A stretch of 64,000 nt of DNA from Candidatus Eiseniibacteriota bacterium (GTDB lineage Bacteria; Eisenbacteria; RBG-16-71-46), in NCBI GenBank assembly GCA_031364845.1, contig JANLWX010000018.1, positions 12,265 to 76,264 of the forward strand, written 5' to 3'. The notes under the pieces are model-generated. The model worked only from the letters and a program-made list of their open reading frames with translations, did not search any database and had not been told where the DNA came from. Of the stretch, positions 1 to 64,000 are shown one piece after another. Made by a program: the position numbers and the translations under genes. Within the stretch, counting starts at the first letter, position 1, and the number at the start of each line of letters is the position of its first letter.

Positions 1-520
1 GTCGGACGTGATGGCGTGGGCCGAGTGCTTCTTCTTCACGTCCGCGAACACTTTGACGTGCTCGGCATCGAGTAGATCGCGATAGCGCAGCAGCGGCCCC
101 GCGTCGCTTTCGATGATGCCCTCGTCGGCGACGTGCGCGAACACGTAGCCCTCGACGCGCACGAAGCACGCGCCGCACGCGAGCGCGACCGCGACCGCCT
201 CACGATTGGCGCCCGCCAGCACCTGCACGCCGAGCGGCAGAGACACGGCGCGGCGTACTTCATAACCGACGACCGCCATCGATGCGACAGTCTCGGGACC
301 GACCGCACTCTTCAGATAAGGACGATCGTGCATGTTCTCGATCATGAGCGCGTGGAATCCGGCGTCGCGATAGATCCCGGCTTCCTCGACCGCGCGGGCG
401 ATGATGGCGTCCAGATTCTGGCGGTGCCGCGGACTGCCGGGCAGCGCACCCAGGTGCAGCATGCCGATCAGGGCGCGCGGAGCGCCGAACAGCGAGAAGG
501 TGAGGCGTGGATGGTCCATG
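1..520 (-). CDS. BtpA/SgcQ-family TIM-barrel protein, 3' end cut by window edge
   Basis: Minus-strand ATG at 520 opens a frame running off the window start. Own translation MDHPRLTFSLFGAPRALIGMLHLGALPGSPRH...MIENMHDRPY resembles the BtpA family N-terminus. Absent from the ORF track because there is no stop inside the window. Confidence 0.55.
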
Positions 521-652
521 GCGTGGAGGCTAACCCGCGGCGCAGTGGAGGCGCCACTGCGGGTCATCGGGTCATTCAATCGACAGGACACTAAGGGTTG
601 TCGAGTGTTGAGAAGCTGCCCGGTGGCACGGGTGCATCATGAACGTGAAGGA

Positions 653-3409
653 TCAGCGTGCGAGTACCACACGACCGACAGCGCTCACGCCGCGTGCCGT
701 GTATCGGACAAAGTACACGCCCGCCGCCACTCGGCCCCCCGCCCCTCTTCCGTCCCATGTCGCCAGGTAGCGTCCCGGCCGACGCACACCCTCCGCGAGC
801 ACAGCGACGAGGCGCCCCTGTACGTCAGTAACACTGAGCCGTACCGGGGTCTCCCGTGGCACGCCGAACTCGACCTGCACTGAGCCCCTGCTCGGGCTCG
901 GCGACACTGGTCCGAGCATGAAAGCGATCACGGCCGAACCCGTCACGACAGATAGCGGGCCGAATGTCACCACGTCGCCATCTGGCGAAGCCACGAGTCG
1001 ATAATAGTAAGTGCGGCCCGACTCGATGTTTCGATCAAGCAGGATGGTGGTTTCGCCTTCGACTCGAGGCTGGTCGTTCACCACGTTCCACGGACCGGTA
1101 TCGCTCTCGCTCCGCTCGAGATGCGCGGCAGCGATCTGCCCCGCGACGCCGAATTGCCAGCGCACCTCGACACCTTCACTCGTCCAACGGGCTTCGAAGA
1201 GAGAAAGTACCAGTGCAGTTGTCTCACTTCCGACATTCAGCAGTACCGAGACCGTACTGGAGAGACCGTTCGTCGTGGCCAGGTCCGGCTTCCCGTCATC
1301 GTTCAGATCCCCGATCACTACGGAGTTGGGAAAGCCCCCCGTCCCATGTTCGTAGTCGCCTTTGGGCCCAAACGTTCCATCCCCTTTCCCGCGCAACACA
1401 GAGACGGTGTTGGATCCCGAATTCGCCACGACCACGTCCGAATTTCCGTCACCGTTCAGGTCGCCGACGGCCAGAGAGAGAGGATCGAGCCCGGTTTCAT
1501 ATTCGCCGCGCTCCGGCCCGAACGTTCCATCCCCATTACCGAGCCGCACCCTGACCGTATTGCTGTAATAGTTGGCAACGATCAGGTCCGGCTTCAGGTC
1601 TCCGTTCAGGTCTCCGATTGCCACGGAGACTGGAGACCCTGATGTTGGGTAGTCCCTTGTCGGACCGAACGTCCCATCCCCGTAGCCGATCAGCACTGAG
1701 ACCGTGTGGGCGTCCCTGTTCGCCACCGCCAGATCTGGCTTCTCGTCGCCGTTCAGATCCCCGATCACCACGGAGATCGAATAGCTCATTGTCGCGTAGT
1801 CCGCTTTCGGCCCGAACGTCCCATCTCCGTGACCCAGCAGCACCGAGATTGTTCCGGTCGAAATCGTCACGACCAGGTCCAGCTTGCCATCGCCGTTCAG
1901 ATCCCCGATCGCGACGGAAGTGGGTTGGTGCCCAGCTTCGCAGTTACTTGGCGGCCCGAACGTCCCGTTGCCGTTGCCCCACAGGATCGAGACCTTGTCG
2001 GAACTCGCGACCGCCAGGTCCGGCTTCCCATCGCCGTTCAGATCACCGATCGCTACGGAGTTGGAGTAGCCCCCCGTGGCGTAGTCAACCTTCGGCCCGA
2101 ACGTCCCGTCGCCGACTCCCAGCAGCACCGAGACCGTCCTCACGACGTCATTCGCCACCGCCAGATCCTGCTTGCCGTCTCCGTTCAGATCCCCGATCGC
2201 CACGGACTGCGGGTCTGCCCCCGCGGCGTAATCGCTCCTCGCCCCGAACGTTCCATCCCCGTTTCCCAGCAGGGACGACACCGTCTGAGAGAGGTTATTC
2301 GCTGTCGCCAGGTCCGGCTTGCCGTCCCCATTCAAATCACCGATCGCCATGGAGCGGGGCTGGCTTCCCGTGTTGTAATCGCTCTTCGGCGCAAACGTTC
2401 CATCCCCGTTCCCTAGCAATACCGACACGGTGCTGAAAGAGTGGTTCGCCGTCGCCAAATCCAAATTTCCATCCCCGCTCAGATCACCGATCACAACGGA
2501 GAAAGGATTACCCCCCGTCGCGTAGTCGCTCTTGGGTGCGAGTGTCCCGTCACCATTCCCCAGTAGCACCGACACCGTATTGATATTGGAGCCACCGTTC
2601 GCCACCGCCACGTCAAGCTCCCCGTCGGCGTTCAGATCCGCGATCGCTACCGAGTTGGGTTCCACACCAACCGCGTAATCGCTCTTCGGCGCGAACGTCC
2701 CGTCTCCGTTTCCCGGCAGCACTGAAACCGTATTGGAGCCGAGATTCGCCGCAACCAGATCCGGCTTCCCGTCTCCGTCTAGATCCGCGATCGCCACGGC
2801 GCTGGCCGTGCTGTCTGTCACATAGTTGCTCCCCGCCCCGAACTTCCCGTCCCCCTTCCCGAGCATTACCGAGACCGTGTTTCGCCCATAGCCCGGATTC
2901 GCCACGGCGAGATCCGGCTTCTCGTCGCCGTTCAGATCTCCGATCACCACGTTGAAAGGACCACCCCCCTGCCAATATGCAGTCGGCCGACCGAACGTCC
3001 CGTCCCCGTTGCCTAGTAGCAACGTGACCGAGTCTCCGGTCCCCACCGCTAGGTCCGGCTTCCGATCCCCGTTCAAGTCTCCGATCGCCACGGACGAGAC
3101 GTAGTTCGCCATCGGGTAGTTCCTCATCGGCCCAAACGTGCCGTCCCCGTTCCCCAACCGCACCGAAACACTTCCGGAATTGTTTGGGGGGTCGGCGTTC
3201 GCCACCACCACGTCCGGCTTGCCGTCCCCGTTCAGATCCCCGATTGCCAAGGCGAAGGGGTAGCGCCCCGCGTCGAACGAGAGGAACGGTGCTGCGAAGA
3301 GCGGATCAGCCACAGCCGTCGACGGGCAGAGTGATCCCAGGACGAACGCGAGCGCGATCGAGGCGACAACGATTGCCCTCATGCAGAAGGACCGAGCCGA
3401 GAACTTCAT
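653..3409 (-). CDS. Secreted FG-GAP (integrin-alpha-like) repeat protein, ~13 Ca-binding DxNxDGxxD repeats, FN3-like domain and T9SS-type C-terminal sorting domain
   Basis: 921-aa ORF; signal peptide MKFSARSFCMRAIVVASIALAFVLG. Repeated GDLNGDGKPDL motifs every ~60 aa. C-terminus ...AGVYFVRYTARGVSAVGRVVLAR is typical of Por/T9SS CTDs. The ATG at 3409 with a GAGGTG RBS is preferred over the GTG at 3418. Confidence 0.8.
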   Translation of the reverse strand: MKFSARSFCMRAIVVASIALAFVLGSLCPSTAVADPLFAAPFLSFDAGRYPFALAIGDLNGDGKPDVVVANADPPNNSGSVSVRLGNGDGTFGPMRNYPMANYVSSVAIGDLNGDRKPDLAVGTGDSVTLLLGNGDGTFGRPTAYWQGGGPFNVVIGDLNGDEKPDLAVANPGYGRNTVSVMLGKGDGKFGAGSNYVTDSTASAVAIADLDGDGKPDLVAANLGSNTVSVLPGNGDGTFAPKSDYAVGVEPNSVAIADLNADGELDVAVANGGSNINTVSVLLGNGDGTLAPKSDYATGGNPFSVVIGDLSGDGNLDLATANHSFSTVSVLLGNGDGTFAPKSDYNTGSQPRSMAIGDLNGDGKPDLATANNLSQTVSSLLGNGDGTFGARSDYAAGADPQSVAIGDLNGDGKQDLAVANDVVRTVSVLLGVGDGTFGPKVDYATGGYSNSVAIGDLNGDGKPDLAVASSDKVSILWGNGNGTFGPPSNCEAGHQPTSVAIGDLNGDGKLDLVVTISTGTISVLLGHGDGTFGPKADYATMSYSISVVIGDLNGDEKPDLAVANRDAHTVSVLIGYGDGTFGPTRDYPTSGSPVSVAIGDLNGDLKPDLIVANYYSNTVRVRLGNGDGTFGPERGEYETGLDPLSLAVGDLNGDGNSDVVVANSGSNTVSVLRGKGDGTFGPKGDYEHGTGGFPNSVVIGDLNDDGKPDLATTNGLSSTVSVLLNVGSETTALVLSLFEARWTSEGVEVRWQFGVAGQIAAAHLERSESDTGPWNVVNDQPRVEGETTILLDRNIESGRTYYYRLVASPDGDVVTFGPLSVVTGSAVIAFMLGPVSPSPSRGSVQVEFGVPRETPVRLSVTDVQGRLVAVLAEGVRRPGRYLATWDGRGAGGRVAAGVYFVRYTARGVSAVGRVVLAR

Positions 3410-3567
3410 CGTAGGCACCTCGGGGGCAGGAGGGCATCCAGGCGGGAAAGCGTGTCCTCATCGCTTCTACGGTGGGTGAGGCAGAGTGAAGAATTTCCCC
3501 GTACGCGACGAAGCATAGCACCCTCCGGGGGGGCAAAAACACGATGGATGGCCCCGCCAGCGAAGTC

Positions 3568-5358
3568 CTACGCCCACCACTCTTCCACCGCGCTCACGAC
3601 CTCGGGCAGGTTCTCGACGGGGTCGGGATAACCCTGCTTCCACGTCGCGTCGATTCCGAGCGGGCCGCGACAGGTGAGCCACGCGCCGCGCGTCTCGGTG
3701 GCGGCGGGGATGATGTCGCGCGCGCAATCGAAGCGCGTGAAGATGCCCCACAGCAGAAGCTCGTCGTCTTCGAGGGGCACGTCCGGGCTCACGGCGACAA
3801 TCAGCTTCACGGCCGCGTACTCGGGACGATGGATGAGCCGCTCGACGAGCGCGCGACCGTCGCCGTGGGTCTGCACGACGAGCATCGCACCCCACGCGAG
3901 GCGATGCGCCTTCGCGGTGTCGTCGAACGTGCGCGGGTCGGGAACATTCGACGGCACATCAGCGCCGCGGCCGCGCGCGGCAGCGGAGGGCACTACACCC
4001 GCGCTCCCGACGCTGCGATCCTTGGTCTGCGCGTCGATCACCATCTTGCTGCCGAGGTTCATCGTGTAGCTCGTGAAGTCGAGCGTGTCGAGCGGCACAT
4101 TCGCCAGCAGCATGAAGTCCTCGGCCGGATCGAAGTTTCGCGCGATCGCCTGGAACACGGCGGCGCGATCGCGCGGATTCACGTCCTCGTCGACCAGCAC
4201 GATCGCCTTGGTGAGCGAGAGCTGGCCGGTGCCCATGAGCCCGAGTGCGGTCTTCCTGCCTTCCTTCGCGAAGCGGTTCTCGACCGCGACCACGAGCAGA
4301 TTGTGGAAGCCGGCTTCGAAGTACGCCCACAGGTCGACCACTTCCGGATGGATCACGCGCAGGATGCCGGCGAAGAACTCCTGCACCGCCTCGCCCATGA
4401 ATTTGTCTTCCTGCGGAGGCTTGCCGACGATGCTCGCCTGGAACACAGGGCGGCGGCGATGCGTGACCGTGTGCACCTGGAATACCGGGAAGGGTGCGGC
4501 GTGCGAGTAGTGTCCGAAGTGATCTCCGAACGGGCCTTCCTGCCGGCGCTGGTTCGGCGGGACGAAGCCTTCGATCACGAACTCGGCGTCGGCGAGCACG
4601 TCCATGCCGATCGTGCGCCCGCGCGTGAGCCGCGTGGGAGCGCCGCGCAGGAATCCGGCGAACGCCAGCTCGTCGATGCCTTCAGGCAGCGGCGACACCG
4701 CGGACAGCAACGTCGCGGGATCCGCGCCCACGTGCACGGCGACCTCGAGTCCTTCGCCGCGCTTCTCGGCGGCGTGATAGTGGAAGCCGCCGCCCTTTCC
4801 GATCTGCCAGTGCATGCCGGTGGTCTTCGCGTCGTAGACATGGATGCGATAGATCCCGAGATTGCGCTTGTGCGTTTCGGGGTGTTCGGTGACGACCAGC
4901 GGGAACGTGATGAACCGCCCGCCGTCGTGGGGCCACAGCTTGAGGATCGGCAGCGGATCGAGATCCGCGCCGAGCGTTCCCTCCTGCGACGGCGCTCGCC
5001 CGACATGCGCGGGACGCATCGCGAGCATGCGGCCGGCGCTCGGACGCAGCTTCAGCAGGTCGGCGAGTGCGCGGGGCGGCACCGCGTGCAGGATCTCTTC
5101 GAGCTCGGCACCGACCGAACCCGGCGTGCGGCCAATCGCCCACTCGATGCGCCGCCGTGCCGCGAGCACGTTGACCGCGAGCGGGAAGCGAGCGCCGCGC
5201 ACGTTTTCGAACAGCAGGGCGGGGCCTTCGAGCTTCGCTTCGCGGCACGCGATCTCGGTGACTTCGTACGCCCAGTCGACCTCGCGCGTGATGCGCTTCA
5301 GATCGCCGCGTGCTTCGAGGTGGTCGAGAAACGCCGACAGTGTTCGGAAACCGGTCAC
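3568..5358 (-). CDS. ubiD: UbiD-family prenylated-FMN-dependent decarboxylase (MqnM/UbiD-like)
   Basis: 596 aa; N-terminus MTGFRTLSAFLDHLEARGDLKRI and the overall length are typical of UbiD. GTG start overlaps the ubiX stop (GTGA). Confidence 0.85.
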   Translation of the reverse strand: MTGFRTLSAFLDHLEARGDLKRITREVDWAYEVTEIACREAKLEGPALLFENVRGARFPLAVNVLAARRRIEWAIGRTPGSVGAELEEILHAVPPRALADLLKLRPSAGRMLAMRPAHVGRAPSQEGTLGADLDPLPILKLWPHDGGRFITFPLVVTEHPETHKRNLGIYRIHVYDAKTTGMHWQIGKGGGFHYHAAEKRGEGLEVAVHVGADPATLLSAVSPLPEGIDELAFAGFLRGAPTRLTRGRTIGMDVLADAEFVIEGFVPPNQRRQEGPFGDHFGHYSHAAPFPVFQVHTVTHRRRPVFQASIVGKPPQEDKFMGEAVQEFFAGILRVIHPEVVDLWAYFEAGFHNLLVVAVENRFAKEGRKTALGLMGTGQLSLTKAIVLVDEDVNPRDRAAVFQAIARNFDPAEDFMLLANVPLDTLDFTSYTMNLGSKMVIDAQTKDRSVGSAGVVPSAAARGRGADVPSNVPDPRTFDDTAKAHRLAWGAMLVVQTHGDGRALVERLIHRPEYAAVKLIVAVSPDVPLEDDELLLWGIFTRFDCARDIIPAATETRGAWLTCRGPLGIDATWKQGYPDPVENLPEVVSAVEEWWA

Positions 5359-5909
5359 TCGAGATCGTCCTCGCGCCAGCCTTCGCTGGCGCTCTCACCG
5401 AGCAGGCCCAAGAGTTTGTCCGTGAACCCTGCGACGACCTGATCGACGGATTGCGGATTCATGTACCACGGCGGCGAGACCGGCATGATCACCACGCCTT
5501 CACGCGACAGTGTGACCGCGTTGTTCAGTGCGATCGTCGAGAGCGGCGTCTCTCGCACGCACAGCACCATGCGCATGCGTTCCTTAAGCGCGACCGCGGC
5601 GGCGCGCGTGATGAGCGTGTCGGCGATCCCGACGGCGATCTTTGCGAGCGTCGAAACGCTGCACGGTACGATCACGAACGCGTCGTATCGATTGGAGCCC
5701 GAGGCGAACGGTGCCGCGAGGTCCGTATCCTGGAACGTGCGTTTCACGTGCGGCTCGAGGTCGGACGACTTGAGCCCGGTCTCGGCCTGGAGCACGTGCC
5801 GCGCCCAGTCGGACATCACGAGAAATTTCTCCCCCGGACAGCGCCGGACGAAGTCCACGCCGAACGCGGAGCCCGAGGCGCCGGTCATCCCGATCAGGTA
5901 ACGCTTCAC
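5355..5909 (-). CDS. ubiX: UbiX/Pad1-family flavin prenyltransferase (MqnL-like)
   Basis: Carries the conserved VKRYLIGMTGASGSAFGV motif. GTG start at 5909 with a GGAAGGA RBS. The ORF-track start at 5996 would overlap ubiA. Confidence 0.85.
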   Translation of the reverse strand: MKRYLIGMTGASGSAFGVDFVRRCPGEKFLVMSDWARHVLQAETGLKSSDLEPHVKRTFQDTDLAAPFASGSNRYDAFVIVPCSVSTLAKIAVGIADTLITRAAAVALKERMRMVLCVRETPLSTIALNNAVTLSREGVVIMPVSPPWYMNPQSVDQVVAGFTDKLLGLLGESASEGWREDDLE

Positions 5910-5940
5910 AGGTATTCCTTCCGCATCATCGAGGCGCGGC

Positions 5941-6876
5941 TCACGAGAACCCACCCGCGCTGCGGGCGGCGAGCACGATCGCGAGCACCACGGCACCCAC
6001 CCACACGTTCACCTTGAAGAACGCGAGGTTCACGTTCTCGGCCCAGCGTTGTTCGAGGAACAACAGCACCCCCGCGACCGCGAGCAGGATGCCGGTTGCG
6101 ATCTGCGCCGCGACGGCGGCTCCCAAACCCGAGACATCTGCGACGGTCTGCGGAGTCGCGACGCGAAGCACGGCGAGGGCCGCCCCGACCAGGCAAGCGA
6201 ACGCCGCAAGGTGGAGCACCGCGGACAGCCGCAACGCGCGGTCGCGGCCGAGCCACGCCGCCATCGAATGCACGTGGTGCTCGCGGTCGAACGACTCATC
6301 GAGCGTGGCGTAGATGATGTCGAACCCGCTCACCCACAAGAGCGCGAACGCCGCGAGCCACAGCGCGGGAACGATCGCGCCGAGATCCGGATGCGCGGCT
6401 GCGAAGCCCGCGAGCGGTGCGAGTGCGAGTGCGACGCCGACTCCGAAGTGGCACAGCGGCGTGAAGCGCTTGAGGTAGGGATAGAGCGCGAACACCGCGA
6501 GCGGCACCGGCGAGACGAGGAGGTACCAGCGGCCGAGCAGAGCACACGCCGCGAGATAAGCGGCGATGCTCACCAGCAGCAGCGTCACCGCTTCTGCGAG
6601 TTTCATCGCACCCGCCGGCAGCTCGCGAACCCGAGTGCGCGGATTGAGCGCATCGAGCCGGCGATCGACGAGCCGGTTGAGCGCCATCGCCGCAGTACGC
6701 GCCGCGACCGCCGCGACCGCGATCAGCGCCCAGCGGCTCACGCTCATCGCGCGGCCCGGCGCCGAGAAGATGCCGGCGAGAATCAGCGGCAGCGAGAACA
6801 ACGTGTGCTCGAAGCGCACGAACGACGCATACGTGCGCATCCGTCCGCGGGCCACCGGGATCGACGCGGTCGTCAT
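5941..6876 (-). CDS. UbiA-family aromatic prenyltransferase (MqnP/UbiA/MenA-like)
   Basis: 311-aa polytopic membrane protein with UbiA-family features (NRLVDRRLDALNPRT, DIIYATLD). Start ATG overlaps the stop of the upstream VKOR gene. Confidence 0.8.
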   Translation of the reverse strand: MTTASIPVARGRMRTYASFVRFEHTLFSLPLILAGIFSAPGRAMSVSRWALIAVAAVAARTAAMALNRLVDRRLDALNPRTRVRELPAGAMKLAEAVTLLLVSIAAYLAACALLGRWYLLVSPVPLAVFALYPYLKRFTPLCHFGVGVALALAPLAGFAAAHPDLGAIVPALWLAAFALLWVSGFDIIYATLDESFDREHHVHSMAAWLGRDRALRLSAVLHLAAFACLVGAALAVLRVATPQTVADVSGLGAAVAAQIATGILLAVAGVLLFLEQRWAENVNLAFFKVNVWVGAVVLAIVLAARSAGGFS

Positions 6877-8126
6877 CGGGCGGCCGGTGCGTTACGGAGC
6901 ATTGCGAGCACGACGTTGCGCAGCATTTGCGGATACACGCCGCCGCGGCGCGCGTGGCCGTTGATGACGATCGAAGGCACGCCGAGCAGCCGCATGTCGG
7001 TCGCGAGGGCGACGTCCTTGTCGAGCTCCGCCCTGCCCGCTCCGCGTTCGACGCACGCCTGGAACCGCGGCACGTCGAGATGGAGTTCGCCCAGATGGCG
7101 CGTCACGTTAGCCTTGGTGACGTCGGGGTGGGAAAGCGTATGGAACAGATAGTCGTGGTACTCCCAGAATTTCCCCTGCTCTGCCGCACACTCGCCGACC
7201 TCCGCAAGCCAGCATGCATCCACGTGCTGGTCGTGCTCCATCTTGGGATTGCACTGTGAACTCACGGGCGCGTTCAGGAACACGACGCGAACCTGGTCGG
7301 GCAGCTGGCGGCGCAACTTCTCGATGTGACCGGACAGCGCGCGGCAGTAGTGGCACTGGAAGTCGCTCGCTACCACGATCGTGACCGGCGCGGTGGCGGG
7401 CCCGCGCGACGGCTGGCCCTCGAAGCGGGCCATGTCGATCAGCGGCGGCTGCTCGAGCTGTGCGAGGAACTCGTCGGTCTCCTCCTGCGCGAGAATCTTC
7501 ACGTCTTCGAGCGATCGATAGGTCATGAACACTGCCGTGCCGATTCCTGCGAGGACCAGGAACGCCGTCAGGAGCTTCGGAACGAGCGGCCCCGGCGAGA
7601 GGAACAGGCTGCGCCGGTCGCCCGGAGTCTTCGTGCGGCCATCGATCCACCAGAACAATCCCGCGAGCAATAGATTGATGCCGTAGGACGCCGCGCAGCC
7701 GAGGCACACGGTGCCGATGCGCGCGACCATCACCCACGCGAGGTACGCGTCGAACACCAGCGCCACACACGCCACCAACATTCCCAGTGAAGCCGCCGCC
7801 GCGCGCTCGGCCGGCCGGAACCACAGCGTCGCCAGCGCGAGTCCGCTCATGACGATGTAGAACACGAGGCCCCACAGGGCGACCGGGTAGCCGAGCATCG
7901 TCGAATGTTCGCTCGCCGCCACCGCGTTGCAGTCGAACGCCGCGCCACCGCTGCACAGCAATCCCTCGGCGAGTCCGCCTTCGGTGACCGTGATGTATTC
8001 GCGGAGCAGGAAGATCGCGATCGCGGCACCGCCGAGCGCGACGATCAGCGCGAGCACGGAGGCGATCGGCGTGCGCGGAGCCGCGGGAGTTGCGGTGGCG
8101 GCAGTGTTCGGAAGTTCTCGGGTCAT
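6873..8126 (-). CDS. Vitamin K epoxide reductase (VKOR) domain fused to DsbA/thioredoxin-like domain
   Basis: N-terminal TM domain with a loop Cys pair (CSGGAAFDC) and a CLGC active-site CXXC. C-terminal Trx-fold with FQCHYC. Start taken at the internal ATG 8126 (MTRELPNT). Confidence 0.75.
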   Translation of the reverse strand: MTRELPNTAATATPAAPRTPIASVLALIVALGGAAIAIFLLREYITVTEGGLAEGLLCSGGAAFDCNAVAASEHSTMLGYPVALWGLVFYIVMSGLALATLWFRPAERAAAASLGMLVACVALVFDAYLAWVMVARIGTVCLGCAASYGINLLLAGLFWWIDGRTKTPGDRRSLFLSPGPLVPKLLTAFLVLAGIGTAVFMTYRSLEDVKILAQEETDEFLAQLEQPPLIDMARFEGQPSRGPATAPVTIVVASDFQCHYCRALSGHIEKLRRQLPDQVRVVFLNAPVSSQCNPKMEHDQHVDACWLAEVGECAAEQGKFWEYHDYLFHTLSHPDVTKANVTRHLGELHLDVPRFQACVERGAGRAELDKDVALATDMRLLGVPSIVINGHARRGGVYPQMLRNVVLAMLRNAPAAR

Positions 8127-8202
8127 CGAACGCGTCTCCTGATCATCCATGAATCGCGAGTGCGGGCCTGCCGTGCGTGTCTGAGGCCGCGATCGAAAAG
8201 CA

Positions 8203-9000
8203 TCATCGGCGCACACCCCACACCAGCGTCGTCGCGCCGAGGCGATTCACGAGCGGCAGTGATTCCGCCACGGTTTCGAGCACACGCCCCACCGGCAGCA
8301 ACGAATCCGGCAATGTCTTGAACACCCACATGAACTGACGCGCCCCGCGCACTTCGAAGCCCGCGGTGGCGAGGCCCGAGACCAGATCATGAGCCGTGAT
8401 CGGATGATGATACCGATACGGGTGGTAGGTCGAGGAATCGTCCTGAGCTTCGGGATAGCACGAGGACGGCAACATTCGCCGCAGCGCGGGCCAGCGTGTC
8501 GCGAGCACCTTCACCTGCTCGATCGGCGAATGCGCGTTCGGCGTCGAGATCGCGATGGTTCCGCCCGGCTTGATCACGCGGGCGGCTTCGCGCAGCACCT
8601 GCGCGCGATCCGGCCGGAACACGTGCTCCATCATTTCCACCGACACGATCGCGTCGAACGCGCGATCCGGAAACGGCAGCGCCTTGGCATTGCCCTGGAC
8701 CAGCGCGAAGCCGCGGTCGTCATTGAAATGGCGCTGCGCCCATTGGAGCTGATCGAGGCCGAGATCGATCCCGGTGATGCGCGCACCCATCTTCGACGCC
8801 CACATGGGCCCGAACGCCCAGCCCGGTCCCAGGTCGAGCACCCGGTCGCCGCGCTCGAATCCGCTGCGTTCGAAAACCTCACGAATTCGCCGGACGATCA
8901 TGTGTCGCTTGGTCGCCGAGGCCAGATACCAGTGTTCGACCAGGTAGGGTAACGATTCGCGATCGCGGACCGTGATCTCGGGAGGAGCGCCGAGCTTCAT
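8203..9000 (-). CDS. Class I SAM-dependent methyltransferase (possible quinone C-methyltransferase)
   Basis: VLDLGPGWAF...ITGIDLG...FDAIVSVEMMEHV Rossmann/SAM motifs. Start at the internal ATG 9000, overlapping the stop of the upstream EamA gene by 4 nt. The N-terminal part of the track ORF is antisense overlap. Confidence 0.7.
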   Translation of the reverse strand: MKLGAPPEITVRDRESLPYLVEHWYLASATKRHMIVRRIREVFERSGFERGDRVLDLGPGWAFGPMWASKMGARITGIDLGLDQLQWAQRHFNDDRGFALVQGNAKALPFPDRAFDAIVSVEMMEHVFRPDRAQVLREAARVIKPGGTIAISTPNAHSPIEQVKVLATRWPALRRMLPSSCYPEAQDDSSTYHPYRYHHPITAHDLVSGLATAGFEVRGARQFMWVFKTLPDSLLPVGRVLETVAESLPLVNRLGATTLVWGVRR

Positions 9001-9905
9001 GTGGCAACCGCGCGCGCGCGAAGCGATTCCGACTGCGTGAGCCAGACTCCGGCGAGCACCAGCACGGTCGACACCACGAATCCCGCGGGCAGCGGTTCGC
9101 GCAGGAACATCCACGCCATCGCGACGGTGAACAGCGGCTGGAGGTTGGTCATGATCGCGACCGAGGCTGGCTTGAGGTGCTCGAGCCCCCAGAACCAGAT
9201 CACGTAATTGAGCGCCGAGGTCAGCCAGGCGAGGTACAGCAGGCCGCTCCATGCGGGCGCCGAGATTCGTGCCGGGTGAAACTGCAGCAGGCTCACGAGG
9301 CCGATCGGCAGGAATGCGATCGTGCCGGCGAGCATGGCCTGGGCGGTGACGACCAGCGATCCGTAGCGGCGGGTCACGGTCCGGCCGAGCACGAGGTAGA
9401 GCGCCCACGTGACGACGGCGAGCAGGATGACGAGGTCACCGCGCAACGATGCCGCCTCGAAGTGCAGGCCACGCTGCAGCAGAAGCGTGAGGACTCCCGC
9501 GAACGCAAGAGCGATCCCACCGATCGCAGCCGCTGTCGGGCGGGTCGAGGCCGAACTCATGCCGAAAAGGACCACGAACGCCGGCGTGAGCGCGTAGAGG
9601 AGTGCCGCGTGCGAAGCGCTCGACCATTGCATGCCGATCAGGAACAGTCCCTGGTTGAGCAGCACGCCCAGCAGCCCGAGCAACACGATGCGGGGCCGAT
9701 CGGCCCGCGCAATCCGGACTCCGGGCCGCAGGAAGCGCGCGACCGGCCACAGCACCAGCGTGGCGAGCACGAAACGGAACAGCGCGAGCGGAAGGGGAGG
9801 AAACTCGGCGAGCGTGCCCTTGGCGACGAGAAACGTGCCGCTCGCAATCATGACGTTCAGCAACAGCGCCGGATACAAGAGCGCCGGTGGCGAGGCGGAG
9901 TTCAT
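8997..9905 (-). CDS. EamA/DMT-family transporter
   Basis: 10-TM profile with duplicated EamA halves. Start taken at MNSASPP. Confidence 0.7.
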   Translation of the reverse strand: MNSASPPALLYPALLLNVMIASGTFLVAKGTLAEFPPLPLALFRFVLATLVLWPVARFLRPGVRIARADRPRIVLLGLLGVLLNQGLFLIGMQWSSASHAALLYALTPAFVVLFGMSSASTRPTAAAIGGIALAFAGVLTLLLQRGLHFEAASLRGDLVILLAVVTWALYLVLGRTVTRRYGSLVVTAQAMLAGTIAFLPIGLVSLLQFHPARISAPAWSGLLYLAWLTSALNYVIWFWGLEHLKPASVAIMTNLQPLFTVAMAWMFLREPLPAGFVVSTVLVLAGVWLTQSESLRARAVAT

Positions 9906-10402
9906 CACCTCCGCGGAAGCGGAGACGGATTCGGGTTGCGGGAGATGGGCATGGGTCACGCGCATGGACCCCGCACATTACAACGCCGCACGCGGGCAGC
10001 GCACTTCGCGGCCATGATCGACTGCTTATGTGCGCCGGCCCCGCGATGGATGTCGTGCGTGCTGTTCCAACTCCCCGACTGACAAGGTAGCGGTGGTGGA
10101 GTTGCTTCGGCCAATCGGCCCCCGATTGCGATCAACCTCCGCGAATCCGGTCCTCCGCTCCTTGCCCGTCGTGGTCGAGATCATGTGGATCTCGAAGACT
10201 CTCCATCGCAATGAGCGGACCAACCGCGTCGGTCGTCATGGACTCGCGCGAAAGGCCTGCAAACACACGCGCATGTCGGTGTTCGTGCGGACGAGTCGGG
10301 TGTTCGCCGACGGACTGGGTGTCCGTGGGGTTTCCACATCCGTCGCGGCGTTGACACTCGAGACAGAGAAATCACCCCCTGTGATTTCTCTGCTTGACGG
10401 AG

Positions 10403-10416
10403 TGCACGGACGTGCA
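10403..10416. promoter_or_regulatory. Candidate LexA operator TGCAC-GGAC-GTGCA in the lexA promoter spacer (putative -35 TTGACG 10394-10399, -10 TAGCAT 10418-10423)
   Basis: Perfect TGCNC-N4-GTGCA palindrome 61 nt upstream of the lexA ATG. It matches the LexA box I recall for Fibrobacter succinogenes (FCB group). Its position implies autoregulation. Confidence 0.5.
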
Positions 10417-10476
10417 CTAGCATTCCCGGGTGCCAGGTCCAAGAATGGACCCTCAACGTTTTGAAAGAAGGGATCT

Positions 10477-11079
10477 ATGCGGAGCGATCGAACGCGCGAG
10501 ATTTTGAGCTTCATCGAGGACTTCACGCGCGAGCGCGGATATCCGCCAACCATTCGAGAGATCGGCAAGGCGTTTTCGATCGCGTCGACGAACGGCGTTC
10601 GCTTCCACCTTCACAAGCTCGAGAAGCAGGGCATGTTGAAACGGAGCGGAAAGATCTCCCGGGGGATCGAGAGCATGCGCGCCGTGACGCCGGTGACCGG
10701 CGGAATTCCGATTCTCGGTCGCGTGGCGGCAGGTCAGCCAATCTCGGCGGACCAATCGTATGACGGCACACTCGAAATCGATGACCTCTTTGGTCGGCCC
10801 GGCGAACTGTTCGCATTGCTCGTGAAGGGTGACAGCATGATCGGCGCGGGCATCTACGAGAACGATCACGTCGTCGTGCGGCATCAGGAAACGGCGGCGG
10901 CTGGCGAAATGGTGGTGGCGCTGATCGAAGACGAAGCGACCGTCAAATATTTCCAGCCCAAGAGTGATCGCGTCGAGCTGGTCCCAGCGAATCCGAAGTA
11001 CCAGCCGATCGTCGTCCGATCCGATGAAGAGCTTCGATTGCTGGGAGTTGTTCGAGGAGTGGTTCGCGTCATCAACTGA
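10477..11079 (+). CDS. lexA: LexA repressor (SOS response)
   Basis: 200 aa; N-terminal wHTH (REILSFIEDFTRERGYPPTIREIGKAF). C-terminal S24 peptidase with AG cleavage site and Ser/Lys dyad region (VKGDSMIGAGI ... ATVKYF). Confidence 0.9.
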   Translation: MRSDRTREILSFIEDFTRERGYPPTIREIGKAFSIASTNGVRFHLHKLEKQGMLKRSGKISRGIESMRAVTPVTGGIPILGRVAAGQPISADQSYDGTLEIDDLFGRPGELFALLVKGDSMIGAGIYENDHVVVRHQETAAAGEMVVALIEDEATVKYFQPKSDRVELVPANPKYQPIVVRSDEELRLLGVVRGVVRVIN

Positions 11080-11099
11080 CCTCGATGATGAGGTCCGAG

Positions 11100-11126
11100 A
11101 ATGGGAGCTCGCGCTCCCATTTTTTC
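11100..11126 (+). terminator. Rho-independent terminator downstream of lexA
   Basis: aATGGGAGC-tcgc-GCTCCCAT followed by TTTTTT. Confidence 0.6.
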
Positions 11127-11137
11127 GCGGTATTAAC

Positions 11138-11151
11138 TGCACATACGTGCA
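11138..11151. promoter_or_regulatory. Second LexA-box-like palindrome TGCAC-ATAC-GTGCA between a TATTAA -10-like hexamer and the tnpA RBS
   Basis: Exact match to TGCNC-N4-GTGCA, 19 nt upstream of the tnpA ATG (RBS AAGGGAGG at 11157-11164). Confidence 0.45.
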
Positions 11152-11169
11152 TCGGCAAGGGAGGATGTG

Positions 11170-11631
11170 ATGGTGGACAGCAGACTGACCCCCGAAGTTA
11201 CTGAGTCACTCGCAGTGCGATGGGAACCGGTATATCGGAGTCAGCTCCACTACCTCGTCACATGGGGAACGCGGGGTCGGCGGCCGGTGCTCAAGAATCG
11301 TCACGTGCGCTCATTGCAGACGCTCGTCCAGCAACTGTGCGCGGACCGTGGATACGGACTGCTCGAAGTCGCGGCAGGTGATGATCACGTGCATGTGCTG
11401 GTCGCGATTCGACCTTCGCAGAGCATCGCGAGCGTCGTGCGCGAAATCAAAGGCCGCTCCGCCGCGACACTGCTTACGGATTTCCCCGAACTCAGAGTGT
11501 GGCTGCGCGGAAATCTCGTGTGGGACGAACGCTACTCGGTCGAGACCGTGAGCGGAGTGCGCGTCGATCGAGTGCAGAATCGGCTGCGCGCTCTGCACGG
11601 CCCTCAGGATGAGTTGGCCCGCGCGAGCTGA
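11170..11631 (+). mobile_element. tnpA: IS200/IS605-family Y1 (HuH) transposase TnpA; no tnpB partner
   Basis: 153 aa; HuH motif HVHVLVAI, conserved IKGRSA helix, catalytic Tyr in WDERYSVETV. ATG 11170 has a strong RBS. TCGATGATG-containing hairpins flank the ORF (11078-11095, 11640-11686). Confidence 0.8.
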
Positions 11632-11766
11632 TTCGCGAGGGTTCGATGATGCCTCGGTACCTCCGGGCTTTCATCGAATGATGTTTCACGAACGACACCG
11701 CGGCGCTCCTGACGCGTGGCACCCGAAAGGTGCCGCGACGCCGGAATCACGTCTTCGCCTTCGACT

Positions 11767-12684
11767 TCATGGGGCGACGCGGGGTCGTCGTGAAAGACCG
11801 GTTCCATAGGACGCGAGCGCGGCGGCGAGGAGCACGAGCAATGCGCCGAGCCATTGAATCGCCGCCAGGCCTTCGCCGAGGGCGATCCATGCTGCTACCA
11901 CGGCGACCACGGGCTCGAGGGTCGCGAGAATGCCGGCTTCAGCGGCAGGCATGCGGCGCAGTCCGGCATAGAAGAGCGCGAACGGGATGAGAGCCGAAGT
12001 TACCGCGAGAAGCAGGAACACACCCCACATCGAGGCGTCGTAGCCGGCCGCGGCGATGCGCCATGGCGGTGTGACGATCGCCCACACCAGCCCCGCGACC
12101 AGGAACGTGTAGAAGAGGATCGTCTCGGGTGCGTAGCGCGCGAGAATTCGTTTCGAGTAGACGATGTAGAAGGCGAATGTGAAAGCGGTGCTGAAGCTGA
12201 TCGCCCAGTCGATCGGACGCGCGCGATCGAGTTGCGCGCCGTTGTTGCCGACCAGGAGCGCCGTGCCGACCATTGCCGCGGCCAGCGTGATGACAATGCG
12301 GCGGGTGAGGCGTGCGCCTCGCAGCAGTTCCCACAGCACGATCAACGAGGGAGCGAGGTACTGGATCAGGATCGCGAGTCCGACGCCGAGGACCGAAATC
12401 GAATGGTAGTAGCCACCCTGTATCGCGGCGACCCCGAGGACTCCGAGCAGCGCGAACGGTCCCCAGTCTCGCCGGTCGACCACGAGCGTTCGCGGGCGAC
12501 TCGATGCCATCCATACACCGAGGATCAAGGTCGAGAGCACGAGCCGCATCTCGACGATCGTCAGGGGTGGAATGTCGCGTTCGCGAAACATGAATCGAGC
12601 AAGGGTCGCCGAGGCGCCCCAGAACACCGTGGCCCCGAACACCATGAGGCGTCCGCGCGCGTGCTCGGTCGTAGAATCCTTCAT
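11767..12684 (-). CDS. EamA/DMT-family transporter
   Basis: Internal ATG 12684 (MKDSTTEH) followed by 10 predicted TM helices. Immediately downstream of the protease gene (4-nt gap). Confidence 0.7.
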   Translation of the reverse strand: MKDSTTEHARGRLMVFGATVFWGASATLARFMFRERDIPPLTIVEMRLVLSTLILGVWMASSRPRTLVVDRRDWGPFALLGVLGVAAIQGGYYHSISVLGVGLAILIQYLAPSLIVLWELLRGARLTRRIVITLAAAMVGTALLVGNNGAQLDRARPIDWAISFSTAFTFAFYIVYSKRILARYAPETILFYTFLVAGLVWAIVTPPWRIAAAGYDASMWGVFLLLAVTSALIPFALFYAGLRRMPAAEAGILATLEPVVAVVAAWIALGEGLAAIQWLGALLVLLAAALASYGTGLSRRPRVAP

Positions 12685-12688
12685 GAAC

Positions 12689-14380
12689 TCAAAGCAGCCG
12701 TCGCCGCTGCAGACGGACGGTACGCACGGCATCGCCGCGGCGCACTCGGAGAACCACGCGGCTCCCGGCCGGTCCTTCGAGACGGCGCGAGGCGCCGATG
12801 ACATCGAGCATGGTCGCGGGCGTCGCGTCGATCGCCACCAGTTCGTCGGCTCTTTCGATCCCGGCTAGTGCCGCCGGAGATCCGGCGGCAACGCCGACGA
12901 TGCTCAGGGCAGTGCCGCGCCGTTCGAGCTGCAGGCCGACGTGTGTGTATTCGTTCGGGCGTTCGTCCACTGTGTGCGGGATCGATTCCAACCACAGCAC
13001 CTGATGGGGATAGTCGATCACGACTCGGAACCGCCGCAGGAACGAATAGCCCAGCAGGCCGTGCACCGGCTCGCCGACGTCGGCAGAGAGTGCGGATGCG
13101 AGCGGGCTCTCGATGATCGCCGCATCCATATCGCGCGTCGATACGCCGGCGGAGTCCGTGAGGATCTCGATCTTGGGCAACCGTGCGATCCGCGCCTCCG
13201 CCGAACCCACGAGCGTGGGGGCGGTCAGGCCACGCAACGATGGCCAGCCATCGAACTGCGGAGCTATCTCGGCGAGCGAGGGTCCGAACAAGGCGGTCTT
13301 GGTCGCGCCGGTGTCGACGATGAGCGTCAGCGTGTCGCTCATCGATGCGATGTTGGGATTGGCCACGCGCGCGGCAACCAGGATCTTGTCATCGCCGCGA
13401 AGTCGGAAGGGAACCGCGCGAGCGCCGCCATGCAGCGCATCACCTAGAGCCGACCGCGAAGCTTCGACGCGCGATTGCCGGTGTGCCAGTGAGCCATCGC
13501 CACTTCGAATGTGGGATTCACTGGCAACGCGATCGACAGGCTGCGAGGTTGCGGAGTTCGAACCATCGTCCGTTGAATCGTTGACGGGAATGAGGCCGAG
13601 TTCGTCTCGGCGATAGTCGATCACCAACGCGTAGGCCGTGAGCGGATGCGCACCCAGCAGGCCGAACACAGGCCGGTCGGTGACCTGCCGGATGATGCTC
13701 CCGTCAATCGTGAGAACCGGAGACACTTGATCGAACTGAAGGCCACCGATCTCGAGCCGGGGCAACGGGCGATCGGAGATTCCGATTGCCGCCGGCGCCG
13801 CGCCGTCCATTCCACTGCCATTGGGAATCTTCGCGTCGCTATTTTTGATCCCGATCTCGCGAGCGAACGACGCGTCCAGGGCAACGTATCCGGCACCGCT
13901 GTCCAACACGAACAACCCGGTCGTGTCACGACCGTCCGATCTCCGGACCGTGGCGCGGAGCATGATGATTCCTTCCATGTTCTCGATGGGCACGATCGTC
14001 GCGCTGGATCTCCATTGCGCGTTCTGGGCAATAGCGTTGCGCCGTTTCGCCGCGGAGCGTCGAGCTGTCTCCGCATGACTGCGATTTCGTGGCGTGGAGG
14101 CAGATCCCGGCGCGGCCTTTGATCCCTCGGCAGAGTGCGCGCCCTGAGGACTCACGGGTGCGTTCTGCGTCGCCGGATGAGTGCCAGCCCCTGCGCGCGC
14201 TGTGGCGTCGAGCCCGGGGCCTGAGAAGAGGAGGAACAACGCCCCGGACACCGCGACGGTCCAGTGCAGATCTCGAATCCGGACCGTGGAACTAGCCCCG
14301 GGTGCGAAGGAGATCGCCACCCATCTCGACGGCTTCGGAGCCGTTCTCGAGCATGGTGCACCGGCCGGTAAAGTGAACAC
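12689..14380 (-). CDS. Secreted tandem retropepsin-like aspartic protease (two A2-like domains: DSGAG, DTGAT) with C-terminal PDZ domain
   Basis: FVLDSGAGYVALD and IVDTGATKTALF catalytic motifs. C-terminal PDZ (GLQLERRGTALSIVGVAAGSPAALAGI). The 5' end overlaps bactofilin by 88 nt in the track, so the true start is probably further downstream (~14284-14320). Confidence 0.65.
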   Translation of the reverse strand: MFTLPAGAPCSRTAPKPSRWVAISFAPGASSTVRIRDLHWTVAVSGALFLLFSGPGLDATARAGAGTHPATQNAPVSPQGAHSAEGSKAAPGSASTPRNRSHAETARRSAAKRRNAIAQNAQWRSSATIVPIENMEGIIMLRATVRRSDGRDTTGLFVLDSGAGYVALDASFAREIGIKNSDAKIPNGSGMDGAAPAAIGISDRPLPRLEIGGLQFDQVSPVLTIDGSIIRQVTDRPVFGLLGAHPLTAYALVIDYRRDELGLIPVNDSTDDGSNSATSQPVDRVASESHIRSGDGSLAHRQSRVEASRSALGDALHGGARAVPFRLRGDDKILVAARVANPNIASMSDTLTLIVDTGATKTALFGPSLAEIAPQFDGWPSLRGLTAPTLVGSAEARIARLPKIEILTDSAGVSTRDMDAAIIESPLASALSADVGEPVHGLLGYSFLRRFRVVIDYPHQVLWLESIPHTVDERPNEYTHVGLQLERRGTALSIVGVAAGSPAALAGIERADELVAIDATPATMLDVIGASRRLEGPAGSRVVLRVRRGDAVRTVRLQRRRLL

Positions 14381-14720
14381 CTGGCTCCATCACCACGCTC
14401 ATGGCTGCAACGTCACCTTCAACGCGAGCGCCAGCCTTCAGTTCGAGAATTCCAAGCGCGCGAACGTTACCGTAAATGCGGCCCTCGATCACGGCTTCCT
14501 TGACCTCGATATCGGCACGCATGACGCCATGTTCTCCGATTTCAAGACGTTCGCAGTTAAGAACGTCGCCTTCGAGTTCGCCTTCGATTCGCAGCGTGCC
14601 GGAAACCATGAGAGTTCCACGGAAGCTGGACCCAATCCCGATCGTCGTATTGGGCATCGTCGGCGCGTCGGGGGTGCCGGCCTTGGACAGGAATCTCATC
14701 GCCATCTCCTCCATGAACAC
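14292..14720 (-). CDS. Bactofilin (DUF583 beta-helical cytoskeletal protein)
   Basis: 142 aa; repeated hydrophobic beta-helix rungs (GTLRIEGELEGDV...GRIYGNVRALG...GARVEGDV). Confidence 0.8.
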   Translation of the reverse strand: MFMEEMAMRFLSKAGTPDAPTMPNTTIGIGSSFRGTLMVSGTLRIEGELEGDVLNCERLEIGEHGVMRADIEVKEAVIEGRIYGNVRALGILELKAGARVEGDVAAMSVVMEPGVHFTGRCTMLENGSEAVEMGGDLLRTRG

Positions 14721-14874
14721 CAGGCGACTGCTGCGCGCGACATCACGCGCGATGTCTGACGCGCGGACTAATCAGTAGTGTGAAATGTGAACGTGACTCA
14801 CTTGGATCAACGGCCGTTCGATGATCACCATCTCTCGTCGGTCCGCCGACTTTTTCGCCACGATTGGGTTTGCG

Positions 14875-15735
14875 CTAGAGAACGGCCCAGGCTTCGAGCA
14901 AGCGCTCGAGATCCTCATCTCCGTAGAACTCGAACTCCACCTTGCCACCCTTGCGCCCGCGCCGGATCGCCACGTGAGTGCCGAACTTCTGCTGAAGCTT
15001 CGTTTCCCACTCTCCGAGTCCCTGGGCTCGGCTCGCGGAAGGTCGCGTGGTGGCGCGCCGCAGCTTCCGCCGTATGTAAGCTTCGGTGCGGCGGACCGAG
15101 AAACCTTTCGCGTGCACGTACCGTGCGGCGGCAAGCATTTCTCCAGAACTCTCTAGACTCAATAGTGATCTGGCGTGTCCAGCCGTCAATGTTTCACGTG
15201 AAACCATGTCCTGGACTTCGACGGGCAGCGTGAGCAACCGGAGCATGTTGGTGATCGATGCGCGCTGCTTGCCAACCCGATCCGAAATCTGATCGTGCGT
15301 CAGCCCCGCATTTGTGCTGAGGGAGAGATAGGCTTTCGCCTCTTCAATCGGATTGAGATTCTCGCGCTGGATGTTCTCGACCAGCGACATCTCGATCATC
15401 TCGCGATCGGTGACGTCCCTGATGACGGCAGGGATCTTCGTGAGGCCCGCGGCCCGTGTAGCGCGCAGACGGCGCTCGCCGGCAACCAGCTCGTACCCAT
15501 CCGCGGCCGCCCGGCGCACCAGAACCGGCTGGAGGACTCCGCTGGTCTTGATCGAAGCCGCCAGTTCCCTGATCGCCTCGTCATCGAAGACGGTGCGGGG
15601 CTGATGAGGATTGGGCGCGATATCGTCGATATCTAATTCGACCGAACCGTTCGATCGAGCTTCGGCGATCGCGGTGGCCGAGGAGGAACCGGGGATCAAC
15701 GCGTCGAGACCTCTACCTAATACTTTCCTGTGCAT
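14875..15735 (-). CDS. parB: ParB/Spo0J chromosome partitioning protein
   Basis: ParB box GERRLRA, HTH and C-terminal dimerisation region. Start at internal ATG 15735 ([14 protein letters not shown]), overlapping the parA stop. Confidence 0.9.
15190..15205. promoter_or_regulatory. parS-like site TGTTTCACGTGAAACC inside parB
   Basis: 15/16 match to the consensus parS TGTTTCACGTGAAACA. Confidence 0.6.
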
Positions 15736-16489
15736 GCTCCAGGACCTCCCGCGCCAGATCGCGATAGCTGTCGGCGCCCGTACTATTGGGGTCGTAAAGA
15801 ACGATCGGCTTGCCAAACGAAGGGGCTTCGCTGAGTCGTACGTTCCGCGGAATGACGCTGCGATAGACCCGTTCAGCAAAGAATTTGCGTGCTTCGGCGG
15901 CAACCTGTTGAGATAGATTGAGCCGTGCGTCGAACATGGTCAGGAGGACGCCTTCGATGCGAAGACCCGGATTCAGATGATCCTGCACCAGACGAATGGC
16001 CCCGATCAGCTGACTCAGGCCTTCCAGGGCAAGGTACTCGCACTGAAGTGGAATCAAGACCGAGTCCGACGCCGTGAGGGCATTCACAGTCAGGAGCCCC
16101 AGAGATGGCGGGGTGTCGAGGAAGATGTAGTCGTAGGAATCGCGCACCGTCGCGATGGCGTTCTTGAGCCGCGCTTCACGGCCGAGCATGCTGACGAGCT
16201 CGATCTCGGCTCCGGATAGCCGCTGCCCGGCGGGGACGAGATCCAGATTTGCCAGGGCCGTGGTCCGCGTGGCCGTCTTCATGTCCGCGGCACCGATCAA
16301 GACCTCGTAGACGCTCGACGCCACGTCGTTGCCATTCACACCGAGGCCGCTGCTGGCGCTGCCCTGGGGATCGACGTCGATGAGCAGCACGCGCTGGCTC
16401 TCCTGCGCAAGGCAGGCCGCCAGATTGATCGCTGTCGTGGTTTTTCCGACGCCGCCCTTCTGACTGGCGACTGAAATTACTCTACCCAT
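15713..16489 (-). CDS. parA: ParA/Soj partitioning ATPase
   Basis: Deviant Walker A KGGVGKTT at the N-terminus; 258 aa. Confidence 0.9.
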
Positions 16490-16582
16490 TCCTTGAGCCT
16501 GACCTCGGGAGAGGACTTCCCTATTCGTCGGGGCGACGAGGGACGAACACTACCAACTCGTCGTCTGAATGCACAACAACAA

Positions 16583-16598
16583 TGTTTCACGGGAAACA
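16583..16598. promoter_or_regulatory. parS-like site TGTTTCACGGGAAACA upstream of parA
   Basis: 15/16 match to consensus parS; part of the longer palindrome AATGTTTCACGGGAAACATT. Confidence 0.6.
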
Positions 16599-16618
16599 TT
16601 GTCGTCGAATGTGTTCAA

Positions 16619-17338
16619 CTAGCTCTTACGTTTGAAGATCGCAACCGCAGTGTGCTCGTCGCCCACGGTGAGCGTTCGATCAAGATCCCACGCAAGGTTC
16701 CACGCAGAGTCTTCACCGAGCTCTTCACTGCGGCCGCTGCCCTTCCACAGAAACGCCGAACCATCCTTCTGGACAAGAGCTTCCGCAAGTTCAAGTGTCG
16801 GGGCAAGCTTCATGGTCGCGCGCGAGGTGAAACCTTCGATATCCCGGGCGCCTTCGCGCTCTTCCACGAACGCTTCGAGTCGCCCGTGATAGACCTCGAG
16901 ATGTGGCATTTCAAGCTCTTGAATCGCCTTCCGCATGAACAGTGTCTTCGGTCGGCGGGACTCAACCAGGGTCCAGTGCCCACCAACTCCGAGAATGGCG
17001 AGCGGAATCGCCGGAAAACCCGCCCCTGAGCCGAAGTCCAGCCAGCGCGTCGCTCCCGACGCCTTGAGTTCGTGGGCGCACTCCACCGACTCTCGAATGT
17101 GCCGCGTCACGATTCGCGCTTCATCGTTGCGTGAGATCAGGTTCGAAACGCTTCGGTTCCACTCGATCGCGAGCTGGGTGAACTTCTTGAGTCGCGCAAT
17201 CGTGGGCTCGACATCCGCACCGCTCTTCGCGATGTGAGGGATCAGGTCTTCCCACGGCTGCCGAGCAAGGATGTTGGGGACCGGCCCGATCCGTTCGAGA
17301 CTGCGCCGAACTCGTGGACCTTGAACCCGGTCACGCAC
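16619..17338 (-). CDS. rsmG: 16S rRNA m7G527 methyltransferase RsmG (GidB); the ORF stays open a further ~310 codons upstream to 18265
   Basis: The C-terminal 230 aa align to RsmG (IEWNRSVSNLISR..., LDFGSGAGFPAIPLAI). A GTG at 17338 is the nearest plausible start. The extension encodes EGRPAR hexapeptide repeats. Confidence 0.7.
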   Translation of the reverse strand: MRDRVQGPRVRRSLERIGPVPNILARQPWEDLIPHIAKSGADVEPTIARLKKFTQLAIEWNRSVSNLISRNDEARIVTRHIRESVECAHELKASGATRWLDFGSGAGFPAIPLAILGVGGHWTLVESRRPKTLFMRKAIQELEMPHLEVYHGRLEAFVEEREGARDIEGFTSRATMKLAPTLELAEALVQKDGSAFLWKGSGRSEELGEDSAWNLAWDLDRTLTVGDEHTAVAIFKRKS

Positions 17339-17925
17339 ATAACCACCTGAGGGACGGCTCACCGCCCGGGCGCCATGAGCGGTCGGCGACTTGCGACGGG
17401 GACCGGAAGCCGGCGTCGAGGCACCGCCCGACGCAGGGCGAACGTCACGGCGCTGGCCGGGCTTGGTCCGACTGGAGAGCCGCGGCGACGGCGTGCCCTG
17501 CGCACGAGGCCCCCGATCAGTCGCGGGCCTCGCGTCACGCCCCCACGATCGAGCCCGGCGCTGGCCGCCCTCGCGACGCGTTTCACCAGGGCCGGGCTTT
17601 GAATCATCCGTCCGCCACGGTCCACCGAGACGCGGTTGACCGGCGCGATGGGAAGCGGGACGAGCGTTGGAAGTGCCTTCGCTGCTTGGCTTTCGGTCGG
17701 AACGCCACAGTGGTTTCCGGCGCGCATCGGGTTCTCTTCGAGCACCGCGCCGGGGGTCACGCGACAGTTCGGCACCCGATCCCGGCGTCTCGCTCCCGCC
17801 ACGCTGGGCCGGTTCTGCCGGACGACGGGGACCCGAAGATTCCGGACCGCTTGCGCGTCCGGATTCGGAGCGTCCCGGGCGGCCTCGATCGCCTCCTGCT
17901 CCACGTCCCGCGAAACCGCCCCGCG

Positions 17926-18123
17926 AACCTTCGCGCGAAGCTCCTTCGCGAACGGGGCGCCCTTCGCGGCCAGATCCGCCTTCGCGGCGGGGTCCGCCTT
18001 CGCGAGCGGGTCGGCCTTCGCCGCCGGGCCTGCCTTCGCGAGCCGGTCGCCCTTCGCGTACACGTCCGCCTTCGCCATCCGCTCGACCTTCACGGGCGGG
18101 GCGGCCTTCGCCAACCGGCCGAG
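17926..18123. repeat. About 11 tandem copies of an 18-bp unit TTCGCGNNCGGGTCNGCC
   Basis: Read directly from sequence; all three minus-strand frames stay open through it. Confidence 0.7.
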
Positions 18124-18460
18124 CGGTGGGTCGACTGAAGGTGTCTCTCGAGCGCGCAGGACGATCGGAAGTGGTGCCGGTTCCAGCATCGCGCCGAGGT
18201 CCTCGCGAATCGGAGCGCGGTCGCTGCGGGCGTGACGTCGGGCGACGGTTCTCGGGTGGGGTCATGGCCGCACACTAGCACGGGAGCGCCATCGATGGGC
18301 ATCGTGCAATTGGAGTCTGTCGACGTATTCGTAACTGCTTAGGTTGTGTGGCGAAGATTGTTGCGGGGTCGAAATTCCCCGTGGCCCACGTTGTTCTGCA
18401 ATCTCTTACGCGACCCCTGATGCCACAAATCGGGCCTGCAACAATCTTCGCCGCAGGCCG

Positions 18461-20350
18461 TCAGCCTTCGACGGAGGCCGGTGCTTCATTCGCGCGGCCG
18501 CGACGCGCATGCACCATGAGCACCGCGACATCCGACGGTGACACACCGGCGATGCGACTCGCCTGGCCGACGGTTGCGGGCCGCCAGCGCCGCAGCTTCT
18601 CGCGGGCCTCGCGCGAAACACCGACGAGTTCGTCCTCCCACAGCGATACCGAAAGCAGGACGTGATCCATGGAGGCCGACTTCTCGGCGGTGCGTTGCTG
18701 GCGCTCGATGTATCCGCGATAGCGAACACGCACTTCGATGCAGTCGCTCCAGGCCGGCGGGATCTCACTCGCGACGCCACGCGCCGCGAGCCCGGCGATC
18801 GTGCCCTCGGGACGCGCAAGCAGTTCGATCGCGCGCATCGGACGTTCACCTTCGGGAACAACGACGCTGATGCGGGCGAGCCGCCGTTCCTCGGCCACGA
18901 TCGCGGCGTACTTCGCGCGGACGCGCTCGATCTGCCCGGCGCTCACGAGCCCGATCGCGTGGCCGATCTCGCACAACCGCTCGTCGGCGTTGTCGGCGCG
19001 CAGCAGCAGCCGATGCTCCGCGGCGGACGTGAACATGCGATAGGGCTCGCGGTGTTCGCGGGTCACCAGGTCATCGACCAGCACTCCGACATAGGCCTGA
19101 TCGCGCCGCAGCACGAATTGGGGATCGCCGCGCACCTGGAGTGCCGCGTTGATCCCGGCGATCAGGCCCTGGGCCGCGGCCTCCTCATAGCCTGAAGTTC
19201 CGCAGATCTGCCCGGCGAGGAACAGGCCGGGCACCTGCTTCACCTCGAACGTCGCCTGCAGCTGATGCGGAAGCACGAAGTCGTACTCGACCGCATAGCC
19301 AGGCCGGATCAACTCGGCGCGCTCGAGTCCGGGGATCGTGCGCACGAATTCGCGCTGCACGTCCGCGGGCAGGCTCGTCGAGAGGCCGTTGACGTAGATT
19401 TCGGGAACATCACGCCCCTCGGGCTCGACAAACACCTGATGCGTGGTGCGCTCGGGAAACTTCACCACCTTGTCCTCGATCGAAGGGCAATAGCGGGGCC
19501 CCGCGCCCTTGATCTCGCCCGAGTAGAGCGGTGAATGGTGAATGTTCCTGCGAATCACTTCATGAGTCCGCTCGCTGGTGCGGGTCAGCCAGCACAGCAC
19601 CTGGTCGAGTTCGAGCCGTTCGGTCCAGTGCGAAAACGGCTGCGGCGGATCGTCGCCCCGCTGCGGCGCCATCGCGGCCGTGTCGATCGAATCGCGATGG
19701 ATCCGCGGTGGAGTTCCGGTCTTAAGACGTCCGCGCTCGAGCCCGAGCTCCGACAGGCACTCGCTCAGCGCCAGCGCGGCGTGCTCACCGATCCGGCCGC
19801 CCGCAATCTTCTCGGAGCCGATGTGAATGAGACCGTCCAGAAACGTCCCCGGCGTGATGACCGCAGCCCGGCACGCGAGGAACCGCCCGTCCGCCAACTC
19901 GATGCCGGCCACACGGCCACGTTCGAGGCGCACGTGATTCGCGACCCCGGCGATCCGCTCCAATCCCGGCACTCCCGCAAGCAGTGCGAGCATTTCGCGG
20001 GAGTAGAGCGGCTTGTCGCACTGCGCGCGCGGGGACCACACCGCGGGACCGCGGCCGCGGTTGAGCATCTTGAACTGGATCGCCGCGCGGTCGGTGACGA
20101 TGCCCATGATCCCGCCCAGCGCATCGATCTCGCGCACCATGTGTCCTTTGGCGATTCCCCCGATGGCCGGATTGCACGACATCTTCGCCGTGTCGTCGAG
20201 GTTCACGGTGAGGAGCGCGGTATGAAGCCCAAGCCGCGCGCACGCGACCGCCGCTTCGCAACCCGCATGCCCCGCGCCGACCACGACCACATCGAAGCGG
20301 CCTTCGGACGCGGCGTCCGGACGGGCGGCGGTTTCGATCGGGATCGTCAT
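18461..20350 (-). CDS. mnmG: tRNA uridine-5-carboxymethylaminomethyl modification enzyme MnmG (GidA)
   Basis: FAD-binding N-terminus FDVVVVGAGHAGCEAA. The 630-aa product from internal ATG 20350 sits 1 nt after the mnmE stop. The track ORF start at 20578 lies inside mnmE. Confidence 0.9.
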   Translation of the reverse strand: MTIPIETAARPDAASEGRFDVVVVGAGHAGCEAAVACARLGLHTALLTVNLDDTAKMSCNPAIGGIAKGHMVREIDALGGIMGIVTDRAAIQFKMLNRGRGPAVWSPRAQCDKPLYSREMLALLAGVPGLERIAGVANHVRLERGRVAGIELADGRFLACRAAVITPGTFLDGLIHIGSEKIAGGRIGEHAALALSECLSELGLERGRLKTGTPPRIHRDSIDTAAMAPQRGDDPPQPFSHWTERLELDQVLCWLTRTSERTHEVIRRNIHHSPLYSGEIKGAGPRYCPSIEDKVVKFPERTTHQVFVEPEGRDVPEIYVNGLSTSLPADVQREFVRTIPGLERAELIRPGYAVEYDFVLPHQLQATFEVKQVPGLFLAGQICGTSGYEEAAAQGLIAGINAALQVRGDPQFVLRRDQAYVGVLVDDLVTREHREPYRMFTSAAEHRLLLRADNADERLCEIGHAIGLVSAGQIERVRAKYAAIVAEERRLARISVVVPEGERPMRAIELLARPEGTIAGLAARGVASEIPPAWSDCIEVRVRYRGYIERQQRTAEKSASMDHVLLSVSLWEDELVGVSREAREKLRRWRPATVGQASRIAGVSPSDVAVLMVHARRGRANEAPASVEG

Positions 20351-20351
20351 C

Positions 20352-21743
20352 TCACTTCCCGATGCAGAAGCGGCCGAAGATCCGGTCGAGTACGTCGGCA
20401 TCCACCGCGCGCCCGGTGACTTCGCCGATCGCCGCGAGCGACTCGCGCAACTCCAGCGCGACGATCTCGCCCGGCGATCCGGCCGCGGCCGCGGCGGTCG
20501 CGCGCGCGAGGCCCTCGGCCCCGCGCCGCAAGGCATCTGCATGGCGCGGATTCGCGAGCGCGATGGAGCGCTGTGCACCTGCGCCGTCCGCCGGCGCGGC
20601 TTCGATCAACTGCGCCAGCGCCGCGCGCAATTCGGCGAGCCCATCGCCACGCACAGCCGAGACCGAGACCGCGGCCGACCAGCGCGCATCGACCAACAAG
20701 GGTTCGAGATCGCGCGGTGCGAGCACGCACCCGAGGTCCGACTTGTTGAGCGCGACCAGCACGCGCTTGCCCGCGAACGCGCGCGCGATCTCGTGGTCAT
20801 CGGCATCGATCGGTGCGGTTCCATCGATCACCCACAGCAAAGCACGGCTCTCCTCGAGGGTGTCCCACGCGCGGGCGACACCGATCGATTCGACGCGATC
20901 CGCCGACTCGCGCAGGCCGGCCGTATCCGAAAGCGTGACCCGCGCCCCGCACAGCTCGATCGACTCGGTCACTCGATCCCGGGTGGTGCCCGGCAGTTCT
21001 GTCACGATCGCGCGTTCCTCGCCGATCAGCGCGTTGAACAGCGACGACTTCCCGACGTTGGGGCGGCCCACCAGCGGCACACGAACGCCGTCGCGGATTG
21101 CACGCCCCCACGCGGCACTCGCCAGCATCGCATTCAGCTCGCCGCGCACCGACTCGATCAGATCGACCACGTGCGGGGGCACCTCGACGCCGCCGACGTC
21201 CTCGGCGAAGTCGACGCGCGCTTCGACCTCGGCGAGCGCGTCGGTCATGCGGTCACCGAGCGCATCCAGCCGCCGCGACAGCGCACCCGCGAGTTGCGCG
21301 AGTGCCAGCTCATGCGCGGCCTCGGTCTCCGCGTGGATCACGTCCGCCACCGCTTCGGCTTGCGCGAGGTCGATGCGTCCGTTCAAGAACGCGCGCTGAG
21401 TGAACTCGCCGGGGCCGGCGAGCCGCGCCCCGGAGGTCACGAGTGCGGCCAGCAGACGTTCGGCCGACAGCCGCCCGCCGTGACACGAGAGCTCGACGAC
21501 ATCCTCTCCGGTGTAGGAACGCGGAGCGCGGAACACCGCCGCCACGACCTCATCCAGGCATCGGGCGTCGGTCGTGGCATGCGCCCAGCCGTGGTGCACC
21601 GTATGGGAGGCCGCCTCCGAAAGCGGCGGCCGCCCGCGGAATACGTGCCCGGCGACCGATAGCGCCTCGGGTCCGCTCACGCGCAGCACCGCGAGCCCGG
21701 CCCGGCCGGAGGCCGTGGCGATCGCAGCGATGGTGTCGGTCAA
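20352..21743 (-). CDS. mnmE: tRNA modification GTPase MnmE (TrmE)
   Basis: 463 aa; G-domain motifs; C-terminal CIGK tetrapeptide. Confidence 0.9.
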   Translation of the reverse strand: MTDTIAAIATASGRAGLAVLRVSGPEALSVAGHVFRGRPPLSEAASHTVHHGWAHATTDARCLDEVVAAVFRAPRSYTGEDVVELSCHGGRLSAERLLAALVTSGARLAGPGEFTQRAFLNGRIDLAQAEAVADVIHAETEAAHELALAQLAGALSRRLDALGDRMTDALAEVEARVDFAEDVGGVEVPPHVVDLIESVRGELNAMLASAAWGRAIRDGVRVPLVGRPNVGKSSLFNALIGEERAIVTELPGTTRDRVTESIELCGARVTLSDTAGLRESADRVESIGVARAWDTLEESRALLWVIDGTAPIDADDHEIARAFAGKRVLVALNKSDLGCVLAPRDLEPLLVDARWSAAVSVSAVRGDGLAELRAALAQLIEAAPADGAGAQRSIALANPRHADALRRGAEGLARATAAAAAGSPGEIVALELRESLAAIGEVTGRAVDADVLDRIFGRFCIGK

Positions 21744-21889
21744 TCACGCCTCCTCGATCGCAGCGCGCGCAGGACGCGCCGAACGGCACGCGTCACATCA
21801 CCGCGGTCCACGGCTCGAACCGCGGCCACAAAACGCCGCGGCGCCGGAGCCCGCTTCGAGCTCCGGCGCCGCGCGGATCCAGAACCCGT

Positions 21890-23419
21890 TTACTCTTCGT
21901 CGTCTCTCGGTCCGCCGGCGAAATCGGCCGGCGCGACGGCGACCCGTTTGATGAGCCCGGTGCCCAGGGCATAGGTCTTCACGCGCAGATCTTCTTTGAG
22001 CGTCACATGAACGATCCGGCGTTCCTGAGAGTTGAGGTACTCGGTCACGACTTCATTTCCCGAGGTGAGCGCCTCCTCAGCCAGCGTTCGCGCGAGTTGA
22101 TCCAGCTCCAGCTCCCGCTTCGCCCAGAAGTCGTTGATCTCGAGCTGCAGATGATAGCGGCCAGTCTGCCCGCGGTTGAGCATCAGGTTGAGCAGGTGCT
22201 GAAGCGCCTGACGAACCTCGCCCTTGGGGCCAGTGAGCAGGTCGTCCTGGGCCGCGACCGTCAACGAGACATCGGCGCGTTCGGTATCCGCGGTCGCCGT
22301 CACGGTCGCTTCGAAGCCCATCGCCTTCATCACTTCCTCCGTGATGCGGCGGGCCTCCTGGGCGAGTTGATCGGGCTGCATGCCCGAAGCTCCGGATGTC
22401 TCGGGACGCTCGGTGGCAGTTGCCATGGCCGTTCCCCCTCTCGACTCCTCATCGGACGCCAGCATCGCCCCGCTCATTGCGGGAACCGGAGGCATCGCCT
22501 CGCGCGGCACCGACGGCCCGCGCTCGTCACGATCACGGCCACTGCGGCCGCGACCTCCCCGGCGCCGGCGGCGACGGCCTTCGCCGTCATCGAAGCGCGC
22601 CGGCTCTCCACTCTCGATTGGAGCACGCGGCTCGGCCGCGCGCGGATCGCGAGCGGGCTGTGATGCCGCGGCTTCGTCGACGCGCGTGTCGCGGCCACCG
22701 CGATCGCGGTCGCGGCCACGGTCGGGACGCGGGCTGCGATCGCCGAACATCGGAGCATCCTCACGGGATGGCCGGTCGTCCAACGCCGGACGCGAATCCC
22801 GCCGTCCGCGATCTTCGGACGCCGGGCGTTCTTCGCGCGGAGCCCGATCACCGAACGCCGGACGCGCCTCGCGCGGAGCCCTATCTCCGGCCGGGCGCGC
22901 TTCACGCGGCCCGCGGTCCTCGCGCGGTCCACGATCTTCACGCGGTGCGCGGTCCGGCCGCGGAGCACGATCGCTCCGGGGCCCACGATCCTCGCGCGGA
23001 GGACGCGCTTCACGCGGTCCACGATCGTCACGGGGTCCGCGCGCCTCGGGTAAGCCACCGCCGCCTTCGCGTCCGCCGGCCGTAACCGGCTGGCCACCGC
23101 GAGCCGGACGCCCGCCGCGATCTCCGCGGGGACGGTCTTCGCGACCTCCGCGGCCGCCACGAGCGCCGCGGTCACGTCCGCCGCGTCCACCACTGCTGCG
23201 GCGGCCGCGATCGTCTTCCGCCATCGGTTCCGCCGGCGGACCGCCCGGACGCGGGATGATACGAACCTTGTAGGGACGGGCTCCGATACCCAGGAAACCA
23301 CCGGACCCTTCCTCGATCACCGCGATCGATACTTCCGCGCGGGACAGACCGAGCGCCTCGAGACCTTTGCGCACCGCGTCATCGAGGGTCTTGCCGTCGA
23401 ATATGACCCCTGTAGCCAT
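21890..23419 (-). CDS. jag: Jag/KhpB (EloR)-like RNA-binding protein with Jag_N, KH and R3H domains and a ~250-aa RD/RG-rich low-complexity insert
   Basis: Jag_N N-terminus MATGVIFDGKTLDDAVRKGLEALGL. C-terminal KH/R3H region (LTGPKGEVRQALQHLLNLM...RIVHVTLKED). The middle consists of DRGPRE/DRAPRE repeats. Confidence 0.8.
   Translation of the reverse strand: MATGVIFDGKTLDDAVRKGLEALGLSRAEVSIAVIEEGSGGFLGIGARPYKVRIIPRPGGPPAEPMAEDDRGRRSSGGRGGRDRGARGGRGGREDRPRGDRGGRPARGGQPVTAGGREGGGGLPEARGPRDDRGPREARPPREDRGPRSDRAPRPDRAPREDRGPREDRGPREARPAGDRAPREARPAFGDRAPREERPASEDRGRRDSRPALDDRPSREDAPMFGDRSPRPDRGRDRDRGGRDTRVDEAAASQPARDPRAAEPRAPIESGEPARFDDGEGRRRRRRGGRGRSGRDRDERGPSVPREAMPPVPAMSGAMLASDEESRGGTAMATATERPETSGASGMQPDQLAQEARRITEEVMKAMGFEATVTATADTERADVSLTVAAQDDLLTGPKGEVRQALQHLLNLMLNRGQTGRYHLQLEINDFWAKRELELDQLARTLAEEALTSGNEVVTEYLNSQERRIVHVTLKEDLRVKTYALGTGLIKRVAVAPADFAGGPRDDEE
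22800..23070. repeat. Degenerate 18-bp tandem repeats encoding DR(G/A)PRE hexapeptides inside jag
   Basis: Repeated CTCGCGCGGTCCACGATC-like units read from sequence; boundaries approximate. Confidence 0.5.
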
Positions 23420-23689
23420 TCCAGAACCTCCCAGAACCTCTCAACCACTTGCGACCGGAGCGAGCAACCTGAATGTGCTCCGTATGTCGCGTCGGAAACG
23501 AGCGAGCCCTGGCACCTCGAGGCCCGCCGGACCACTCGGGCGTGAGCTTGTGTCGATCCGGCTTGCGGGCCCACCGCGGGGCTCGAAGCCCGGCGCGGGT
23601 CGCCATCTCGCTAGAGTACCTGCTCCATGACCCTTTGGCCACGGCGCAGCGCAGCAATCATCCCGGGATTCCCGAGCCGGCACTGCCGA

Positions 23690-25552
23690 TCAGGAGCGTC
23701 CCTTCCTGCGGCCGGGACCGGCGGTGGCTGCCACCGGAGTTCCCAGCACCTGCACGCCGTCGTCCCCGCGCATCACATGCCACTGCTGGAGCGCCGTGAG
23801 CAGATTCATCACCGTCCAGTACAACACCAGCCCGGATGGCAATTTGTAGAAGAACACCAGCATCACGACGTTCATGATGTACATCGTCGGCTTCTGGTCG
23901 GGCGCGGTCGGCGTCACCATCTGCTGGAGCAGCCCGCTGCCGAGCATCAGGATCGGAAGCACGTGGATCGGGAACGACGCCACGGTGAACAGGACGTCGG
24001 GAGCCGAGAGGTCGTTGATCCACGCCACGAACGGCGCCTGCCGCAACTCGATCGCGTTGAACAGCACGTTGTAGAGCGCGATGAACATCGGCATCTGAAT
24101 CACCATCGGAAGACATCCGCCCGCCGGGTTCACCTTGTGCTCTTTATACAGCGCCATCATCCCCGCGTTCATCGCCTGCGGATCGTTCTTGTACTTCTCC
24201 TTCAGCCGGTTCATCTCCGGCTGAAGCCGTTGCATGTTGCGCATGCTCTTCATGCTCGTGATGTTGAGCGGATGGAGCACCACGCGGACGAGGGTCGCGA
24301 GCAGCAGGATCGCGAGACCGTAGTTCAACACCATCCCGTAGATCTTATTCAACAGCCACAGCAGTCCCTTGCTGAAGGGCAGCAGCCAGTTCCAGCCGAG
24401 GTCGACCGCGCGATCGAGCCCCAGGCCGAGCTGGGACAGGCTGAAGTACTCGCACGGCCCGACATAGACGACGAACTTGTTGAGCGGTTGCGAATCGCCC
24501 GGCAGGCCGAGCACCAGCGAATTGATGGCGACTTCGTACTGGCGTCCGGTTCCCGCCGGAAGTGCGGCGAGTTCCTGGGTGGAGAAGTCCCGGCGCTCCG
24601 CGGACGAGATGACGCTGCGCGAGGTCCCGCGCTGGACGGCGACGCTGTTCAAGAAGTACCGATTCTGGACACCCGCCCACAGCGCGTTGCCCTCGAAACG
24701 CTTCGGCTCCTTGAGCAGTTTGGCCGCGTGCTCGCGGCGGATGTTGGTGCCGACCATGCTGGTCGCGCGCAGCGCGCGGGCATCGCTCGCGATGTCCCGC
24801 TCGGTGGTCAGCGGCCACGACCGCGTCGCGATCGAGTAGTCCGACACACGCCAACCCGCCGGCACGCCGCTCAGCTCGATGTCGTAGTCGAGCGCATAGG
24901 ATCCGTCGCGCACGCGCCACGTCTGCCTCACGAACAGCCCCGAAGCTCCGCGGTGCGTGAACGTGATGGCGCGCACGGCACCCGAAGCGTCGGTACTGTC
25001 CTGGACCTCGTAGACGAGATTGCCGAGCGACTGGAGCGCGGAACCCGAACCCAGGTCCATCGCCACCAGCGGCCCGCCGGCCAGCGTCACACGGTCGCCG
25101 GGCGGAATCTCCTCGTTGCGACCGTAGATCGTGCGCTTCCCGTTGCGGGTCGTTAGGCCGTGCTCCGAGGCGTAGCGCTTGAGCTCGACCGAGACCAGCC
25201 GCGCCCCGCGATTGCTGAAATGTGCCCGGTAGAGCGGGGTTTCGACTTCGATCGCGCGTTCGAGACCAGCGCCTTCGATCCCCGCGGGCGTCGCGGCGAG
25301 TTCGGCGCCGGTTCCCGTGGAGTCCTGCCGGCCGGCGACCGGCAGGCCAGAAGCGGGCGGGGAGTCGACGACCGAAGCCACAGGCGGGGCCGCCGTGGCC
25401 TCATGCCGGGTCGTGTCGGTGACCGCGGGACGCCGGGGCGGATCCAGGTAAGGGGCAAATCCCAGCATGCGCATGACCGGCTGGTAGCCGAGAATAAATG
25501 CGATACACAGGGCGATGGCGATGATCGCTTTGCGGTCGAGCTGCTTGTCCAT
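23690..25552 (-). CDS. yidC: Membrane protein insertase YidC
   Basis: 620 aa; N-terminal TM, large periplasmic domain and a conserved C-terminal 5-TM core. Confidence 0.9.
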   Translation of the reverse strand: MDKQLDRKAIIAIALCIAFILGYQPVMRMLGFAPYLDPPRRPAVTDTTRHEATAAPPVASVVDSPPASGLPVAGRQDSTGTGAELAATPAGIEGAGLERAIEVETPLYRAHFSNRGARLVSVELKRYASEHGLTTRNGKRTIYGRNEEIPPGDRVTLAGGPLVAMDLGSGSALQSLGNLVYEVQDSTDASGAVRAITFTHRGASGLFVRQTWRVRDGSYALDYDIELSGVPAGWRVSDYSIATRSWPLTTERDIASDARALRATSMVGTNIRREHAAKLLKEPKRFEGNALWAGVQNRYFLNSVAVQRGTSRSVISSAERRDFSTQELAALPAGTGRQYEVAINSLVLGLPGDSQPLNKFVVYVGPCEYFSLSQLGLGLDRAVDLGWNWLLPFSKGLLWLLNKIYGMVLNYGLAILLLATLVRVVLHPLNITSMKSMRNMQRLQPEMNRLKEKYKNDPQAMNAGMMALYKEHKVNPAGGCLPMVIQMPMFIALYNVLFNAIELRQAPFVAWINDLSAPDVLFTVASFPIHVLPILMLGSGLLQQMVTPTAPDQKPTMYIMNVVMLVFFYKLPSGLVLYWTVMNLLTALQQWHVMRGDDGVQVLGTPVAATAGPGRRKGRS

Positions 25553-25761
25553 CAGGGCACCGGGTCGTAGCCGCTCGCACCCAGCGGATGACAGCGGGCG
25601 AGTCGGCGAAGGGTGAGAACGAGGCCGCGCGCGGCTCCGTGGCGATCGATCGCCTCGAGCGCGTACGCGGAACAGGTCGGGTGGTAGCGGCAGGCTCCGC
25701 GAGCGAATGGCCCGAGAGCGAATCGATAGCCGCGGACGAGGGCGATCGCGATGAACTTCAT
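25552..25761 (-). CDS. yidD: Membrane protein insertion efficiency factor YidD
   Basis: 69 aa; ALVRGYRFALGPFARGACRYHPTCSAYALEA signature. Stop overlaps the yidC start. Confidence 0.85.
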   Translation of the reverse strand: MKFIAIALVRGYRFALGPFARGACRYHPTCSAYALEAIDRHGAARGLVLTLRRLARCHPLGASGYDPVP

Positions 25762-25828
25762 GCTCGGTTCCCGAGCCGGCGCGAAAGGGACTCTGCCGCG
25801 GGGATTCGAGACCTCATCGGCAAACAGG

Positions 25829-26302
25829 TCACGACGGAAGTTCTCCGGTCGGCTGGAGCGCCCCGGCGCTAGCGAGCACCCGTTCGATGTCGTCGGCGAG
25901 ATCCTGGTGGAGAGCCGTGCCGGCGGTGCGTCGTGCGATCAGGACCAGCCAGTAGCCGGTCGCGGGCACGCGCTGCCAGCGCAGGCGCACGATCTCGCGC
26001 AGACGGCGCCGCGCGCGATTACGCTCGACCGCATTGCCGACGCCCTTCTTGCTCGTGATGAATCCGACGCGGGTCATTTCGGAGGGCTTGGCGAGCACGA
26101 GCAGCAGACAGTGCGTCCCGCGCACCGCGGCGCCGCGCTCTTTGACCTCGGCATACTCCTTCGAAGTGCGCACACGCTGCGTGGAATCGTAGCGCCGCAC
26201 TCGCGGGTTCACTGCGAACTCGCGATCGGGTACGCGGAGACTGTTCCGCCGCGGATCACCGAAGTCACGCGCGGTGGGAGTTTGAAGGGCGGTAGGCAGC
26301 AA
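25829..26302 (-). CDS. rnpA: RNase P protein component RnpA (true start probably internal, near 26200)
   Basis: KKGVGNAVERNRARRRLRE RNR motif. The conserved core is ~123 aa and the track ORF is 157 aa. Confidence 0.75.
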   Translation of the reverse strand: MLPTALQTPTARDFGDPRRNSLRVPDREFAVNPRVRRYDSTQRVRTSKEYAEVKERGAAVRGTHCLLLVLAKPSEMTRVGFITSKKGVGNAVERNRARRRLREIVRLRWQRVPATGYWLVLIARRTAGTALHQDLADDIERVLASAGALQPTGELPS

Positions 26303-26318
26303 GGTGCCGCGACCGCGG

Positions 26319-26462
26319 CTACGCCGACGAAACGGTCAGGCGCTTGCGGCCCTGGGCGCGGCGCGCCGCGAGAATCTTGCGGCCGCCCTTGGTCTTCATC
26401 CGGTGGCGGAATCCGTGAGTCTTCTTCCGGTGCCGGTTACGGGGCTGGAATGTGCGCTTCAT
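26319..26462 (-). CDS. rpmH: 50S ribosomal protein L34
   Basis: Own translation of the reverse strand gives [47 protein letters not shown]. Not in the ORF track because it is under 60 aa. Confidence 0.85.
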
Positions 26463-26605
26463 TGCGGATTATTCCTCGTTTCGACAAAGGGTTAGGCAAA
26501 GAGGCGGGAGATTAGGGGGCAGCGGGCCCCCAAGTCAAGCCGGAGGTATCCATGGTGAGGGACGGGGAGTCAGAACCCGCAGCCCTCAATCCGGAGTCAA
26601 ACCCA

Positions 26606-27439
26606 CTACCGGCGAAGCGCCTCGTCCATCGAGTCCCGGAATTCGCCGAGCCGCTCGCGCTCCGTGGGCCGCATTTCGTCGACTTCCGGGCCGCGGCCAT
26701 CGTTGAACACGAACCGCCGGCGGCCTTCGTCGACCACGGACATCTCGCCGCCGCGCGCGCCGACGTCCACGTGCCCTTCGAGCACGCAGATGCAGGTGCC
26801 CTGCGGCTCGCAGATCACCGCCAGCGTCGTTCCGGTCACCGCGACATCGGCCTCCGGAGTATGGATGGCGAGCCGGGCGCCTTTGAAACGCGGTCCGGTG
26901 GTGATTCGAAGCTGCCCCCCGGCCAGCGTGGCCGAAACGCCGCGACCGAACCACCGGCCGGGGCTCGCCGGCATCTCCACATCGGTGCCCGCCATCAGCA
27001 CGATCGCCAGATTTCCGGGTGCCATCACTTCCACGGTGGCGCCGGGCGGAACCCGAACCCTCGCCCCCGGCAGGAGTGCTGCGGCCAGCTGCTCGGAGTG
27101 CTCGAGGGGTATCGGTAGGTTTCCGACCACGATGATCCCCGACCCCGAAACGTCTTTCACCTGCCACGCCGGGCCGCGGTTCAGCCCGATCGCGGTCACC
27201 GCGATCAGCGTGGCCGCGGCGGCCCACGCCAGCGGCGGTACCCACCGCGCCGGAAACCGGAACACGCCCGGCACCTCGCGCACGCGGGAACGATCGAGCC
27301 CGCTCGAGATGGAGCCCGTCATGAACTCCGTCTGCAGCCGATCCCGGAATGCGCTCGACGCCCCGCGCATGCGGAGGCCGCGAACCGCGGCTGCCGCCTC
27401 GCGCTCTTCGGGAGTCAGGACGTCGATGTCGTCGATCAT
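26606..27439 (-). CDS. Putative anti-sigma factor (single TM, FecR-like periplasmic domain)
   Basis: Immediately downstream of the ECF sigma. N-terminal cytoplasmic segment, TM helix WVPPLAWAAAATLIAVTAIG, beta-rich C-terminus. Confidence 0.55.
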   Translation of the reverse strand: MIDDIDVLTPEEREAAAAVRGLRMRGASSAFRDRLQTEFMTGSISSGLDRSRVREVPGVFRFPARWVPPLAWAAAATLIAVTAIGLNRGPAWQVKDVSGSGIIVVGNLPIPLEHSEQLAAALLPGARVRVPPGATVEVMAPGNLAIVLMAGTDVEMPASPGRWFGRGVSATLAGGQLRITTGPRFKGARLAIHTPEADVAVTGTTLAVICEPQGTCICVLEGHVDVGARGGEMSVVDEGRRRFVFNDGRGPEVDEMRPTERERLGEFRDSMDEALRR

Positions 27440-27494
27440 CGTGGTCTTCCCGTGGCGGGCCCAGAGGCCATGATCGTGTTGCCGTAGAAGGCGC

Positions 27495-28175
27495 TCATCC
27501 GAGCGATTCCTTCAGCAATTTCGCGAGTGCGGCCAGTGCCCGTGAATAGCGCTTGCGCGCCGCCGCGTGTTCGATGCCCAGCAACTCGGCGATTTCCTGA
27601 TGGCTCATTCCCTGGTACTCGTACAATAGAACCGGCGTTCGCAGCGCCTCCGGCAACTCCGCGAGGGCTGTGCGCACCAGCCGCTCGCGCTCGTTCATCA
27701 ACGCATCCTGCTCGGGATCGTTCGCGGTGCTCGCGAGCGGCTCGACGATCGCCTCGTCGTCGATCGACCGGCTCTTGCCCGACATGCGGTGGGCGCTCGA
27801 GCGCCACAGATCGCGGCAGGCGTTGTAGGCAATGGCCGTGAGCCATGGCCCGGGATCGCGCGCGGGATCGATCTGATGCGCTGCGCGGTACACCTTGAAG
27901 AACACCTCCTGAGTCACGTCCTCGGCCGCGGTGCGGTCGCCCAGCAACCGCAGGACGAGCCCGAACACCCGGTCGAAGTAGTACTCGAAGAATTCCGCCA
28001 TCGCTTGCGGCTCATGCTGGCGGACTCCGTCGATCACGACGCGCGGAGGCGGCGGGAGACTTCCCGGGGCCCGTAGCTCTCGCTCCACAGGAGTCGGGGA
28101 GCCCGAACCGCCCGTCGCCACGTTCCCAACTACGCGGGAATCGGGCGGATGTGTCGGAGGAATCTCGTCGGACAC
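27495..28175 (-). CDS. ECF (sigma-70 family group 4) RNA polymerase sigma factor
   Basis: Region 2 (AMAEFFEYYFDRVFGLVLRLLGDRTAAEDVTQEVFFKVY) and region 4 HTH (LPEALRTPVLLYEYQGMSHQEIAELLGI). The start may be internal. Confidence 0.8.
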   Translation of the reverse strand: MSDEIPPTHPPDSRVVGNVATGGSGSPTPVERELRAPGSLPPPPRVVIDGVRQHEPQAMAEFFEYYFDRVFGLVLRLLGDRTAAEDVTQEVFFKVYRAAHQIDPARDPGPWLTAIAYNACRDLWRSSAHRMSGKSRSIDDEAIVEPLASTANDPEQDALMNERERLVRTALAELPEALRTPVLLYEYQGMSHQEIAELLGIEHAAARKRYSRALAALAKLLKESLG

Positions 28176-28312
28176 GAAGCCTCGGAATCGGTGACGGCTG
28201 GAATCGGGACGCGGGCAACGCGTTGGAGCGGCCGGCGACCGGTTGCGCAGCGGAGTATGTCACACGCTGCGCGAAAGTGGAGCACCCGCGAGCCGGCCGA
28301 GTCTTGGCCCGA

Positions 28313-29974
28313 TCAGGCCGCTTTGCGCTCCGTCGCTTCCAGGAGCGCGGTGGCGGAGAATGCCGGATGGACGGCGATCGGCGCCGTCGCATCGGCCGGA
28401 ATTTCCGCGTCGTTGGCCAGCGTCAGCGGCAGTCGCACCCAGAAGCGGCTGCCATCGCCGGGCGTGCTGTTCACCCCCACGTGTCCCCCGTGGAGTTCGG
28501 TGATGCGCTTCACCAGATGGAGCCCGATCCCGATACCGGCATTCGGTTGCTCGCTCGGCGTCACGCCCTGCCCGAACAGCTCGAAGATGTGCGTCGCTTC
28601 CTCGGGCTTGATTCCCGGGCCCTGATCGCTGACCTCGATGCGGACGCAGCGGGGCTCGCGATCGGTCGTCACCGTGATCGTGCTGCGCTCGGGACTGAAC
28701 TTGATCGCGTTCACGATCAAATTGACGATCACCTGCCGGAGCTTCACTTCGTCGATCGACAACGCCGGCAGCTCGCCGTGGAACTCCTCGCGAATCTTGA
28801 TCCGGGCGCGAGCCGCAAGCGGAGCCGACGTCTCCACCGCGCCGTGCGCCACCTCGTTCACCGACAGCATCGCGCGCTTGAGCGTGAACTTGCCGCCCTC
28901 GAGCTTCGACAGATCGAGAATGTCGTCGATCAGCCCGAGCAGCCGCTCCGCTTCGCCGCGGAGCCGGTTCAGGAACTCGGTACGCTGAGCCTTGGTCAGA
29001 TCCTTCCGGTTCTCGTCGAGCAATTCGGCATACGCGATCACCGACGTCAGCGGCGTCTTGAGTTCGTGGCTCGCGGTCGAGAGGAACAGATCCTTCATGC
29101 GGTTGGTCTCCGCGAGCTGCTCGTTCACGACTTCGAGCTCGCGCGAGCGGGAGCCGAGGCGCTCCATGGTCTCCGCGCGCTCGATCACCGCACCCACGTG
29201 TTCCGCGAACAGATTGAGCATGTCGCGGTGCCGCTCCTGGAACGGCTCGGGATGATTGATGCGGTTCACGTTCAGAACCCCCACACAGCGCTCGCCGAAT
29301 CGCAGCGGCATCGACAGGGCCGAGGTGATGTTGCGGTCGTTCTTGAAGTGGATGCCGAGCCGGTCGCGCGTCTTGTCGTCGAGCAGAATTCCCTTCTCCT
29401 GCTGTGCAACCCAGCCGGCGATGCCCTCGCCGAGCTTCTTCTTCGCATTGCGCGCGAACTCGCTCTCGAGGCCGTATGAAGCGCGCGTCTCGAGATCGCG
29501 CGTCTCGGGGTTGTAGATCATGATCGATGCCTGCTGCGCCTTGAGCGTCGAAACCACGCGGCGCACGATGATCTCGAGGATCATGTCGAGGCCCAGGTGC
29601 AGATTGAGCGTGGTCGAAACCTGGAACAGCGCGGACAGCTCCGAAAGCCGCGTGCGCACGTCCTCGGAATCGATTTCCTCCTGCTCCATGCGGCGCCGCA
29701 GGGCGTTGAGTTCGCGATGCCGCAGCGCGGTGAACAGGCACAGCAGGAGCACCAGGCCCGACAGTCCCACCATCGAGTAGTAGGCCTGCCCGAACATCTC
29801 GGGCGACAGTTCGGCGCCGGACTCGCGAACCAGCGGCAGGTAGAGGATCGCCACCGCGGCGGTGAGCCCGACCAGCACCAGACAGGTCACGGCCCACAGC
29901 ACCCAGCCCTTGCGAACCAGCCGTTCGCCACGGTCGTGGGAGGAACTCTGCTGCCGGGAATCGTTTCGGTGCAC
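28313..29974 (-). CDS. Sensor histidine kinase with N-terminal TM, GAF domain, HisKA (ASHELKTPL) and HATPase_c
   Basis: 553 aa; H-box, N, G1 and G2 motifs are readable. Confidence 0.8.
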   Translation of the reverse strand: MHRNDSRQQSSSHDRGERLVRKGWVLWAVTCLVLVGLTAAVAILYLPLVRESGAELSPEMFGQAYYSMVGLSGLVLLLCLFTALRHRELNALRRRMEQEEIDSEDVRTRLSELSALFQVSTTLNLHLGLDMILEIIVRRVVSTLKAQQASIMIYNPETRDLETRASYGLESEFARNAKKKLGEGIAGWVAQQEKGILLDDKTRDRLGIHFKNDRNITSALSMPLRFGERCVGVLNVNRINHPEPFQERHRDMLNLFAEHVGAVIERAETMERLGSRSRELEVVNEQLAETNRMKDLFLSTASHELKTPLTSVIAYAELLDENRKDLTKAQRTEFLNRLRGEAERLLGLIDDILDLSKLEGGKFTLKRAMLSVNEVAHGAVETSAPLAARARIKIREEFHGELPALSIDEVKLRQVIVNLIVNAIKFSPERSTITVTTDREPRCVRIEVSDQGPGIKPEEATHIFELFGQGVTPSEQPNAGIGIGLHLVKRITELHGGHVGVNSTPGDGSRFWVRLPLTLANDAEIPADATAPIAVHPAFSATALLEATERKAA

Positions 29975-30165
29975 CGTGGAGCCTCCAGATGTAGGGCCGG
30001 GATCGGCCTACGGCGTTATCGGCCGTTCGCGGGCCGGGCGTGAGCGGCCTCACGTGACGGGCCGGGCGGGAGCGGCCCGCGGTATCGATCCATCGGAGGA
30101 CCCGGCCCGCGCCGAACGGCCTCTGGCTCGCCCGAAACGCGGACCTCCTGTTAGATTGCGCGTCC

Positions 30166-32253
30166 GTGACGCACTCCCCGCAATTCCCGCGCCTGCCGTG
30201 GGCTGCACTCGCCGTGGCATTTCTCGCGCTGACCGGGCTCTACTGGGACGCGATCCACACGCCGTTTCTGAACGACGACTTCCTGTTCCTCGAGGAAGCA
30301 CGCACCCGTTCGCTTTCAGCTTCGCTGAGCGACCTCGGCTCGCTCGGCAACTATTTCCGGCCGCTCTCCCGCCAGATCTACTTCGCGGTCCTGACGCCGA
30401 TCGCGAACGGCCATCCGCTCGTGTTCCATCTGGTGAACTACGCGCTGTTTCTCGGCGCGCTCGTGCTGGTCGCCGATCTGCTCGCGAGCCTGATGCCGCG
30501 CGCGGGCGTGCTCGCCGGTACGATCTATTTCGCGCTGCTTCCGCTTCAGCGCGTGAATCTGATGTGGGTGTCGTGCAGCCAGGATCTCCTGGCACTCGCC
30601 GGAGCACTCGGGGCGCTCGCATTGCATCGCCGCGACCGCATACTGCCGGCGCTCGCGTGTGCGGCGGTGGCCTTCACAAGCAAGGAGACCGCACTCGCGT
30701 TGCCGCTCGGCCTCGCGGCGTGGGATCGCTTCGTCGCCGGGCGCGAAACGCGCGACGTCGTGCGACGCGTCGCCCCGGTGACCGTGCTCGCGCTGGTGTG
30801 GACGGCGATCGCGTTCACGATGCGCGCCCGCCACGCGGCCGCCCAGCCGCTCGACTTCCACCCGCTCGCCTTCGCGGCCGGGTTCGCTCATCTGTTCCAG
30901 AGTCTGCTCGGCCTCGAACACCCGTCCGGGTTCGGCGCCGCACTCGCCGCGAACGGACCGGCGTTGCTGCCGCTCGTGATTCTCGCTTCGCTGGCGCTCT
31001 TCTATGCGCCTCGGCGATCGGGCGCATCGGCGGAGACGCAGACGGCCGCGGGGACCGCGACGGTGCCCGGCCCGGTCCGCGCAGAGGCGTCGCCGGGCGC
31101 GCGTCGCGGGCTCGTCACATTCGCCGTGCTGTGGCTCATCGCGTTTGCGATCCCCGCCGGTCCCGTCGCTTCGGGTTGGAGTTCCTACTACTACACGCTA
31201 GCGGCCGTGGGTGCGGCTCTGCTGTTCGGTCTCGCTTTTTCGCGCGGCGATCGATGGACGTGGTTCGCGCTCACCGCAGGGCTCCTGTGGTGGCATGCGG
31301 CGGGCTCGAACTCGCAGGCGTTCGCCGTCAGCGAGCGTCGCTGGGTGTGGACGTCGCACCTCACGCCGTTCTATTTCCAGCGCGCTGCGTTGCTCACCGA
31401 CTCGCTCTCGCGCGAATTGCGCCGCGTGGTTCCCGACCCCGAACCGCACACGCGCTTCTTCTTCGCGTCCCTGCCCCCCTGGGCCGGATTTCAGATGGGC
31501 AACGGCGCCCTGATCCGCTCGCTCTATCGCGACACGACGCTCGCGTCCCACTTCTACTCGCAGTTCTCCGACTCGACCGCGGGCGATCTGCCGGCGCGGT
31601 TCCTGTTCTGGGACGGGCGGAAGCTGATCTCACTCTATGAGAAGACGCGCGATCCCTGGTTCCAGGTCGGTAGCGACCTGCTGCTGCTCGATCGTCCGGC
31701 CGGCGCGCGGCACGCATTCCTGCGCGGCCTGAGCTCGGGCGGCGAACGCATGGACCTGCTCTACTGGCTCGGCTGGGCCGAATTGTGGACCGGCCGTCGC
31801 GATCGCGCCGAGGCGACCTGGACGATGTTCGGAGCCATCGACGACTCGCTGGCGTGGAGGGCGCATCTGCGCGCGGCGCACAATTCGCTCGTCGAGCGCG
31901 ACACGCTCGAATCGCGCCGCCATCTGATCAGTGCGATCGAGTACGGCATGGGGCGTCCCGATGCGCACGCAGTGCTCGGCGAGTTGATCATGAACTCTCC
32001 GCACTCGCCGAACCTCAAGTACGGGCTCATGGAATTGAAGGTCGCCGCCTGGCTCAACCCGAAAGACTGGTGGGCGCGACGGCAACTCGCGGCCGGCCTC
32101 GCGCGCGTGCGTCTCGACGACGCCTCGCGCGCCGAACTGGAATCGCTGGTGCGCGATCATCCGGAGGCCGCGAACGACACGACCGTGGCGCGACTGTGGA
32201 ATCGCTACCGCGCACGCGCGACGCAGGTCATCGAGATGAACGGAGGACGTTGA
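30166..32253 (+). CDS. Polytopic GT-C-fold-like membrane protein with N-terminal DD motif loop and C-terminal TPR-like region (TMTC/PMT-like)
   Basis: 695 aa; ~11 TM helices; NDDFLFL and YFRPLSRQIYF motifs shared with the paralog at 44267. C-terminal helical repeats. Confidence 0.5.
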   Translation: MTHSPQFPRLPWAALAVAFLALTGLYWDAIHTPFLNDDFLFLEEARTRSLSASLSDLGSLGNYFRPLSRQIYFAVLTPIANGHPLVFHLVNYALFLGALVLVADLLASLMPRAGVLAGTIYFALLPLQRVNLMWVSCSQDLLALAGALGALALHRRDRILPALACAAVAFTSKETALALPLGLAAWDRFVAGRETRDVVRRVAPVTVLALVWTAIAFTMRARHAAAQPLDFHPLAFAAGFAHLFQSLLGLEHPSGFGAALAANGPALLPLVILASLALFYAPRRSGASAETQTAAGTATVPGPVRAEASPGARRGLVTFAVLWLIAFAIPAGPVASGWSSYYYTLAAVGAALLFGLAFSRGDRWTWFALTAGLLWWHAAGSNSQAFAVSERRWVWTSHLTPFYFQRAALLTDSLSRELRRVVPDPEPHTRFFFASLPPWAGFQMGNGALIRSLYRDTTLASHFYSQFSDSTAGDLPARFLFWDGRKLISLYEKTRDPWFQVGSDLLLLDRPAGARHAFLRGLSSGGERMDLLYWLGWAELWTGRRDRAEATWTMFGAIDDSLAWRAHLRAAHNSLVERDTLESRRHLISAIEYGMGRPDAHAVLGELIMNSPHSPNLKYGLMELKVAAWLNPKDWWARRQLAAGLARVRLDDASRAELESLVRDHPEAANDTTVARLWNRYRARATQVIEMNGGR

Positions 32254-33269
32254 TGGACACCCGATCGTGCGGACGCGTGGTCATCGAATCCTTCGAGAGC
32301 GCCGCACTCGCCGGCAACACCGCGGCCGATCCGGCGCTGCGCCGTGTCCCGGTCTACCTGCCGCCGTCATACGACGCGAACGGCTCGCGGCGTTATCCGG
32401 TGCTCTACGTCCTCACCGGCTTCATGGGACGCGGACGCATGCTGCTCAACGACTCACCGTGGTCGCCGTCGCTCGACGATCGCATGGACGATCTGATCGC
32501 TCGCGGCGCGTGCGACGAAATGATCCTCGTGATGCCCGACTGCTTCACGCGCTTCGGCGGCTCGCAGTATCTCAATTCGAGCGCCACCGGCCGCTACGAA
32601 GATCATCTCCTCCACGAACTCGTCCCGCACATCGACGCGCGCTATCGCACGCGCGCCGACCGCGCGCATCGGGGCCTGGTGGGCAAGTCGTCGGGCGGCT
32701 ACGGGGCGCTGCGGCTCGGCATGCGGCATCCGGAAGTGTTCGGGGCGCTCGCCTGCCACAGCGGTGATCTGTACTTCGACTATTGCTATCGCGGCGACAT
32801 CGCCCCCGCGTGCGCTGCGCTTCAGCGCTCGGGCGGGCTCGAGCCGTGGCTCACGGCGTTCGAAGCGAAGCGGCAGAAGAAGCACGAGGACTTTCTCGTG
32901 CTGAACGTGCTTGGCATGGCGGCGGCCTACTCGCCCAACCCCGCAACACAGCCATTCGGTTTCGATCTGCCGTGCGATCTCGAGACGGGAGCGTTTCGCA
33001 ACGACGTGTGGCAGCGCTGGCTCGCGAACGATCCGCTCGCACTGCTCGATGCTCACGCGGACGCCCTGCGCGCCATGTCGCTCGTCTATCTCGACTGCGG
33101 AATCCGCGACGAGTGGAACCTGCATCTCGGCGCCCGCATGTTCGCGCGGCGTCTGACCGCACTCGGCATCGCCCACGAACACCAGGAATACGACGACGGC
33201 CACATGGGCGTGAGCTACCGGTACGACGTGAGCCTGCCGCGCATCGCGCGCGCGCTGTCGTCCGCATGA
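32253..33269 (+). CDS. Esterase-family alpha/beta hydrolase (Fes/IroE-like putative esterase)
   Basis: GKSSGG nucleophile elbow (GxSxG) with His/Asp downstream. ATG overlaps the upstream stop (TGATG). Confidence 0.7.
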   Translation: MDTRSCGRVVIESFESAALAGNTAADPALRRVPVYLPPSYDANGSRRYPVLYVLTGFMGRGRMLLNDSPWSPSLDDRMDDLIARGACDEMILVMPDCFTRFGGSQYLNSSATGRYEDHLLHELVPHIDARYRTRADRAHRGLVGKSSGGYGALRLGMRHPEVFGALACHSGDLYFDYCYRGDIAPACAALQRSGGLEPWLTAFEAKRQKKHEDFLVLNVLGMAAAYSPNPATQPFGFDLPCDLETGAFRNDVWQRWLANDPLALLDAHADALRAMSLVYLDCGIRDEWNLHLGARMFARRLTALGIAHEHQEYDDGHMGVSYRYDVSLPRIARALSSA

Positions 33270-34027
33270 CCCGCGCACCGATCGCCGGGGCACCGCCGCT
33301 GGTGGTGCGCGGTCTCGTACGCCGCTACGGGGAGTTCACCGCGGTCGACGCGCTCGACCTCGACGTGCGCCCGGGCGAGATCCTCGGATTTCTCGGCCCC
33401 AACGGCGCGGGCAAGACCACCACGATCAAGTGCTGCGCCGGATTGTTGCCCGCCCATGCCGGCACGATCGAGATCGCGGGCTACCCGCTCGCGCGCCATC
33501 CGATGCTAGCGCGCGCATCGTTCGGGTACGTCCCCGATCGGCCGTTCTTCTACGAACGCCTTAGCGCGCGCGAGTTCATCGAGTTCATCGCGGCACTCTA
33601 CGATGTGCCGGGCGACGTGGCCGGTCCGCGCGCGCAGGAACTGTTCGAGCGGCTCGATCTGCTCGATGCCGCCGACGACCTCATCGAAACCTACTCGCAC
33701 GGCATGCGCCAGAAGGTCTCGCTCGCCGCCGCTCTGATCCACGATCCCGCGCTGCTGATGCTCGATGAGCCGATCACCGGTCTCGACCCTCACGGCGCGC
33801 GCATGTTGAAGGATCTGTTGCGCGAACGCGCCTCGCGCGGCCTCGGCGTTCTCGTATCGACGCACCTGCTGGACGTCGCCGAGCGCCTGTGCGATCGCGT
33901 CGTGATCCTCGATCACGGCGTGAAACGCGCCGAGGGAACCCTCGCCGAGCTGCGTGGCACCGACGCCGCGGCGACGCTCGAGGACGTGTTCCTGGCACTG
34001 ACCCGCGACGACGCGCCGGAAGCATGA
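33266..34027 (+). CDS. ABC transporter ATP-binding protein
   Basis: Walker A GPNGAGKTT, signature YSHGMRQKVSLA, Walker B LLMLDEP. Confidence 0.85.
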   Translation: MTRAPIAGAPPLVVRGLVRRYGEFTAVDALDLDVRPGEILGFLGPNGAGKTTTIKCCAGLLPAHAGTIEIAGYPLARHPMLARASFGYVPDRPFFYERLSAREFIEFIAALYDVPGDVAGPRAQELFERLDLLDAADDLIETYSHGMRQKVSLAAALIHDPALLMLDEPITGLDPHGARMLKDLLRERASRGLGVLVSTHLLDVAERLCDRVVILDHGVKRAEGTLAELRGTDAAATLEDVFLALTRDDAPEA

Positions 34028-35628
34028 TCTGGAGCGGCGTGCTGCTGAGCCGCGCCCGGCTCGCGCGCAACCAATTTCTCCCGCGCCCGGGACGCGGCTC
34101 CACGACCGGGCGCCCGCTGTTCGCCGCTACGCTCGCACTGGTGCTCGCAACCTTCGTCGCGTTCGCACTCGGCGGGCTGTTCCTCCAGCTCCAGAGCGAA
34201 GGCGCCGACGCGCGCGACGCTTCGGTGGGCCTGGCGCTCGCGCTCACCGCCTCGCTCGTCGGACTGATCGCCTTCGATCTCCACGAAGTCGTATCGACGG
34301 TAGTGCTCGACTCGGATCTCGAGTTGCTGCGCCGCGCGCCGGTTCCGGCGTGGTCGTCGTTCGCGATCAAACTGCTCGATGCGTTCCCGCGCACGTCTGC
34401 ATTGCTCGTGATCCTCGCGGTGCCGGCGCTCGTGGGCTACGCCGTGATCTATCCGGTGCCCGCATGGTGCTGGGGGCTGGTGCCGCTCGCGCTCGTGTCG
34501 CTGTGGGCGATCGCGCTCGGCCTCGGCGTCGCGGTCGCGCTGCTGCTGCTGCGCGTCGTGCCCGCGACCACCGCGCGCGAGGTGCTCGGGTTGCTCTCGA
34601 CGTTCGCGGTGTTCGTGCTGTGGATCGGAAATTCGTTCGTGCTCCCGCGCCTGGCACTCGACAGCGCCTCGCCGCTCGCGATGCTGCACGCGATCGAAGC
34701 GAAAGCCCCGTGGGGCTACCGGCTTTCGCCCGGCACCTGGATCGCCGAGATGATGGGTGCCGCGAGTGCCGGCGACGCCGCGCACGCGTTACGCGCGCTC
34801 GCCAGCACGCTCGCTGCCGCGGCGGCAGCCGTGGTGCTGGCCGGCGTCGTCGCGGCGCACCATCTGGGCTCGGTGCAGGCGCGGGTGAGCAACGCGCGCG
34901 GCCGCGCGACCCGCGGCCCGGCGCGTGCGATGCGCTTCGCACGGCGACCGGGCCTGCTGGGGGCGCTGTTGAGCCGCGATCTCAAATTGTTCCTGCGCGA
35001 CTGGACGGTGCTCGGCGACATCGTGGTCGCGAGCGCGCTGTGGACGCTGCTGCCGCTCGTCGGAGCGCCGCTCTACACGCTCGAACGCGCGCTGCTTGCG
35101 CGCGCGATGCTGCTCTCGCTCACCGTCGCACTCGGCTACGAAGTCGGAACGCGCGCGATCCCATTCGAACGCCGGGGCCTCGTGTGGGCGCGGCTCGCCC
35201 CCGTTCCCGCATGGCGCTGGATCGTTGGACGCGCGGTGTCGACGCTCGCCGTCGCGTTACCCGTGGTCGCGATCGCGGCGACCGGCGTGATCGGCGCACT
35301 CGGACTCACCGCACTCGAGATCGTGACCACACTCGCGATCGTGCTGCCGGCGCTCGCGATCGCACTGGCGATCGGACTGTGGACGGGCACCGCACATGCG
35401 AACTTCGAATGGACCCATCCCCGCGCGATGCTGACGCTCACCGGCCGCACGTTGGCGACGGTCCTGCTGCTGGCGCAGGCGGTCGGGTGGTTCGCGTGGG
35501 CGATGTACGGCACCCACGTCGCCACGGGACTCTCCGCCACGCTGTTGCCGCTCGCACTCGCCACGGTGCTGGTGCCGGCACTGCTCGCCCTGACCGCGCG
35601 GGAACTGCGGCGCCGGACGCTCGGGTAG
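34024..35628 (+). CDS. ABC-2-type transporter permease (putative)
   Basis: 534-aa highly hydrophobic protein, translationally coupled (ATGA) to the ATPase. Confidence 0.6.
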   Translation: MIWSGVLLSRARLARNQFLPRPGRGSTTGRPLFAATLALVLATFVAFALGGLFLQLQSEGADARDASVGLALALTASLVGLIAFDLHEVVSTVVLDSDLELLRRAPVPAWSSFAIKLLDAFPRTSALLVILAVPALVGYAVIYPVPAWCWGLVPLALVSLWAIALGLGVAVALLLLRVVPATTAREVLGLLSTFAVFVLWIGNSFVLPRLALDSASPLAMLHAIEAKAPWGYRLSPGTWIAEMMGAASAGDAAHALRALASTLAAAAAAVVLAGVVAAHHLGSVQARVSNARGRATRGPARAMRFARRPGLLGALLSRDLKLFLRDWTVLGDIVVASALWTLLPLVGAPLYTLERALLARAMLLSLTVALGYEVGTRAIPFERRGLVWARLAPVPAWRWIVGRAVSTLAVALPVVAIAATGVIGALGLTALEIVTTLAIVLPALAIALAIGLWTGTAHANFEWTHPRAMLTLTGRTLATVLLLAQAVGWFAWAMYGTHVATGLSATLLPLALATVLVPALLALTARELRRRTLG

Positions 35629-35630
35629 AC

Positions 35631-36980
35631 GTGCCATCCGTTTCCGCACCCTCCGCACCGCCCGCCGGCGCCGAGGGTCGCCGCAACTTCAGGCTCGCGG
35701 TATGGAATGGCGTGCTGTTCCAGGCCGCCGAAGGATTCGTCGACCCGGGCACCGTGATTCCGGTGCTGCTGTCGCGGCTCACGGCTTCGAATGCGTTGAT
35801 CGGATTCGCCTCGGCGATGAGCGACATGGGCTGGCTGCTCCCGCAGATATTGGTGGCACCGTGGGCATCGCGGCATCCGCGCCAGATGTGGCTCTACCGG
35901 CGTGCCGCGATGGTACGCGCGGTTGGCCTGTTCGCGGTCGCCGCACTCGCGATTCCACTTGCCGGTCATCCGGCAGCAATGCTCGCCGTGTTCTTCATCG
36001 GCTACGGCTCGTACTCGATCGCGGCGGGTGCCGGAGCGGTCGCGTTCATGGAAGTCGTGGGGCGCACGGTGCCTCGCGAACAGCTCACGCCGCTGTGGGC
36101 GCAGCGCCTGTTCTGGGGCGGGATCCTGAGCGCGGTCGGCGCGATCGGCGTGCGGCAGGTGCTCGAGCTGGAATCGCACGGCCTGCGTTTTACGATCCTG
36201 TTCAGCGGGGCACTCGTGTTCGCGACGAGCGGATGGATGATGTTCACGCGCATTCGCGAACCCGCCCACGCTCCCGGGGCGGGCGGCGCCTCGCCGTTCG
36301 GACTGCTGCGCGAAGGCATCGAACTCGTGAAATCGGACACCGTGTTCCGGCGGCTGCTGATCGCGCGCTCGGTGCTCAACGTGTGGTTCGCCGCGAGCCC
36401 GTTCATGGTGCTGTTCGCGGTCAACGATCTCGGCGGCCAGCTGCGCGCCGCCGGCACGTTCCTGATCGCGCGCATCGCGGGCTTCGTGCTCGGCAATCTC
36501 GTGTGGATGCCGCTCGCGCGCCATCACGGCAATCGCGCGATCATGCTCACCGGCACGGTGCTCGCCGGCGTGCTCGCGCTGCTCGCCGCGGCGATCGCGC
36601 TCGCTTCGCCATGGAAACTCGCATGGATCTCGGCGCACGCGGCCGTCATCTCGCTCGAAGTGCTCGCGTTCTTCGGAGGTGTGGTCCACAGCGCGCTCAG
36701 CGTGGGCTACGCGAGCCTGTCGATCGAACTCGCCCCACCCGGACGGCGGCAGGCGTTCGTGAGTCTGCTCAACACGTTCGTCGGACCGACGATGCTGCTT
36801 CCGATGTTGGGCGGCGCCCTGCTCGACGTGACGAATGCGCCGGTGTTGTTCACTCTGTGCGGCGTGCTCGCGCTGATCGGCAGCCATGCCGCGGCGAAGC
36901 TACCGCGCCCGCATGAGATCGGTCACGATGGCCAAGCACCGCTGACGGACTCGGGCGTTGCGATCGCCGAGAGCACTTAG
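35631..36980 (+). CDS. MFS-family transporter
   Basis: GTG start 3 nt after the permease stop. About 12 TM helices. The upstream 1.2 kb of the 876-aa track ORF is read-through of another frame. Confidence 0.65.
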   Translation: MPSVSAPSAPPAGAEGRRNFRLAVWNGVLFQAAEGFVDPGTVIPVLLSRLTASNALIGFASAMSDMGWLLPQILVAPWASRHPRQMWLYRRAAMVRAVGLFAVAALAIPLAGHPAAMLAVFFIGYGSYSIAAGAGAVAFMEVVGRTVPREQLTPLWAQRLFWGGILSAVGAIGVRQVLELESHGLRFTILFSGALVFATSGWMMFTRIREPAHAPGAGGASPFGLLREGIELVKSDTVFRRLLIARSVLNVWFAASPFMVLFAVNDLGGQLRAAGTFLIARIAGFVLGNLVWMPLARHHGNRAIMLTGTVLAGVLALLAAAIALASPWKLAWISAHAAVISLEVLAFFGGVVHSALSVGYASLSIELAPPGRRQAFVSLLNTFVGPTMLLPMLGGALLDVTNAPVLFTLCGVLALIGSHAAAKLPRPHEIGHDGQAPLTDSGVAIAEST

Positions 36981-37011
36981 GCCGGCCCACTGGCTTGAAT
37001 GGAGGCTTCCG

Positions 37012-37365
37012 ATGAAGACCCGCGAAGTGCTGGTCGCCGTCCCCGATCTGTTCTTCTCGACCCGCATCATGTCGACGGCACAGCAGCTCGGCGTCCAGGT
37101 CGTGGCCTGCGCGCCGTCTGAACTCGCGGCATGCGCCCGCAGCGCGATTCCCGATGTCGCGATCGTCGATCTGCACGCCGAAGGCGCGCTCGAAGGGGTT
37201 CGAGCGCTGCGCGCCGATCCGGTGATCGCGAACGTGCGCGTGGTGGGTTTCTATTCGCATGTGGACAACGCGCTGCGCGCCGCCGCCATCGAGGCCGGCG
37301 TCACCGAACCCATGCCGCGCTCCGCATTCACCGCGAAACTCGCAACAATCCTTTCGGGGATCTGA
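37012..37365 (+). CDS. Stand-alone receiver (REC)-like domain protein, atypical (DD pocket is PD, conserved Lys absent)
   Basis: GGAGG RBS. VLVAVPDLFF...VAIVDLH phospho-Asp context. Confidence 0.5.
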   Translation: MKTREVLVAVPDLFFSTRIMSTAQQLGVQVVACAPSELAACARSAIPDVAIVDLHAEGALEGVRALRADPVIANVRVVGFYSHVDNALRAAAIEAGVTEPMPRSAFTAKLATILSGI

Positions 37366-37415
37366 AACGTGCGTTGTTTTCCGGCTCCACCGGGAGCGGG
37401 CTATACTCCGCCGCA

Positions 37416-38204
37416 ATGACTCCTTCACGATTGCTGCTCTCGGTGGCCGCGCTGTGTTTCGCGCTGTGCGCCGCTTCCGCGCACGCCGCGGATGCGCCCG
37501 CCGTCACCGACTCGGCCCGCACTTCGGATCCGCAGGCGATCGAGATCGCCGACCGCGTGATCGCCGCCCTCGGCGGCACCGACCGCTGGAACAAGCTCCG
37601 CGGTCTGCGCTGGTCGTTCGAGTCTGCGTTGCGCGACACGGTCCGCAGCTCGCGCCGGCACAGCTGGGACAAGTACACGGGATGGCACAAGGTCTCGGGC
37701 ACGATGCGCGATGGAACCGCATTCACGTTCATCGACAACATCAACACGGGCGAAGGCCGCGCATGGATGAACGGGCAGGCGATCGAAGGCGATTCGCTGG
37801 CGAAGTTAATGAAGCGCGCGAAATCGCTGTGGACCAACGACACCTATTGGATGCTGATGCCGTACAAGCTGCGCGATCCCGGCGTGGTCCTGCGCTACGA
37901 GGGCCCGGTGCGCGAGGGCGACTACATCTGGGACAAGCTCGCGCTGTCGTTCCATCAGGTCGGCGAAACCCCCGGCGATCGCTACTGGGTGTTCGTGAAC
38001 CGCGCCACGAGTCGGGTCGAGAAGTGGGAGTTCGTCCTGCAAGGTGATGCGCCTCCGGCCAACGTCTACGCCTGGGAAGGCTGGGAAGAGCACGGCGGCC
38101 TGTGGTTCCCGACCGCGAAGCGCGGCGCGGAGGGGCGCGTGATCTACACCCGCAACATCGAGACGATGGACGCGATACCCGCCTCGGAGTTCGCTCAACC
38201 CTGA
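37416..38204 (+). CDS. Secreted hypothetical protein
   Basis: Signal peptide MTPSRLLLSVAALCFALCAASAHA; no recognisable catalytic motif. Confidence 0.5.
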   Translation: MTPSRLLLSVAALCFALCAASAHAADAPAVTDSARTSDPQAIEIADRVIAALGGTDRWNKLRGLRWSFESALRDTVRSSRRHSWDKYTGWHKVSGTMRDGTAFTFIDNINTGEGRAWMNGQAIEGDSLAKLMKRAKSLWTNDTYWMLMPYKLRDPGVVLRYEGPVREGDYIWDKLALSFHQVGETPGDRYWVFVNRATSRVEKWEFVLQGDAPPANVYAWEGWEEHGGLWFPTAKRGAEGRVIYTRNIETMDAIPASEFAQP

Positions 38205-38882
38205 ATGTCACGACCCGACGTCACCACCTTGCGCGTGAGCGAGTGCTTCCTTTCGATCCAGGGCGAAGGTCCGTCGGCCGGGGTCCCCGCGCATTTCGTG
38301 CGGCTCCAGGGTTGCGATGTCGGCTGCCACTGGTGCGACTCCAAGTACACATGGGGCGTGAGCGGCGGTCGCGAATCCACGGTCGATGACATCCTCGACG
38401 AAGTACGCGCCCTCGGCGATGCGCCGCTGCTGGTCGTTACCGGTGGCGAGCCTCTGCAGCACGACGGCGTCTATGGACTGCTCAAGCAGGCGCTCCTGCG
38501 CTGGCCGCGCGTCGAAGTCGAGACCAGCGGCATCATCGGTCCGCGGATGCACGACGAGCGTCTGTATTGGAACGTGTCTCCCAAACTACCCGGGGTCACG
38601 GCGCGGTGGGAAGAAACGTGGCGGCACGCGGGCGAATGGGCCCGCGCTGAGAACGCCACGTTCAAGCTCGTCGTCGGCAACGAGCAGGATCGCGACGATG
38701 CGTTGCGCCTCGTCGCCGAGCATGGGGTCCCCGCATCGCGCGTGATGCTGATGCCCGAAGGCCTCACCGATGACCAGGTGCTCGCGCACGCTCCACTCGT
38801 CGTCGATACGTGCAAGGCTCACGGATTTCGCATGAGCCCGCGGCTCCACATCTGGCTGTGGGGCGCGCGGAGAGGCGTATGA
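38205..38882 (+). CDS. queE: 7-carboxy-7-deazaguanine synthase QueE (radical SAM)
   Basis: CxxxCxxC-like radical SAM cluster region ([14 protein letters not shown]). Confidence 0.85.
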
Positions 38883-39583
38883 GCGAACGCGCGGTCGTGC
38901 TGCTGTCGGGTGGGCTCGATTCGACCACGTGCCTCGCGTGGGCGCGCGCGCAGGGATACGAGTGCCACACGCTCGCGATCGACTACGGCCAGCGCCATCG
39001 GGGCGAGCTGGCGGCTGCGCGAACCGTCGCCGGCGCACTCGGTGCCTCAGAGCATCGCGAAGTGCGCGTGGATCTCCGCGCGATCGGAGGGTCGGCGCTC
39101 ACCGGCACGCTCGCGATGCCGCGCGATCGCGAGATCGAGGAGATCGGCGCGGGCATTCCTTCGACCTACGTGCCTGCACGCAATACCGTATTCCTCTCGA
39201 TCGCCCTGGGATGGGCGGAAGTCCTGAACGCGCCGCATCTGGTGGCGGGGATGAACGCGATCGATTACTCCGGATATCCCGACTGCCGTCCCGAATTCGT
39301 ACGCGCGTTCGAGCGCCTCGCGCGGCTCGCGACGCGGGCCGGCATCGAAGGCGTCGAGTTCCGCGTCCACACGCCGCTCATGGAGCTCGACAAGGCCGGC
39401 ATCATCCGGATGGGCCTGGTACTCGGCGTCGACTATGCGCTCACGCACTCCTGCTACGATCCGTCACCCGACGGTGCCGCGTGCGGGCGTTGCGATGCAT
39501 GCGTGCTGCGGCTCAAGGGTTTTCACGAGGCCGGGCGCACCGATCCCATTCGGTACTCGGCGAACGCGGGCGGCGCGGCATGA
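38879..39583 (+). CDS. queC: 7-cyano-7-deazaguanine synthase QueC
   Basis: PP-loop SGGLDSTT; C-terminal Zn-binding [10 protein letters not shown]. Confidence 0.9.
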
Positions 39584-39661
39584 GGCTCGCCGAAACGCGC
39601 CGCGCCCGAACCCCATTGATCCGATTCGCAGCGCGCCACCCGATCCCATAGAGGTTCCGAC

Positions 39662-40028
39662 CATGCGCATCGATCTGACGAAGGACTACACATTCGAAGC
39701 GGCGCATCGGTTGCCGCGCGTGCCGCCCGATCACAAGTGCTTTCGCATGCACGGTCACTCGTTCCGCGTCGAAGTCGTGGTCGCGGGCGAGATCGATCCC
39801 GAACTCGGATGGCTGCTCGACTTCGCGGACATCACCGCTGCCGTCGAACCGTTGATCAAGCGTGAACTCGATCACCGATCACTGAACGACGTGCCGGGTC
39901 TCGAGAATCCGACCTCTGAATTGCTGTGCATGTGGTTGTGGAATCGTCTCGTCCCCGCACTACCGGGACTGGCCGCGATCACGGTCGCCGAGACGTGCAC
40001 GGCACGCTGCACCTATCGCGGCGAGTGA
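39662..40028 (+). CDS. queD: 6-carboxy-5,6,7,8-tetrahydropterin synthase QueD
   Basis: MRIDLTKDYTFEAAHRLPRVPPDHKCFRMHGHSF with zinc-binding His residues. Confidence 0.85.
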
Positions 40029-40357
40029 CTTCGCGGCACGAACCAGGGCCGCTGTCCGGCCGCCGGCGTTGTAATAAAGGCGCTCCGATTGCGGATCGCA
40101 TGCGCGATACGGGCATCATAGAAAGCGTTCCGGGCCGTAAATCCCCCTCCAGCATGCGAATTCCCCCTTGGAATGCGCTTTGCTCTACTGCCAGTGAGGC
40201 AACCCTCAGTGGTGGTCCGTGAAACTACGGAGCCACGGGAGCGCTGCTCCCGCGGGCGCGGATTTTCCGGTGCGAGCGCGGTGACGTCCGGGTGCCCGCT
40301 GTGGAAGGATATCGCTTCCGCAGCGTACATCGAGTGGAAGGGAGAAACACCAACACC

Positions 40358-41278
40358 ATGAATACGAACTCGAGAGTCTTCATCACCGGAGTCAGCGGAT
40401 ATCTCGGAAGTGCGATCGCCACCCGGCTGGTCCGGTCCGGCTACGAAGTCCATGGCCTGACCCGCAACGTCGATCGCACCTCCGATCTCTCCGCGCGCGG
40501 CATCCACCCGGTGGTGGGCACACTGTCGAAGCCTGAGACGTTTCTTCCGGCACTCAAGAATTGCGACGTCGCGATTCACGCCGCGTTCGACCCGTCCGAT
40601 GTCGCAAACCAGGACCGGCTCGCGCTCGAGGCAATTCGGATCGGCGCTCTCGACGGCCGCGTCCGGCAGCTGCTCTATACCAGCGGCGCGTGGGTTCATG
40701 GCGACACCGGCGGACAGTCGATCGACGAATCGTCACCGCTCAACCCGATCGATCTCGTTCGGTGGCGCGCGGCGCACGAGGACGTGGCCATCGACCTGAG
40801 CGAGCACGACGTCAAGGTCGTGGTGCTGCGGCCGGGCACGGTGTACGGAAGCTCGCGCGGCATAATCGGTTCAATGTTCGCCGAAGCGCACGATCATGGA
40901 ACGCTTCACTATGCCGGCACCGGTGCCCAGCACTGGGGTTTGATCCATCGCGACGATGTTGCCGAGGCCTACCTGCGTGCGCTTGAACGCGCGACCGGCG
41001 GCGAACGGTATCTGTTGAGCGATGGGTCCCAGTACACGGTTCGCCAGATCGCCGAAGCGATCGCCAAGGTCACCGGAGCGCAGTTGCGTCCGCGCGACTC
41101 GAGCGAGGTCCTCAAGCAATTCGGCCTGTTTGGCCGGGCGCTGCTCACCAGCCAGAAGCTCGACGCATCCAAGGCGCGTCGCGATCTGGGGTGGACGCCC
41201 AAGCACACATCGGTGATCGACGAAGTGGCACAACTAAATCAGGACTGGCTCGCGTCGCGGGGCACGCCGGTCGCATAA
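40358..41278 (+). CDS. NAD(P)-dependent epimerase/dehydratase-family protein
   Basis: Rossmann GVSGYLGSAIATRL. Strong RBS GGAAGGGAG upstream. Confidence 0.8.
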   Translation: MNTNSRVFITGVSGYLGSAIATRLVRSGYEVHGLTRNVDRTSDLSARGIHPVVGTLSKPETFLPALKNCDVAIHAAFDPSDVANQDRLALEAIRIGALDGRVRQLLYTSGAWVHGDTGGQSIDESSPLNPIDLVRWRAAHEDVAIDLSEHDVKVVVLRPGTVYGSSRGIIGSMFAEAHDHGTLHYAGTGAQHWGLIHRDDVAEAYLRALERATGGERYLLSDGSQYTVRQIAEAIAKVTGAQLRPRDSSEVLKQFGLFGRALLTSQKLDASKARRDLGWTPKHTSVIDEVAQLNQDWLASRGTPVA

Positions 41279-41310
41279 ATCCTGAAGACACCGGCTCACA
41301 TCGCCTGACG

Positions 41311-41338
41311 GCGCACCCTCACAAGGGTGCGCTGTTTG
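41311..41338 (+). terminator. Hairpin GCGCACCCT-caca-AGGGTGCGC plus TGTTTG downstream of the epimerase gene
   Basis: 9-bp GC-rich stem followed by a short U-rich tract. Confidence 0.5.
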
Positions 41339-41396
41339 CGTTGGGCAGACACCGCCCTCATTACGACGGGCCCTGCGCTGGCGTAGGATGACGCGC

Positions 41397-42401
41397 ATGG
41401 CCCACCGCCTCCGCTTTCCACCACAGTCGCTCATCCACGGGTGCGCTCGATTCGCGCTCGCCTTCATGGCCATTGCGACCCCGCTCGTGGCCGACGCCGC
41501 CGCAAGCCGCCCGGCGGTTCGCGCGCCGGCGGATCCCGCATTCGGTTCGCACTGGCACGATGGACGGGCAGAGCTCGATGGGTACGGCTTCGCCGTCCGG
41601 CGCTACGGCGAGCCGCGCACGGGACAGGCGACGATGGTGTTCGTCACCGAGCCCTTCCGCGCGAGCACGCGCGTCAAGATCGACGATCCTTCGCGCGCGC
41701 CCGCCGATGTGTTCGAAGCGCTCAAACTCAACCTCGTGCGCGATTTTCAGACCGGTATCTACGACTACAACACGATGGTCTCGCTGTTTTCACGCAGTGA
41801 CTCGTTCGATCCGGTGAAGCTCACCTTCACGAGCGCCGAATGGTGCGGCAATGTGTACGAAGAGCTGCTCATCGATCCGCAGAACATCCAGCACCGCGTG
41901 TTCAGCTACTTCGAAGGCGAGACCTCACTGGGCACACTGCCGCGTCCACCAGGCGGCGTGATCGAGGAGGAACTGTTCGTGCGGCTGCGAGGACTCCGTG
42001 GCGAGTATCTGCGCCCGGGCGAGAAGCGCTCCGTGGCCTTCCTGGCCGGATCCTTTCACCGCCGTCTCACGCATGCACCTGCAACCTGGACGCGGGCGGA
42101 GATCGAGCGCACCGCAGCTACCGAGCGCGTGCAGGTACCGGCAGGAAGCTTCGCAACGCGGCTCTACGTCGTGCGCGTGACGGGCGGGCGCGAAGGCCGC
42201 TTTCATATCGAAGCTGCCTATCCCCATCGCATCGTGAAGTGGGCATGGAGCGGCGCGCGCGGTGCAGATGCCGAAGCCAGCGAGTCCGGCGAACTGACCG
42301 GCACAGAGCGCGTCGCGTACTGGAAGATGAACGGCAGAGGCGGAGAGCGCGGGCTCGAGAAGCTCGGATTGCAGCCTTCGCCGGGCGCTTCAGGTCGCTA
42401 G
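41397..42401 (+). CDS. Secreted hypothetical protein
   Basis: Signal peptide ...ARFALAFMAIATPLVADAAAS; beta-rich. Confidence 0.5.
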   Translation: MAHRLRFPPQSLIHGCARFALAFMAIATPLVADAAASRPAVRAPADPAFGSHWHDGRAELDGYGFAVRRYGEPRTGQATMVFVTEPFRASTRVKIDDPSRAPADVFEALKLNLVRDFQTGIYDYNTMVSLFSRSDSFDPVKLTFTSAEWCGNVYEELLIDPQNIQHRVFSYFEGETSLGTLPRPPGGVIEEELFVRLRGLRGEYLRPGEKRSVAFLAGSFHRRLTHAPATWTRAEIERTAATERVQVPAGSFATRLYVVRVTGGREGRFHIEAAYPHRIVKWAWSGARGADAEASESGELTGTERVAYWKMNGRGGERGLEKLGLQPSPGASGR

Positions 42402-42413
42402 CCGACTTCCTCG

Positions 42414-44270
42414 ATGGAGCCCACCCCCGCACCTCCCGCGCGCCGCCCACGTCCGGGCGTCCTGCCCATAGTCCTCGCGGTGATCGGCGTGGCCGCCATC
42501 GGAGTGTGGGTGCTGCGGCCGATCATCACGAACCTGGTCGCCGGCAAGTTGCGCGCGGCCGCCGCCGCGCGTGATCTCACGGCAACGTGGCGTTCGCTGG
42601 AAGTCGGGTTCGGTACCGCGCGGATCGGCGATCTCTCTCTTTCATCGGCGGTGGGAGACACCGTGCTCGCGGTGCGGAACCTGTCGGTCGCGATCGCCCC
42701 GCTCTCGATGCTGGTGCTGCGACCGCGGCCACGCTCGATCACGCTCGACAGCGCGCGCTTCACGATTCGCGCGCGAGGCCCGGCGGATTCCGACACGCTC
42801 GATCCGAATCCACCGCCGCCGCCTTCACCGCGCCGCGGGCGAACTGATCACCCGGAGCGATCCCGGCGCCTCGTGAACGCGGTGCATCAGGCGGTGCGCC
42901 TGCTGTTCATCCCTGCACACCAGCTGCCGCGCGTGCGCATGGCGCACCTCACGATCACTCAGGCGTCATCCGAGCCGGGCACGGCAACGCGCACGGTCGA
43001 CATCGACACGCTCACGGCCGATCCCACCGCCGCGGGCATCGGTCTCGGCATCCGCGGAACGCTGCGGGCGGATCAGGTGGTCCCGTTCTCGGCAACCGCC
43101 ACGTACGGCCGCGACGATCGCCTCGCGGGTCACGCGCGTTTCATGCTGCCCGCGGCTCGCGGCGGTGAACGCGAAACCCTGGCAATGGAGATCGACGGGG
43201 TGCTCTCGCAGGACCGGCGCGCCCGCGTCGCGCGCCTCGGCGAAGCGACGCGCGTGAGCGTGGGCGCGCTGCCGATCGGAGTCGCGGGCGCGGTGTGGCA
43301 GCGCGGACCGCGATTCGAACTCGCGATCACCGCCGACAGCGTCACCTCGGACCAGATCCACCGGAGCCTGCCCGCGTCGCTGCTGGGCCCGTTGCTGGAT
43401 GTCTCGACGCGCGGATCATTCGACTACCGCCTGCACTTCGATCTCGACCTCGCGCGACCCGAGGCCGTCGACTTCACCGCCGACGTGATCCCGAATGCGC
43501 TGCGTCTGGATTCGTCGACACGTCTGCGGCTCACGGGGCTCGCCGCTCCTTTCACCGCCGTGATCCATCTGCCGCGCCACACGACCACGCGCGATCTCTC
43601 GCCGGCCAATCCGCACTACCGCGCGTTCGACGACATCGATTCGCTGCTCACGCACGCCGTCGTGACGAACGAGGACGGGGGCTTCTTCCGCCATCGCGGC
43701 TTCAACACCGAAGCGGTGAAGCAATCGATCGCCGAGAACCTGCGGGCCGGGGCGTTCCGGCGCGGCGCCGGCACCATCACGATGCAGCTCGCGCGCAATC
43801 TGTACCTCGGCCACCAGCGCACGCTCGCGCGCAAGATGCAGGAGGTCGTGCTGGCATGGGTGCTCGAACACCTGACCGGTGTCGGCAAGCGCCGCCTGTT
43901 GGAGATCTACTTCAACATCATCGAGTGGGGTCCGGGGGTTCACGGCGCCGACGAAGCGGCGCACTACTACTTCGGTCGCGACGCTTCGCGCCTGACGATC
44001 GACGAGTCGCTGTTCCTCGCGACGATCGTTCCCTCGCCGTTGAAGTGGCGCTACCGCTTCGACTCGGAAGGCGCGCTGCGCCCGTTCGCGCAGGCGCAGA
44101 TGCACTTCATCGGCCGCGCGATGATCGCGAAAGGCTGGCTCGATGCGGCCATGCTTCCCGCAGCGGATCAATTACGAGTCGAGCTGCGAGGTCCCGCGCG
44201 CGACGTGCTGCACCCGCCCGCGCCCGGCGCGCCTCGAACCGTCGAAGCGCTGGTGCCGTTCCTGCCATGA
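42414..44270 (+). CDS. Membrane-anchored protein with C-terminal GT51 peptidoglycan transglycosylase domain and ~350-aa N-terminal AsmA-like extension; no transpeptidase
   Basis: TM helix VLPIVLAVIGVAAIGVWVL. GT51 motifs EDGGFFRHRGFN and GAGTITMQLARNLYL. Confidence 0.7.
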   Translation: MEPTPAPPARRPRPGVLPIVLAVIGVAAIGVWVLRPIITNLVAGKLRAAAAARDLTATWRSLEVGFGTARIGDLSLSSAVGDTVLAVRNLSVAIAPLSMLVLRPRPRSITLDSARFTIRARGPADSDTLDPNPPPPPSPRRGRTDHPERSRRLVNAVHQAVRLLFIPAHQLPRVRMAHLTITQASSEPGTATRTVDIDTLTADPTAAGIGLGIRGTLRADQVVPFSATATYGRDDRLAGHARFMLPAARGGERETLAMEIDGVLSQDRRARVARLGEATRVSVGALPIGVAGAVWQRGPRFELAITADSVTSDQIHRSLPASLLGPLLDVSTRGSFDYRLHFDLDLARPEAVDFTADVIPNALRLDSSTRLRLTGLAAPFTAVIHLPRHTTTRDLSPANPHYRAFDDIDSLLTHAVVTNEDGGFFRHRGFNTEAVKQSIAENLRAGAFRRGAGTITMQLARNLYLGHQRTLARKMQEVVLAWVLEHLTGVGKRRLLEIYFNIIEWGPGVHGADEAAHYYFGRDASRLTIDESLFLATIVPSPLKWRYRFDSEGALRPFAQAQMHFIGRAMIAKGWLDAAMLPAADQLRVELRGPARDVLHPPAPGAPRTVEALVPFLP

Positions 44271-46177
44271 GCCGGGCTTCTCAGATCCGCGACCGTCAGG
44301 CAGCGCCACGACCGACGCCGCCCGCGGAACTTCTTGCGCCGCCGGCGGACTCGGCGCTTCGCGACACGGCATGGCTCGTCTGTGGCGGCCTCGCGCTTCT
44401 GGTATTGCTGTGGACCTGCCGCGGATATCCGCGTGGCATTCCGGTCGCTGACGACTACAGCTTCCTCGCGTGGCGCGCGTTCCATCCACTCGACCTGTTT
44501 GATTCGATGGGCGCGACGTACTACTGGCGACCGCTGAGCCGTCAGCTCTACTTCTCCGTGTTCGGCCGCACGCTGCTCGAAGCGCCATGGATCGCGGCAT
44601 TCGCGCATGCCGGCATGCTGCTTCTTACCTACGCCGCGCTGTGGCGCATCGCGCGGCGCGGCTTCTCCGCTCCGATCGCGACGGCGATCGCCGTGTTCCC
44701 GCTGCTGTCCGAGCCGGCGCGCGCGCTGCTCGCGTGGCCGAGCGGAGCGCAGCATCTGCTCGCCGGAATGTTCGCGGCACTGGCGCTTCACGAAGCATTT
44801 GCCGCGCGCGCGATCACCGCACTCCTCTTCGCGGGACTGGGCATGTTGTCCCACGAGTCGGGGGCACTCGCGCTGTGCGCGGTGCCCGCGATCGCCGGGT
44901 GGCAACGATATCGCGCCGGGAACGAGGCATCTTCGGATGCGCGCCGCATGACACGTCACGTCGCGGCGGCCATGATCGGGGCGCTCGCGATCGGCGCGCT
45001 GTGGGTGTTCGGCTACAGGACCGCGCAGGTGCACGGCGTCGCGTTGCCACCTCGAGCGCCGGAAGGTCTTTCGCTCTTGCGCCTCGCCGATCTCGGTTCG
45101 CGCGCGATCCCGGCCGCGCTCGATCTCGAAGACCTCGCGCCGGTCGCGCGCACCACGCTCTCGATCGGCTACGTGTTGATCGCAGCGCTCGCGCTGATGT
45201 GCGTCATCGCGCTGCCCGCGCGCCGCCGGGTTCGCGCGCTCACGTTCGGTGCTGCGGGACTCGCGTGGTTCGTGCTCGGAGCTCTTCCGCTTTCGCAGTT
45301 GCTCCCCGACTGGAACGCGTGGCGCGCATGGTTGCCGACCCTCGGCCTCGGATTGGGACTGGGCGCGGCGCTCGCGTCCCTGCATCCGGGTCTTGCGATC
45401 GGATTCGCGGGATTGCGTCTGGTGGCGCTGGTGTTCGCTTCGCCTGGCCCGGCGATGGTCGCCATCGCGGCACCCGCGACCCCATCGCACATGTCGTACC
45501 GCCGACTGGTTCGGCTCCAGCGCACGGTCGAGTCGACTCGGCAAGCCATGCTCGCCATGCACCCGGCGCTGCCACGCGATGCCGCGGTCCGGTTCTGGAA
45601 CCTGCCGCGGCTCGCCGAAGTCGGCTTTCAGGAGCATGCAGCACTGCGCGTGTGGTACCGCGACTCCACGCTCACATGGGGCCGCTTCGGCGGCGTCGGG
45701 GGGCTGGACCAGAAAGTCGATGCGCTCGTGGAATATCGGGACAACACGGCTGCGCCGGCCCAGGCCCTCGAAAGCCCGGCGTTCGAAGCCTTCCTGCGGG
45801 GAGGCAATGCAATGATGGCGGGCCGCCTCGAAGAAGCCGAAGCCGAGTTCCAGCGCGCCGAGGGCGCAACCCGAACGCGCGGCCTGCTCTACGCCTCGCT
45901 CGCGTTCAATCGCTCGTGGCTCGCGGTCGATCGCCGGGAACCGGCGCGCGCGGAGTCGTTGCTTCGGGTTTCGCGGGAGTCCGGCCAGAAGGCAGATGCC
46001 GACTACTGGGCGCTCGTGGCCCGCATCGCCATCGAACGCAACAATCGGCCAACCGCGACCGCGGCGCTCTCTCGCTGCCTGGCACTCGAACCCAACCACG
46101 TGATGGGGCGCGAGATCGCCCGTGTTCTGGCGGCAAACGGAAGCCCGCCGGGCAATGCCGGGGAACAAACGCGTTGA
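44267..46177 (+). CDS. Second GT-C-fold-like/TPR membrane protein, paralog of 30166..32253
   Basis: ADDYSFL and YWRPLSRQLYF motifs and matching TM topology. ATG overlaps the stop of the transglycosylase gene (ATGA). Confidence 0.5.
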   Translation: MSRASQIRDRQAAPRPTPPAELLAPPADSALRDTAWLVCGGLALLVLLWTCRGYPRGIPVADDYSFLAWRAFHPLDLFDSMGATYYWRPLSRQLYFSVFGRTLLEAPWIAAFAHAGMLLLTYAALWRIARRGFSAPIATAIAVFPLLSEPARALLAWPSGAQHLLAGMFAALALHEAFAARAITALLFAGLGMLSHESGALALCAVPAIAGWQRYRAGNEASSDARRMTRHVAAAMIGALAIGALWVFGYRTAQVHGVALPPRAPEGLSLLRLADLGSRAIPAALDLEDLAPVARTTLSIGYVLIAALALMCVIALPARRRVRALTFGAAGLAWFVLGALPLSQLLPDWNAWRAWLPTLGLGLGLGAALASLHPGLAIGFAGLRLVALVFASPGPAMVAIAAPATPSHMSYRRLVRLQRTVESTRQAMLAMHPALPRDAAVRFWNLPRLAEVGFQEHAALRVWYRDSTLTWGRFGGVGGLDQKVDALVEYRDNTAAPAQALESPAFEAFLRGGNAMMAGRLEEAEAEFQRAEGATRTRGLLYASLAFNRSWLAVDRREPARAESLLRVSRESGQKADADYWALVARIAIERNNRPTATAALSRCLALEPNHVMGREIARVLAANGSPPGNAGEQTR

Positions 46178-46210
46178 CAGGACACCCCCCGAGGCCCCAA
46201 TCTTCGGCCC

Positions 46211-46276
46211 ATGCAGACGACACACCGGCACCATTCGCATAGTCATCACGGCCCGACAGGCCGTGGATGCATGTGA
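46211..46276 (+). CDS. Candidate his operon leader peptide MQTTHRHHSHSHHGPTGRGCM
   Basis: 6 His in a 9-codon stretch, positioned 150-210 nt upstream of hisG and followed by alternative hairpins. Confidence 0.45.
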   Translation: MQTTHRHHSHSHHGPTGRGCM

Positions 46277-46318
46277 TTGCCCGGTTGAACGTCTGAACTA
46301 GCTCGACCTCGTAACCGC

Positions 46319-46358
46319 ACGAATTCACGGCCTGTCCCCCAGGGACGGGTCGTTTCTG
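46319..46358 (+). terminator. Attenuator terminator (region 3:4) upstream of hisG
   Basis: GGCCTGTCCC/GGGACGGGTC ~10-bp stem followed by GUUUCUGUUUU. Region 3 (CACGGCC) can alternatively pair with GGCCGTG at 46259-46265. Confidence 0.5.
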
Positions 46359-46423
46359 TTTTCCCCCCAATAAGATGCCCATGCCGTCGACGACGTCGTC
46401 ACGGGCCATATCAGGAGTTGTCG

Positions 46424-47290
46424 ATGCTCAGAATCGCATTGCCCAACAAGGGCCGGCTCGCCGTAGAGACCCGGGAGCTGTTCGAGGACGCCGGCCTAGA
46501 TGTCCGCCTCACCAGCGATCGCGCGCTCACTGCGTCGCTCGGCGGCGAGTTCCAGGCGCTGTTCGTGCGCGCCCAGGACATTCCGGTGTTCGTCGCCGAC
46601 GGCGCCGCCGATGCCGGCGTGACCGGACGCGATCTGATCTGCGAGTCCGAGTGCGGGCTCGATTCGCGCATCGACCTCGGCTTCGGGCGCTGCCGCATGG
46701 TCGTCGCCACGCGCGAGGACAGCAGCGTGCGATCGGTCGAGGATCTCGAGGGCCGGCCCCGCGTCGCCACGTCGTTCCCGCGCATCACCCGGCGGTTCTT
46801 CGAGGGGCTCGGACGCCCGGTCGAAATCGTTCCCGTGAGCGGCGCGACCGAAGTGGCTCCGCTGCTCGGCGTCGCCGACATCGTGGTCGACCTCACGTCC
46901 ACCGGCTCGACGCTGCGGGTGAACGGACTGCGCGAGATCGGAACCATCCTCGAATCCACCGCACAGCTCGTCACCGGGCGCGACGCGTTCGCGGACGGCT
47001 CCGATCGCGCCCGCGCGCTCGACGAGCTGATCGCCGCGCTGACATCGGTGCTGCGCGCGCGCGGCAAGCGCTACCTCATGGCGAACGTGCCGCGCGTCGC
47101 ACTCGAGGACATCAAGCGGGTGCTGCCCGGGCTCAACGGCCCGACCGTGGTCGACATCCTGAACCACGGCGCCCACGTCGCCGTGCACGCCGTGGTGCAG
47201 GCAGCGGGCATCTATCGCACGATCGCCGAGCTCAAATCGCTCGGCGCCGAAGGTATTCTCGTCACCCGCATCGAGAGGCTCATGCCATGA
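46424..47290 (+). CDS. hisG: ATP phosphoribosyltransferase, long form
   Basis: MLRIALPNKGRL N-terminus and C-terminal regulatory domain. RBS CAGGAG 6 nt upstream of ATG 46424. Confidence 0.9.
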   Translation: MLRIALPNKGRLAVETRELFEDAGLDVRLTSDRALTASLGGEFQALFVRAQDIPVFVADGAADAGVTGRDLICESECGLDSRIDLGFGRCRMVVATREDSSVRSVEDLEGRPRVATSFPRITRRFFEGLGRPVEIVPVSGATEVAPLLGVADIVVDLTSTGSTLRVNGLREIGTILESTAQLVTGRDAFADGSDRARALDELIAALTSVLRARGKRYLMANVPRVALEDIKRVLPGLNGPTVVDILNHGAHVAVHAVVQAAGIYRTIAELKSLGAEGILVTRIERLMP

Positions 47291-49836
47291 GAATCTCCGA
47301 GGACCGCAAGGAGAACGTCGGGCTTCCGGTCGCGGCGAGTGCGGCGTTCCTGAGGCGGGCGGCACTGCGCGCGGCACCGGCGTTGCGGTTCACCGGCACG
47401 CTCGAAGGCCTCGGCGAATCCGATCGCGCGCGGCTGCTCGATCGCGGGAACGCATCGGTGAACCCCGCCGTGGCGCAGGTCCGCGCGACCGTCGCGGACA
47501 TCGTTGTCCGCGTGCGGCGTGACGGTGATGCGGCGTTGCGCGAACTCGCGCGCGCCTACGATGGCGTCGATCTCCAAAGCTTCGAAGTGCCGCGCCCGGT
47601 CATCGATGGGGCACTCGCCGCGCTCGATCCGGCGCTGCGGTCCGCACTCGAGCGATCGGCGCGCAACCTGCGCCGCTTCCACGCCGCGCAGTTGCCGGCG
47701 CCGTTCGAAACCGAGACCGAGCCCGGTATCACGCTCGGCTGGCGCGCGGAGCCGCTCGATCGGATCGGCGTGTACGCGCCCGGCGGCACCGCGAGCTACC
47801 CGAGCAGCGTGCTGATGGCCGCGATCCCCGCGCGGGTCGCGGGTGTTCGAGAGGTCGTGCTGTGCTCCCCGCCCGATCGCTCCGGAGCGCCCGCGCCCGC
47901 CGTGCTCGCGGCCGCCGCGATCGCTGGCGTCGATCGCGTGTTCGCACTGGGAGGAGCCGGAGCGATTGCAGCACTCGCCTACGGCACGGCGAGCGTGCCC
48001 CGCGTCGATCGCATCGTCGGGCCCGGCAATCTCTATGTCGCCGCCGCGAAGCTCGCCGTCTCGCGCGACGTGCTGATCGACTCACCGGCCGGGCCGAGCG
48101 AGGTCCTCGTGATCGCCGATGCCACCGCCGACCCCGTGCGCATTGCGCGCGAGTTGCTCGCCCAGGCCGAGCACGACCCGCTCGCGTGCGCCGTGGCGGT
48201 GGCTATCGGCGAACGCGTCGCGGTCTCGATCACGGACGCGCTCACGGACCTGCTCCGCCGCGAGTCCGATCACGGCGGCCGGAACGACATCGTCGCCGCC
48301 GCCTTGAACGACCACGGCGGCGTGCTCGCCGCCGCATCGCTCGACGAGGCGATCGCATTCGCCAACGACTACGCGCCCGAGCATCTGCTGCTCGCGATCG
48401 CGGAGCCGCGCGCGGCACTCGCGCGCGTGCGCCACGCGGGGACCGTGTTTCTCGGCGACGGAGCATCGGTCGTGTTCGGCGACTACATGACCGGCGCCAA
48501 TCATGTGCTGCCCACCGGCGGGACCGCGCGCGCACGCGCGGGACTCTCGACTTTCGATTTCATTCGCACGACGACCTGGCAGGAGATCAGTGCCGGGGCC
48601 GCCGTTCGACTTGCGGACGATGTGGCCTTGTTCGCAGACGCCGAACGGCTCCCCGCACATTCCGCGGCCGCGCGCGCATTCGCAGGGGGTGAGCTCGCTG
48701 ATCTCACCGATCTGCCGCACGCGCGCGTCGCGGACCCGATGGCGGACGAGTCCCGGCACCTGCGCCCGCGCGCGTCTTACGCGGCGATCGCGCTCTACGG
48801 CGGCGAACACATTCCGTGCGCGATCGATCTCTCCGACAACACGAATGCATTCGGCACTCCGCCCTCGGCGCGCCGCGCAATGCGGAGCGCGCCGCGCGAT
48901 GCCGCCACGCGCTATCCGTCGGCCTACGCCGACGCGTTGCGCCGGGAACTCGCGCACTACGCCGGCGTGACGCCGGCCGAGATCGTGACGGGATGCGGAT
49001 CGGACGACATCCTCGATGCGGCGCTGCGCGCGTTCGCAGAGCCGGGCGATCGGGTGGCCCACATGGATCCCACGTTCAGCATGGTGCCGGAGTTTGCCCG
49101 CATGAACGGTCTCGAGCCGGTCGCAGTGCCGCTCGGCCCGGACTTCGACGCGGACTCCGACGCGCTGCTCGCGACGCGCGCGCGCGTCATCTATCTATGC
49201 TCGCCCAACAATCCGACCGGTACGCGGGTGTCCGCGCAGGCGATCGAACGCGTGGTGGCCGCTGCCCCAGGCCTCGTGATCCTCGACCGCGCCTACGCCG
49301 AGTATTGCGCGCTGGCGCCGCTCGCGGGGATCGCATCGGACCGCCTGCTGGTCGTGCGTACGCTGTCCAAGGCGTTCGGGCTCGCGGGGCTGCGGATCGG
49401 CTACGGCATCGGGGCGCCTTCGATGATCGAGGCGATCGCCAAGGCACGCGGGCCGTACAAGGTGAATGCGATCGCGGAGCGCGCGGCGATCGCGGCACTG
49501 ACGCACGATCGTGCATGGGTCGAGGCCGGCGTGCGCGCGGTGCGGCGCAACCGCCACCGTTTCGTGTCCGAGCTTCGATCGCTCGGCTTCGCCCCGCTGC
49601 CGTCGCGCGCGAACTTCGTGCTGCTGCCGGTGCCCGACGCGGCCCACACCGCAGCGCAGCTGCGGGCTCATGGCATCGCGGTGCGCCCGTTCCATGCGCT
49701 CACCGGCATCGGCGATGCACTGCGCATCACGATCGGTCGCCGGCGCGATCTCGACCGCGTTCGCGACGCGCTCGCGGAACTCGTGGGTGAGCGCGCTCCG
49801 GCCGCATCGGGCCCTCCTCCTCAGGAGGCGACGTGA
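47287..49836 (+). CDS. hisD: In-frame fusion of histidinol dehydrogenase (HisD) and histidinol-phosphate aminotransferase (HisC)
   Basis: 849 aa. The N-terminal ~480 aa carry HisD motifs (GPGNLYVAAAK, AEHDPLA). The C-terminal ~365 aa carry HisC motifs (SPNNPTG, the PLP-Lys motif LSKAFGLAGLRIGY). No stop codon between the two. Start ATG overlaps the hisG stop. Confidence 0.8.
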   Translation: MRISEDRKENVGLPVAASAAFLRRAALRAAPALRFTGTLEGLGESDRARLLDRGNASVNPAVAQVRATVADIVVRVRRDGDAALRELARAYDGVDLQSFEVPRPVIDGALAALDPALRSALERSARNLRRFHAAQLPAPFETETEPGITLGWRAEPLDRIGVYAPGGTASYPSSVLMAAIPARVAGVREVVLCSPPDRSGAPAPAVLAAAAIAGVDRVFALGGAGAIAALAYGTASVPRVDRIVGPGNLYVAAAKLAVSRDVLIDSPAGPSEVLVIADATADPVRIARELLAQAEHDPLACAVAVAIGERVAVSITDALTDLLRRESDHGGRNDIVAAALNDHGGVLAAASLDEAIAFANDYAPEHLLLAIAEPRAALARVRHAGTVFLGDGASVVFGDYMTGANHVLPTGGTARARAGLSTFDFIRTTTWQEISAGAAVRLADDVALFADAERLPAHSAAARAFAGGELADLTDLPHARVADPMADESRHLRPRASYAAIALYGGEHIPCAIDLSDNTNAFGTPPSARRAMRSAPRDAATRYPSAYADALRRELAHYAGVTPAEIVTGCGSDDILDAALRAFAEPGDRVAHMDPTFSMVPEFARMNGLEPVAVPLGPDFDADSDALLATRARVIYLCSPNNPTGTRVSAQAIERVVAAAPGLVILDRAYAEYCALAPLAGIASDRLLVVRTLSKAFGLAGLRIGYGIGAPSMIEAIAKARGPYKVNAIAERAAIAALTHDRAWVEAGVRAVRRNRHRFVSELRSLGFAPLPSRANFVLLPVPDAAHTAAQLRAHGIAVRPFHALTGIGDALRITIGRRRDLDRVRDALAELVGERAPAASGPPPQEAT

Positions 49837-50546
49837 TCGTCACGATCTTCGACTACGGCGCGGGTAATCTGCACTCGCTCGAAAAGGCGCTCGCCCTGAG
49901 TGGTCACCGTGTGCGCATCGAACCCGATCCCGAGGCGGCCCTCGACACCGACGTCCTCGTGCTTCCCGGCGTCGGCGCGTTCGCGAGTGCGGCGGCGCGC
50001 CTCGCTCCGGGCCGCATCGCCATGCGCCGCGCGATCGACCGCGGGCTGCCGTGCCTCGGCATCTGCCTCGGCATGCAGTTGCTGTTCGACGGCAGCGACG
50101 AAGGCCCGGGTGCCGGACTCGGCGTGATTCCCGGCCGCGTCACGCGGCTCGACGCGCCGTGTGTTCCGCACATCGGATGGAACACGATCGAACCCGGCAC
50201 CTTCACATCCGATCCCTTGTTGCGGCGCGCCCCGCTCGAGTACGTCTACTATGCTCACAGCTTCGCCTGCCGTCCTGCCGACCCGGCCGTGACGACGGCG
50301 TGGAGCCGGCATCACGACGACCACTTTGCGGCGGTCGTGCGTCAGGGCTCGGCCGTGGGCGTCCAGTTCCATCCCGAGAAGAGTTCGCGCGCCGGCGTGG
50401 CTCTGCTGCACGCGTATCTCGCCGCCGCCTGCCTCGCGCACGACACCGGGACCCCGCTGGGAACGTGCGCCGACATCGATTCCGACGGCCGCAGCACCTT
50501 CGACGATCACAGGGCCATGGGCCCGGGGGCGATGCCATGCTCGTGA
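49833..50546 (+). CDS. hisH: Imidazole glycerol phosphate synthase glutaminase subunit HisH
   Basis: Catalytic Cys in GICLGMQLL. GTG start with AGGAGG RBS. About 35-aa C-terminal extension. Confidence 0.85.
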   Translation: MIVTIFDYGAGNLHSLEKALALSGHRVRIEPDPEAALDTDVLVLPGVGAFASAAARLAPGRIAMRRAIDRGLPCLGICLGMQLLFDGSDEGPGAGLGVIPGRVTRLDAPCVPHIGWNTIEPGTFTSDPLLRRAPLEYVYYAHSFACRPADPAVTTAWSRHHDDHFAAVVRQGSAVGVQFHPEKSSRAGVALLHAYLAAACLAHDTGTPLGTCADIDSDGRSTFDDHRAMGPGAMPCS

Positions 50547-51265
50547 TTCCCGCGATCGACCTGCGCGATGGCGCGTGTGTCCAGCTCGTCGGCGGCTCCT
50601 ATGAAAAGGAGCGCGTGCGGCTCGAAGATCCGATGGCCGCGGCACAACAGTGGCTGGACCACGGCTTCACGAATCTGCACGTCGTCGATCTCGACGCAGC
50701 ACTCGACCGCGGCTCCAACGCCGCGATCGTCGAGCAGTTGGCTGCACTCGACGGCGCGCAGGTCCAGGTCGGCGGCGGCATCCGTTCGGGCGGAGCAATC
50801 GCGGGCCATCTCAATGCAGGCGCCGAGCGCGTCGTGGTCGGCACGCGCGCGATCGAGCAACCCGACTGGCTCGCCGCCACCGCGCGCGCGTTTCCCGGCG
50901 CGATCGTGGTCGCCGCCGATTCGCACGGGCATCGCGTCGTGACCCGCGGTTGGACCCGCGAACTGGCGACCGACGTGCGCGACCTCGTTCACGAGTTCTC
51001 GCGCCTTCCGCTTGCCGGGGTGCTCGTGACGGCGGTCCATCGCGAAGGCCGCATGGAAGGCATCGACCTCGAACTCGTGCGTTCGGTGATCGAGCGCTGC
51101 TCGCTGCCGCTCTACGTCGCCGGAGGCATCACGACGCTCGACGACCTGCGAGCGCTGGATGCGGCCGGCGCGCACGCGGCGATCATCGGCATGGCGCTCT
51201 ACACCGGCACGCTCGATCCGCGGAAAGTCGCGGCCGAATTCGCTTCGCAGGAGCCACGATCATGA
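50537..51265 (+). CDS. hisA: ProFAR isomerase HisA
   Basis: MLVIPAIDLRDGACVQLVGG N-terminus. Confidence 0.85.
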   Translation: MLVIPAIDLRDGACVQLVGGSYEKERVRLEDPMAAAQQWLDHGFTNLHVVDLDAALDRGSNAAIVEQLAALDGAQVQVGGGIRSGGAIAGHLNAGAERVVVGTRAIEQPDWLAATARAFPGAIVVAADSHGHRVVTRGWTRELATDVRDLVHEFSRLPLAGVLVTAVHREGRMEGIDLELVRSVIERCSLPLYVAGGITTLDDLRALDAAGAHAAIIGMALYTGTLDPRKVAAEFASQEPRS

Positions 51266-51843
51266 TCGAGATCATCCGCAACACCGCCGAGACCGAGCTC
51301 ACGCTGTCACTCCGGCTGGGGCCCGATCCGGTGTCACGCATCGCGACCGGAGTCCGCTTCCTCGACCACATGCTCGAAACGCTCGCGCGCTACGGCGGGT
51401 TCGAACTCTCGCTCGCAGCGACCGGCGACCTCAAACATCATCTGATCGAAGACGTCGGCATCGCGTTCGGCCAGGCGGTGCGCCAACTGTCCGAAACGCC
51501 CCGCGCGCGCTACGGCGACCGCACCGTTCCGATGGACGATGCGCTGGTCCACGTCAGCCTCGATCTCGGCGGGCGCGCGTACTACCGCGGCCCGTTGCCG
51601 AGCAGCTATTACGAACACTGGATGCAATCATTCGCGATGAACGCTGCGGCCACGCTTCACGTGCGCCCGTTGCGCGGGCGCGACCGCCATCACGTCGTCG
51701 AGGCGGCGTTCAAGGCGCTGGGTCTCGCGCTGTCCGACGCGCTCGCGCCGGCACCGGGCATCTTCAGCACCAAGGGTGCCGTGCAGATCGAACAACGCCG
51801 CGCGGCAAACGCCGAACCCGCCGTGCCGCCGGAGCGTGACTGA
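51262..51843 (+). CDS. hisB: Imidazoleglycerol-phosphate dehydratase HisB
   Basis: MIEIIRNTAETELTLSL... with His/Glu metal-binding motifs (HHLIEDVGIA). Confidence 0.85.
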   Translation: MIEIIRNTAETELTLSLRLGPDPVSRIATGVRFLDHMLETLARYGGFELSLAATGDLKHHLIEDVGIAFGQAVRQLSETPRARYGDRTVPMDDALVHVSLDLGGRAYYRGPLPSSYYEHWMQSFAMNAAATLHVRPLRGRDRHHVVEAAFKALGLALSDALAPAPGIFSTKGAVQIEQRRAANAEPAVPPERD

Positions 51844-52697
51844 TGCTTGCGCGCCGCGTCATCGCGTGCCTCGACGTGCGCGGCGATCGTGTGGTAAAGG
51901 GCCACCGCTTCGTGGATCTGCGCGATGTCGGCGATCCGGTGGCGCTCGCGCTGCGCTACGAGGCGCAGGGCGCCGATGAGATCGTGTTCCTCGACATCTC
52001 GGCGACCCCCGACGAACGCGCGTCGCTGCTCGACGTCGCGCGCCGCACCGCGGAGCGTCTGTTCGTGCCGCTCACGATCGGCGGCGGCATCCGCACGTCC
52101 GACGATGCCGCTCGCGCGCTGCGCGCGGGCGCAGACAAGATCAGCATCAACTCCGCGAGTGTGGCGCGGCCCGAACTCTTGAGTGAATGTGCAGCGCGCT
52201 TCGGCGCGCAATGCGTGGTTGCGAGCATCGACGCGCGCCGTGATCCCGCGCGTGAACCGGAACACGGCCTCAATGGACAACACCCACCGCGGCCCGGCGA
52301 ACCGGACGACGGCGAGTCCGCCGTGCGGCCGCCGACGACGTCCGGGTGGCGCGTCGTCACGCACGGCGGGCGCACCGCCACCGATCTCGACGCCGTCGCG
52401 TGGGCGCGCGAATGCATCGCGCGCGGCGCAGGCGAAATCCTGCTCACCAGCATCGACCGCGACGGAGCGCGCAGCGGTTACGACCTTCCGCTCACGCGCG
52501 CGATCGCGGACGCCGTGTCGGTTCCGGTGATCGCCTCGGGCGGCGCGGGCAGCGCGAGCGATCTGAGCGATGCGATCCGCATCGGCGGCGCCGACGCCGT
52601 GCTCGTCGCGGGCATCCTCCACGACGGGCTCGTCACGATTGCCGAGCTGAAACTCGCGCTCGCGCGTGATGCCATCCCGGTCCGACGGGTGGCATGA
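51843..52697 (+). CDS. hisF: Imidazole glycerol phosphate synthase cyclase subunit HisF
   Basis: RVIACLDVRGDRVVKG N-terminus; ~30-aa insertion relative to the typical length. Confidence 0.85.
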   Translation: MLARRVIACLDVRGDRVVKGHRFVDLRDVGDPVALALRYEAQGADEIVFLDISATPDERASLLDVARRTAERLFVPLTIGGGIRTSDDAARALRAGADKISINSASVARPELLSECAARFGAQCVVASIDARRDPAREPEHGLNGQHPPRPGEPDDGESAVRPPTTSGWRVVTHGGRTATDLDAVAWARECIARGAGEILLTSIDRDGARSGYDLPLTRAIADAVSVPVIASGGAGSASDLSDAIRIGGADAVLVAGILHDGLVTIAELKLALARDAIPVRRVA

Positions 52698-52796
52698 TGC
52701 GCCGGGAGTTCCCCGCGGCGGCGGAACCGGATCGAACGTCCGCATCGCGCACGAGCGGTAACCGGCGCAGCACCATGTCATCATGAGGAGGCCGCG

Positions 52797-53606
52797 GTGA
52801 ACATGCGCGAAACATCCCAGTCGCTGATGCAGGCCGCCGCCGAGGTCGCCCGCGCCGCCGGACTCGTGGCTCTCACATCCCACGGCCGGCACCTCAACGT
52901 CGAGACCAAGTCCGACGGCAGTCCGGTGACCATCGCCGACCGCGCTGCCGAACAGCACGCGCGGGCGTGGATCGAGAAGCACTTCCCTGAGGACGGCATC
53001 CTCGGCGAGGAGTTCGGCCTCACGCGGCCGGAGGCGAAGCGGCGCTGGATCCTCGATCCGATCGACGGAACGAAATCGTTCGTGCGCGGCGTGCCCCTGT
53101 GGGGAACGCTGATCGCGATCGCGGAAGGCGACGACGTGCTCGCCGGAGCCGCGTTCTTCCCCGCGATCGACGAACTCGTGGTCGCCGCCCGCTCGTGCGG
53201 CTGCTGGTGGAACGGCCGGGCGTGCGAAGTCTCGAACATCGCCGATCTCGCGGCGGCGACCGTGCTCGCAACCGACGATCGATTTCCGGAACGCCGCGCG
53301 CGGCGCGATGCGTGGAACATGCTCGCGGGCCGCGCGGCGATCTCCCGCACCTGGGGCGACTGCTACGGCTACCTGCTGGTGGCGACCGGGCGGGCGGAAG
53401 TCATGGTCGACGACATCGTCTCGGCGTGGGATGCGGCCGCGTTCATGCCGATCCTCGAGGAGGCGGGCGGCGTCCTCACCGATTGGAGCGGCGCCCGCAC
53501 CGCGTTCGGAGGCGATGTGATCGCGACCAACGCGCTGCTCGCGACATCCGTGCGCGAATTACTGATCCGCGATGTAGAGCGCGCGGAACATCCCGCGGTG
53601 TCGTAA
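52797..53606 (+). CDS. Inositol-monophosphatase-family protein, probable histidinol-phosphate phosphatase (HisN-type)
   Basis: IMPase motifs (WILDPIDGTKSF, WDAAA). Located inside the his operon. Confidence 0.65.
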   Translation: MNMRETSQSLMQAAAEVARAAGLVALTSHGRHLNVETKSDGSPVTIADRAAEQHARAWIEKHFPEDGILGEEFGLTRPEAKRRWILDPIDGTKSFVRGVPLWGTLIAIAEGDDVLAGAAFFPAIDELVVAARSCGCWWNGRACEVSNIADLAAATVLATDDRFPERRARRDAWNMLAGRAAISRTWGDCYGYLLVATGRAEVMVDDIVSAWDAAAFMPILEEAGGVLTDWSGARTAFGGDVIATNALLATSVRELLIRDVERAEHPAVS

Positions 53607-53672
53607 GCTCCCCGCCTTCCTCGCTTCGCGCGCGGGTCCCTAGTCCCTTCAGTCGTACGTTCCGGAGAACTC

Positions 53673-54299
53673 ATGCTCGACTTGAAGCAGCTCGACTTCG
53701 AAAAGCGCGGCGGTGTGGTAGCCGTCGTCACGCAGGATGCGCGCACCGGCGTCGTGCTGATGGTCGCCCACGCCGACCGCGAGGCCTTACAGCGCACGAT
53801 CGCGACGCGGCAGATGCACTATCGCTCGCGCCGGCGCGGCCTGTGGCACAAAGGAGCGACGAGCGGAAACACACAGGCGGTGGTTTCGCTGAGCCCGGAT
53901 TGCGACGGCGACGTCGTCCTGGCGCGCGTGATCCCGGCCGGCCCGGCGTGCCACACCAACGACACGTCGTGTTTCGGCCTGACCGCGCTCGGCGCCGACG
54001 CGCTTGGCGAACTCGACGCGACGATCGCGAACCGCGCCATGACCAAGGACGGCTTCGCCAAGCCGAGCTACACGCGCGAGTTGCTGGACGACCGCAACAA
54101 GCGGCTGAAGAAGCTGGGCGAGGAAGCTGCCGAACTCGTGGCGGCGTGCGCCGACGGCGATCCGAAGAAGGCGGTCGCGGAGGCGGCGGACCTCATCTAT
54201 CACACGCTCGTGGCGTTGCGCGCGCTCGGCGCGGGGCTCGACGAGGTGCGTGAAACGCTCGCGGGCCGCGCGGCGGTGGAGCGGTCCGCGGGGAAGTAG
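53673..54299 (+). CDS. hisI: Bifunctional phosphoribosyl-AMP cyclohydrolase / phosphoribosyl-ATP pyrophosphatase HisIE
   Basis: N-terminal HisI and C-terminal HisE halves both readable. Confidence 0.85.
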   Translation: MLDLKQLDFEKRGGVVAVVTQDARTGVVLMVAHADREALQRTIATRQMHYRSRRRGLWHKGATSGNTQAVVSLSPDCDGDVVLARVIPAGPACHTNDTSCFGLTALGADALGELDATIANRAMTKDGFAKPSYTRELLDDRNKRLKKLGEEAAELVAACADGDPKKAVAEAADLIYHTLVALRALGAGLDEVRETLAGRAAVERSAGK

Positions 54300-54368
54300 C
54301 CCTCATCACCTTCCACGAAGCGTCCCGCGTCGCGCGGCCCGTCCCTTCAAGAGGGCGCTCGCCTCGCT

Positions 54369-55994
54369 TCACCCCACCACGATCTCGCCCTCATCCGTCA
54401 GATCGAAGCGTCCCGCAAGCGGCTCCCGCGGAAGCCCCGGCATCCTCAAGATTTCGCCCGTGATCGGAACCAGGTAGCCCGCTCCCGCGGCGAGCTGGAT
54501 CTCGCGCACCGTCACGAGAAAGTCCTTAGGGCGCCCGAGCAGCGCGGGATTGTCGCTCAGCGACTGCTGCGTCTTCGCGATGCAGATCGGAAGTCCGCCG
54601 TATCCGAGCTTCTCGAACTGCGTCCGGTCGCGTTTCGCGCGCACGGTGTAGTCGACGGCTTCGGCGCCGTACATCCCGTGCGCGACCTTCTCGATCTTGG
54701 TCTCGATCGAATCGCTCCACTCGTAGAGCGGCCGGAAGTGCGGCTTCGATTGCTGCGTCATCGTCCACACGATCTCAGCCAGTTCGGTGCAACCGTCTCC
54801 GCCCACCGAGAACGGCTTCGCGACGACCGCCTGAATTCCCAGCTCCGCGCAGCGGTTCCGGACGACCGCGACTTCATCGGGCGTGTCGGTCGGGAAGTGG
54901 TTGACCGCGACGACACACGGCTGCTCGAACTTCTGAATATTCTCGAGATGCTTCTCCATGTTCGCGAGTCCGTTCGCGACCGCTGCGGCGTCCGGCTCGG
55001 CGATGCTCGCGAGCGGCACGCCGCCGTGCATCTTGAGCGCGCGCAGCGTGACCACGAGCACCGTGCCGCTCGGCGCGAAATCGCCGTAACGGCAGTTGAT
55101 GTCGAAGAACTTCTCGGCGCCCAGCTCGAAAGCGAATCCCGCCTCGGTCACGACGATGTCGGAGTACGCGAGCGCAAGGCGAGTCGCGGTGATCGAATTG
55201 GTTCCGTGCGCGATGTTCGCGAACGGACCGCCGTGAAGGATCGCGGGCACACCTTCGACCGTCTGCACCAGATTGGGCTTCACGGCATCACGCAGCAGTG
55301 CGGCCATCGCGCCGACCGCCTTGAGATCGGAAGCGAAGACCGGCGTGCCGTCGGGCCGATAGCCCACCACGATGCGCGCGAGGCGAGCTTTCAAATCCGG
55401 CACGCCCTGCGCGAGGCACAGGATCGCCATCACTTCACTCGCGGCACTGATATCGAAACCGGTCTCGCGCGGCACGCCCTCGCGGTGGCCGCCGAGTCCG
55501 ATCACGATGTCGCGCAACGCGCGATCGTTCATGTCCATCACGCGCCGCCACAGGATGCGGCGCGAATCGAGCCCGAGCGCGTTGCCGAAATGGAGATGAT
55601 TGTCGACGAGGGCGGCGAGCAGATTGTGGGCGCTCGACACCGCGTGAATGTCGCCGGTGAAGTGGAGGTTGATGTCGTCCGACGGAACCACCTGCGACAT
55701 GCCGCCGCCGGTTCCGCCGCCCTTCATCCCGAGAAACGGACCGAGCGAAGGCTCACGCAGCGCGACCGCGCTGCGCTTGCCGATCTTCGCGAGCCCCTGG
55801 GCGAGCCCCACCGAGCACGTGGTCTTGCCTTCGCCCGCCGGAGTCGGCGTGATCGCGGAGACCAGCACCAGCTTTCCGCGCATGGGCTGGCCCTCGAGGG
55901 CTTTGAGGGCGATCTTGCCCTTGTGGTGTCCGTAGGGTTCGAGATGTGCGGGATCGAGTCCGAGTTCGCGCGCGACCGTCATGATGGGTTTCAT
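54369..55994 (-). CDS. fhs: Formate--tetrahydrofolate ligase
   Basis: P-loop PTPAGEGKTT and the conserved core. Start at internal ATG 55994. Confidence 0.9.
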   Translation of the reverse strand: MKPIMTVARELGLDPAHLEPYGHHKGKIALKALEGQPMRGKLVLVSAITPTPAGEGKTTCSVGLAQGLAKIGKRSAVALREPSLGPFLGMKGGGTGGGMSQVVPSDDINLHFTGDIHAVSSAHNLLAALVDNHLHFGNALGLDSRRILWRRVMDMNDRALRDIVIGLGGHREGVPRETGFDISAASEVMAILCLAQGVPDLKARLARIVVGYRPDGTPVFASDLKAVGAMAALLRDAVKPNLVQTVEGVPAILHGGPFANIAHGTNSITATRLALAYSDIVVTEAGFAFELGAEKFFDINCRYGDFAPSGTVLVVTLRALKMHGGVPLASIAEPDAAAVANGLANMEKHLENIQKFEQPCVVAVNHFPTDTPDEVAVVRNRCAELGIQAVVAKPFSVGGDGCTELAEIVWTMTQQSKPHFRPLYEWSDSIETKIEKVAHGMYGAEAVDYTVRAKRDRTQFEKLGYGGLPICIAKTQQSLSDNPALLGRPKDFLVTVREIQLAAGAGYLVPITGEILRMPGLPREPLAGRFDLTDEGEIVVG

Positions 55995-56156
55995 GGCGCG
56001 CACACTACCGCAGGTCCGTGCAACTTCCGAGCTATCCTCGCTAGACCGCCCCGCTCGCGCCGCGTAGAATCCAGAGCACATGCCCGGCTCCACGCGCCCC
56101 GCTCCACGATTTCCAACGGCGGGGCGTCACGATATGCGCCGGAATCCGGAGGTGGA

Positions 56157-56627
56157 TTGAACCTGAACGGGCTGTGGCAACTGCTTCATCTGCTGTTCGC
56201 GTTCAGCTACGTGGGAAGCCTGACCCTCGCCGAATGGAACAGCCGCGCCGCGCGCCGGACTCAAAGCTGGCCCGAACGCGCCCGCCTGTTCGAGATCATC
56301 CACGTCTCCTCCCGCGTTGCGGGCGCGGGCGCGTTGTTCGCGACCGGCCTGCTCGGACACGCGGCAGCGAACGCCGCGGGCTATCGCATGGGCGAGGACC
56401 GCTGGATGATGGTGGTCACCGGCGTGTGGCTCCTGGCACTGGCCGGCATGTTTCTGCTCAACCTTCCGCTCTCCGCGCGGCTCGCGGCTATCGCCCGTGA
56501 GGCGGCCGGGAGCGGCTCGTCCGACGGCTGGGCGTCGGCGCTCGCGCGCTGGCGGTTTGCGAACGTGCTGCAGAGCCTGCTCTATCTGGTGATGCTCGGC
56601 CTGATGGTATTTCCATGGCGCTCATGA
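56157..56627 (+). CDS. Small integral membrane protein (4 TM), hypothetical
   Basis: TTG start 5 nt after a GGAGG RBS. The upstream 1.4 kb of the 649-aa track ORF is antisense to fhs. Confidence 0.45.
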   Translation: MNLNGLWQLLHLLFAFSYVGSLTLAEWNSRAARRTQSWPERARLFEIIHVSSRVAGAGALFATGLLGHAAANAAGYRMGEDRWMMVVTGVWLLALAGMFLLNLPLSARLAAIAREAAGSGSSDGWASALARWRFANVLQSLLYLVMLGLMVFPWRS

Positions 56628-57559
56628 CCGGCGCGCGGATCGCCGCCACCTGTGCCGGACTCGCCGTGTTCGCCGCCACGGTGACCGGGGCGGCGGCCGA
56701 CTCCACCGGCACTTCGGTCGCGTCCGACCCGTTCCTCGCCGCGATCGGTCTGGCGCAAACCGGGCCCGCGGCACTGCCGCCATCACAGCCAATGCTCGGC
56801 CTCCTGCTCGCGGGCTTTGTGCTGCTCGTGATCGGACTCGCGGCACTCACCGTGCGCCGGCTGCCGCGGCCCGAGCCCAACACCTCGGCCGCCGGACGGC
56901 GCGCGCTGATGTACGCGATCGTCTACGGGCTGTGCACGGCGTGCTTCCTGCGCGTGATCGGACCGGCGCTGATCGGACAGTCGCGCAGCCCGTGGCTGTT
57001 CGCGCTCGGCGATGTGATCTTCGTCACGCTCGGCCTGTTCGTGTGGGTCATGGTCCTCGCCGAAGGCCACGACTTGAAAGTCTACGGATTCCACGGCGGG
57101 CGCACGGCGCGGCTTCCGCTCGCGCTCATCATGGGCCTTGGTGCCGTGATCGTGACCGCGTTCGACTCCTACTACGCGCTGTTCACGGGACGTGTGATCG
57201 TGACGGCCGACAGCCTCGTGTTCTCGCTGCTGTTCGCCCTGGTCGCCTCGGCACTGCCCGAGGAGGTCATTTTCCGCGGATATCTCCAGAGCTCGCTCGA
57301 CCGCCGGACTCAACGCTGGGCCCGCGTCGTGGCCCCGGCGCTGGCGTTCACCGCCATTCGGGCGATGAGATCCTTCCCCGGAATCCCGCTGGGATCCCCC
57401 GAGTGGATGGTCTACATTTTTGGCGTGGTCCTGCCGCTCGGACTCTGGTGGGGACTGATGCGAGATCTTGCCGGGGGCTCGCTGTGGCCGAGCCTCGTGT
57501 CGCACTTCTTCGTGGCGTTCGGCACCACGCTTGCCAGCACGTCATCGACGCCGTCGTAA
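56624..57559 (+). CDS. CPBP-family intramembrane metalloprotease (CAAX protease/Abi)
   Basis: EEVIFRGYL motif 1 plus downstream His motifs. ATG overlaps the upstream stop. Confidence 0.7.
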   Translation: MTGARIAATCAGLAVFAATVTGAAADSTGTSVASDPFLAAIGLAQTGPAALPPSQPMLGLLLAGFVLLVIGLAALTVRRLPRPEPNTSAAGRRALMYAIVYGLCTACFLRVIGPALIGQSRSPWLFALGDVIFVTLGLFVWVMVLAEGHDLKVYGFHGGRTARLPLALIMGLGAVIVTAFDSYYALFTGRVIVTADSLVFSLLFALVASALPEEVIFRGYLQSSLDRRTQRWARVVAPALAFTAIRAMRSFPGIPLGSPEWMVYIFGVVLPLGLWWGLMRDLAGGSLWPSLVSHFFVAFGTTLASTSSTPS

Positions 57560-57601
57560 CCCTTTCTTCCCATCCGCCGCCATTCAGAGGACGAGCCCGC
57601 C

Positions 57602-60199
57602 ATGTCGTTGAAAGCCTTGCGTTTGGTCACCGCCCTCACCCTGGTCGTGACGGTTCTGACTGTGGCCCCAAGTCTCTCGAGTGGCCAGACCGCGACCCCC
57701 ACGCGGCCCGATCGCACTGAACTCTTGCGCCGGGTGAAGAAGATCCAGGTGAAGCTGATGCTCCAGCGCGCGCAGGCGCGCCTCGCTCGCGCCAAGAAAG
57801 AAGCTCGTCAGGCCCGCATCGATCGATCGCGTGGCAAGGCGAAGCCGGCGCCCACGGCAGCCGTCCGCCAGCGCCGCAACGAAATTCCCGAGGTCGGATT
57901 CGGCCGGCCCGCGCGTCCGTTCACGAGCGCGCCCAGTCTCGGCAACTCGCTCAATGCGCTGGGCCCGAACGTGCTCGTCAACGACACCACGGGCGATCGG
58001 AACAGCGCCGCGGGTCAGGCAGAGCCCGCGATCGCGGCGTGGGGAAACTACGTGCTCGTCGCCTGGAATGACGGCCAGGGTTTCGAGGACGGACCGGGCA
58101 ACGACCTCATGGGGTACGGCTACTCGACCGATGGCGGTGTGACGTTCCGGGACGGCGGCGACATCCCGCGTCCGACCGTCAATGCGCGGTGGTCGAGCGA
58201 TCCGGTGCTGACCGTCAACGAGAAAACCGGCGAGTTCTACTTCGTCGGCCTGATCGAGCCGAGCGGCAGCACGAACGGGCTCGGGATCGCGCGCGCCACG
58301 TTCGCGGGAAACTCGATCAGCTGGAGCGGGTCGCACATCATCCGCTCGGTGAGCAATGCGACCGACTTCATCGACAAGCCGTGGGTCGCGGCCGACTCCT
58401 CGAGCGGCCGGCTCTACCTTTCCTACACGCGCTTCTTCGCTGACGTCGACGTGATCGAATTCCAGCGTTCGACCACGGCCTGGAATGCATGGGGACCGGC
58501 AGCCGCAATGAACGACGCCGGCAGCAACGGCCGCGTGCAGGGCTCGCGCCCCGCGGTCGGACCGGGCGGCGAAGTCTATGTGGTGTGGAAGGAGATCGGC
58601 CTCATCGACGTCGACTACTTCCGCATCCGCAAGTCCACGAATCAGGGCGTGAGTTTCAGCAGCCCGGCGACCGCGGCCACGATCTTCGACAACTTCGGCA
58701 CCGGAGCCCCGGGCTTCAATCGCGAGCGCGGGATCACGTTCCCCGCGATCGCCGTTGACCGCAGCCACGGCCCCAACAATGGCAGGGTCTACGTGGCGTG
58801 GAACGAGTGCATCAACTGGTACAAGGACTTCGACGTGTTCGGTTCGGCGGGTGTGCGCAATGAGATCGAGCCCAACGCGGGCCCCATCACCGCCACGGCG
58901 TTCACGCCCGGCGAAGAGCTGATCGCGTCGTTCACCAATGTCGGCGACGTCGATTTCTGGAAGTTCAATCCGACGCAAGGCACGACCTACACGTTCTGGT
59001 GCGACTCGATCCCGAATTCGCTCTACAGCATGCGCATCATCTGTTCGGACGACACCACGCGCTTGAACCTCGCGGGCGATCTCGACCCGCCGGCCAGCAA
59101 CCAGAACGGATTCATCACGTGGACGTGCCCGAGCAATGGCGAGTACTACCTGCGGATGTTCAACAACATCACCGACAACACGTCGGGCAGCTACTACCGG
59201 ATCCAGACCGGCGCGAACACGACCGGCCCCGAGCCCGGCCGCGATCAGCGCGACGTGATGGTGGCCTCGGCCGCCGACGGTTTGAGCTTCGGAGCGCCCA
59301 CGCGTCCCAACTCCGATCCCCCGTGGTTCGACAACTGGCTGCCCGAAGTCGCGGTCTCGGGTGACGGGCGGCTGTATGCGTTCTGGTACGGCTGGCACGA
59401 GGCGTTCCCGACCACGTGCGGCGGCGAGTCGAACGTATACGTCGCGCGCTCCGACGACGCCGGCCAGACGTGGCGCGACGTCGGAAAGATCAGCGACACG
59501 ACCACGCCGTGGACCTTCACGTTCTCGAACATCCAGCCCAATCAGGGCGACTATCTGGCGCTGTTCGCGAACGACCTCACGCTGTATCACGCGTGGAGCG
59601 ATGGACGCCTCGGCAATCCCGACATCTACACGCTCGCGCTACCGCTGAGCGCGACGCCGACGCTGGTGTCACTGCTCAACGCCGACGCCCAGCCGAACCG
59701 AATCACCGTGAACTGGTATTCGGCCGCCGAGCAGGTACGCGAGGCGTACGTCTACCGCCTCGAAGGCGTCGAGTGGGAGTTGAAGGGCGTGATCCAGCGC
59801 GACGGCCAGAACCGGCTCACGTACGTCGACAACGATGTGTCGCCGGGCGTGCGCTATACGTATCGGCTCGGCGTGCGCGAGGGGAACTTCGAGCGCTACA
59901 TGGGTCAGGTGTCGGTGATCGCTCCGAGTCTGCAGAAGCTGCGCATCGAAGCGGTGCGTCCGAATCCGACGGTGCGTGAGGTGTGGGTGTCGTTCACGCT
60001 TCCGAAGGCGGGGGCGGCGCGGTTGTCGTTGGTGGACATCACGGGGCGGCGGGTGCGGGAGCGCGAAGTGGGCTCGCTGGGGCAGGGGAAGCATCTGCTG
60101 GATCTGGGAACGGGGCCGGAGCTGCCTGCGGGCGTGTATGTCGTGCGGCTCGAGCAGGGCGACCGGGTGGAGACGGCCCGGGTGAGTGTGGTTCGGTAG
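57602..60199 (+). CDS. Secreted BNR/Asp-box (sialidase-like beta-propeller) protein with PPC domain and T9SS-type C-terminal sorting domain
   Basis: Signal peptide; Asp-boxes YSTDGGVTF, STNQGVSF and SDDAGQTW; GDVDFWKF pre-peptidase C-terminal domain; C-terminus GVYVVRLEQGDRVETARVSVVR. Confidence 0.7.
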   Translation: MSLKALRLVTALTLVVTVLTVAPSLSSGQTATPTRPDRTELLRRVKKIQVKLMLQRAQARLARAKKEARQARIDRSRGKAKPAPTAAVRQRRNEIPEVGFGRPARPFTSAPSLGNSLNALGPNVLVNDTTGDRNSAAGQAEPAIAAWGNYVLVAWNDGQGFEDGPGNDLMGYGYSTDGGVTFRDGGDIPRPTVNARWSSDPVLTVNEKTGEFYFVGLIEPSGSTNGLGIARATFAGNSISWSGSHIIRSVSNATDFIDKPWVAADSSSGRLYLSYTRFFADVDVIEFQRSTTAWNAWGPAAAMNDAGSNGRVQGSRPAVGPGGEVYVVWKEIGLIDVDYFRIRKSTNQGVSFSSPATAATIFDNFGTGAPGFNRERGITFPAIAVDRSHGPNNGRVYVAWNECINWYKDFDVFGSAGVRNEIEPNAGPITATAFTPGEELIASFTNVGDVDFWKFNPTQGTTYTFWCDSIPNSLYSMRIICSDDTTRLNLAGDLDPPASNQNGFITWTCPSNGEYYLRMFNNITDNTSGSYYRIQTGANTTGPEPGRDQRDVMVASAADGLSFGAPTRPNSDPPWFDNWLPEVAVSGDGRLYAFWYGWHEAFPTTCGGESNVYVARSDDAGQTWRDVGKISDTTTPWTFTFSNIQPNQGDYLALFANDLTLYHAWSDGRLGNPDIYTLALPLSATPTLVSLLNADAQPNRITVNWYSAAEQVREAYVYRLEGVEWELKGVIQRDGQNRLTYVDNDVSPGVRYTYRLGVREGNFERYMGQVSVIAPSLQKLRIEAVRPNPTVREVWVSFTLPKAGAARLSLVDITGRRVREREVGSLGQGKHLLDLGTGPELPAGVYVVRLEQGDRVETARVSVVR

Positions 60200-60213
60200 G
60201 TTCACCCGCGATG

Positions 60214-62889
60214 CTACCGTGGGCGATCACTCCAGCGGCGCTTGATTTCCGTATTCCAGTTCTGAATCACTGAGAGAGGTTCGGTGGGGTTATCTGCCTG
60301 AGTGATGATCAGGAAACGCTGGCCGTCGCCCGATGGGGCGTAGATCGAAATCGCTTGCGAAACACTGATGCGAGTGTTGAAGAGAGCAATGGGAGCGCTC
60401 GCAGCGAAGCCGAGATCGGTGGTGATAGTGACGGCCATCAGCCTGCCGTCGATTCCCAGGTAGTACAACTCGCGGCCGTCGGCGCGCCAGGTCGGCTGGT
60501 ACCCGCCGCTGGTCGAAATCTGCCACTTGCCGCCCGGGCCCGGAAAGTCCTGAACGTAGACTTCCAATTGTCCGGACTCGTCACAGGCGTAGGCGAGCCA
60601 GTGTCCGTCGGGCGAAAAGCGAGCGTGGCCTTCGATAAACGCCGTGTGCGCGAATGGGATCGGCTTGCGGTCGCCGAACAGCGGGAGAATCCATATGTCG
60701 GTGCTCGTGGTCGGATTCGCCTCCTGGTAAGCGAGAAAGCGGCCATCACTGGACCAGCTCGTGAGGTTTTTATCGAAGGGTGAAGTGAGCAACGTCGATT
60801 CTGTTCCCGCCCCGCTTGAGGGTTTCTGATAGAGATTGTCGATCCCGCCATTTCGATCGGATGAGAACGCGATCCGGGAGCCATCGGGAGACCATAGGGG
60901 CGAGTTGTCATTGGACGCGTCGAAGGTGAATCGCGTTTTGGTTCCGCGGTCCGGGTCGATGATCCAGAGGTCGCGATTTGTGGTCTCAGTGTCCCGAATC
61001 CTCAGGACCACGCGCCTCTGATCAGGAGACAGGGAGAGATTGGTGAGGTCTCCTGATGAGCCCACCGGCTTTCCAATTCCCCCGCTCCGCTCCATCCAGA
61101 TCATTAGAGAGCGCCCGTCAAAATCTGAGTCGTAATAGACCAGCGTGCCGTTGTCGGAAACCGAGAAGTCGGCGAGCCCATTGCTGCCCGCACCGACTCT
61201 ATCGGCGACCGGCACGATTTCTCCGGTGACCTTCAAACTCCGGGCGTCGAAGGGCTGCGCCACCAGCATGCGGTCCTTCACATACATCAAATAACCCGCG
61301 GGGGAATACTCGACCCGGCTGCCGCCCACACCGAGAAGCTTCTGCTTGCCGGTCTTGAGATCCATGACCCACATCTCGTTCGAGCCCGAAGTACGCTGGC
61401 GCTGGTAAAGCATGTGGCGTCCGTCGGGCAGGAACTCCGGCCAACCCAGGCTGCCCGAGTCGGGGGACACGAGAATGTTCACCGCGCCTCCCACGGCCCG
61501 GACACTCCTGAGGGGATCGGCGCGGCGGCCATCAAAAACGATCAACCCGTCACGGCTCCACGTCCCGTCGAACCCGCTCGGGGCATCGCAGATCGTCTGT
61601 ACCGGGCCACCGGTCACGGCGACTTTCTTGAGCTTCCCGGACGCCATGAATGCGATGAAGCGGCTGTCCGGTGACCAGAACGGACGCGCGGTGATGCCAT
61701 CCGTAGAGGGGATCGGTTCGGCGGTCGACGAACCCATCGGGCGCAACCAGACCATCGATCGACCGTCCGTGCCCATCCCATTGAACGCGACGAAGCGACC
61801 GTCGGGCGAAATCCTCGGCGAACCGATACGCGCGAGGGTACGCGGCAACGTGATCTGCAGGCGCACCGACTCGACGGGGCGCTGCGGGCCGCGAAACGTC
61901 ACGAACGTGAGCACGGTCGCCGAAAGCGCCGCCGCGGCGGCCACACCCCATGCGATGCGCTCGCGGCCTTTCCGTCGTGGCGCGACTGGAGCCGGCACGC
62001 CGGCATATGAACCGCCCTCGACGATCCACTTGAGCTGGAGCATCACGTCGTGCGCACTCTGCACACGGTCGCCCGGATCCTTCGCAAGACACGTGCGGAT
62101 CACCCGGTCGAGGGCGGGAGGGGCGAGCGGCTGCAACGCGACAATCGACTGCGGCTCCGTCGACATGATCGACGATATCAGGCTCGCGCGGCTCTTGCCC
62201 TGAAACGCGGGGCGGCCGGTAGCCATCTCGTAAAGCACCGAGCCGAGCGCGAACACGTCGCTGCGCGCATCAGCCTCTTCGCCCTCGAGTTGCTCGGGCG
62301 CCATGTACTGAAACGTGCCGAGCAACGTGCCTTCCGTGGTGAGCGGCGAGGTTCCCGCCATCTCGGTCGGAAGCGATGTGAGCGCGTGCCGCGCCGACCC
62401 CGCCACCGGACTTGCGGCGACCTTGGCAAGGCCGAAGTCGAGCACTTTGGCGCCGGTGCGGGTGAGGATGACGTTTCCTGGTTTGAGATCGCGGTGAACG
62501 ATTCCCTGGCGATGGGCCTTGTCGAGCGCCGCGGCGATCTCGATGCCGTATCGCAGCGCCTGCTCCGCAGGCAGCGCGCCGCGCGCCAAGCGGTCCGCGA
62601 GCGTCTCACCTTCGAGATACTCCATGACCAGATAGTCGACACCGGACTCGTGGCCGACGTCGAACAGCGCGCAGATGTTCGGGTGCGACAGGCTCGAGAT
62701 CGCTTTCGCCTCGCGCTCGAAACGCTGGCGCAGCTCGGGGCGGTCCGCCAGATGCGAAGGAAGCACTTTGATGGCGACGATGCGATCGAGCCGGGTGTCG
62801 CGCGCCTTGTACACCTCGCCCATGCCTCCGGCGCCGATGGGGGCGAGAATCTCGTAGGGCCCGAGCCGCGACCCGGTGACGAGCGGCAT
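60214..62889 (-). CDS. Ser/Thr protein kinase with TM segment and C-terminal TolB-like PD40 beta-propeller
   Basis: Kinase subdomains GAGGMGEVY, AIK, HRDLKPGN, DFG, APE; then repeated SPDGRFVAF-type PD40 blades. Start at internal ATG 62889. The upstream 163 codons of the track ORF are antisense to the VOC gene. Confidence 0.85.
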   Translation of the reverse strand: MPLVTGSRLGPYEILAPIGAGGMGEVYKARDTRLDRIVAIKVLPSHLADRPELRQRFEREAKAISSLSHPNICALFDVGHESGVDYLVMEYLEGETLADRLARGALPAEQALRYGIEIAAALDKAHRQGIVHRDLKPGNVILTRTGAKVLDFGLAKVAASPVAGSARHALTSLPTEMAGTSPLTTEGTLLGTFQYMAPEQLEGEEADARSDVFALGSVLYEMATGRPAFQGKSRASLISSIMSTEPQSIVALQPLAPPALDRVIRTCLAKDPGDRVQSAHDVMLQLKWIVEGGSYAGVPAPVAPRRKGRERIAWGVAAAAALSATVLTFVTFRGPQRPVESVRLQITLPRTLARIGSPRISPDGRFVAFNGMGTDGRSMVWLRPMGSSTAEPIPSTDGITARPFWSPDSRFIAFMASGKLKKVAVTGGPVQTICDAPSGFDGTWSRDGLIVFDGRRADPLRSVRAVGGAVNILVSPDSGSLGWPEFLPDGRHMLYQRQRTSGSNEMWVMDLKTGKQKLLGVGGSRVEYSPAGYLMYVKDRMLVAQPFDARSLKVTGEIVPVADRVGAGSNGLADFSVSDNGTLVYYDSDFDGRSLMIWMERSGGIGKPVGSSGDLTNLSLSPDQRRVVLRIRDTETTNRDLWIIDPDRGTKTRFTFDASNDNSPLWSPDGSRIAFSSDRNGGIDNLYQKPSSGAGTESTLLTSPFDKNLTSWSSDGRFLAYQEANPTTSTDIWILPLFGDRKPIPFAHTAFIEGHARFSPDGHWLAYACDESGQLEVYVQDFPGPGGKWQISTSGGYQPTWRADGRELYYLGIDGRLMAVTITTDLGFAASAPIALFNTRISVSQAISIYAPSGDGQRFLIITQADNPTEPLSVIQNWNTEIKRRWSDRPR

Positions 62890-63281
62890 CAGTCGGGCAG
62901 CTGCATGAGGGCGATCGAGGCGCCGGCGGGGTCGCGGACGACTCCCATGGTGCCGTAAGAGCCGAGCTCCCGCGGGCCGGCGAGGACGGTGCCGCCGTGT
63001 TTGCGGCATTGTTCGAAGCTCTCGTCGAGGTTGGCGACGATGACGTAACTCAGCCACTGGGCGGGCAGGCCTAAGTTGTGGCCGCGGGCGTGGCAGATAC
63101 CGGCGACGACGGCGCCGGTTTCGGGTTCGTTCATGGTCCAGTCGTTGTACTCGCCCATGTCCACGGCGGTGGCCTTCCAGCCTGTGACGGCAGAGTAGAA
63201 CTCCCTGAGCTCGTTGGCGTCGGGGGCGGTCAGATCCAGCCATGCGATCGAACCGATCGCGGCGCGCGTGGATTCGCTCAT
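62889..63281 (-). CDS. VOC/glyoxalase-family protein
   Basis: 130 aa from ATG 63281 (MSESTRAAIGSIAWLDL). Its stop overlaps the kinase start by 1 nt. Confidence 0.7.
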   Translation of the reverse strand: MSESTRAAIGSIAWLDLTAPDANELREFYSAVTGWKATAVDMGEYNDWTMNEPETGAVVAGICHARGHNLGLPAQWLSYVIVANLDESFEQCRKHGGTVLAGPRELGSYGTMGVVRDPAGASIALMQLPD

Positions 63282-63461
63282 GAGTGTCCTCCTCGGATCG
63301 GGGGGTCGGGCGCCGGATGTAGCGCCTGCAACACCCTCGCAAACTGCCCCACCAAGACCACCGGGGCAAGTTTTCCATTGACGCGCGGGGCGGTATGTCG
63401 TTTCATACACGGCCCCGCATAATTATTCATCCTGGGGTCCGGGAACGCCACGAGGGTCCCA

Positions 63462-63956
63462 ATGAACCGTTCACGCCGTCTCACGCTCGTCGCCCAACTG
63501 CTCGGTGGCAAGCGATTCTCGAGTCAGGAAGAGCTGGTGAAGGCGCTCGCGCGCGCGGGCGTCGAGGTCACGCAGGCGACGCTGTCGCGCGACCTGCGCA
63601 GCCTCGGCGTGCTCAAGCGCCACGACGGCGAAGGACGCGCGACGTACGAACTGTCGGGACCGGCCGTAGAAACTCTGGATCGCGAACGCCGGCTGCTCGA
63701 TCTGAAGGCGTTCGTCAACGACGTGCGCGTGGCGCAGAACCTCGCGATCGTGCGCACGCCGCCGGGTCACGCGAACGGCGTGGCGCGCGCGATCGATCTC
63801 GCCGAGTTCCAGGGCGTGATGGGATCGGTGGCCGGCGATGACACGGTGCTGGTGGTGATGCAGGACGCGGTGCTTGCACGGAAGCTCAAGAAGCGGCTCG
63901 ACGCCATCGGGGCGACGGGAGTCGATCATTCCGCCAACGGAGGGTCCGCCAGGTGA
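63462..63956 (+). CDS. argR: Arginine repressor
   Basis: N-terminal wHTH (SQEELVKALARAGVEVTQATLSRDL); C-terminal oligomerisation/arginine-binding domain (GDDTVLVV). Confidence 0.85.
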   Translation: MNRSRRLTLVAQLLGGKRFSSQEELVKALARAGVEVTQATLSRDLRSLGVLKRHDGEGRATYELSGPAVETLDRERRLLDLKAFVNDVRVAQNLAIVRTPPGHANGVARAIDLAEFQGVMGSVAGDDTVLVVMQDAVLARKLKKRLDAIGATGVDHSANGGSAR

Positions 63957-64000
63957 GCGCGACGGTGTCTTCGGTCTCCAATCCGGTTGCACAGGATGCG

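Follow-up and report, generated by a model that had tools for sequence, protein, structure and literature searches.

The window analysed here, i.e., the whole 64-kb stretch of DNA, carries a lexA gene that is directly followed on the same strand by a small gene related to the IS200/IS605 transposases. A sequence-only reading of this DNA had described the latter as a solo IS200/IS605-family HUH transposase gene; a solo HUH-domain gene of this type is borne out by a match to PF01797 and the absence of tnpB. The features of the locus are as follows:

10394–10423, forward strand: lexA promoter with −35 TTGACG (10394–10399), an 18-nt spacer and −10 TAGCAT (10418–10423), from a promoter scan.
10403–10416, no strand: LexA box 1, the perfect palindrome TGCAC-GGAC-GTGCA (TGCACGGACGTGCA), a putative autoregulation operator within the lexA promoter spacer.
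10430–10451, forward strand: lexA leader with the element GTGCCAGGTCC and, after it, the hairpin GGTCC-AAGAAT-GGACC, conserved in relatives.
10477–11079, forward strand: lexA (200 aa), SOS repressor with self-cleavage, from PF01726, PF00717 and TIGR00498.
11097–11125, forward strand: intrinsic terminator of lexA with the stem GGGAGC/GCTCCC, lengthened by AAU/AUU, and a T6 run behind it, from its fold and recurrence in relatives.
11138–11151, no strand: LexA-type box 2, TGCAC-ATAC-GTGCA (TGCACATACGTGCA), a predicted operator 8 nt 5′ of the Shine-Dalgarno sequence of the HUH-like gene.
11160–11164, forward strand: Shine-Dalgarno sequence GGAGG of the HUH-like gene, read directly.
11170–11631, forward strand: tyrosine-less IS200/IS605 TnpA-derived (HUH-like) gene, 153 aa (154 aa from GTG 11167), from PF01797.
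11386–11394, forward strand: HUH motif codons His-Val-His (H74-V75-H76), from family alignments.
11581–11583, forward strand: Arg139 codon at the catalytic-tyrosine position (ISDra2 Y132, IS608 Y127), from a HMMER alignment.
11614–11628, forward strand: C-terminal tail L-A-R-A-S (family pattern [L/F/W]-A-x-A-S), from conservation.

The locus was compared with 77 species-level genome bins/loci, nearly all labelled Candidatus Eisenbacteria and all drawn from metagenome bins. The lexA product matches both Peptidase_S24 (PF00717) and LexA_DNA_bind (PF01726) in Pfam profile searches and lies well above the cut-off of the LexA equivalog model TIGR00498 (180 versus 111 bits), and its translation shows a VAAG (Ala-Gly) cleavage site together with the Ser/Lys dyad, the Ser within GDSM and the Lys within TVKYF. 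Its promoter was the only sigma70-like promoter detected by the scan between 10000 and 12200, and the arrangement cTTGAC-N4-box-cTAnnnT is kept across 76 related loci. The leader that follows is also shared, with GTGCCNGGTYC placed 13–14 nt past the lexA operator in 59 of 76 loci and, by direct hairpin count, exact 5-bp hairpin stems in 29 of 66 loci against 2.0 expected, while GGTTC/GAACC stem variants occur in three loci. RNAalifold gave no consensus structure for this leader because the loop varies in length, and an Rfam scan of 9900–12000 returned no match. Apart from lexA, the ORF annotations of the window contain no canonical SOS gene.

The perfect palindrome that had been placed in the −35/−10 spacer of lexA (10403–10416) proved to be a recurrent feature, as an exact TGCAC-N4-GTGCA about 70 nt 5′ of lexA lies inside this spacer in 75 of the 77 related loci. 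That the same palindrome stands ahead of both genes also held: boxes 1 and 2 are the only two exact sites in the 64-kb window, where shuffled sequences averaged 0.10 sites and none of 100 had as many as two, and the pattern has zero further occurrences in 589,467 bp of related loci. Box 2 lies between a TATTAA hexamer (11131–11136) and the GGAGG. A site with at most one mismatch is found at its position in 76 of 77 related loci, comprising 69 with TGCAC-N4-GTTCA, three exact ones, two with GTACA and two with a changed left half (GGCAC in L020, TGCCC in L067), and the one-mismatch forms (73 of 77 loci) mostly read TGCAC-ATNN-GTTCA, AT starting the spacer in 63. The description of the second site as an exact palindrome is therefore correct for the window, and for four lineages when the window is counted, but not for most relatives, in which a conserved one-mismatch form takes its place. 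In the only locus that lacks box 2 (L077), the HUH-like gene is disrupted as well. The G-to-T departure from the palindrome, conserved in 69 of 77 species, could reflect something besides simple LexA binding. By motif match, the HUH-like gene is preceded by a conserved, predicted LexA operator of the clade type, as is expected for a member of the SOS regulon.

Mazon et al. reportedly described, in 2004, TGCNC-N4-GTGCA as the LexA box of Fibrobacter succinogenes; neither this motif nor Fibrobacter is mentioned in the open-access LexA literature that we searched. Half-sites and spacing of that box are the same as in the Eisenbacteria boxes, whereas the host lineage differs and the predicted operator of the HUH-like gene is of hybrid form, with GTTCA as one half-site. 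A scan of metagenome contigs for the box together with the recA Walker A motif yielded 12 loci, none of them traceable to Eisenbacteria: five fall in one RecA clade (the tested member of which is Fibrobacteraceae), one in the Chloroflexota, and six have no taxonomic assignment. On the Fibrobacteraceae contigs, TGCAC-N4-GTGCA is located just 5′ of recA and is followed at once by gTA, the same arrangement as in the Eisenbacteria lexA promoter. The earlier assignment of the palindrome to the Fibrobacter-type LexA boxes is thus supported by its presence both in the lexA spacer and at Fibrobacteraceae recA.

Between the two genes, the region 11078–11130 folds at −27 kcal/mol (z = −4.5), and the terminator pattern GGGAGC..GCTCCCGTTTTT recurs in intergenic regions of related loci, confirming that a terminator (11097–11125) separates lexA from the HUH-like gene. 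A simple terminator scan missed this hairpin and its T-run. The Shine-Dalgarno region CCCCGCAGGAGG is kept in 55 of 77 relatives. Translation likely starts at ATG 11170 rather than at GTG 11167, the former being preferred because the resulting 153 aa equal the length of the homologues; residue numbers given here nevertheless count from GTG 11167. No sigma70-like promoter for the HUH-like gene was found in the scan of 10000–12200 or in the intergenic regions of the relatives. The TATTAA hexamer noted earlier was rejected as a −10 element, having no matching −35 and no conservation among relatives.

The HUH-like protein matches PF01797 (Y1_Tnp) with E = 1.5e-23, and both this model and NCBIfam NF033573 score above their cut-offs. 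In profile searches, its closest solved structures are the TnpAs of ISDra2 and IS608 (2XM3, 2XQC and 2FYX, E about 1e-17). An AlphaFold2 model, with a core pLDDT of about 90, retrieved the same two proteins with Foldseek (ISDra2 TnpA, E = 3e-11; IS608 TnpA, E = 5e-9), whereas the match to the RAYT structure 4ER8 was much weaker (E = 2e-4). Taken together, these matches indicate that the gene descends from an IS200/IS605 TnpA (HUH, Y1) transposase. The DHVH motif comprises residues 73–76, and its histidines are nearly invariant (H74 in 76 and H76 in 78 of 78 family sequences; both invariant in alignments A1 and A2). In contrast, the catalytic tyrosine is missing: in the HMMER alignment to 2XM3 and 2FYX, “rerlralh” faces “QKYIESQH”, and in alignment A3 all Tyr-bearing relatives and IS608 have Tyr at the position of Arg139. 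Across the 78 family sequences this position is Arg in 75 and Tyr in none, the Gln position of the Y-x3-Q motif is variable, and no conserved Tyr is found in or near the C-terminal helix. Y123 is conserved in ordinary TnpAs as well and is therefore probably structural. Near-invariant residues further include D120, E121, E126 and H144, the last of which is one residue past the metal-binding Gln position of IS608 and ISDra2. The tail is likewise conserved (A151 and A153 in 75, S154 in 71 of 78 sequences), and residues 147–154 have a pLDDT below 50. A Tyr-less relative with 40% identity (P0127) has partly lost the HUH motif, which reads ERIH. PADLOC matched the HUH-like protein to no defence system.

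Homologues of the HUH-like protein number 778, mostly of 152–155 aa and mostly with one contig per cluster. Comparison of lexA loci among relatives, as proposed in the sequence-only reading, revealed lexA directly upstream and on the same strand in 77 of 77 loci, a set gathered via the HUH-like gene. The Tyr-less relative P0127 shares this arrangement, whereas the Tyr-bearing outgroup genes do not adjoin lexA. An EamA gene downstream is common to 63 of the 77 loci, and the upstream neighbours differ. The multicopy state that would mark an insertion sequence was not encountered: each genome has a single locus, the complete chromosomes OY970342.1 and OY970178.1 among them, and the 64-kb window contains the gene only once. 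L011, L070 and L078, considered as paralogous lexA-HUH pairs in one genome, were ruled out as such and taken to be co-binned strain variants because they are collinear over their full length (79–91% nucleotide identity) and carry indels. No family members were found on viral contigs. Across the species, proteins diverge to about 51% identity, the pairwise identity matrix of the HUH-like protein correlates with that of LexA (r = 0.80; Mantel test, 0 of 999), and dN/dS of its gene is 0.02–0.24, similar to lexA. These comparisons indicate that the gene is under purifying selection and is vertically inherited together with lexA.

The hairpin 5′ of the HUH-like gene is the lexA terminator, and no conserved element ends were found, the flanking 9-mer and hairpins of the window not being common to the relatives (whose 3′ flanks lay outside the hairpin search). 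The 9-mer TCGATGATG, proposed to mark the element ends, is present, although its first copy starts at 11082 instead of 11083, and it occurs beside the gene in 0 of 77 related loci. DNA-damage-licensed transposition of an insertion sequence, one of two options originally put forward, is thus not supported: no second copy, no tnpB and no conserved ends were found. The other option, a domesticated Y1 HUH enzyme working with LexA, fares better: domestication and the association with LexA are strongly supported (lexA upstream in all loci, single-copy, vertical), whereas the label of an enzyme is doubtful because Arg replaces the catalytic Tyr.

Among known systems, the IS200/IS605 TnpAs (ISDra2 of Deinococcus radiodurans, IS608 of Helicobacter pylori; TnpA-Y1 subclass 1.1) share the fold, the DHVH motif and about the same length with the HUH-like protein. 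In contrast to these, it has Arg in place of the catalytic Tyr and a variable Gln position, and its gene is single-copy, vertically inherited, fixed by lexA and without tnpB or conserved end hairpins found. Irradiation sets off the transposition of ISDra2, which connects the TnpA fold with DNA damage. The RAYT/TnpA-REP genes are domesticated, usually single-copy Y1-family genes retained by their hosts (PMC8266576, PMC3333891), and the HUH-like gene resembles them in all these respects. RAYTs have a catalytic Tyr and flanking REP sequences, however, whereas the HUH-like gene lacks the Tyr, the 64-kb window holds no repeated intergenic palindromes that could be REP-like, and the protein scores 32.8 bits with the NCBIfam RAYT model NF047646 against a cut-off of 80, which argues against a RAYT-like character (the earlier reading had noted a RAYT-like size). 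Integron integrase genes are also controlled by LexA. For the rcr genes of ISCR1, ISCR2 and ISCR8, a LexA box ahead of an HUH-family gene has been described (PMC13393415). Both encode active enzymes of mobile elements, located on proteobacterial plasmids or integrons and equipped with an E. coli-type box, whereas the HUH-like gene is fixed, chromosomal, without a nucleophile and conserved across 77 bins. Lineage-specific SOS genes beside lexA include sulA, yneA, chiZ, dinB and imuA, which the HUH-like gene resembles as a clade-specific gene that adjoins lexA and has its own LexA box; to our knowledge, none of these encodes a transposase-derived HUH-fold protein.

Several explanations other than a domesticated, LexA-repressed gene have to be weighed. 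It is extremely improbable that an active IS200/IS605 insertion sequence with an SOS-controlled transposase landed behind lexA by chance: although the PF01797 and NF033573 matches would fit such an element and SOS control is documented for the HUH-type ISCR transposases (PMC13393415), the synteny with lexA in 77 of 77 loci despite divergence to about 51% identity, the missing Tyr, the lack of tnpB, the unconserved 9-mer and the low dN/dS all speak against it, as does the single copy per genome compared to a mean of 4.8 copies at 99% identity in IS200 subclass 1.1 (PMC6006769). The near-invariance of H74 and H76, where a retained HUH motif allows a catalytic role, and of D120, E121, E126 and H144 would instead suit a protein that is still an enzyme, i.e., an SOS-induced ssDNA nuclease or strand-transferase in which the nucleophile at the His-x-His metal site would be water or a residue other than Tyr; a dead enzyme might also be expected to lose its HUH motif, as P0127 partly did. 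HUH enzymes in general cut via a phosphotyrosine intermediate, however, and this family has no conserved Tyr at or close to the C-terminal helix, Y123 probably being structural. As all 12 TnpA-Y1 subclasses keep the Tyr (PMC6006769), we regard an enzyme as unlikely.

Two further alternatives concern how the gene is expressed. The asymmetry TGCAC-AT-NN-GTTCA might mark box 2 as a promoter element or as the site of another protein, possibly of the HUH-like protein itself on an imperfect hairpin in ssDNA, rather than as mainly a LexA operator. IS200/IS605 TnpAs do recognise imperfect palindromes, the identical mismatch and the AT at the start of the spacer are widely kept, and promoter elements may overlap box 2 because no separate promoter was found. 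On the other hand, near-consensus sites are normal for SOS genes, 9–10 of the 10 specified bases and the 4-nt spacing agree with the lexA operator in 76 of 77 species, either half may carry the mismatch, and the palindrome is perfect in four lineages, which together make this explanation quite improbable. The missing sigma70-like promoter between terminator and HUH-like gene, and the distance of merely about 20–25 nt from box 2 to the start codon, would also agree with a single operon in which the gene is expressed only via read-through of a leaky lexA terminator, box 2 being a roadblock and not a promoter operator. Such an arrangement does not seem likely to us given that this terminator is strong and conserved and that a second, dedicated operator would be needless if the lexA promoter already governed everything.

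We therefore consider it probable that lexA is paired with the HUH-like gene in a conserved DNA-damage module of two genes, the second of which is TnpA-derived, immobile, altered from Tyr to Arg, LexA-repressed and likely to encode a non-cutting binder of ssDNA or hairpin DNA. In undamaged cells, LexA dimers would sit on the perfect palindrome in the lexA promoter spacer as well as on box 2 (perfect in the window, TGCAC-N4-GTTCA in most relatives), which lies past the lexA terminator and ahead of the ribosome-binding site. RecA-stimulated self-cleavage of LexA would then de-repress both genes. The HUH-like product, predicted to keep the TnpA fold and probably dimeric, would most likely bind ssDNA or hairpin DNA without a covalent phosphotyrosine cut, acting on the ssDNA that damage exposes. 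A more tentative proposal, which we regard as possible but not likely, is that this HUH pseudo-enzyme has turned into a core effector or co-regulator of the SOS response throughout the lineage, which is induced along with LexA turnover, recognises specific ssDNA or hairpins without cutting and feeds back on repair or the SOS circuit. Its targets might be ssDNA at stalled forks, the conserved lexA leader hairpin or an imperfect hairpin formed by its own operator. If true, this would be a type of SOS function undescribed in any other phylum.

Annotation pipelines would label the HUH-like gene “IS200/IS605 family transposase”, since PF01797 and NF033573 are both above their cut-offs, while the evidence points to a host gene that is fixed, has left its mobile element and lacks a catalytic tyrosine. 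It appears to be a component of the DNA-damage response that has so far gone unrecognised, because it occurs as a single copy behind lexA with its own LexA-type operator in 77 bins. No literature joining LexA and Eisenbacteria was found by our searches. With two small proteins and two 14-bp sites, the system is tractable. The proteins would constitute a domesticated family of Y1 (HUH) type with no place in the current TnpA-Y1 classification, whose subclasses all keep the Tyr and in which sequences lacking the motif were put aside as probably non-functional (PMC6006769). For an uncultured phylum, the locus offers a first look, as predicted from sequence, at its SOS system, with a LexA operator, a lexA under its own control and a partner gene specific to the clade.

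The region reads as the sequence-only reading described it: a lexA gene, an open reading frame with a Y1_Tnp domain (the HUH-like gene, derived from an IS200/IS605 TnpA), a TGCAC-N4-GTGCA palindrome before each gene (boxes 1 and 2), and a hairpin separating the two.

10403-10416: box 1, TGCACGGACGTGCA, palindrome within TTGACG-18 nt-TAGCAT
10477-11079, + strand: lexA, 200 aa, matching LexA_DNA_bind and Peptidase_S24
11097-11125: strong terminator hairpin and T-run between lexA and the HUH-like gene
11138-11151: box 2, TGCACATACGTGCA, 8 nt 5' of GGAGG
11160-11164: GGAGG before the HUH-like gene
11167 (GTG) or, likelier, 11170 (ATG) to 11631, + strand: HUH-like ORF, PF01797 Y1_Tnp, E=1.5e-23

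The window has a G+C content of 67% and looks origin-proximal from its gene content, which includes parA, mnmG/gidA, yidC, rnpA, and ubiquinone-synthesis genes; no canonical SOS gene other than lexA was found among its annotated ORFs. The only repeated words are the many near-identical internal 13-mers in the DNA encoding a 921-aa FG-GAP repeat protein (653-3418), and REP-like repeats are absent from the window.

Homologues of the HUH-like protein numbered 778 in a collection of 5.8 billion proteins, with 65-95% identity, nearly all 152-155 aa long and mostly with one contig per cluster. Scanning one genome per species yielded 77 distinct loci, nearly all labelled Candidatus Eisenbacteria; the few labelled otherwise (Saccharimonadaceae, Terriglobales, Gemmatimonadales, and others) are interpreted as misbinned or mislabelled, given that at least lexA and the HUH-like gene keep the common arrangement in them. 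Among 1.84 billion library representatives, the family was reduced to a single full-length cluster (285 bits) and fragments, with the next full-length relative at 129 bits and ordinary IS200-like proteins at no more than 100 bits.

An active insertion sequence behind lexA, as the sequence-only reading had entertained, is essentially excluded. The NCBIfam IS200/IS605 transposase model does match the protein (84.7 bits, cut-off 55) and would supply its name, yet lexA lies directly 5' of the gene on the same strand in 77/77 loci, each genome carries a single locus (two complete chromosomes included), the catalytic tyrosine is replaced by Arg139, and nothing else in the window duplicates the segment 11078-11700. 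The 9-mer TCGATGATG proposed to mark the element ends is present, starting at 11082 rather than 11083, but none of the 77 relatives has it next to the gene, and no family members occurred on viral contigs. The downstream EamA gene is common to 63/77 loci, while upstream neighbours differ. Pairwise identity in the HUH-like protein tracks that in LexA (matrix correlation r=0.80; Mantel 0/999), with mean identities of 64% and 67%, respectively; over 12 close pairs, dN/dS spanned 0.02-0.24 in the HUH-like gene and 0.05-0.44 in lexA. One MAG, MFD05942.bin.1.32, contains three versions of one locus (L011, L070, and L078; 79-91% at the nucleotide level), which were rejected as paralogues since they are collinear with indels, that is, strain variants; this indicates that the MAG mixes strains or species.

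The family profile aligned best with ISDra2 TnpA (2XM3 and relatives) and 2FYX (E about 1e-17 to 1e-18), followed by IS608 TnpA (about 7e-12). An AlphaFold model (core pLDDT about 90) likewise matched ISDra2 TnpA (E=3e-11) and IS608 TnpA (5e-9), with a weaker match to the RAYT structure 4ER8 (2e-4), and the NCBIfam RAYT model fails (32.8, cut-off 80). As the C-terminal helix aligns without gaps, family 'RERLRALH' opposite ISDra2 'QKYIESQH', the catalytic tyrosine (ISDra2 Y132, IS608 Y127) corresponds to Arg139, an assignment reproduced when Tyr-bearing relatives and IS608 were placed in one multiple alignment with the family. Among 78 family sequences, this position is Arg in 75 and Tyr in none, and the Gln four residues beyond it is variable; H74, H76, R132, and H144 are near-invariant. 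A residual enzyme was also considered, with the retained His pair in its favour and the lost tyrosine against it. In a published TnpA-Y1 classification, each of the 12 subclasses is listed with HuH and Y motifs, and sequences without them were discarded (PMC6006769); the lexA-linked family falls outside it. The predicted disordered C-terminal tail, [L/F/W]-A-x-A-S (window 11614-11628), is also conserved (A151 75/78, A153 75/78, S154 71/78) and appears to resemble C-terminal degrons or docking peptides.

The 40%-identical relative P0127 has Arg at the tyrosine position and HUH decayed to ERIH, and its gene, too, comes immediately after the 3' end of a lexA, where the degenerate site TGCCCGGATGTTCA is found. 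Genes of three Tyr-bearing relatives are not preceded by lexA: that of P0138 comes after purH, that of P0144 after an apparent DNA ligase 3' end (by eye only), and that of P0149 after an unidentified ORF. Tyrosine loss thus coincides with lexA linkage. The flanks of P0144 (L094, 90-240) and P0149 (L095, 80-350) contain repeats of GC-rich hairpins resembling REPs or IS ends, such as GGGGCAATCC..GGTTGCCCC, occurring twice in L095; nothing comparable accompanies the lexA-linked family. Many distant matches (P0133, P0141, P0142, P0147, P0148, and others) carry a tandem pair of Y1_Tnp domains in about 270-300 aa and may be dimers in a single chain.

The lexA product scores 180 bits against the LexA equivalog TIGR00498 (cut-off 111) and has the VAAG cleavage site, GDSM serine, and TVKYF lysine. 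The TTGACG-18 nt-TAGCAT around box 1 was the sole sigma70-like promoter found in 10000-12200, and an exact palindrome occurs about 70 nt 5' of lexA in 75/77 loci within conserved cTTGAC-N4-box-cTAnnnT surroundings, a layout that is the classical LexA autoregulation signature. Past the operator by 13-14 nt, 59/76 loci (L004-L079; window 10430-10451) carry the leader motif GTGCCNGGTYC, followed by a GGTCC..GGACC hairpin with exact 5-bp stems in 29/66 loci (2.0 expected) and compensatory GGTTC/GAACC in 3; together these could form a second lexA regulatory element. A perfect 12-bp inverted repeat, CAGAGAAATCAC-CCCCT-GTGATTTCTCTG (10364-10392), stops a single nucleotide short of the -35 hexamer; the repeat lacks a T-run, and its sequence is not kept in relatives.

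Boxes 1 and 2 are the only exact sites in the 64 kb window (shuffles: mean 0.10, 0/100 with two), and in 589,467 bp of related loci TGCAC-N4-GT[GT]CA occurs at sites 1 and 2 only. One-mismatch boxes in the window fit chance (10 found, 6.9 expected), among them CGCACCCAGGTGCA (445-458) and CGCACGATCGTGCA (49502-49515). With at most one mismatch, site 2 is present between the two genes in 76/77 loci: as TGCAC-N4-GTTCA in 69, mostly with spacers starting AT, as the exact palindrome in three (the window being additional), as GTACA in two, and with a left-half mismatch in two. The lexA terminator (GGGAGC..GCTCCCGTTTTT) ends about 13 nt before it in related loci, and a conserved CCCCGCAGGAGG ribosome-binding region follows about 10 nt 3'. 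The sole exception, L077 (WS_3 bin, 3900-4480), has an HUH-like gene with an internal deletion and a frameshift after PELR, which may reflect either pseudogenisation or a fault in the assembly.

The LexA box of Fibrobacter succinogenes was reportedly described by Mazon et al. in 2004 as TGCNC-N4-GTGCA. Metagenome contigs were scanned for an exact box at a distance of 221-281 nt 5' of the Walker A motif of RecA, which gave 12 loci, six not assigned to a taxon. Five (L084, L087, L089, L090, and L092) belong to a single RecA clade and carry the box, followed at once by gTA, about 30-45 nt before the recA start; L090, the sole member searched, has 82-86% identity to RecAs named Fibrobacter or Fibrobacteraceae. 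These boxes independently support the Fibrobacter-type motif. None of the 12 recA genes was traceable to Eisenbacteria, a weak negative, since the scan was confined to exact palindromes over a 60-nt span of distances. The high-G+C recA of L081 (5800-5950), assigned to Chloroflexota from its close RecA matches, carries TTGACA-acc-TGCACACCTGTGCA-gTAATTT 58 nt before its start, a single case hinting that some Chloroflexota may also use this box.

In the best-supported model, LexA would act at the perfect box 1 to repress transcription of lexA itself. From LexA binding at site 2 onward, we infer that the slightly weaker box 2 would repress the HUH-like gene, that DNA damage would lift both repressions, and that the product, keeping the TnpA fold and His pair with a phosphotyrosine link impossible, would most likely bind ssDNA or hairpins. 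The G-to-T asymmetry of site 2 is conserved across related loci, and a non-LexA element at site 2 was also considered. Expression by operon read-through was weighed as well: no sigma70-like promoter was seen for the HUH-like gene, the TATTAA earlier read as a promoter hexamer having no -35 partner, and the stretch 11078-11130, containing the terminator, folds at -27 kcal/mol (z=-4.5).

Functionally, the LexA-repressed gene of the preferred model is closest to other lineage-specific SOS genes that neighbour lexA, and to transposase genes under LexA control, ISCR rcr for example (PMC13393415). IS200/IS605 TnpA provides the ancestry, yet the catalytic tyrosine and mobility of that family are lacking, and the sole likeness to RAYTs is domestication. 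Within the library searched, no paper named both LexA and Eisenbacteria. The hosts are uncultured, but the conservation evidence for the lexA-HUH pair is unusually clean, and we rate the HUH-like protein as a putative domesticated Y1 protein and predicted member of the SOS regulon.

Follow-up and report, generated by a model that had tools for sequence, protein, structure and literature searches.

The closest described system is the his attenuator of E. coli and Salmonella (hisL, RF00514), in which a short upstream ORF (uORF) carrying a run of His codons is translated ahead of the polymerase. Its regulatory codons lie in the 5' arm of the first of several mutually exclusive hairpins, whose alternatives are a terminator or an antiterminator, and the leader stands directly before hisG, with which the his operon begins. 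The enterobacterial his leader has seven consecutive His codons and a hairpin series designated A-F. Outside the gamma-proteobacteria, His leader-peptide attenuators have been predicted in Firmicutes (Bacillus cereus group hisZ/hisS*, Peptostreptococcaceae and Erysipelotrichales; PMC9413887, PMC2965389). These also combine a His-codon uORF with a terminator/antiterminator pair before his genes, were found by comparative genomics and have no RF00514 match. Other his genes follow histidine T-boxes (Corynebacterium, Lactococcus; PMC9413887, PMC3896937), where tRNA(His) charging likewise sets terminator versus antiterminator, but through direct binding of uncharged tRNA and with no need for translation. 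As for the initiation of leader peptides, 14 leaderless examples with mapped transcription starts serve attenuation in Deinococcus deserti (PMC4007540), and the ilvB leader of Corynebacterium glutamicum has no ribosome-binding site (RBS) (Morbach 2000, as cited in PMC10272879). In the searched text of these sources, such leaders precede amino-acid biosynthesis or tRNA-synthetase genes, have no Shine-Dalgarno (SD) sequence and carry a start codon that coincides with the transcription start or lies 1 nt away; that text mentions no histidine case.

Here we describe a leader before hisG in a 64,000-nt stretch of DNA (the window) that has the predicted layout of hisL (a His-codon uORF, presumably translated, with its regulatory codons in the first of several exclusive hairpins) and very probably acts as a ribosome-mediated (leader-peptide) transcription attenuator controlling the his operon (Table 1). 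It is well supported as an uncatalogued example of classical leader-peptide attenuation, and differs from hisL in several respects. No sequence or structure similarity to RF00514 was detectable at E <= 10; the His run is interrupted, with 6 His in 9 codons; three long hairpins take the place of the enterobacterial series; there is no SD, and a promoter probably abuts the start codon; and the hosts are Gemmatimonadota and Myxococcota. The Firmicutes attenuators are in turn low-GC, unrelated in sequence, built on 3-5 consecutive His codons and not reported to be leaderless. Compared with the mapped starts reported in the searched text for Deinococcus and Corynebacterium, the transcription start here is placed from promoter geometry.

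Table 1. Positions of the predicted leader elements and of hisG in the window.
Feature	Coordinates	Strand	Description
Putative -35 hexamer	46174..46179	+	TTGACA, read from sequence; overlaps the upstream gene's stop codon
Putative -10 hexamer	46198..46203	+	CAATCT; 18-nt spacer; ends 7 nt before the leader ATG
Leader ORF ('hisL')	46211..46276	+	21 codons; start ATG 46211, stop TGA 46274-46276; product MQTTHRHHSHSHHGPTGRGCM; no Shine-Dalgarno; probably leaderless
Regulatory His codon run	46223..46249	+	6 His in 9 codons, starting at 46223 (CAC), 46229 (CAC), 46232 (CAT), 46238 (CAT), 46244 (CAT) and 46247 (CAC)
P1 (regions 1:2, anti-antiterminator)	46214..46295	+	Long imperfect hairpin; His codons in the 5' arm
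Antiterminator (regions 2:3)	46255..46336	+	About 30 pairs; shares bases with the terminator 5' arm
Intrinsic terminator (regions 3:4)	46327..46363	+	12-bp stem 46327-46353, loop CCA, U-tract TTCTGTTTTC
hisG Shine-Dalgarno	46413..46417	+	AGGAG, read from sequence
hisG	46424..47290	+	Long-form ATP phosphoribosyltransferase, 288 aa, first gene of the operon; Pfam HisG 9.6e-51, HisG_C 9.1e-22

The leader ORF, which is presumably translated, ends 147 nt before the hisG ATG and reads in the sequence exactly as a first-pass annotation of this DNA had given it, with the same ATG, length and His content. That annotation also held the His run to be very unlikely by chance, and the statistics agree: across six frames of the 64 kb, no stop-free 9-codon window other than that in the leader has 6 His or more, 0.005 such windows are expected from base composition, and none of 100 shuffles reached 6. 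A density of 5 His in 9 codons is reached at three other places (5986, 8620 and 63872(-)); these fall within coding sequence or antisense to it and were rejected as not leader-like. Downstream of hisG follow hisD-hisC, hisH, hisB, a His_biosynth-family gene, an IMPase-family gene and hisIE. The nearest relatives of the HisG protein come from Gemmatimonadota MAGs and one MAG labelled Ca. Eisenbacteria, which makes the annotated placement of the host in the FCB group a reasonable one; the accompanying remark that such attenuation is classically proteobacterial overstates the novelty in view of the Firmicutes cases (PMC9413887, PMC2965389).

P1, the antiterminator and the terminator are mutually exclusive by predicted pairing. 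P1 reaches -40.5 kcal/mol (z = -4.64), a stability equalled by 0 of 200 shuffles, and its tip consists of CACGGCC (46247-46253), the loop CGACA and GGCCGTG (46259-46265). The antiterminator contains a perfect 14-bp helix (46255-46268 with 46323-46336), its 2:3 core duplex amounting to -28.1 kcal/mol. At -21.3 kcal/mol, the 3:4 hairpin was picked up by the terminator scan; the whole 64 kb has just one other strong terminator. The first-pass annotation had proposed a complete 1:2 / 2:3 / 3:4 His attenuator; all elements are present and the constrained folds behave as expected, with some dimensions revised. Its 1:2 core at 46247-46265 matches the sequence exactly, and the 7-bp pairings it gave for 1:2 and 2:3 are real cores of much longer pairings, about 30 bp in the antiterminator. 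The recurrence of CACGGCC as region 3 is genuine, at 46326-46332 and not at 46316-46322, a 10-nt slip. Its terminator of about 10 bp at 46319-46352 becomes 12 pairs at 46327-46353, and the distance to hisG, put at 66 nt, is about 60 nt from the U-tract. The comparison it proposed, folding with and without a mask over the His codons, shifted the fold from terminator to antiterminator: with a ribosome mask at A-sites 46223-46244 (His codons 1-5), constrained folding replaced the terminator by the antiterminator, in the full leader as well, while the window leader adopted the terminator fold with no mask, or when the mask lay on the final His codon or on the stop.

In the mechanism we propose, transcription from TTGACA-N18-CAATCT would begin at or within a few nt of the leader AUG (46211), and the 21-codon uORF, situated within P1 with its six His codons in the 5' arm, would be read as a leaderless mRNA. 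When His-tRNA(His) is plentiful, the ribosome would reach the stop codon at 46274 and cover region 2, or depart and allow P1 to re-form; region 3, left free, would pair with region 4, and the terminator would halt the polymerase about 60 nt before hisG. If His-tRNA(His) runs short, a stall on His codons 1-5 would keep the P1 5' arm open, and the freed P1 3' arm (46255-46290) would pair with 46301-46336 to give a long antiterminator that sequesters the terminator 5' arm. The polymerase would then continue into hisG-hisDC-hisH-hisB-...-hisIE. In this scheme we infer that the uORF is translated and where transcription starts, as well as pausing and the histidine response.

Comparative analysis covered 70 hisG loci from Gemmatimonadota and Myxococcota, those with enough upstream DNA. 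The first-pass annotation had named relatives devoid of His-codon runs or compensatory stem changes as the observation that would speak against it; a His-rich uORF was found 59-150 nt before hisG in 70 of 70 loci. A strict hairpin plus T-run lies 26-53 nt past the uORF stop in 65 of them. Judged from sequence, the predicted attenuator architecture is conserved in about 65 species-level genomes of two phyla. The P1 architecture was matched in 20/20 relatives folded, and region 2 sets in at a median of 30 nt past the first His codon and 9 nt past the last.

Covariation was assessed in a MAFFT alignment of 65 sequences. RNAalifold applied to this whole-family alignment recovered just the terminator and the P1 tip and missed the other stems, which were set by hand and their pairs counted. 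In the terminator columns 92.9% of cells are paired, with covariation at pairs 146-172 (AU 28 / GC 23 / GU 10) and 145-173. At antiterminator pair 63-151, 61 sequences have GC and two (the window and L079) have AU, a compensatory double change. The His-codon stem is 78% paired, against 7-19% if slid by odd column numbers and 59-68% at +/-2, the latter owing to GC-repeat periodicity, and the third base of the His codons covaries with its partner (UG 21, UA 18, CG 17). Compensatory changes across hisG upstream regions, the check suggested at the outset, thus back the stems, although most pairs carry no covariation information because the terminator and region 2 are largely invariant, and the shuffle controls ignore phylogeny. 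The elements, their exclusive pairing, their conservation and their covariation are established in silico.

Equilibrium folds of the full leaders switched less readily than in the window, the His-stall mask flipping the structure in just 22 of 65 relatives, because the local terminator is very stable. Given this weak equilibrium switching, the decision was treated as kinetic, and transcripts truncated before region 4 were folded instead. Here region 3 was paired with upstream sequence at a mean of 0.67 versus 0.55-0.56 (Wilcoxon p ~0.002), a significant and modest difference. The uORF of many relatives stops about 31 nt past the region-2 core, so that a terminating ribosome would not cover the core and P1 re-formation must be invoked.

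The leader promoter was recognised solely through comparison with relatives: a generic promoter scan detected none before the uORF, and the window's own -10, CAATCT, is degenerate, with AATCTT and a 19-nt spacer as an alternative register. A TTGAC-like hexamer occupies the same relative position in 43/70 related loci, and in 56/70 there is a TAnnnT -10 (among them TAGTCT, TACGTT and TAGCAT), spaced by 17-18 nt, whose end lies 6-9 nt ahead of the start codon; an SD-like sequence conserved before the uORF was not found in these loci. With a sigma-70-type promoter abutting its start codon in this way, the uORF is probably leaderless. This would account for the weak RBS that the first-pass annotation had counted as its main doubt: the SD is indeed missing, and the promoter geometry points to a leaderless start instead. 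An unlikely alternative retains the attenuator and draws the transcript from further upstream, by read-through or from a promoter inside the preceding gene, with the SD-less internal AUG used through, for example, S1-dependent or standby initiation. It would fit the weak -10 and the empty promoter scan, and the same-strand upstream gene does stop just 33 nt before the uORF. It leaves aside that TTGAC-N17/18-TAnnnT is conserved across two phyla despite differing upstream genes and that no SD-like sequence is conserved before the uORF, and leaderless leader peptides have precedents, as far as the searched text of the sources describes them (PMC4007540; Morbach 2000, cited in PMC10272879).

A leaderless attenuator also has to be weighed against a functional His-rich peptide, metal-binding for example, that has its own terminator and sits beside an independently transcribed hisG by accident. 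The peptide motif HHHAHxHHG does recur across many genomes, but we consider this reading very improbable. Past the His run the ORF is conserved as nucleotides: the invariant region-2 motif falls in all three uORF frames (32/15/18 loci), which shows conservation as RNA, not as peptide. Within the run, the His-Ala-His codons form a palindrome, CAUGCGCAUG, that pairs inside P1. The interval between the terminator stem and the hisG start shrinks to about 20-26 nt in more than 15 loci, too short to hold a promoter of its own, and hisG would be expressed there solely by read-through. The element always accompanies hisG, never the gene upstream, and since the upstream neighbour is not conserved in any of 80 loci, leader and hisG travel together.

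All mechanisms of this type share alternative terminator and antiterminator hairpins, and his operons are under T-box control in some Actinobacteria and Firmicutes (PMC9413887, PMC3896937). A ribosome-independent leader, whether a tRNA(His) T-box or one controlled by a protein or ligand, would assign the His codons no sensing role. The leader is only about 150 nt long, and no Rfam family, RF00514 and T-box included, gave a match in the window at gathering score or in 46000-46600 at E <= 10; the leaders of nine related loci gave none at E <= 1, three sub-threshold matches being attributable to chance. Such a leader would also leave unexplained an in-frame His run with start and stop in 70 loci, and its likelihood is very small.

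Near-identical copies of the leader stand before hisG in Gemmatimonadota and Myxococcota, two phyla whose long-form HisG proteins are each other's closest relatives. This suggests that regulator and gene moved as a unit, the biosynthetic gene having been transferred along with its cis-regulator. The fuller proposal, an uncatalogued His-leader RNA family (no Rfam 15 match) with a leaderless sensing uORF that moved with hisG between phyla, strikes us as evenly balanced. The concept of attenuation is unchanged by this leader, which would be a clean new example and no new mechanism. Classical His leader-peptide attenuation would now extend to Gemmatimonadota (FCB group) and Myxococcota, and the SD-less, promoter-abutting uORF would be a probable added case of leaderless translation as an attenuator sensor. 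If so, a 70S ribosome would load on a 5'-terminal AUG/GUG and have to reach the polymerase within about 60-120 nt, and two little-studied phyla would offer a natural setting in which to test how transcription and translation are coupled on leaderless mRNAs. A literature search on attenuation in Gemmatimonadetes or Myxococcus found nothing relevant, and the Myxococcus copies may have been described earlier. The family is well defined (about 65 genomes plus metagenome copies), which makes it a candidate new Rfam family and an aid to his operon annotation.

The invariant terminator stem GCCCGTCC/GGACGGGC occurs once per related locus. As a family-specific signature it was rejected, because only 15 of 144 metagenome matches precede hisG; the metagenome scan shows it to be also a generic, often bidirectional, terminator, and about 95 of the 144 matches of stem plus T-run have neither a His run nor hisG near. 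This generic use is what might be expected if a chance His-rich ORF lay beside an ordinary terminator that ends the upstream gene, a reading we regard as negligible and effectively refuted by the comparative sequence data, given the rarity of such His windows in 64 kb (0.005 expected, as above), a terminator 150 nt past the end of the upstream gene, from which a promoter-like site separates it, and a uORF-terminator pair kept with hisG in 65 genomes despite differing upstream genes. In the metagenomes, all 14 testable cases of this terminator ahead of hisG come with a His-run uORF.

The His-rich 21-codon upstream ORF (uORF, hisL) recognized ahead of hisG in the first-pass annotation is borne out, with His codons at 46223, 46229, 46232, 46238, 46244 and 46247. 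Scanning all stop-free 9-codon windows in six frames across the 64 kb returned the uORF as the sole window with at least six His codons, against 0.005 expected from base composition, and 0 of 100 shuffles reached six. Folding of the window and comparative data both support the complete 1:2 / 2:3 / 3:4 His attenuator proposed there, one coordinate slip aside, and we consider this assignment very probable.

Features of the his leader and neighboring genes (window coordinates)
Feature	Position	Strand	Remarks
Upstream gene	43295-46177	+	Stop 33 nt before uORF
Putative promoter	TTGACA(46174-79)-N18-CAATCT(46198-203)-N7-ATG(46211)	+	Geometry of relatives
uORF (hisL)	ATG 46211, stop 46274-46276	+	Product MQTTHRHHSHSHHGPTGRGCM
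P1 (1:2)	46214-46295	+	Encloses nearly whole uORF; His codons in 5' arm
Antiterminator (2:3)	46255-46290 with 46301-46336	+	Takes up terminator 5' arm
Terminator (3:4)	46327-46353	+	-21.3 kcal/mol
Hairpin without U-tract	~46377-46406	+	Contains palindrome GACGACGTCGTC
hisG AGGAG	46413-46417	+	Precedes ATG 46424
hisG	ATG 46424	+	Long-form HisG; Pfam HisG + HisG_C
hisD-hisC fusion	47287-49836	+	One stop-free 849-aa ORF
Second strong terminator	11102-11119	+	TGGGAGC-TCGC-GCTCCCA + TTTTTT

Three mutually exclusive hairpins, P1 (regions 1:2), an antiterminator (2:3) and a terminator (3:4), are possible when the window leader is folded. P1 is predicted at -40.5 kcal/mol (z = -4.64), with 0/200 dinucleotide shuffles equally stable. 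The hairpin CACGGCC(46247-53)-CGACA-GGCCGTG(46259-65) had been read correctly in sequence, but the recurring CACGGCC lies at 46326-46332, not at 46316-46322. Pairing of regions 2 and 3 as an antiterminator is likewise predicted, although the 7 bp first ascribed to it is far too short: some ~30 pairs can form, 14 of them in an uninterrupted helix (46255-46268 / 46323-46336), with a core duplex of -28.1 kcal/mol. The terminator is present downstream of the uORF as described, its stem now corrected to 12 pairs with a CCA loop, followed by TTCTGTTTTC. A stalled ribosome was modeled as a mask covering -15 to +13 nt about the A-site. When the masked A-site is any His codon from 46223 to 46244, the full leader has the antiterminator as its minimum-energy fold; when the ribosome is left out, or its A-site is at 46247 (last His) or 46274 (stop), P1 plus terminator or the terminator alone is favored. 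Masking His codons 1-5, in line with the folding comparison suggested in the first-pass annotation, flips terminator to antiterminator, and this predicted switching is as expected for a classical attenuator. A second GC-rich hairpin is located past the terminator and ahead of the hisG Shine-Dalgarno sequence; it may act as a stabilizer or processing element of the read-through mRNA; analogous hairpins occur at four related loci (L001, L003, L015, L061) and are missing where the spacer is only ~20-26 nt.

The comparative set was drawn from a HisG protein search with one genome per GTDB species, taking the best 80 of 207 relatives (61-82% identity). By label, all 80 loci belong to Gemmatimonadota (one labeled Ca. 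Eisenbacteria) or to myxobacteria / delta-proteobacteria (Archangium, Cystobacter, Hyalangium, Myxococcus, Pyxidicoccus, Myxococcaceae). Upstream DNA sufficed for 70 of these loci, and every one of the 70 has an in-frame His-rich uORF lying 59-150 nt before hisG; its product is typically M..HHHAHxHHG(P/L)TGRG.., or V..HHHHAHHHRP.DG.. in myxobacteria. A strict perfect-stem hairpin with a T-run follows 26-53 nt past the uORF stop in 65/70 loci; in the remaining five the hairpin is longer and a T-rich tract comes after it. Spacing is conserved, the median distance to the start of region 2 being 30 nt from the first His codon but 9 nt from the last. At more than 15 loci only ~20-26 nt separate the terminator stem from the hisG start, leaving no room for an independent promoter, and hisG would therefore be expressed only by read-through. 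A Gemmatimonadaceae subfamily (MTTFTSLRHAHSHHGLTGRG...; L018 ~715-800, L026) has a short run of four His, reduced to three in L018 (RHARTHHG); these leaders may be weakened or decaying attenuators. At L044 (1-100), L064, L070 and L072, the terminator 3' arm and U-tract are repeated in tandem 2-3x before hisG, in units of ~35 nt, CTGACGGGCTTTTTCGTTTT(A/C)GACCACTCATCTA, yielding several alternative 'region 4' copies that could be functional, offering repeated chances to terminate, or could be a product of slippage.

Stem pairing was counted on a 65-sequence alignment (A1), in which compensatory changes were found in the terminator, the antiterminator and the lower stem of P1. Standard pairs fill 92.9% of terminator cells versus 26-55% with partners slid, and its outer pairs covary (146-172: AU 28, GC 23, GU 10; 145-173: AU 21, CG 9). 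The antiterminator core is nearly invariant and its variation compensatory: the window and the distantly related locus L079 (65% HisG identity) share a double change, A replacing G in region 2 and U replacing C in region 3, so that one terminator pair becomes G-U, and L047 has changed consistently at all three of positions 66/148/171. The P1 tip is 74% paired; the lower stem, which holds the His codons, is 78% paired versus 7-19% at odd-column slides, although its GC-repeat periodicity raises pairing to 59-68% when slid by +/-2 columns. The His-codon wobble base covaries with its partner (UG 21, UA 18, CG 17). One and the same long hairpin, its 5' arm holding the His run, was predicted for all 20 representative leaders (z -0.7 to -5.4, from shuffle controls that take no account of phylogeny), and RNAalifold on the global alignment recovered the terminator and P1 tip only. 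The invariant region-2 motif (A)CGGG falls in all three uORF frames among loci (32/15/18), so the uORF past the His run is conserved as RNA rather than protein. Separately, the hisG-leader terminator of L031 (~85-110; contig ending short of the His run), GGCCCATCC...GGATGGGCC, has A-U where the family consensus has G-C, a compensatory substitution in an otherwise invariant stem.

Across relatives, a His-stall mask flipped the full-leader equilibrium structure in only 22/65, because the terminator is very stable locally. Transcripts ending short of region 4 were therefore folded as well, since termination or read-through would be decided in that state. The mean pairing of region 3 with sequence upstream of it was 0.55 free and 0.56 with the ribosome at the stop, and reached 0.67 on average and 0.78 at best upon His stalling (Wilcoxon p ~0.002), a real but modest effect in these simulated folds. 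The uORF stop is ~31 nt past the core of region 2 in many relatives; there, termination must rely on P1 re-forming rather than on a ribosome over region 2.

The leader RBS had been noted as weak, and indeed no Shine-Dalgarno sequence precedes the uORF in the window. Aligning 70 related loci on the start codon disclosed a conserved sigma-70-type promoter motif directly 5', with TTGAC(N) at five or more of six positions in 43/70, a 17-18-nt spacer in 62/70, a TAnnnT -10 hexamer in 47/70, and the -10 hexamer ending 6-9 nt ahead of ATG or GTG in 56/70. In the window itself the -10 hexamer is degenerate, and a generic promoter scan missed it. As the putative promoter abuts the ATG, the transcript would begin at or within a couple of nt of the start codon; judged from promoter geometry, the uORF is probably leaderless. 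There are precedents: in Deinococcus deserti, 14 putative leader peptides are translated from a 5'-terminal AUG or GUG (PMC4007540), and the C. glutamicum ilvB leader peptide is described as lacking an RBS (Morbach 2000, as cited in PMC10272879).

The terminator stem GCCCGTCC/GGACGGGC hardly varies across the two phyla and is present a single time in each related locus. Its use as a family signature was rejected, since the same stem with a T-run is a common generic terminator in metagenomes: GCCCGTCC-N3-8-GGACGGGC-TTTT was widespread (144 matches), often bidirectional, on unrelated contigs including human gut, and in ~95 matches whose flanks are long enough, no His run and no hisG is present. 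Fifteen of the 144 precede hisG of the window's clade (64-70% identity); upstream DNA is available for 14 of the fifteen, each of which has a His-run uORF, providing an independent check. Family-wide invariance of the stem is best explained by a four-way constraint, in which regions 1 and 3 would be alike, as would 2 and 4, each having to pair with two partners. Restriction of the best 80 of 207 HisG relatives (species-representative genomes) to two phyla, whose leaders have in common the His-Ala-His palindrome CAUGCGCAUG, the region-2 motif and the terminator stem, suggests that hisG and leader arose once, with probable transfer between Myxococcota and Gemmatimonadota. The two phyla are high-GC, and many MAGs in the set come from soil surveys.

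Mechanistically the leader resembles the enterobacterial his attenuator, yet neither His_leader (RF00514) nor any other Rfam 15 family matched in the window at gathering score; the leader itself had no Rfam match at E <= 10, and at E <= 1 there was none in nine related leaders, among them those of Archangium gephyra and Hyalangium. 'Proteobacterial only' is too strong, as His leader-peptide attenuators have been predicted in Firmicutes (PMC9413887; PMC2965389). Full-text searches returned nothing on leader-peptide attenuation in Gemmatimonadetes and nothing relevant on a Myxococcus his leader, though earlier surveys may already mention myxobacterial copies, Vitreschak 2004 and Lopatovskaya 2010 being the likeliest to include cases from delta-proteobacteria. 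The leader is an uncatalogued example of a well-known regulator type with no new mechanism. It represents a clean attenuator family in two phyla that have received little study, with leaderless translation as its likely sensor.

Downstream of hisG on the same strand lie the fused hisD-hisC ORF, hisH, hisB, a His_biosynth-family gene, an inositol-monophosphatase-family gene, possibly the histidinol-phosphate phosphatase, and hisIE; the leader therefore heads an operon of ~8 kb. Scanning the entire 64 kb turned up just two intrinsic terminators that are strong and canonical, so these look rare in the genome: that of the his leader and one 20 nt past a LexA-like gene (10477-11079). The stop codon of the upstream gene falls within the putative -35 hexamer of the leader promoter. 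Its product is large and, judged from sequence, membrane-protein-like with a TPR-like C-terminus; the last 625 residues have no Pfam match, and no homologue lies beside hisG among the best 80 of 207 HisG-related loci. The fused ORF comprises Histidinol_dh (residues 62-463) and class I/II aminotransferase (513-829) domains, whereas most relatives have a separate hisD of ~440 aa; among the same 80 loci, ORFs of the fused length occur only in L001 (the closest relative), L040 and possibly L062 and L066.
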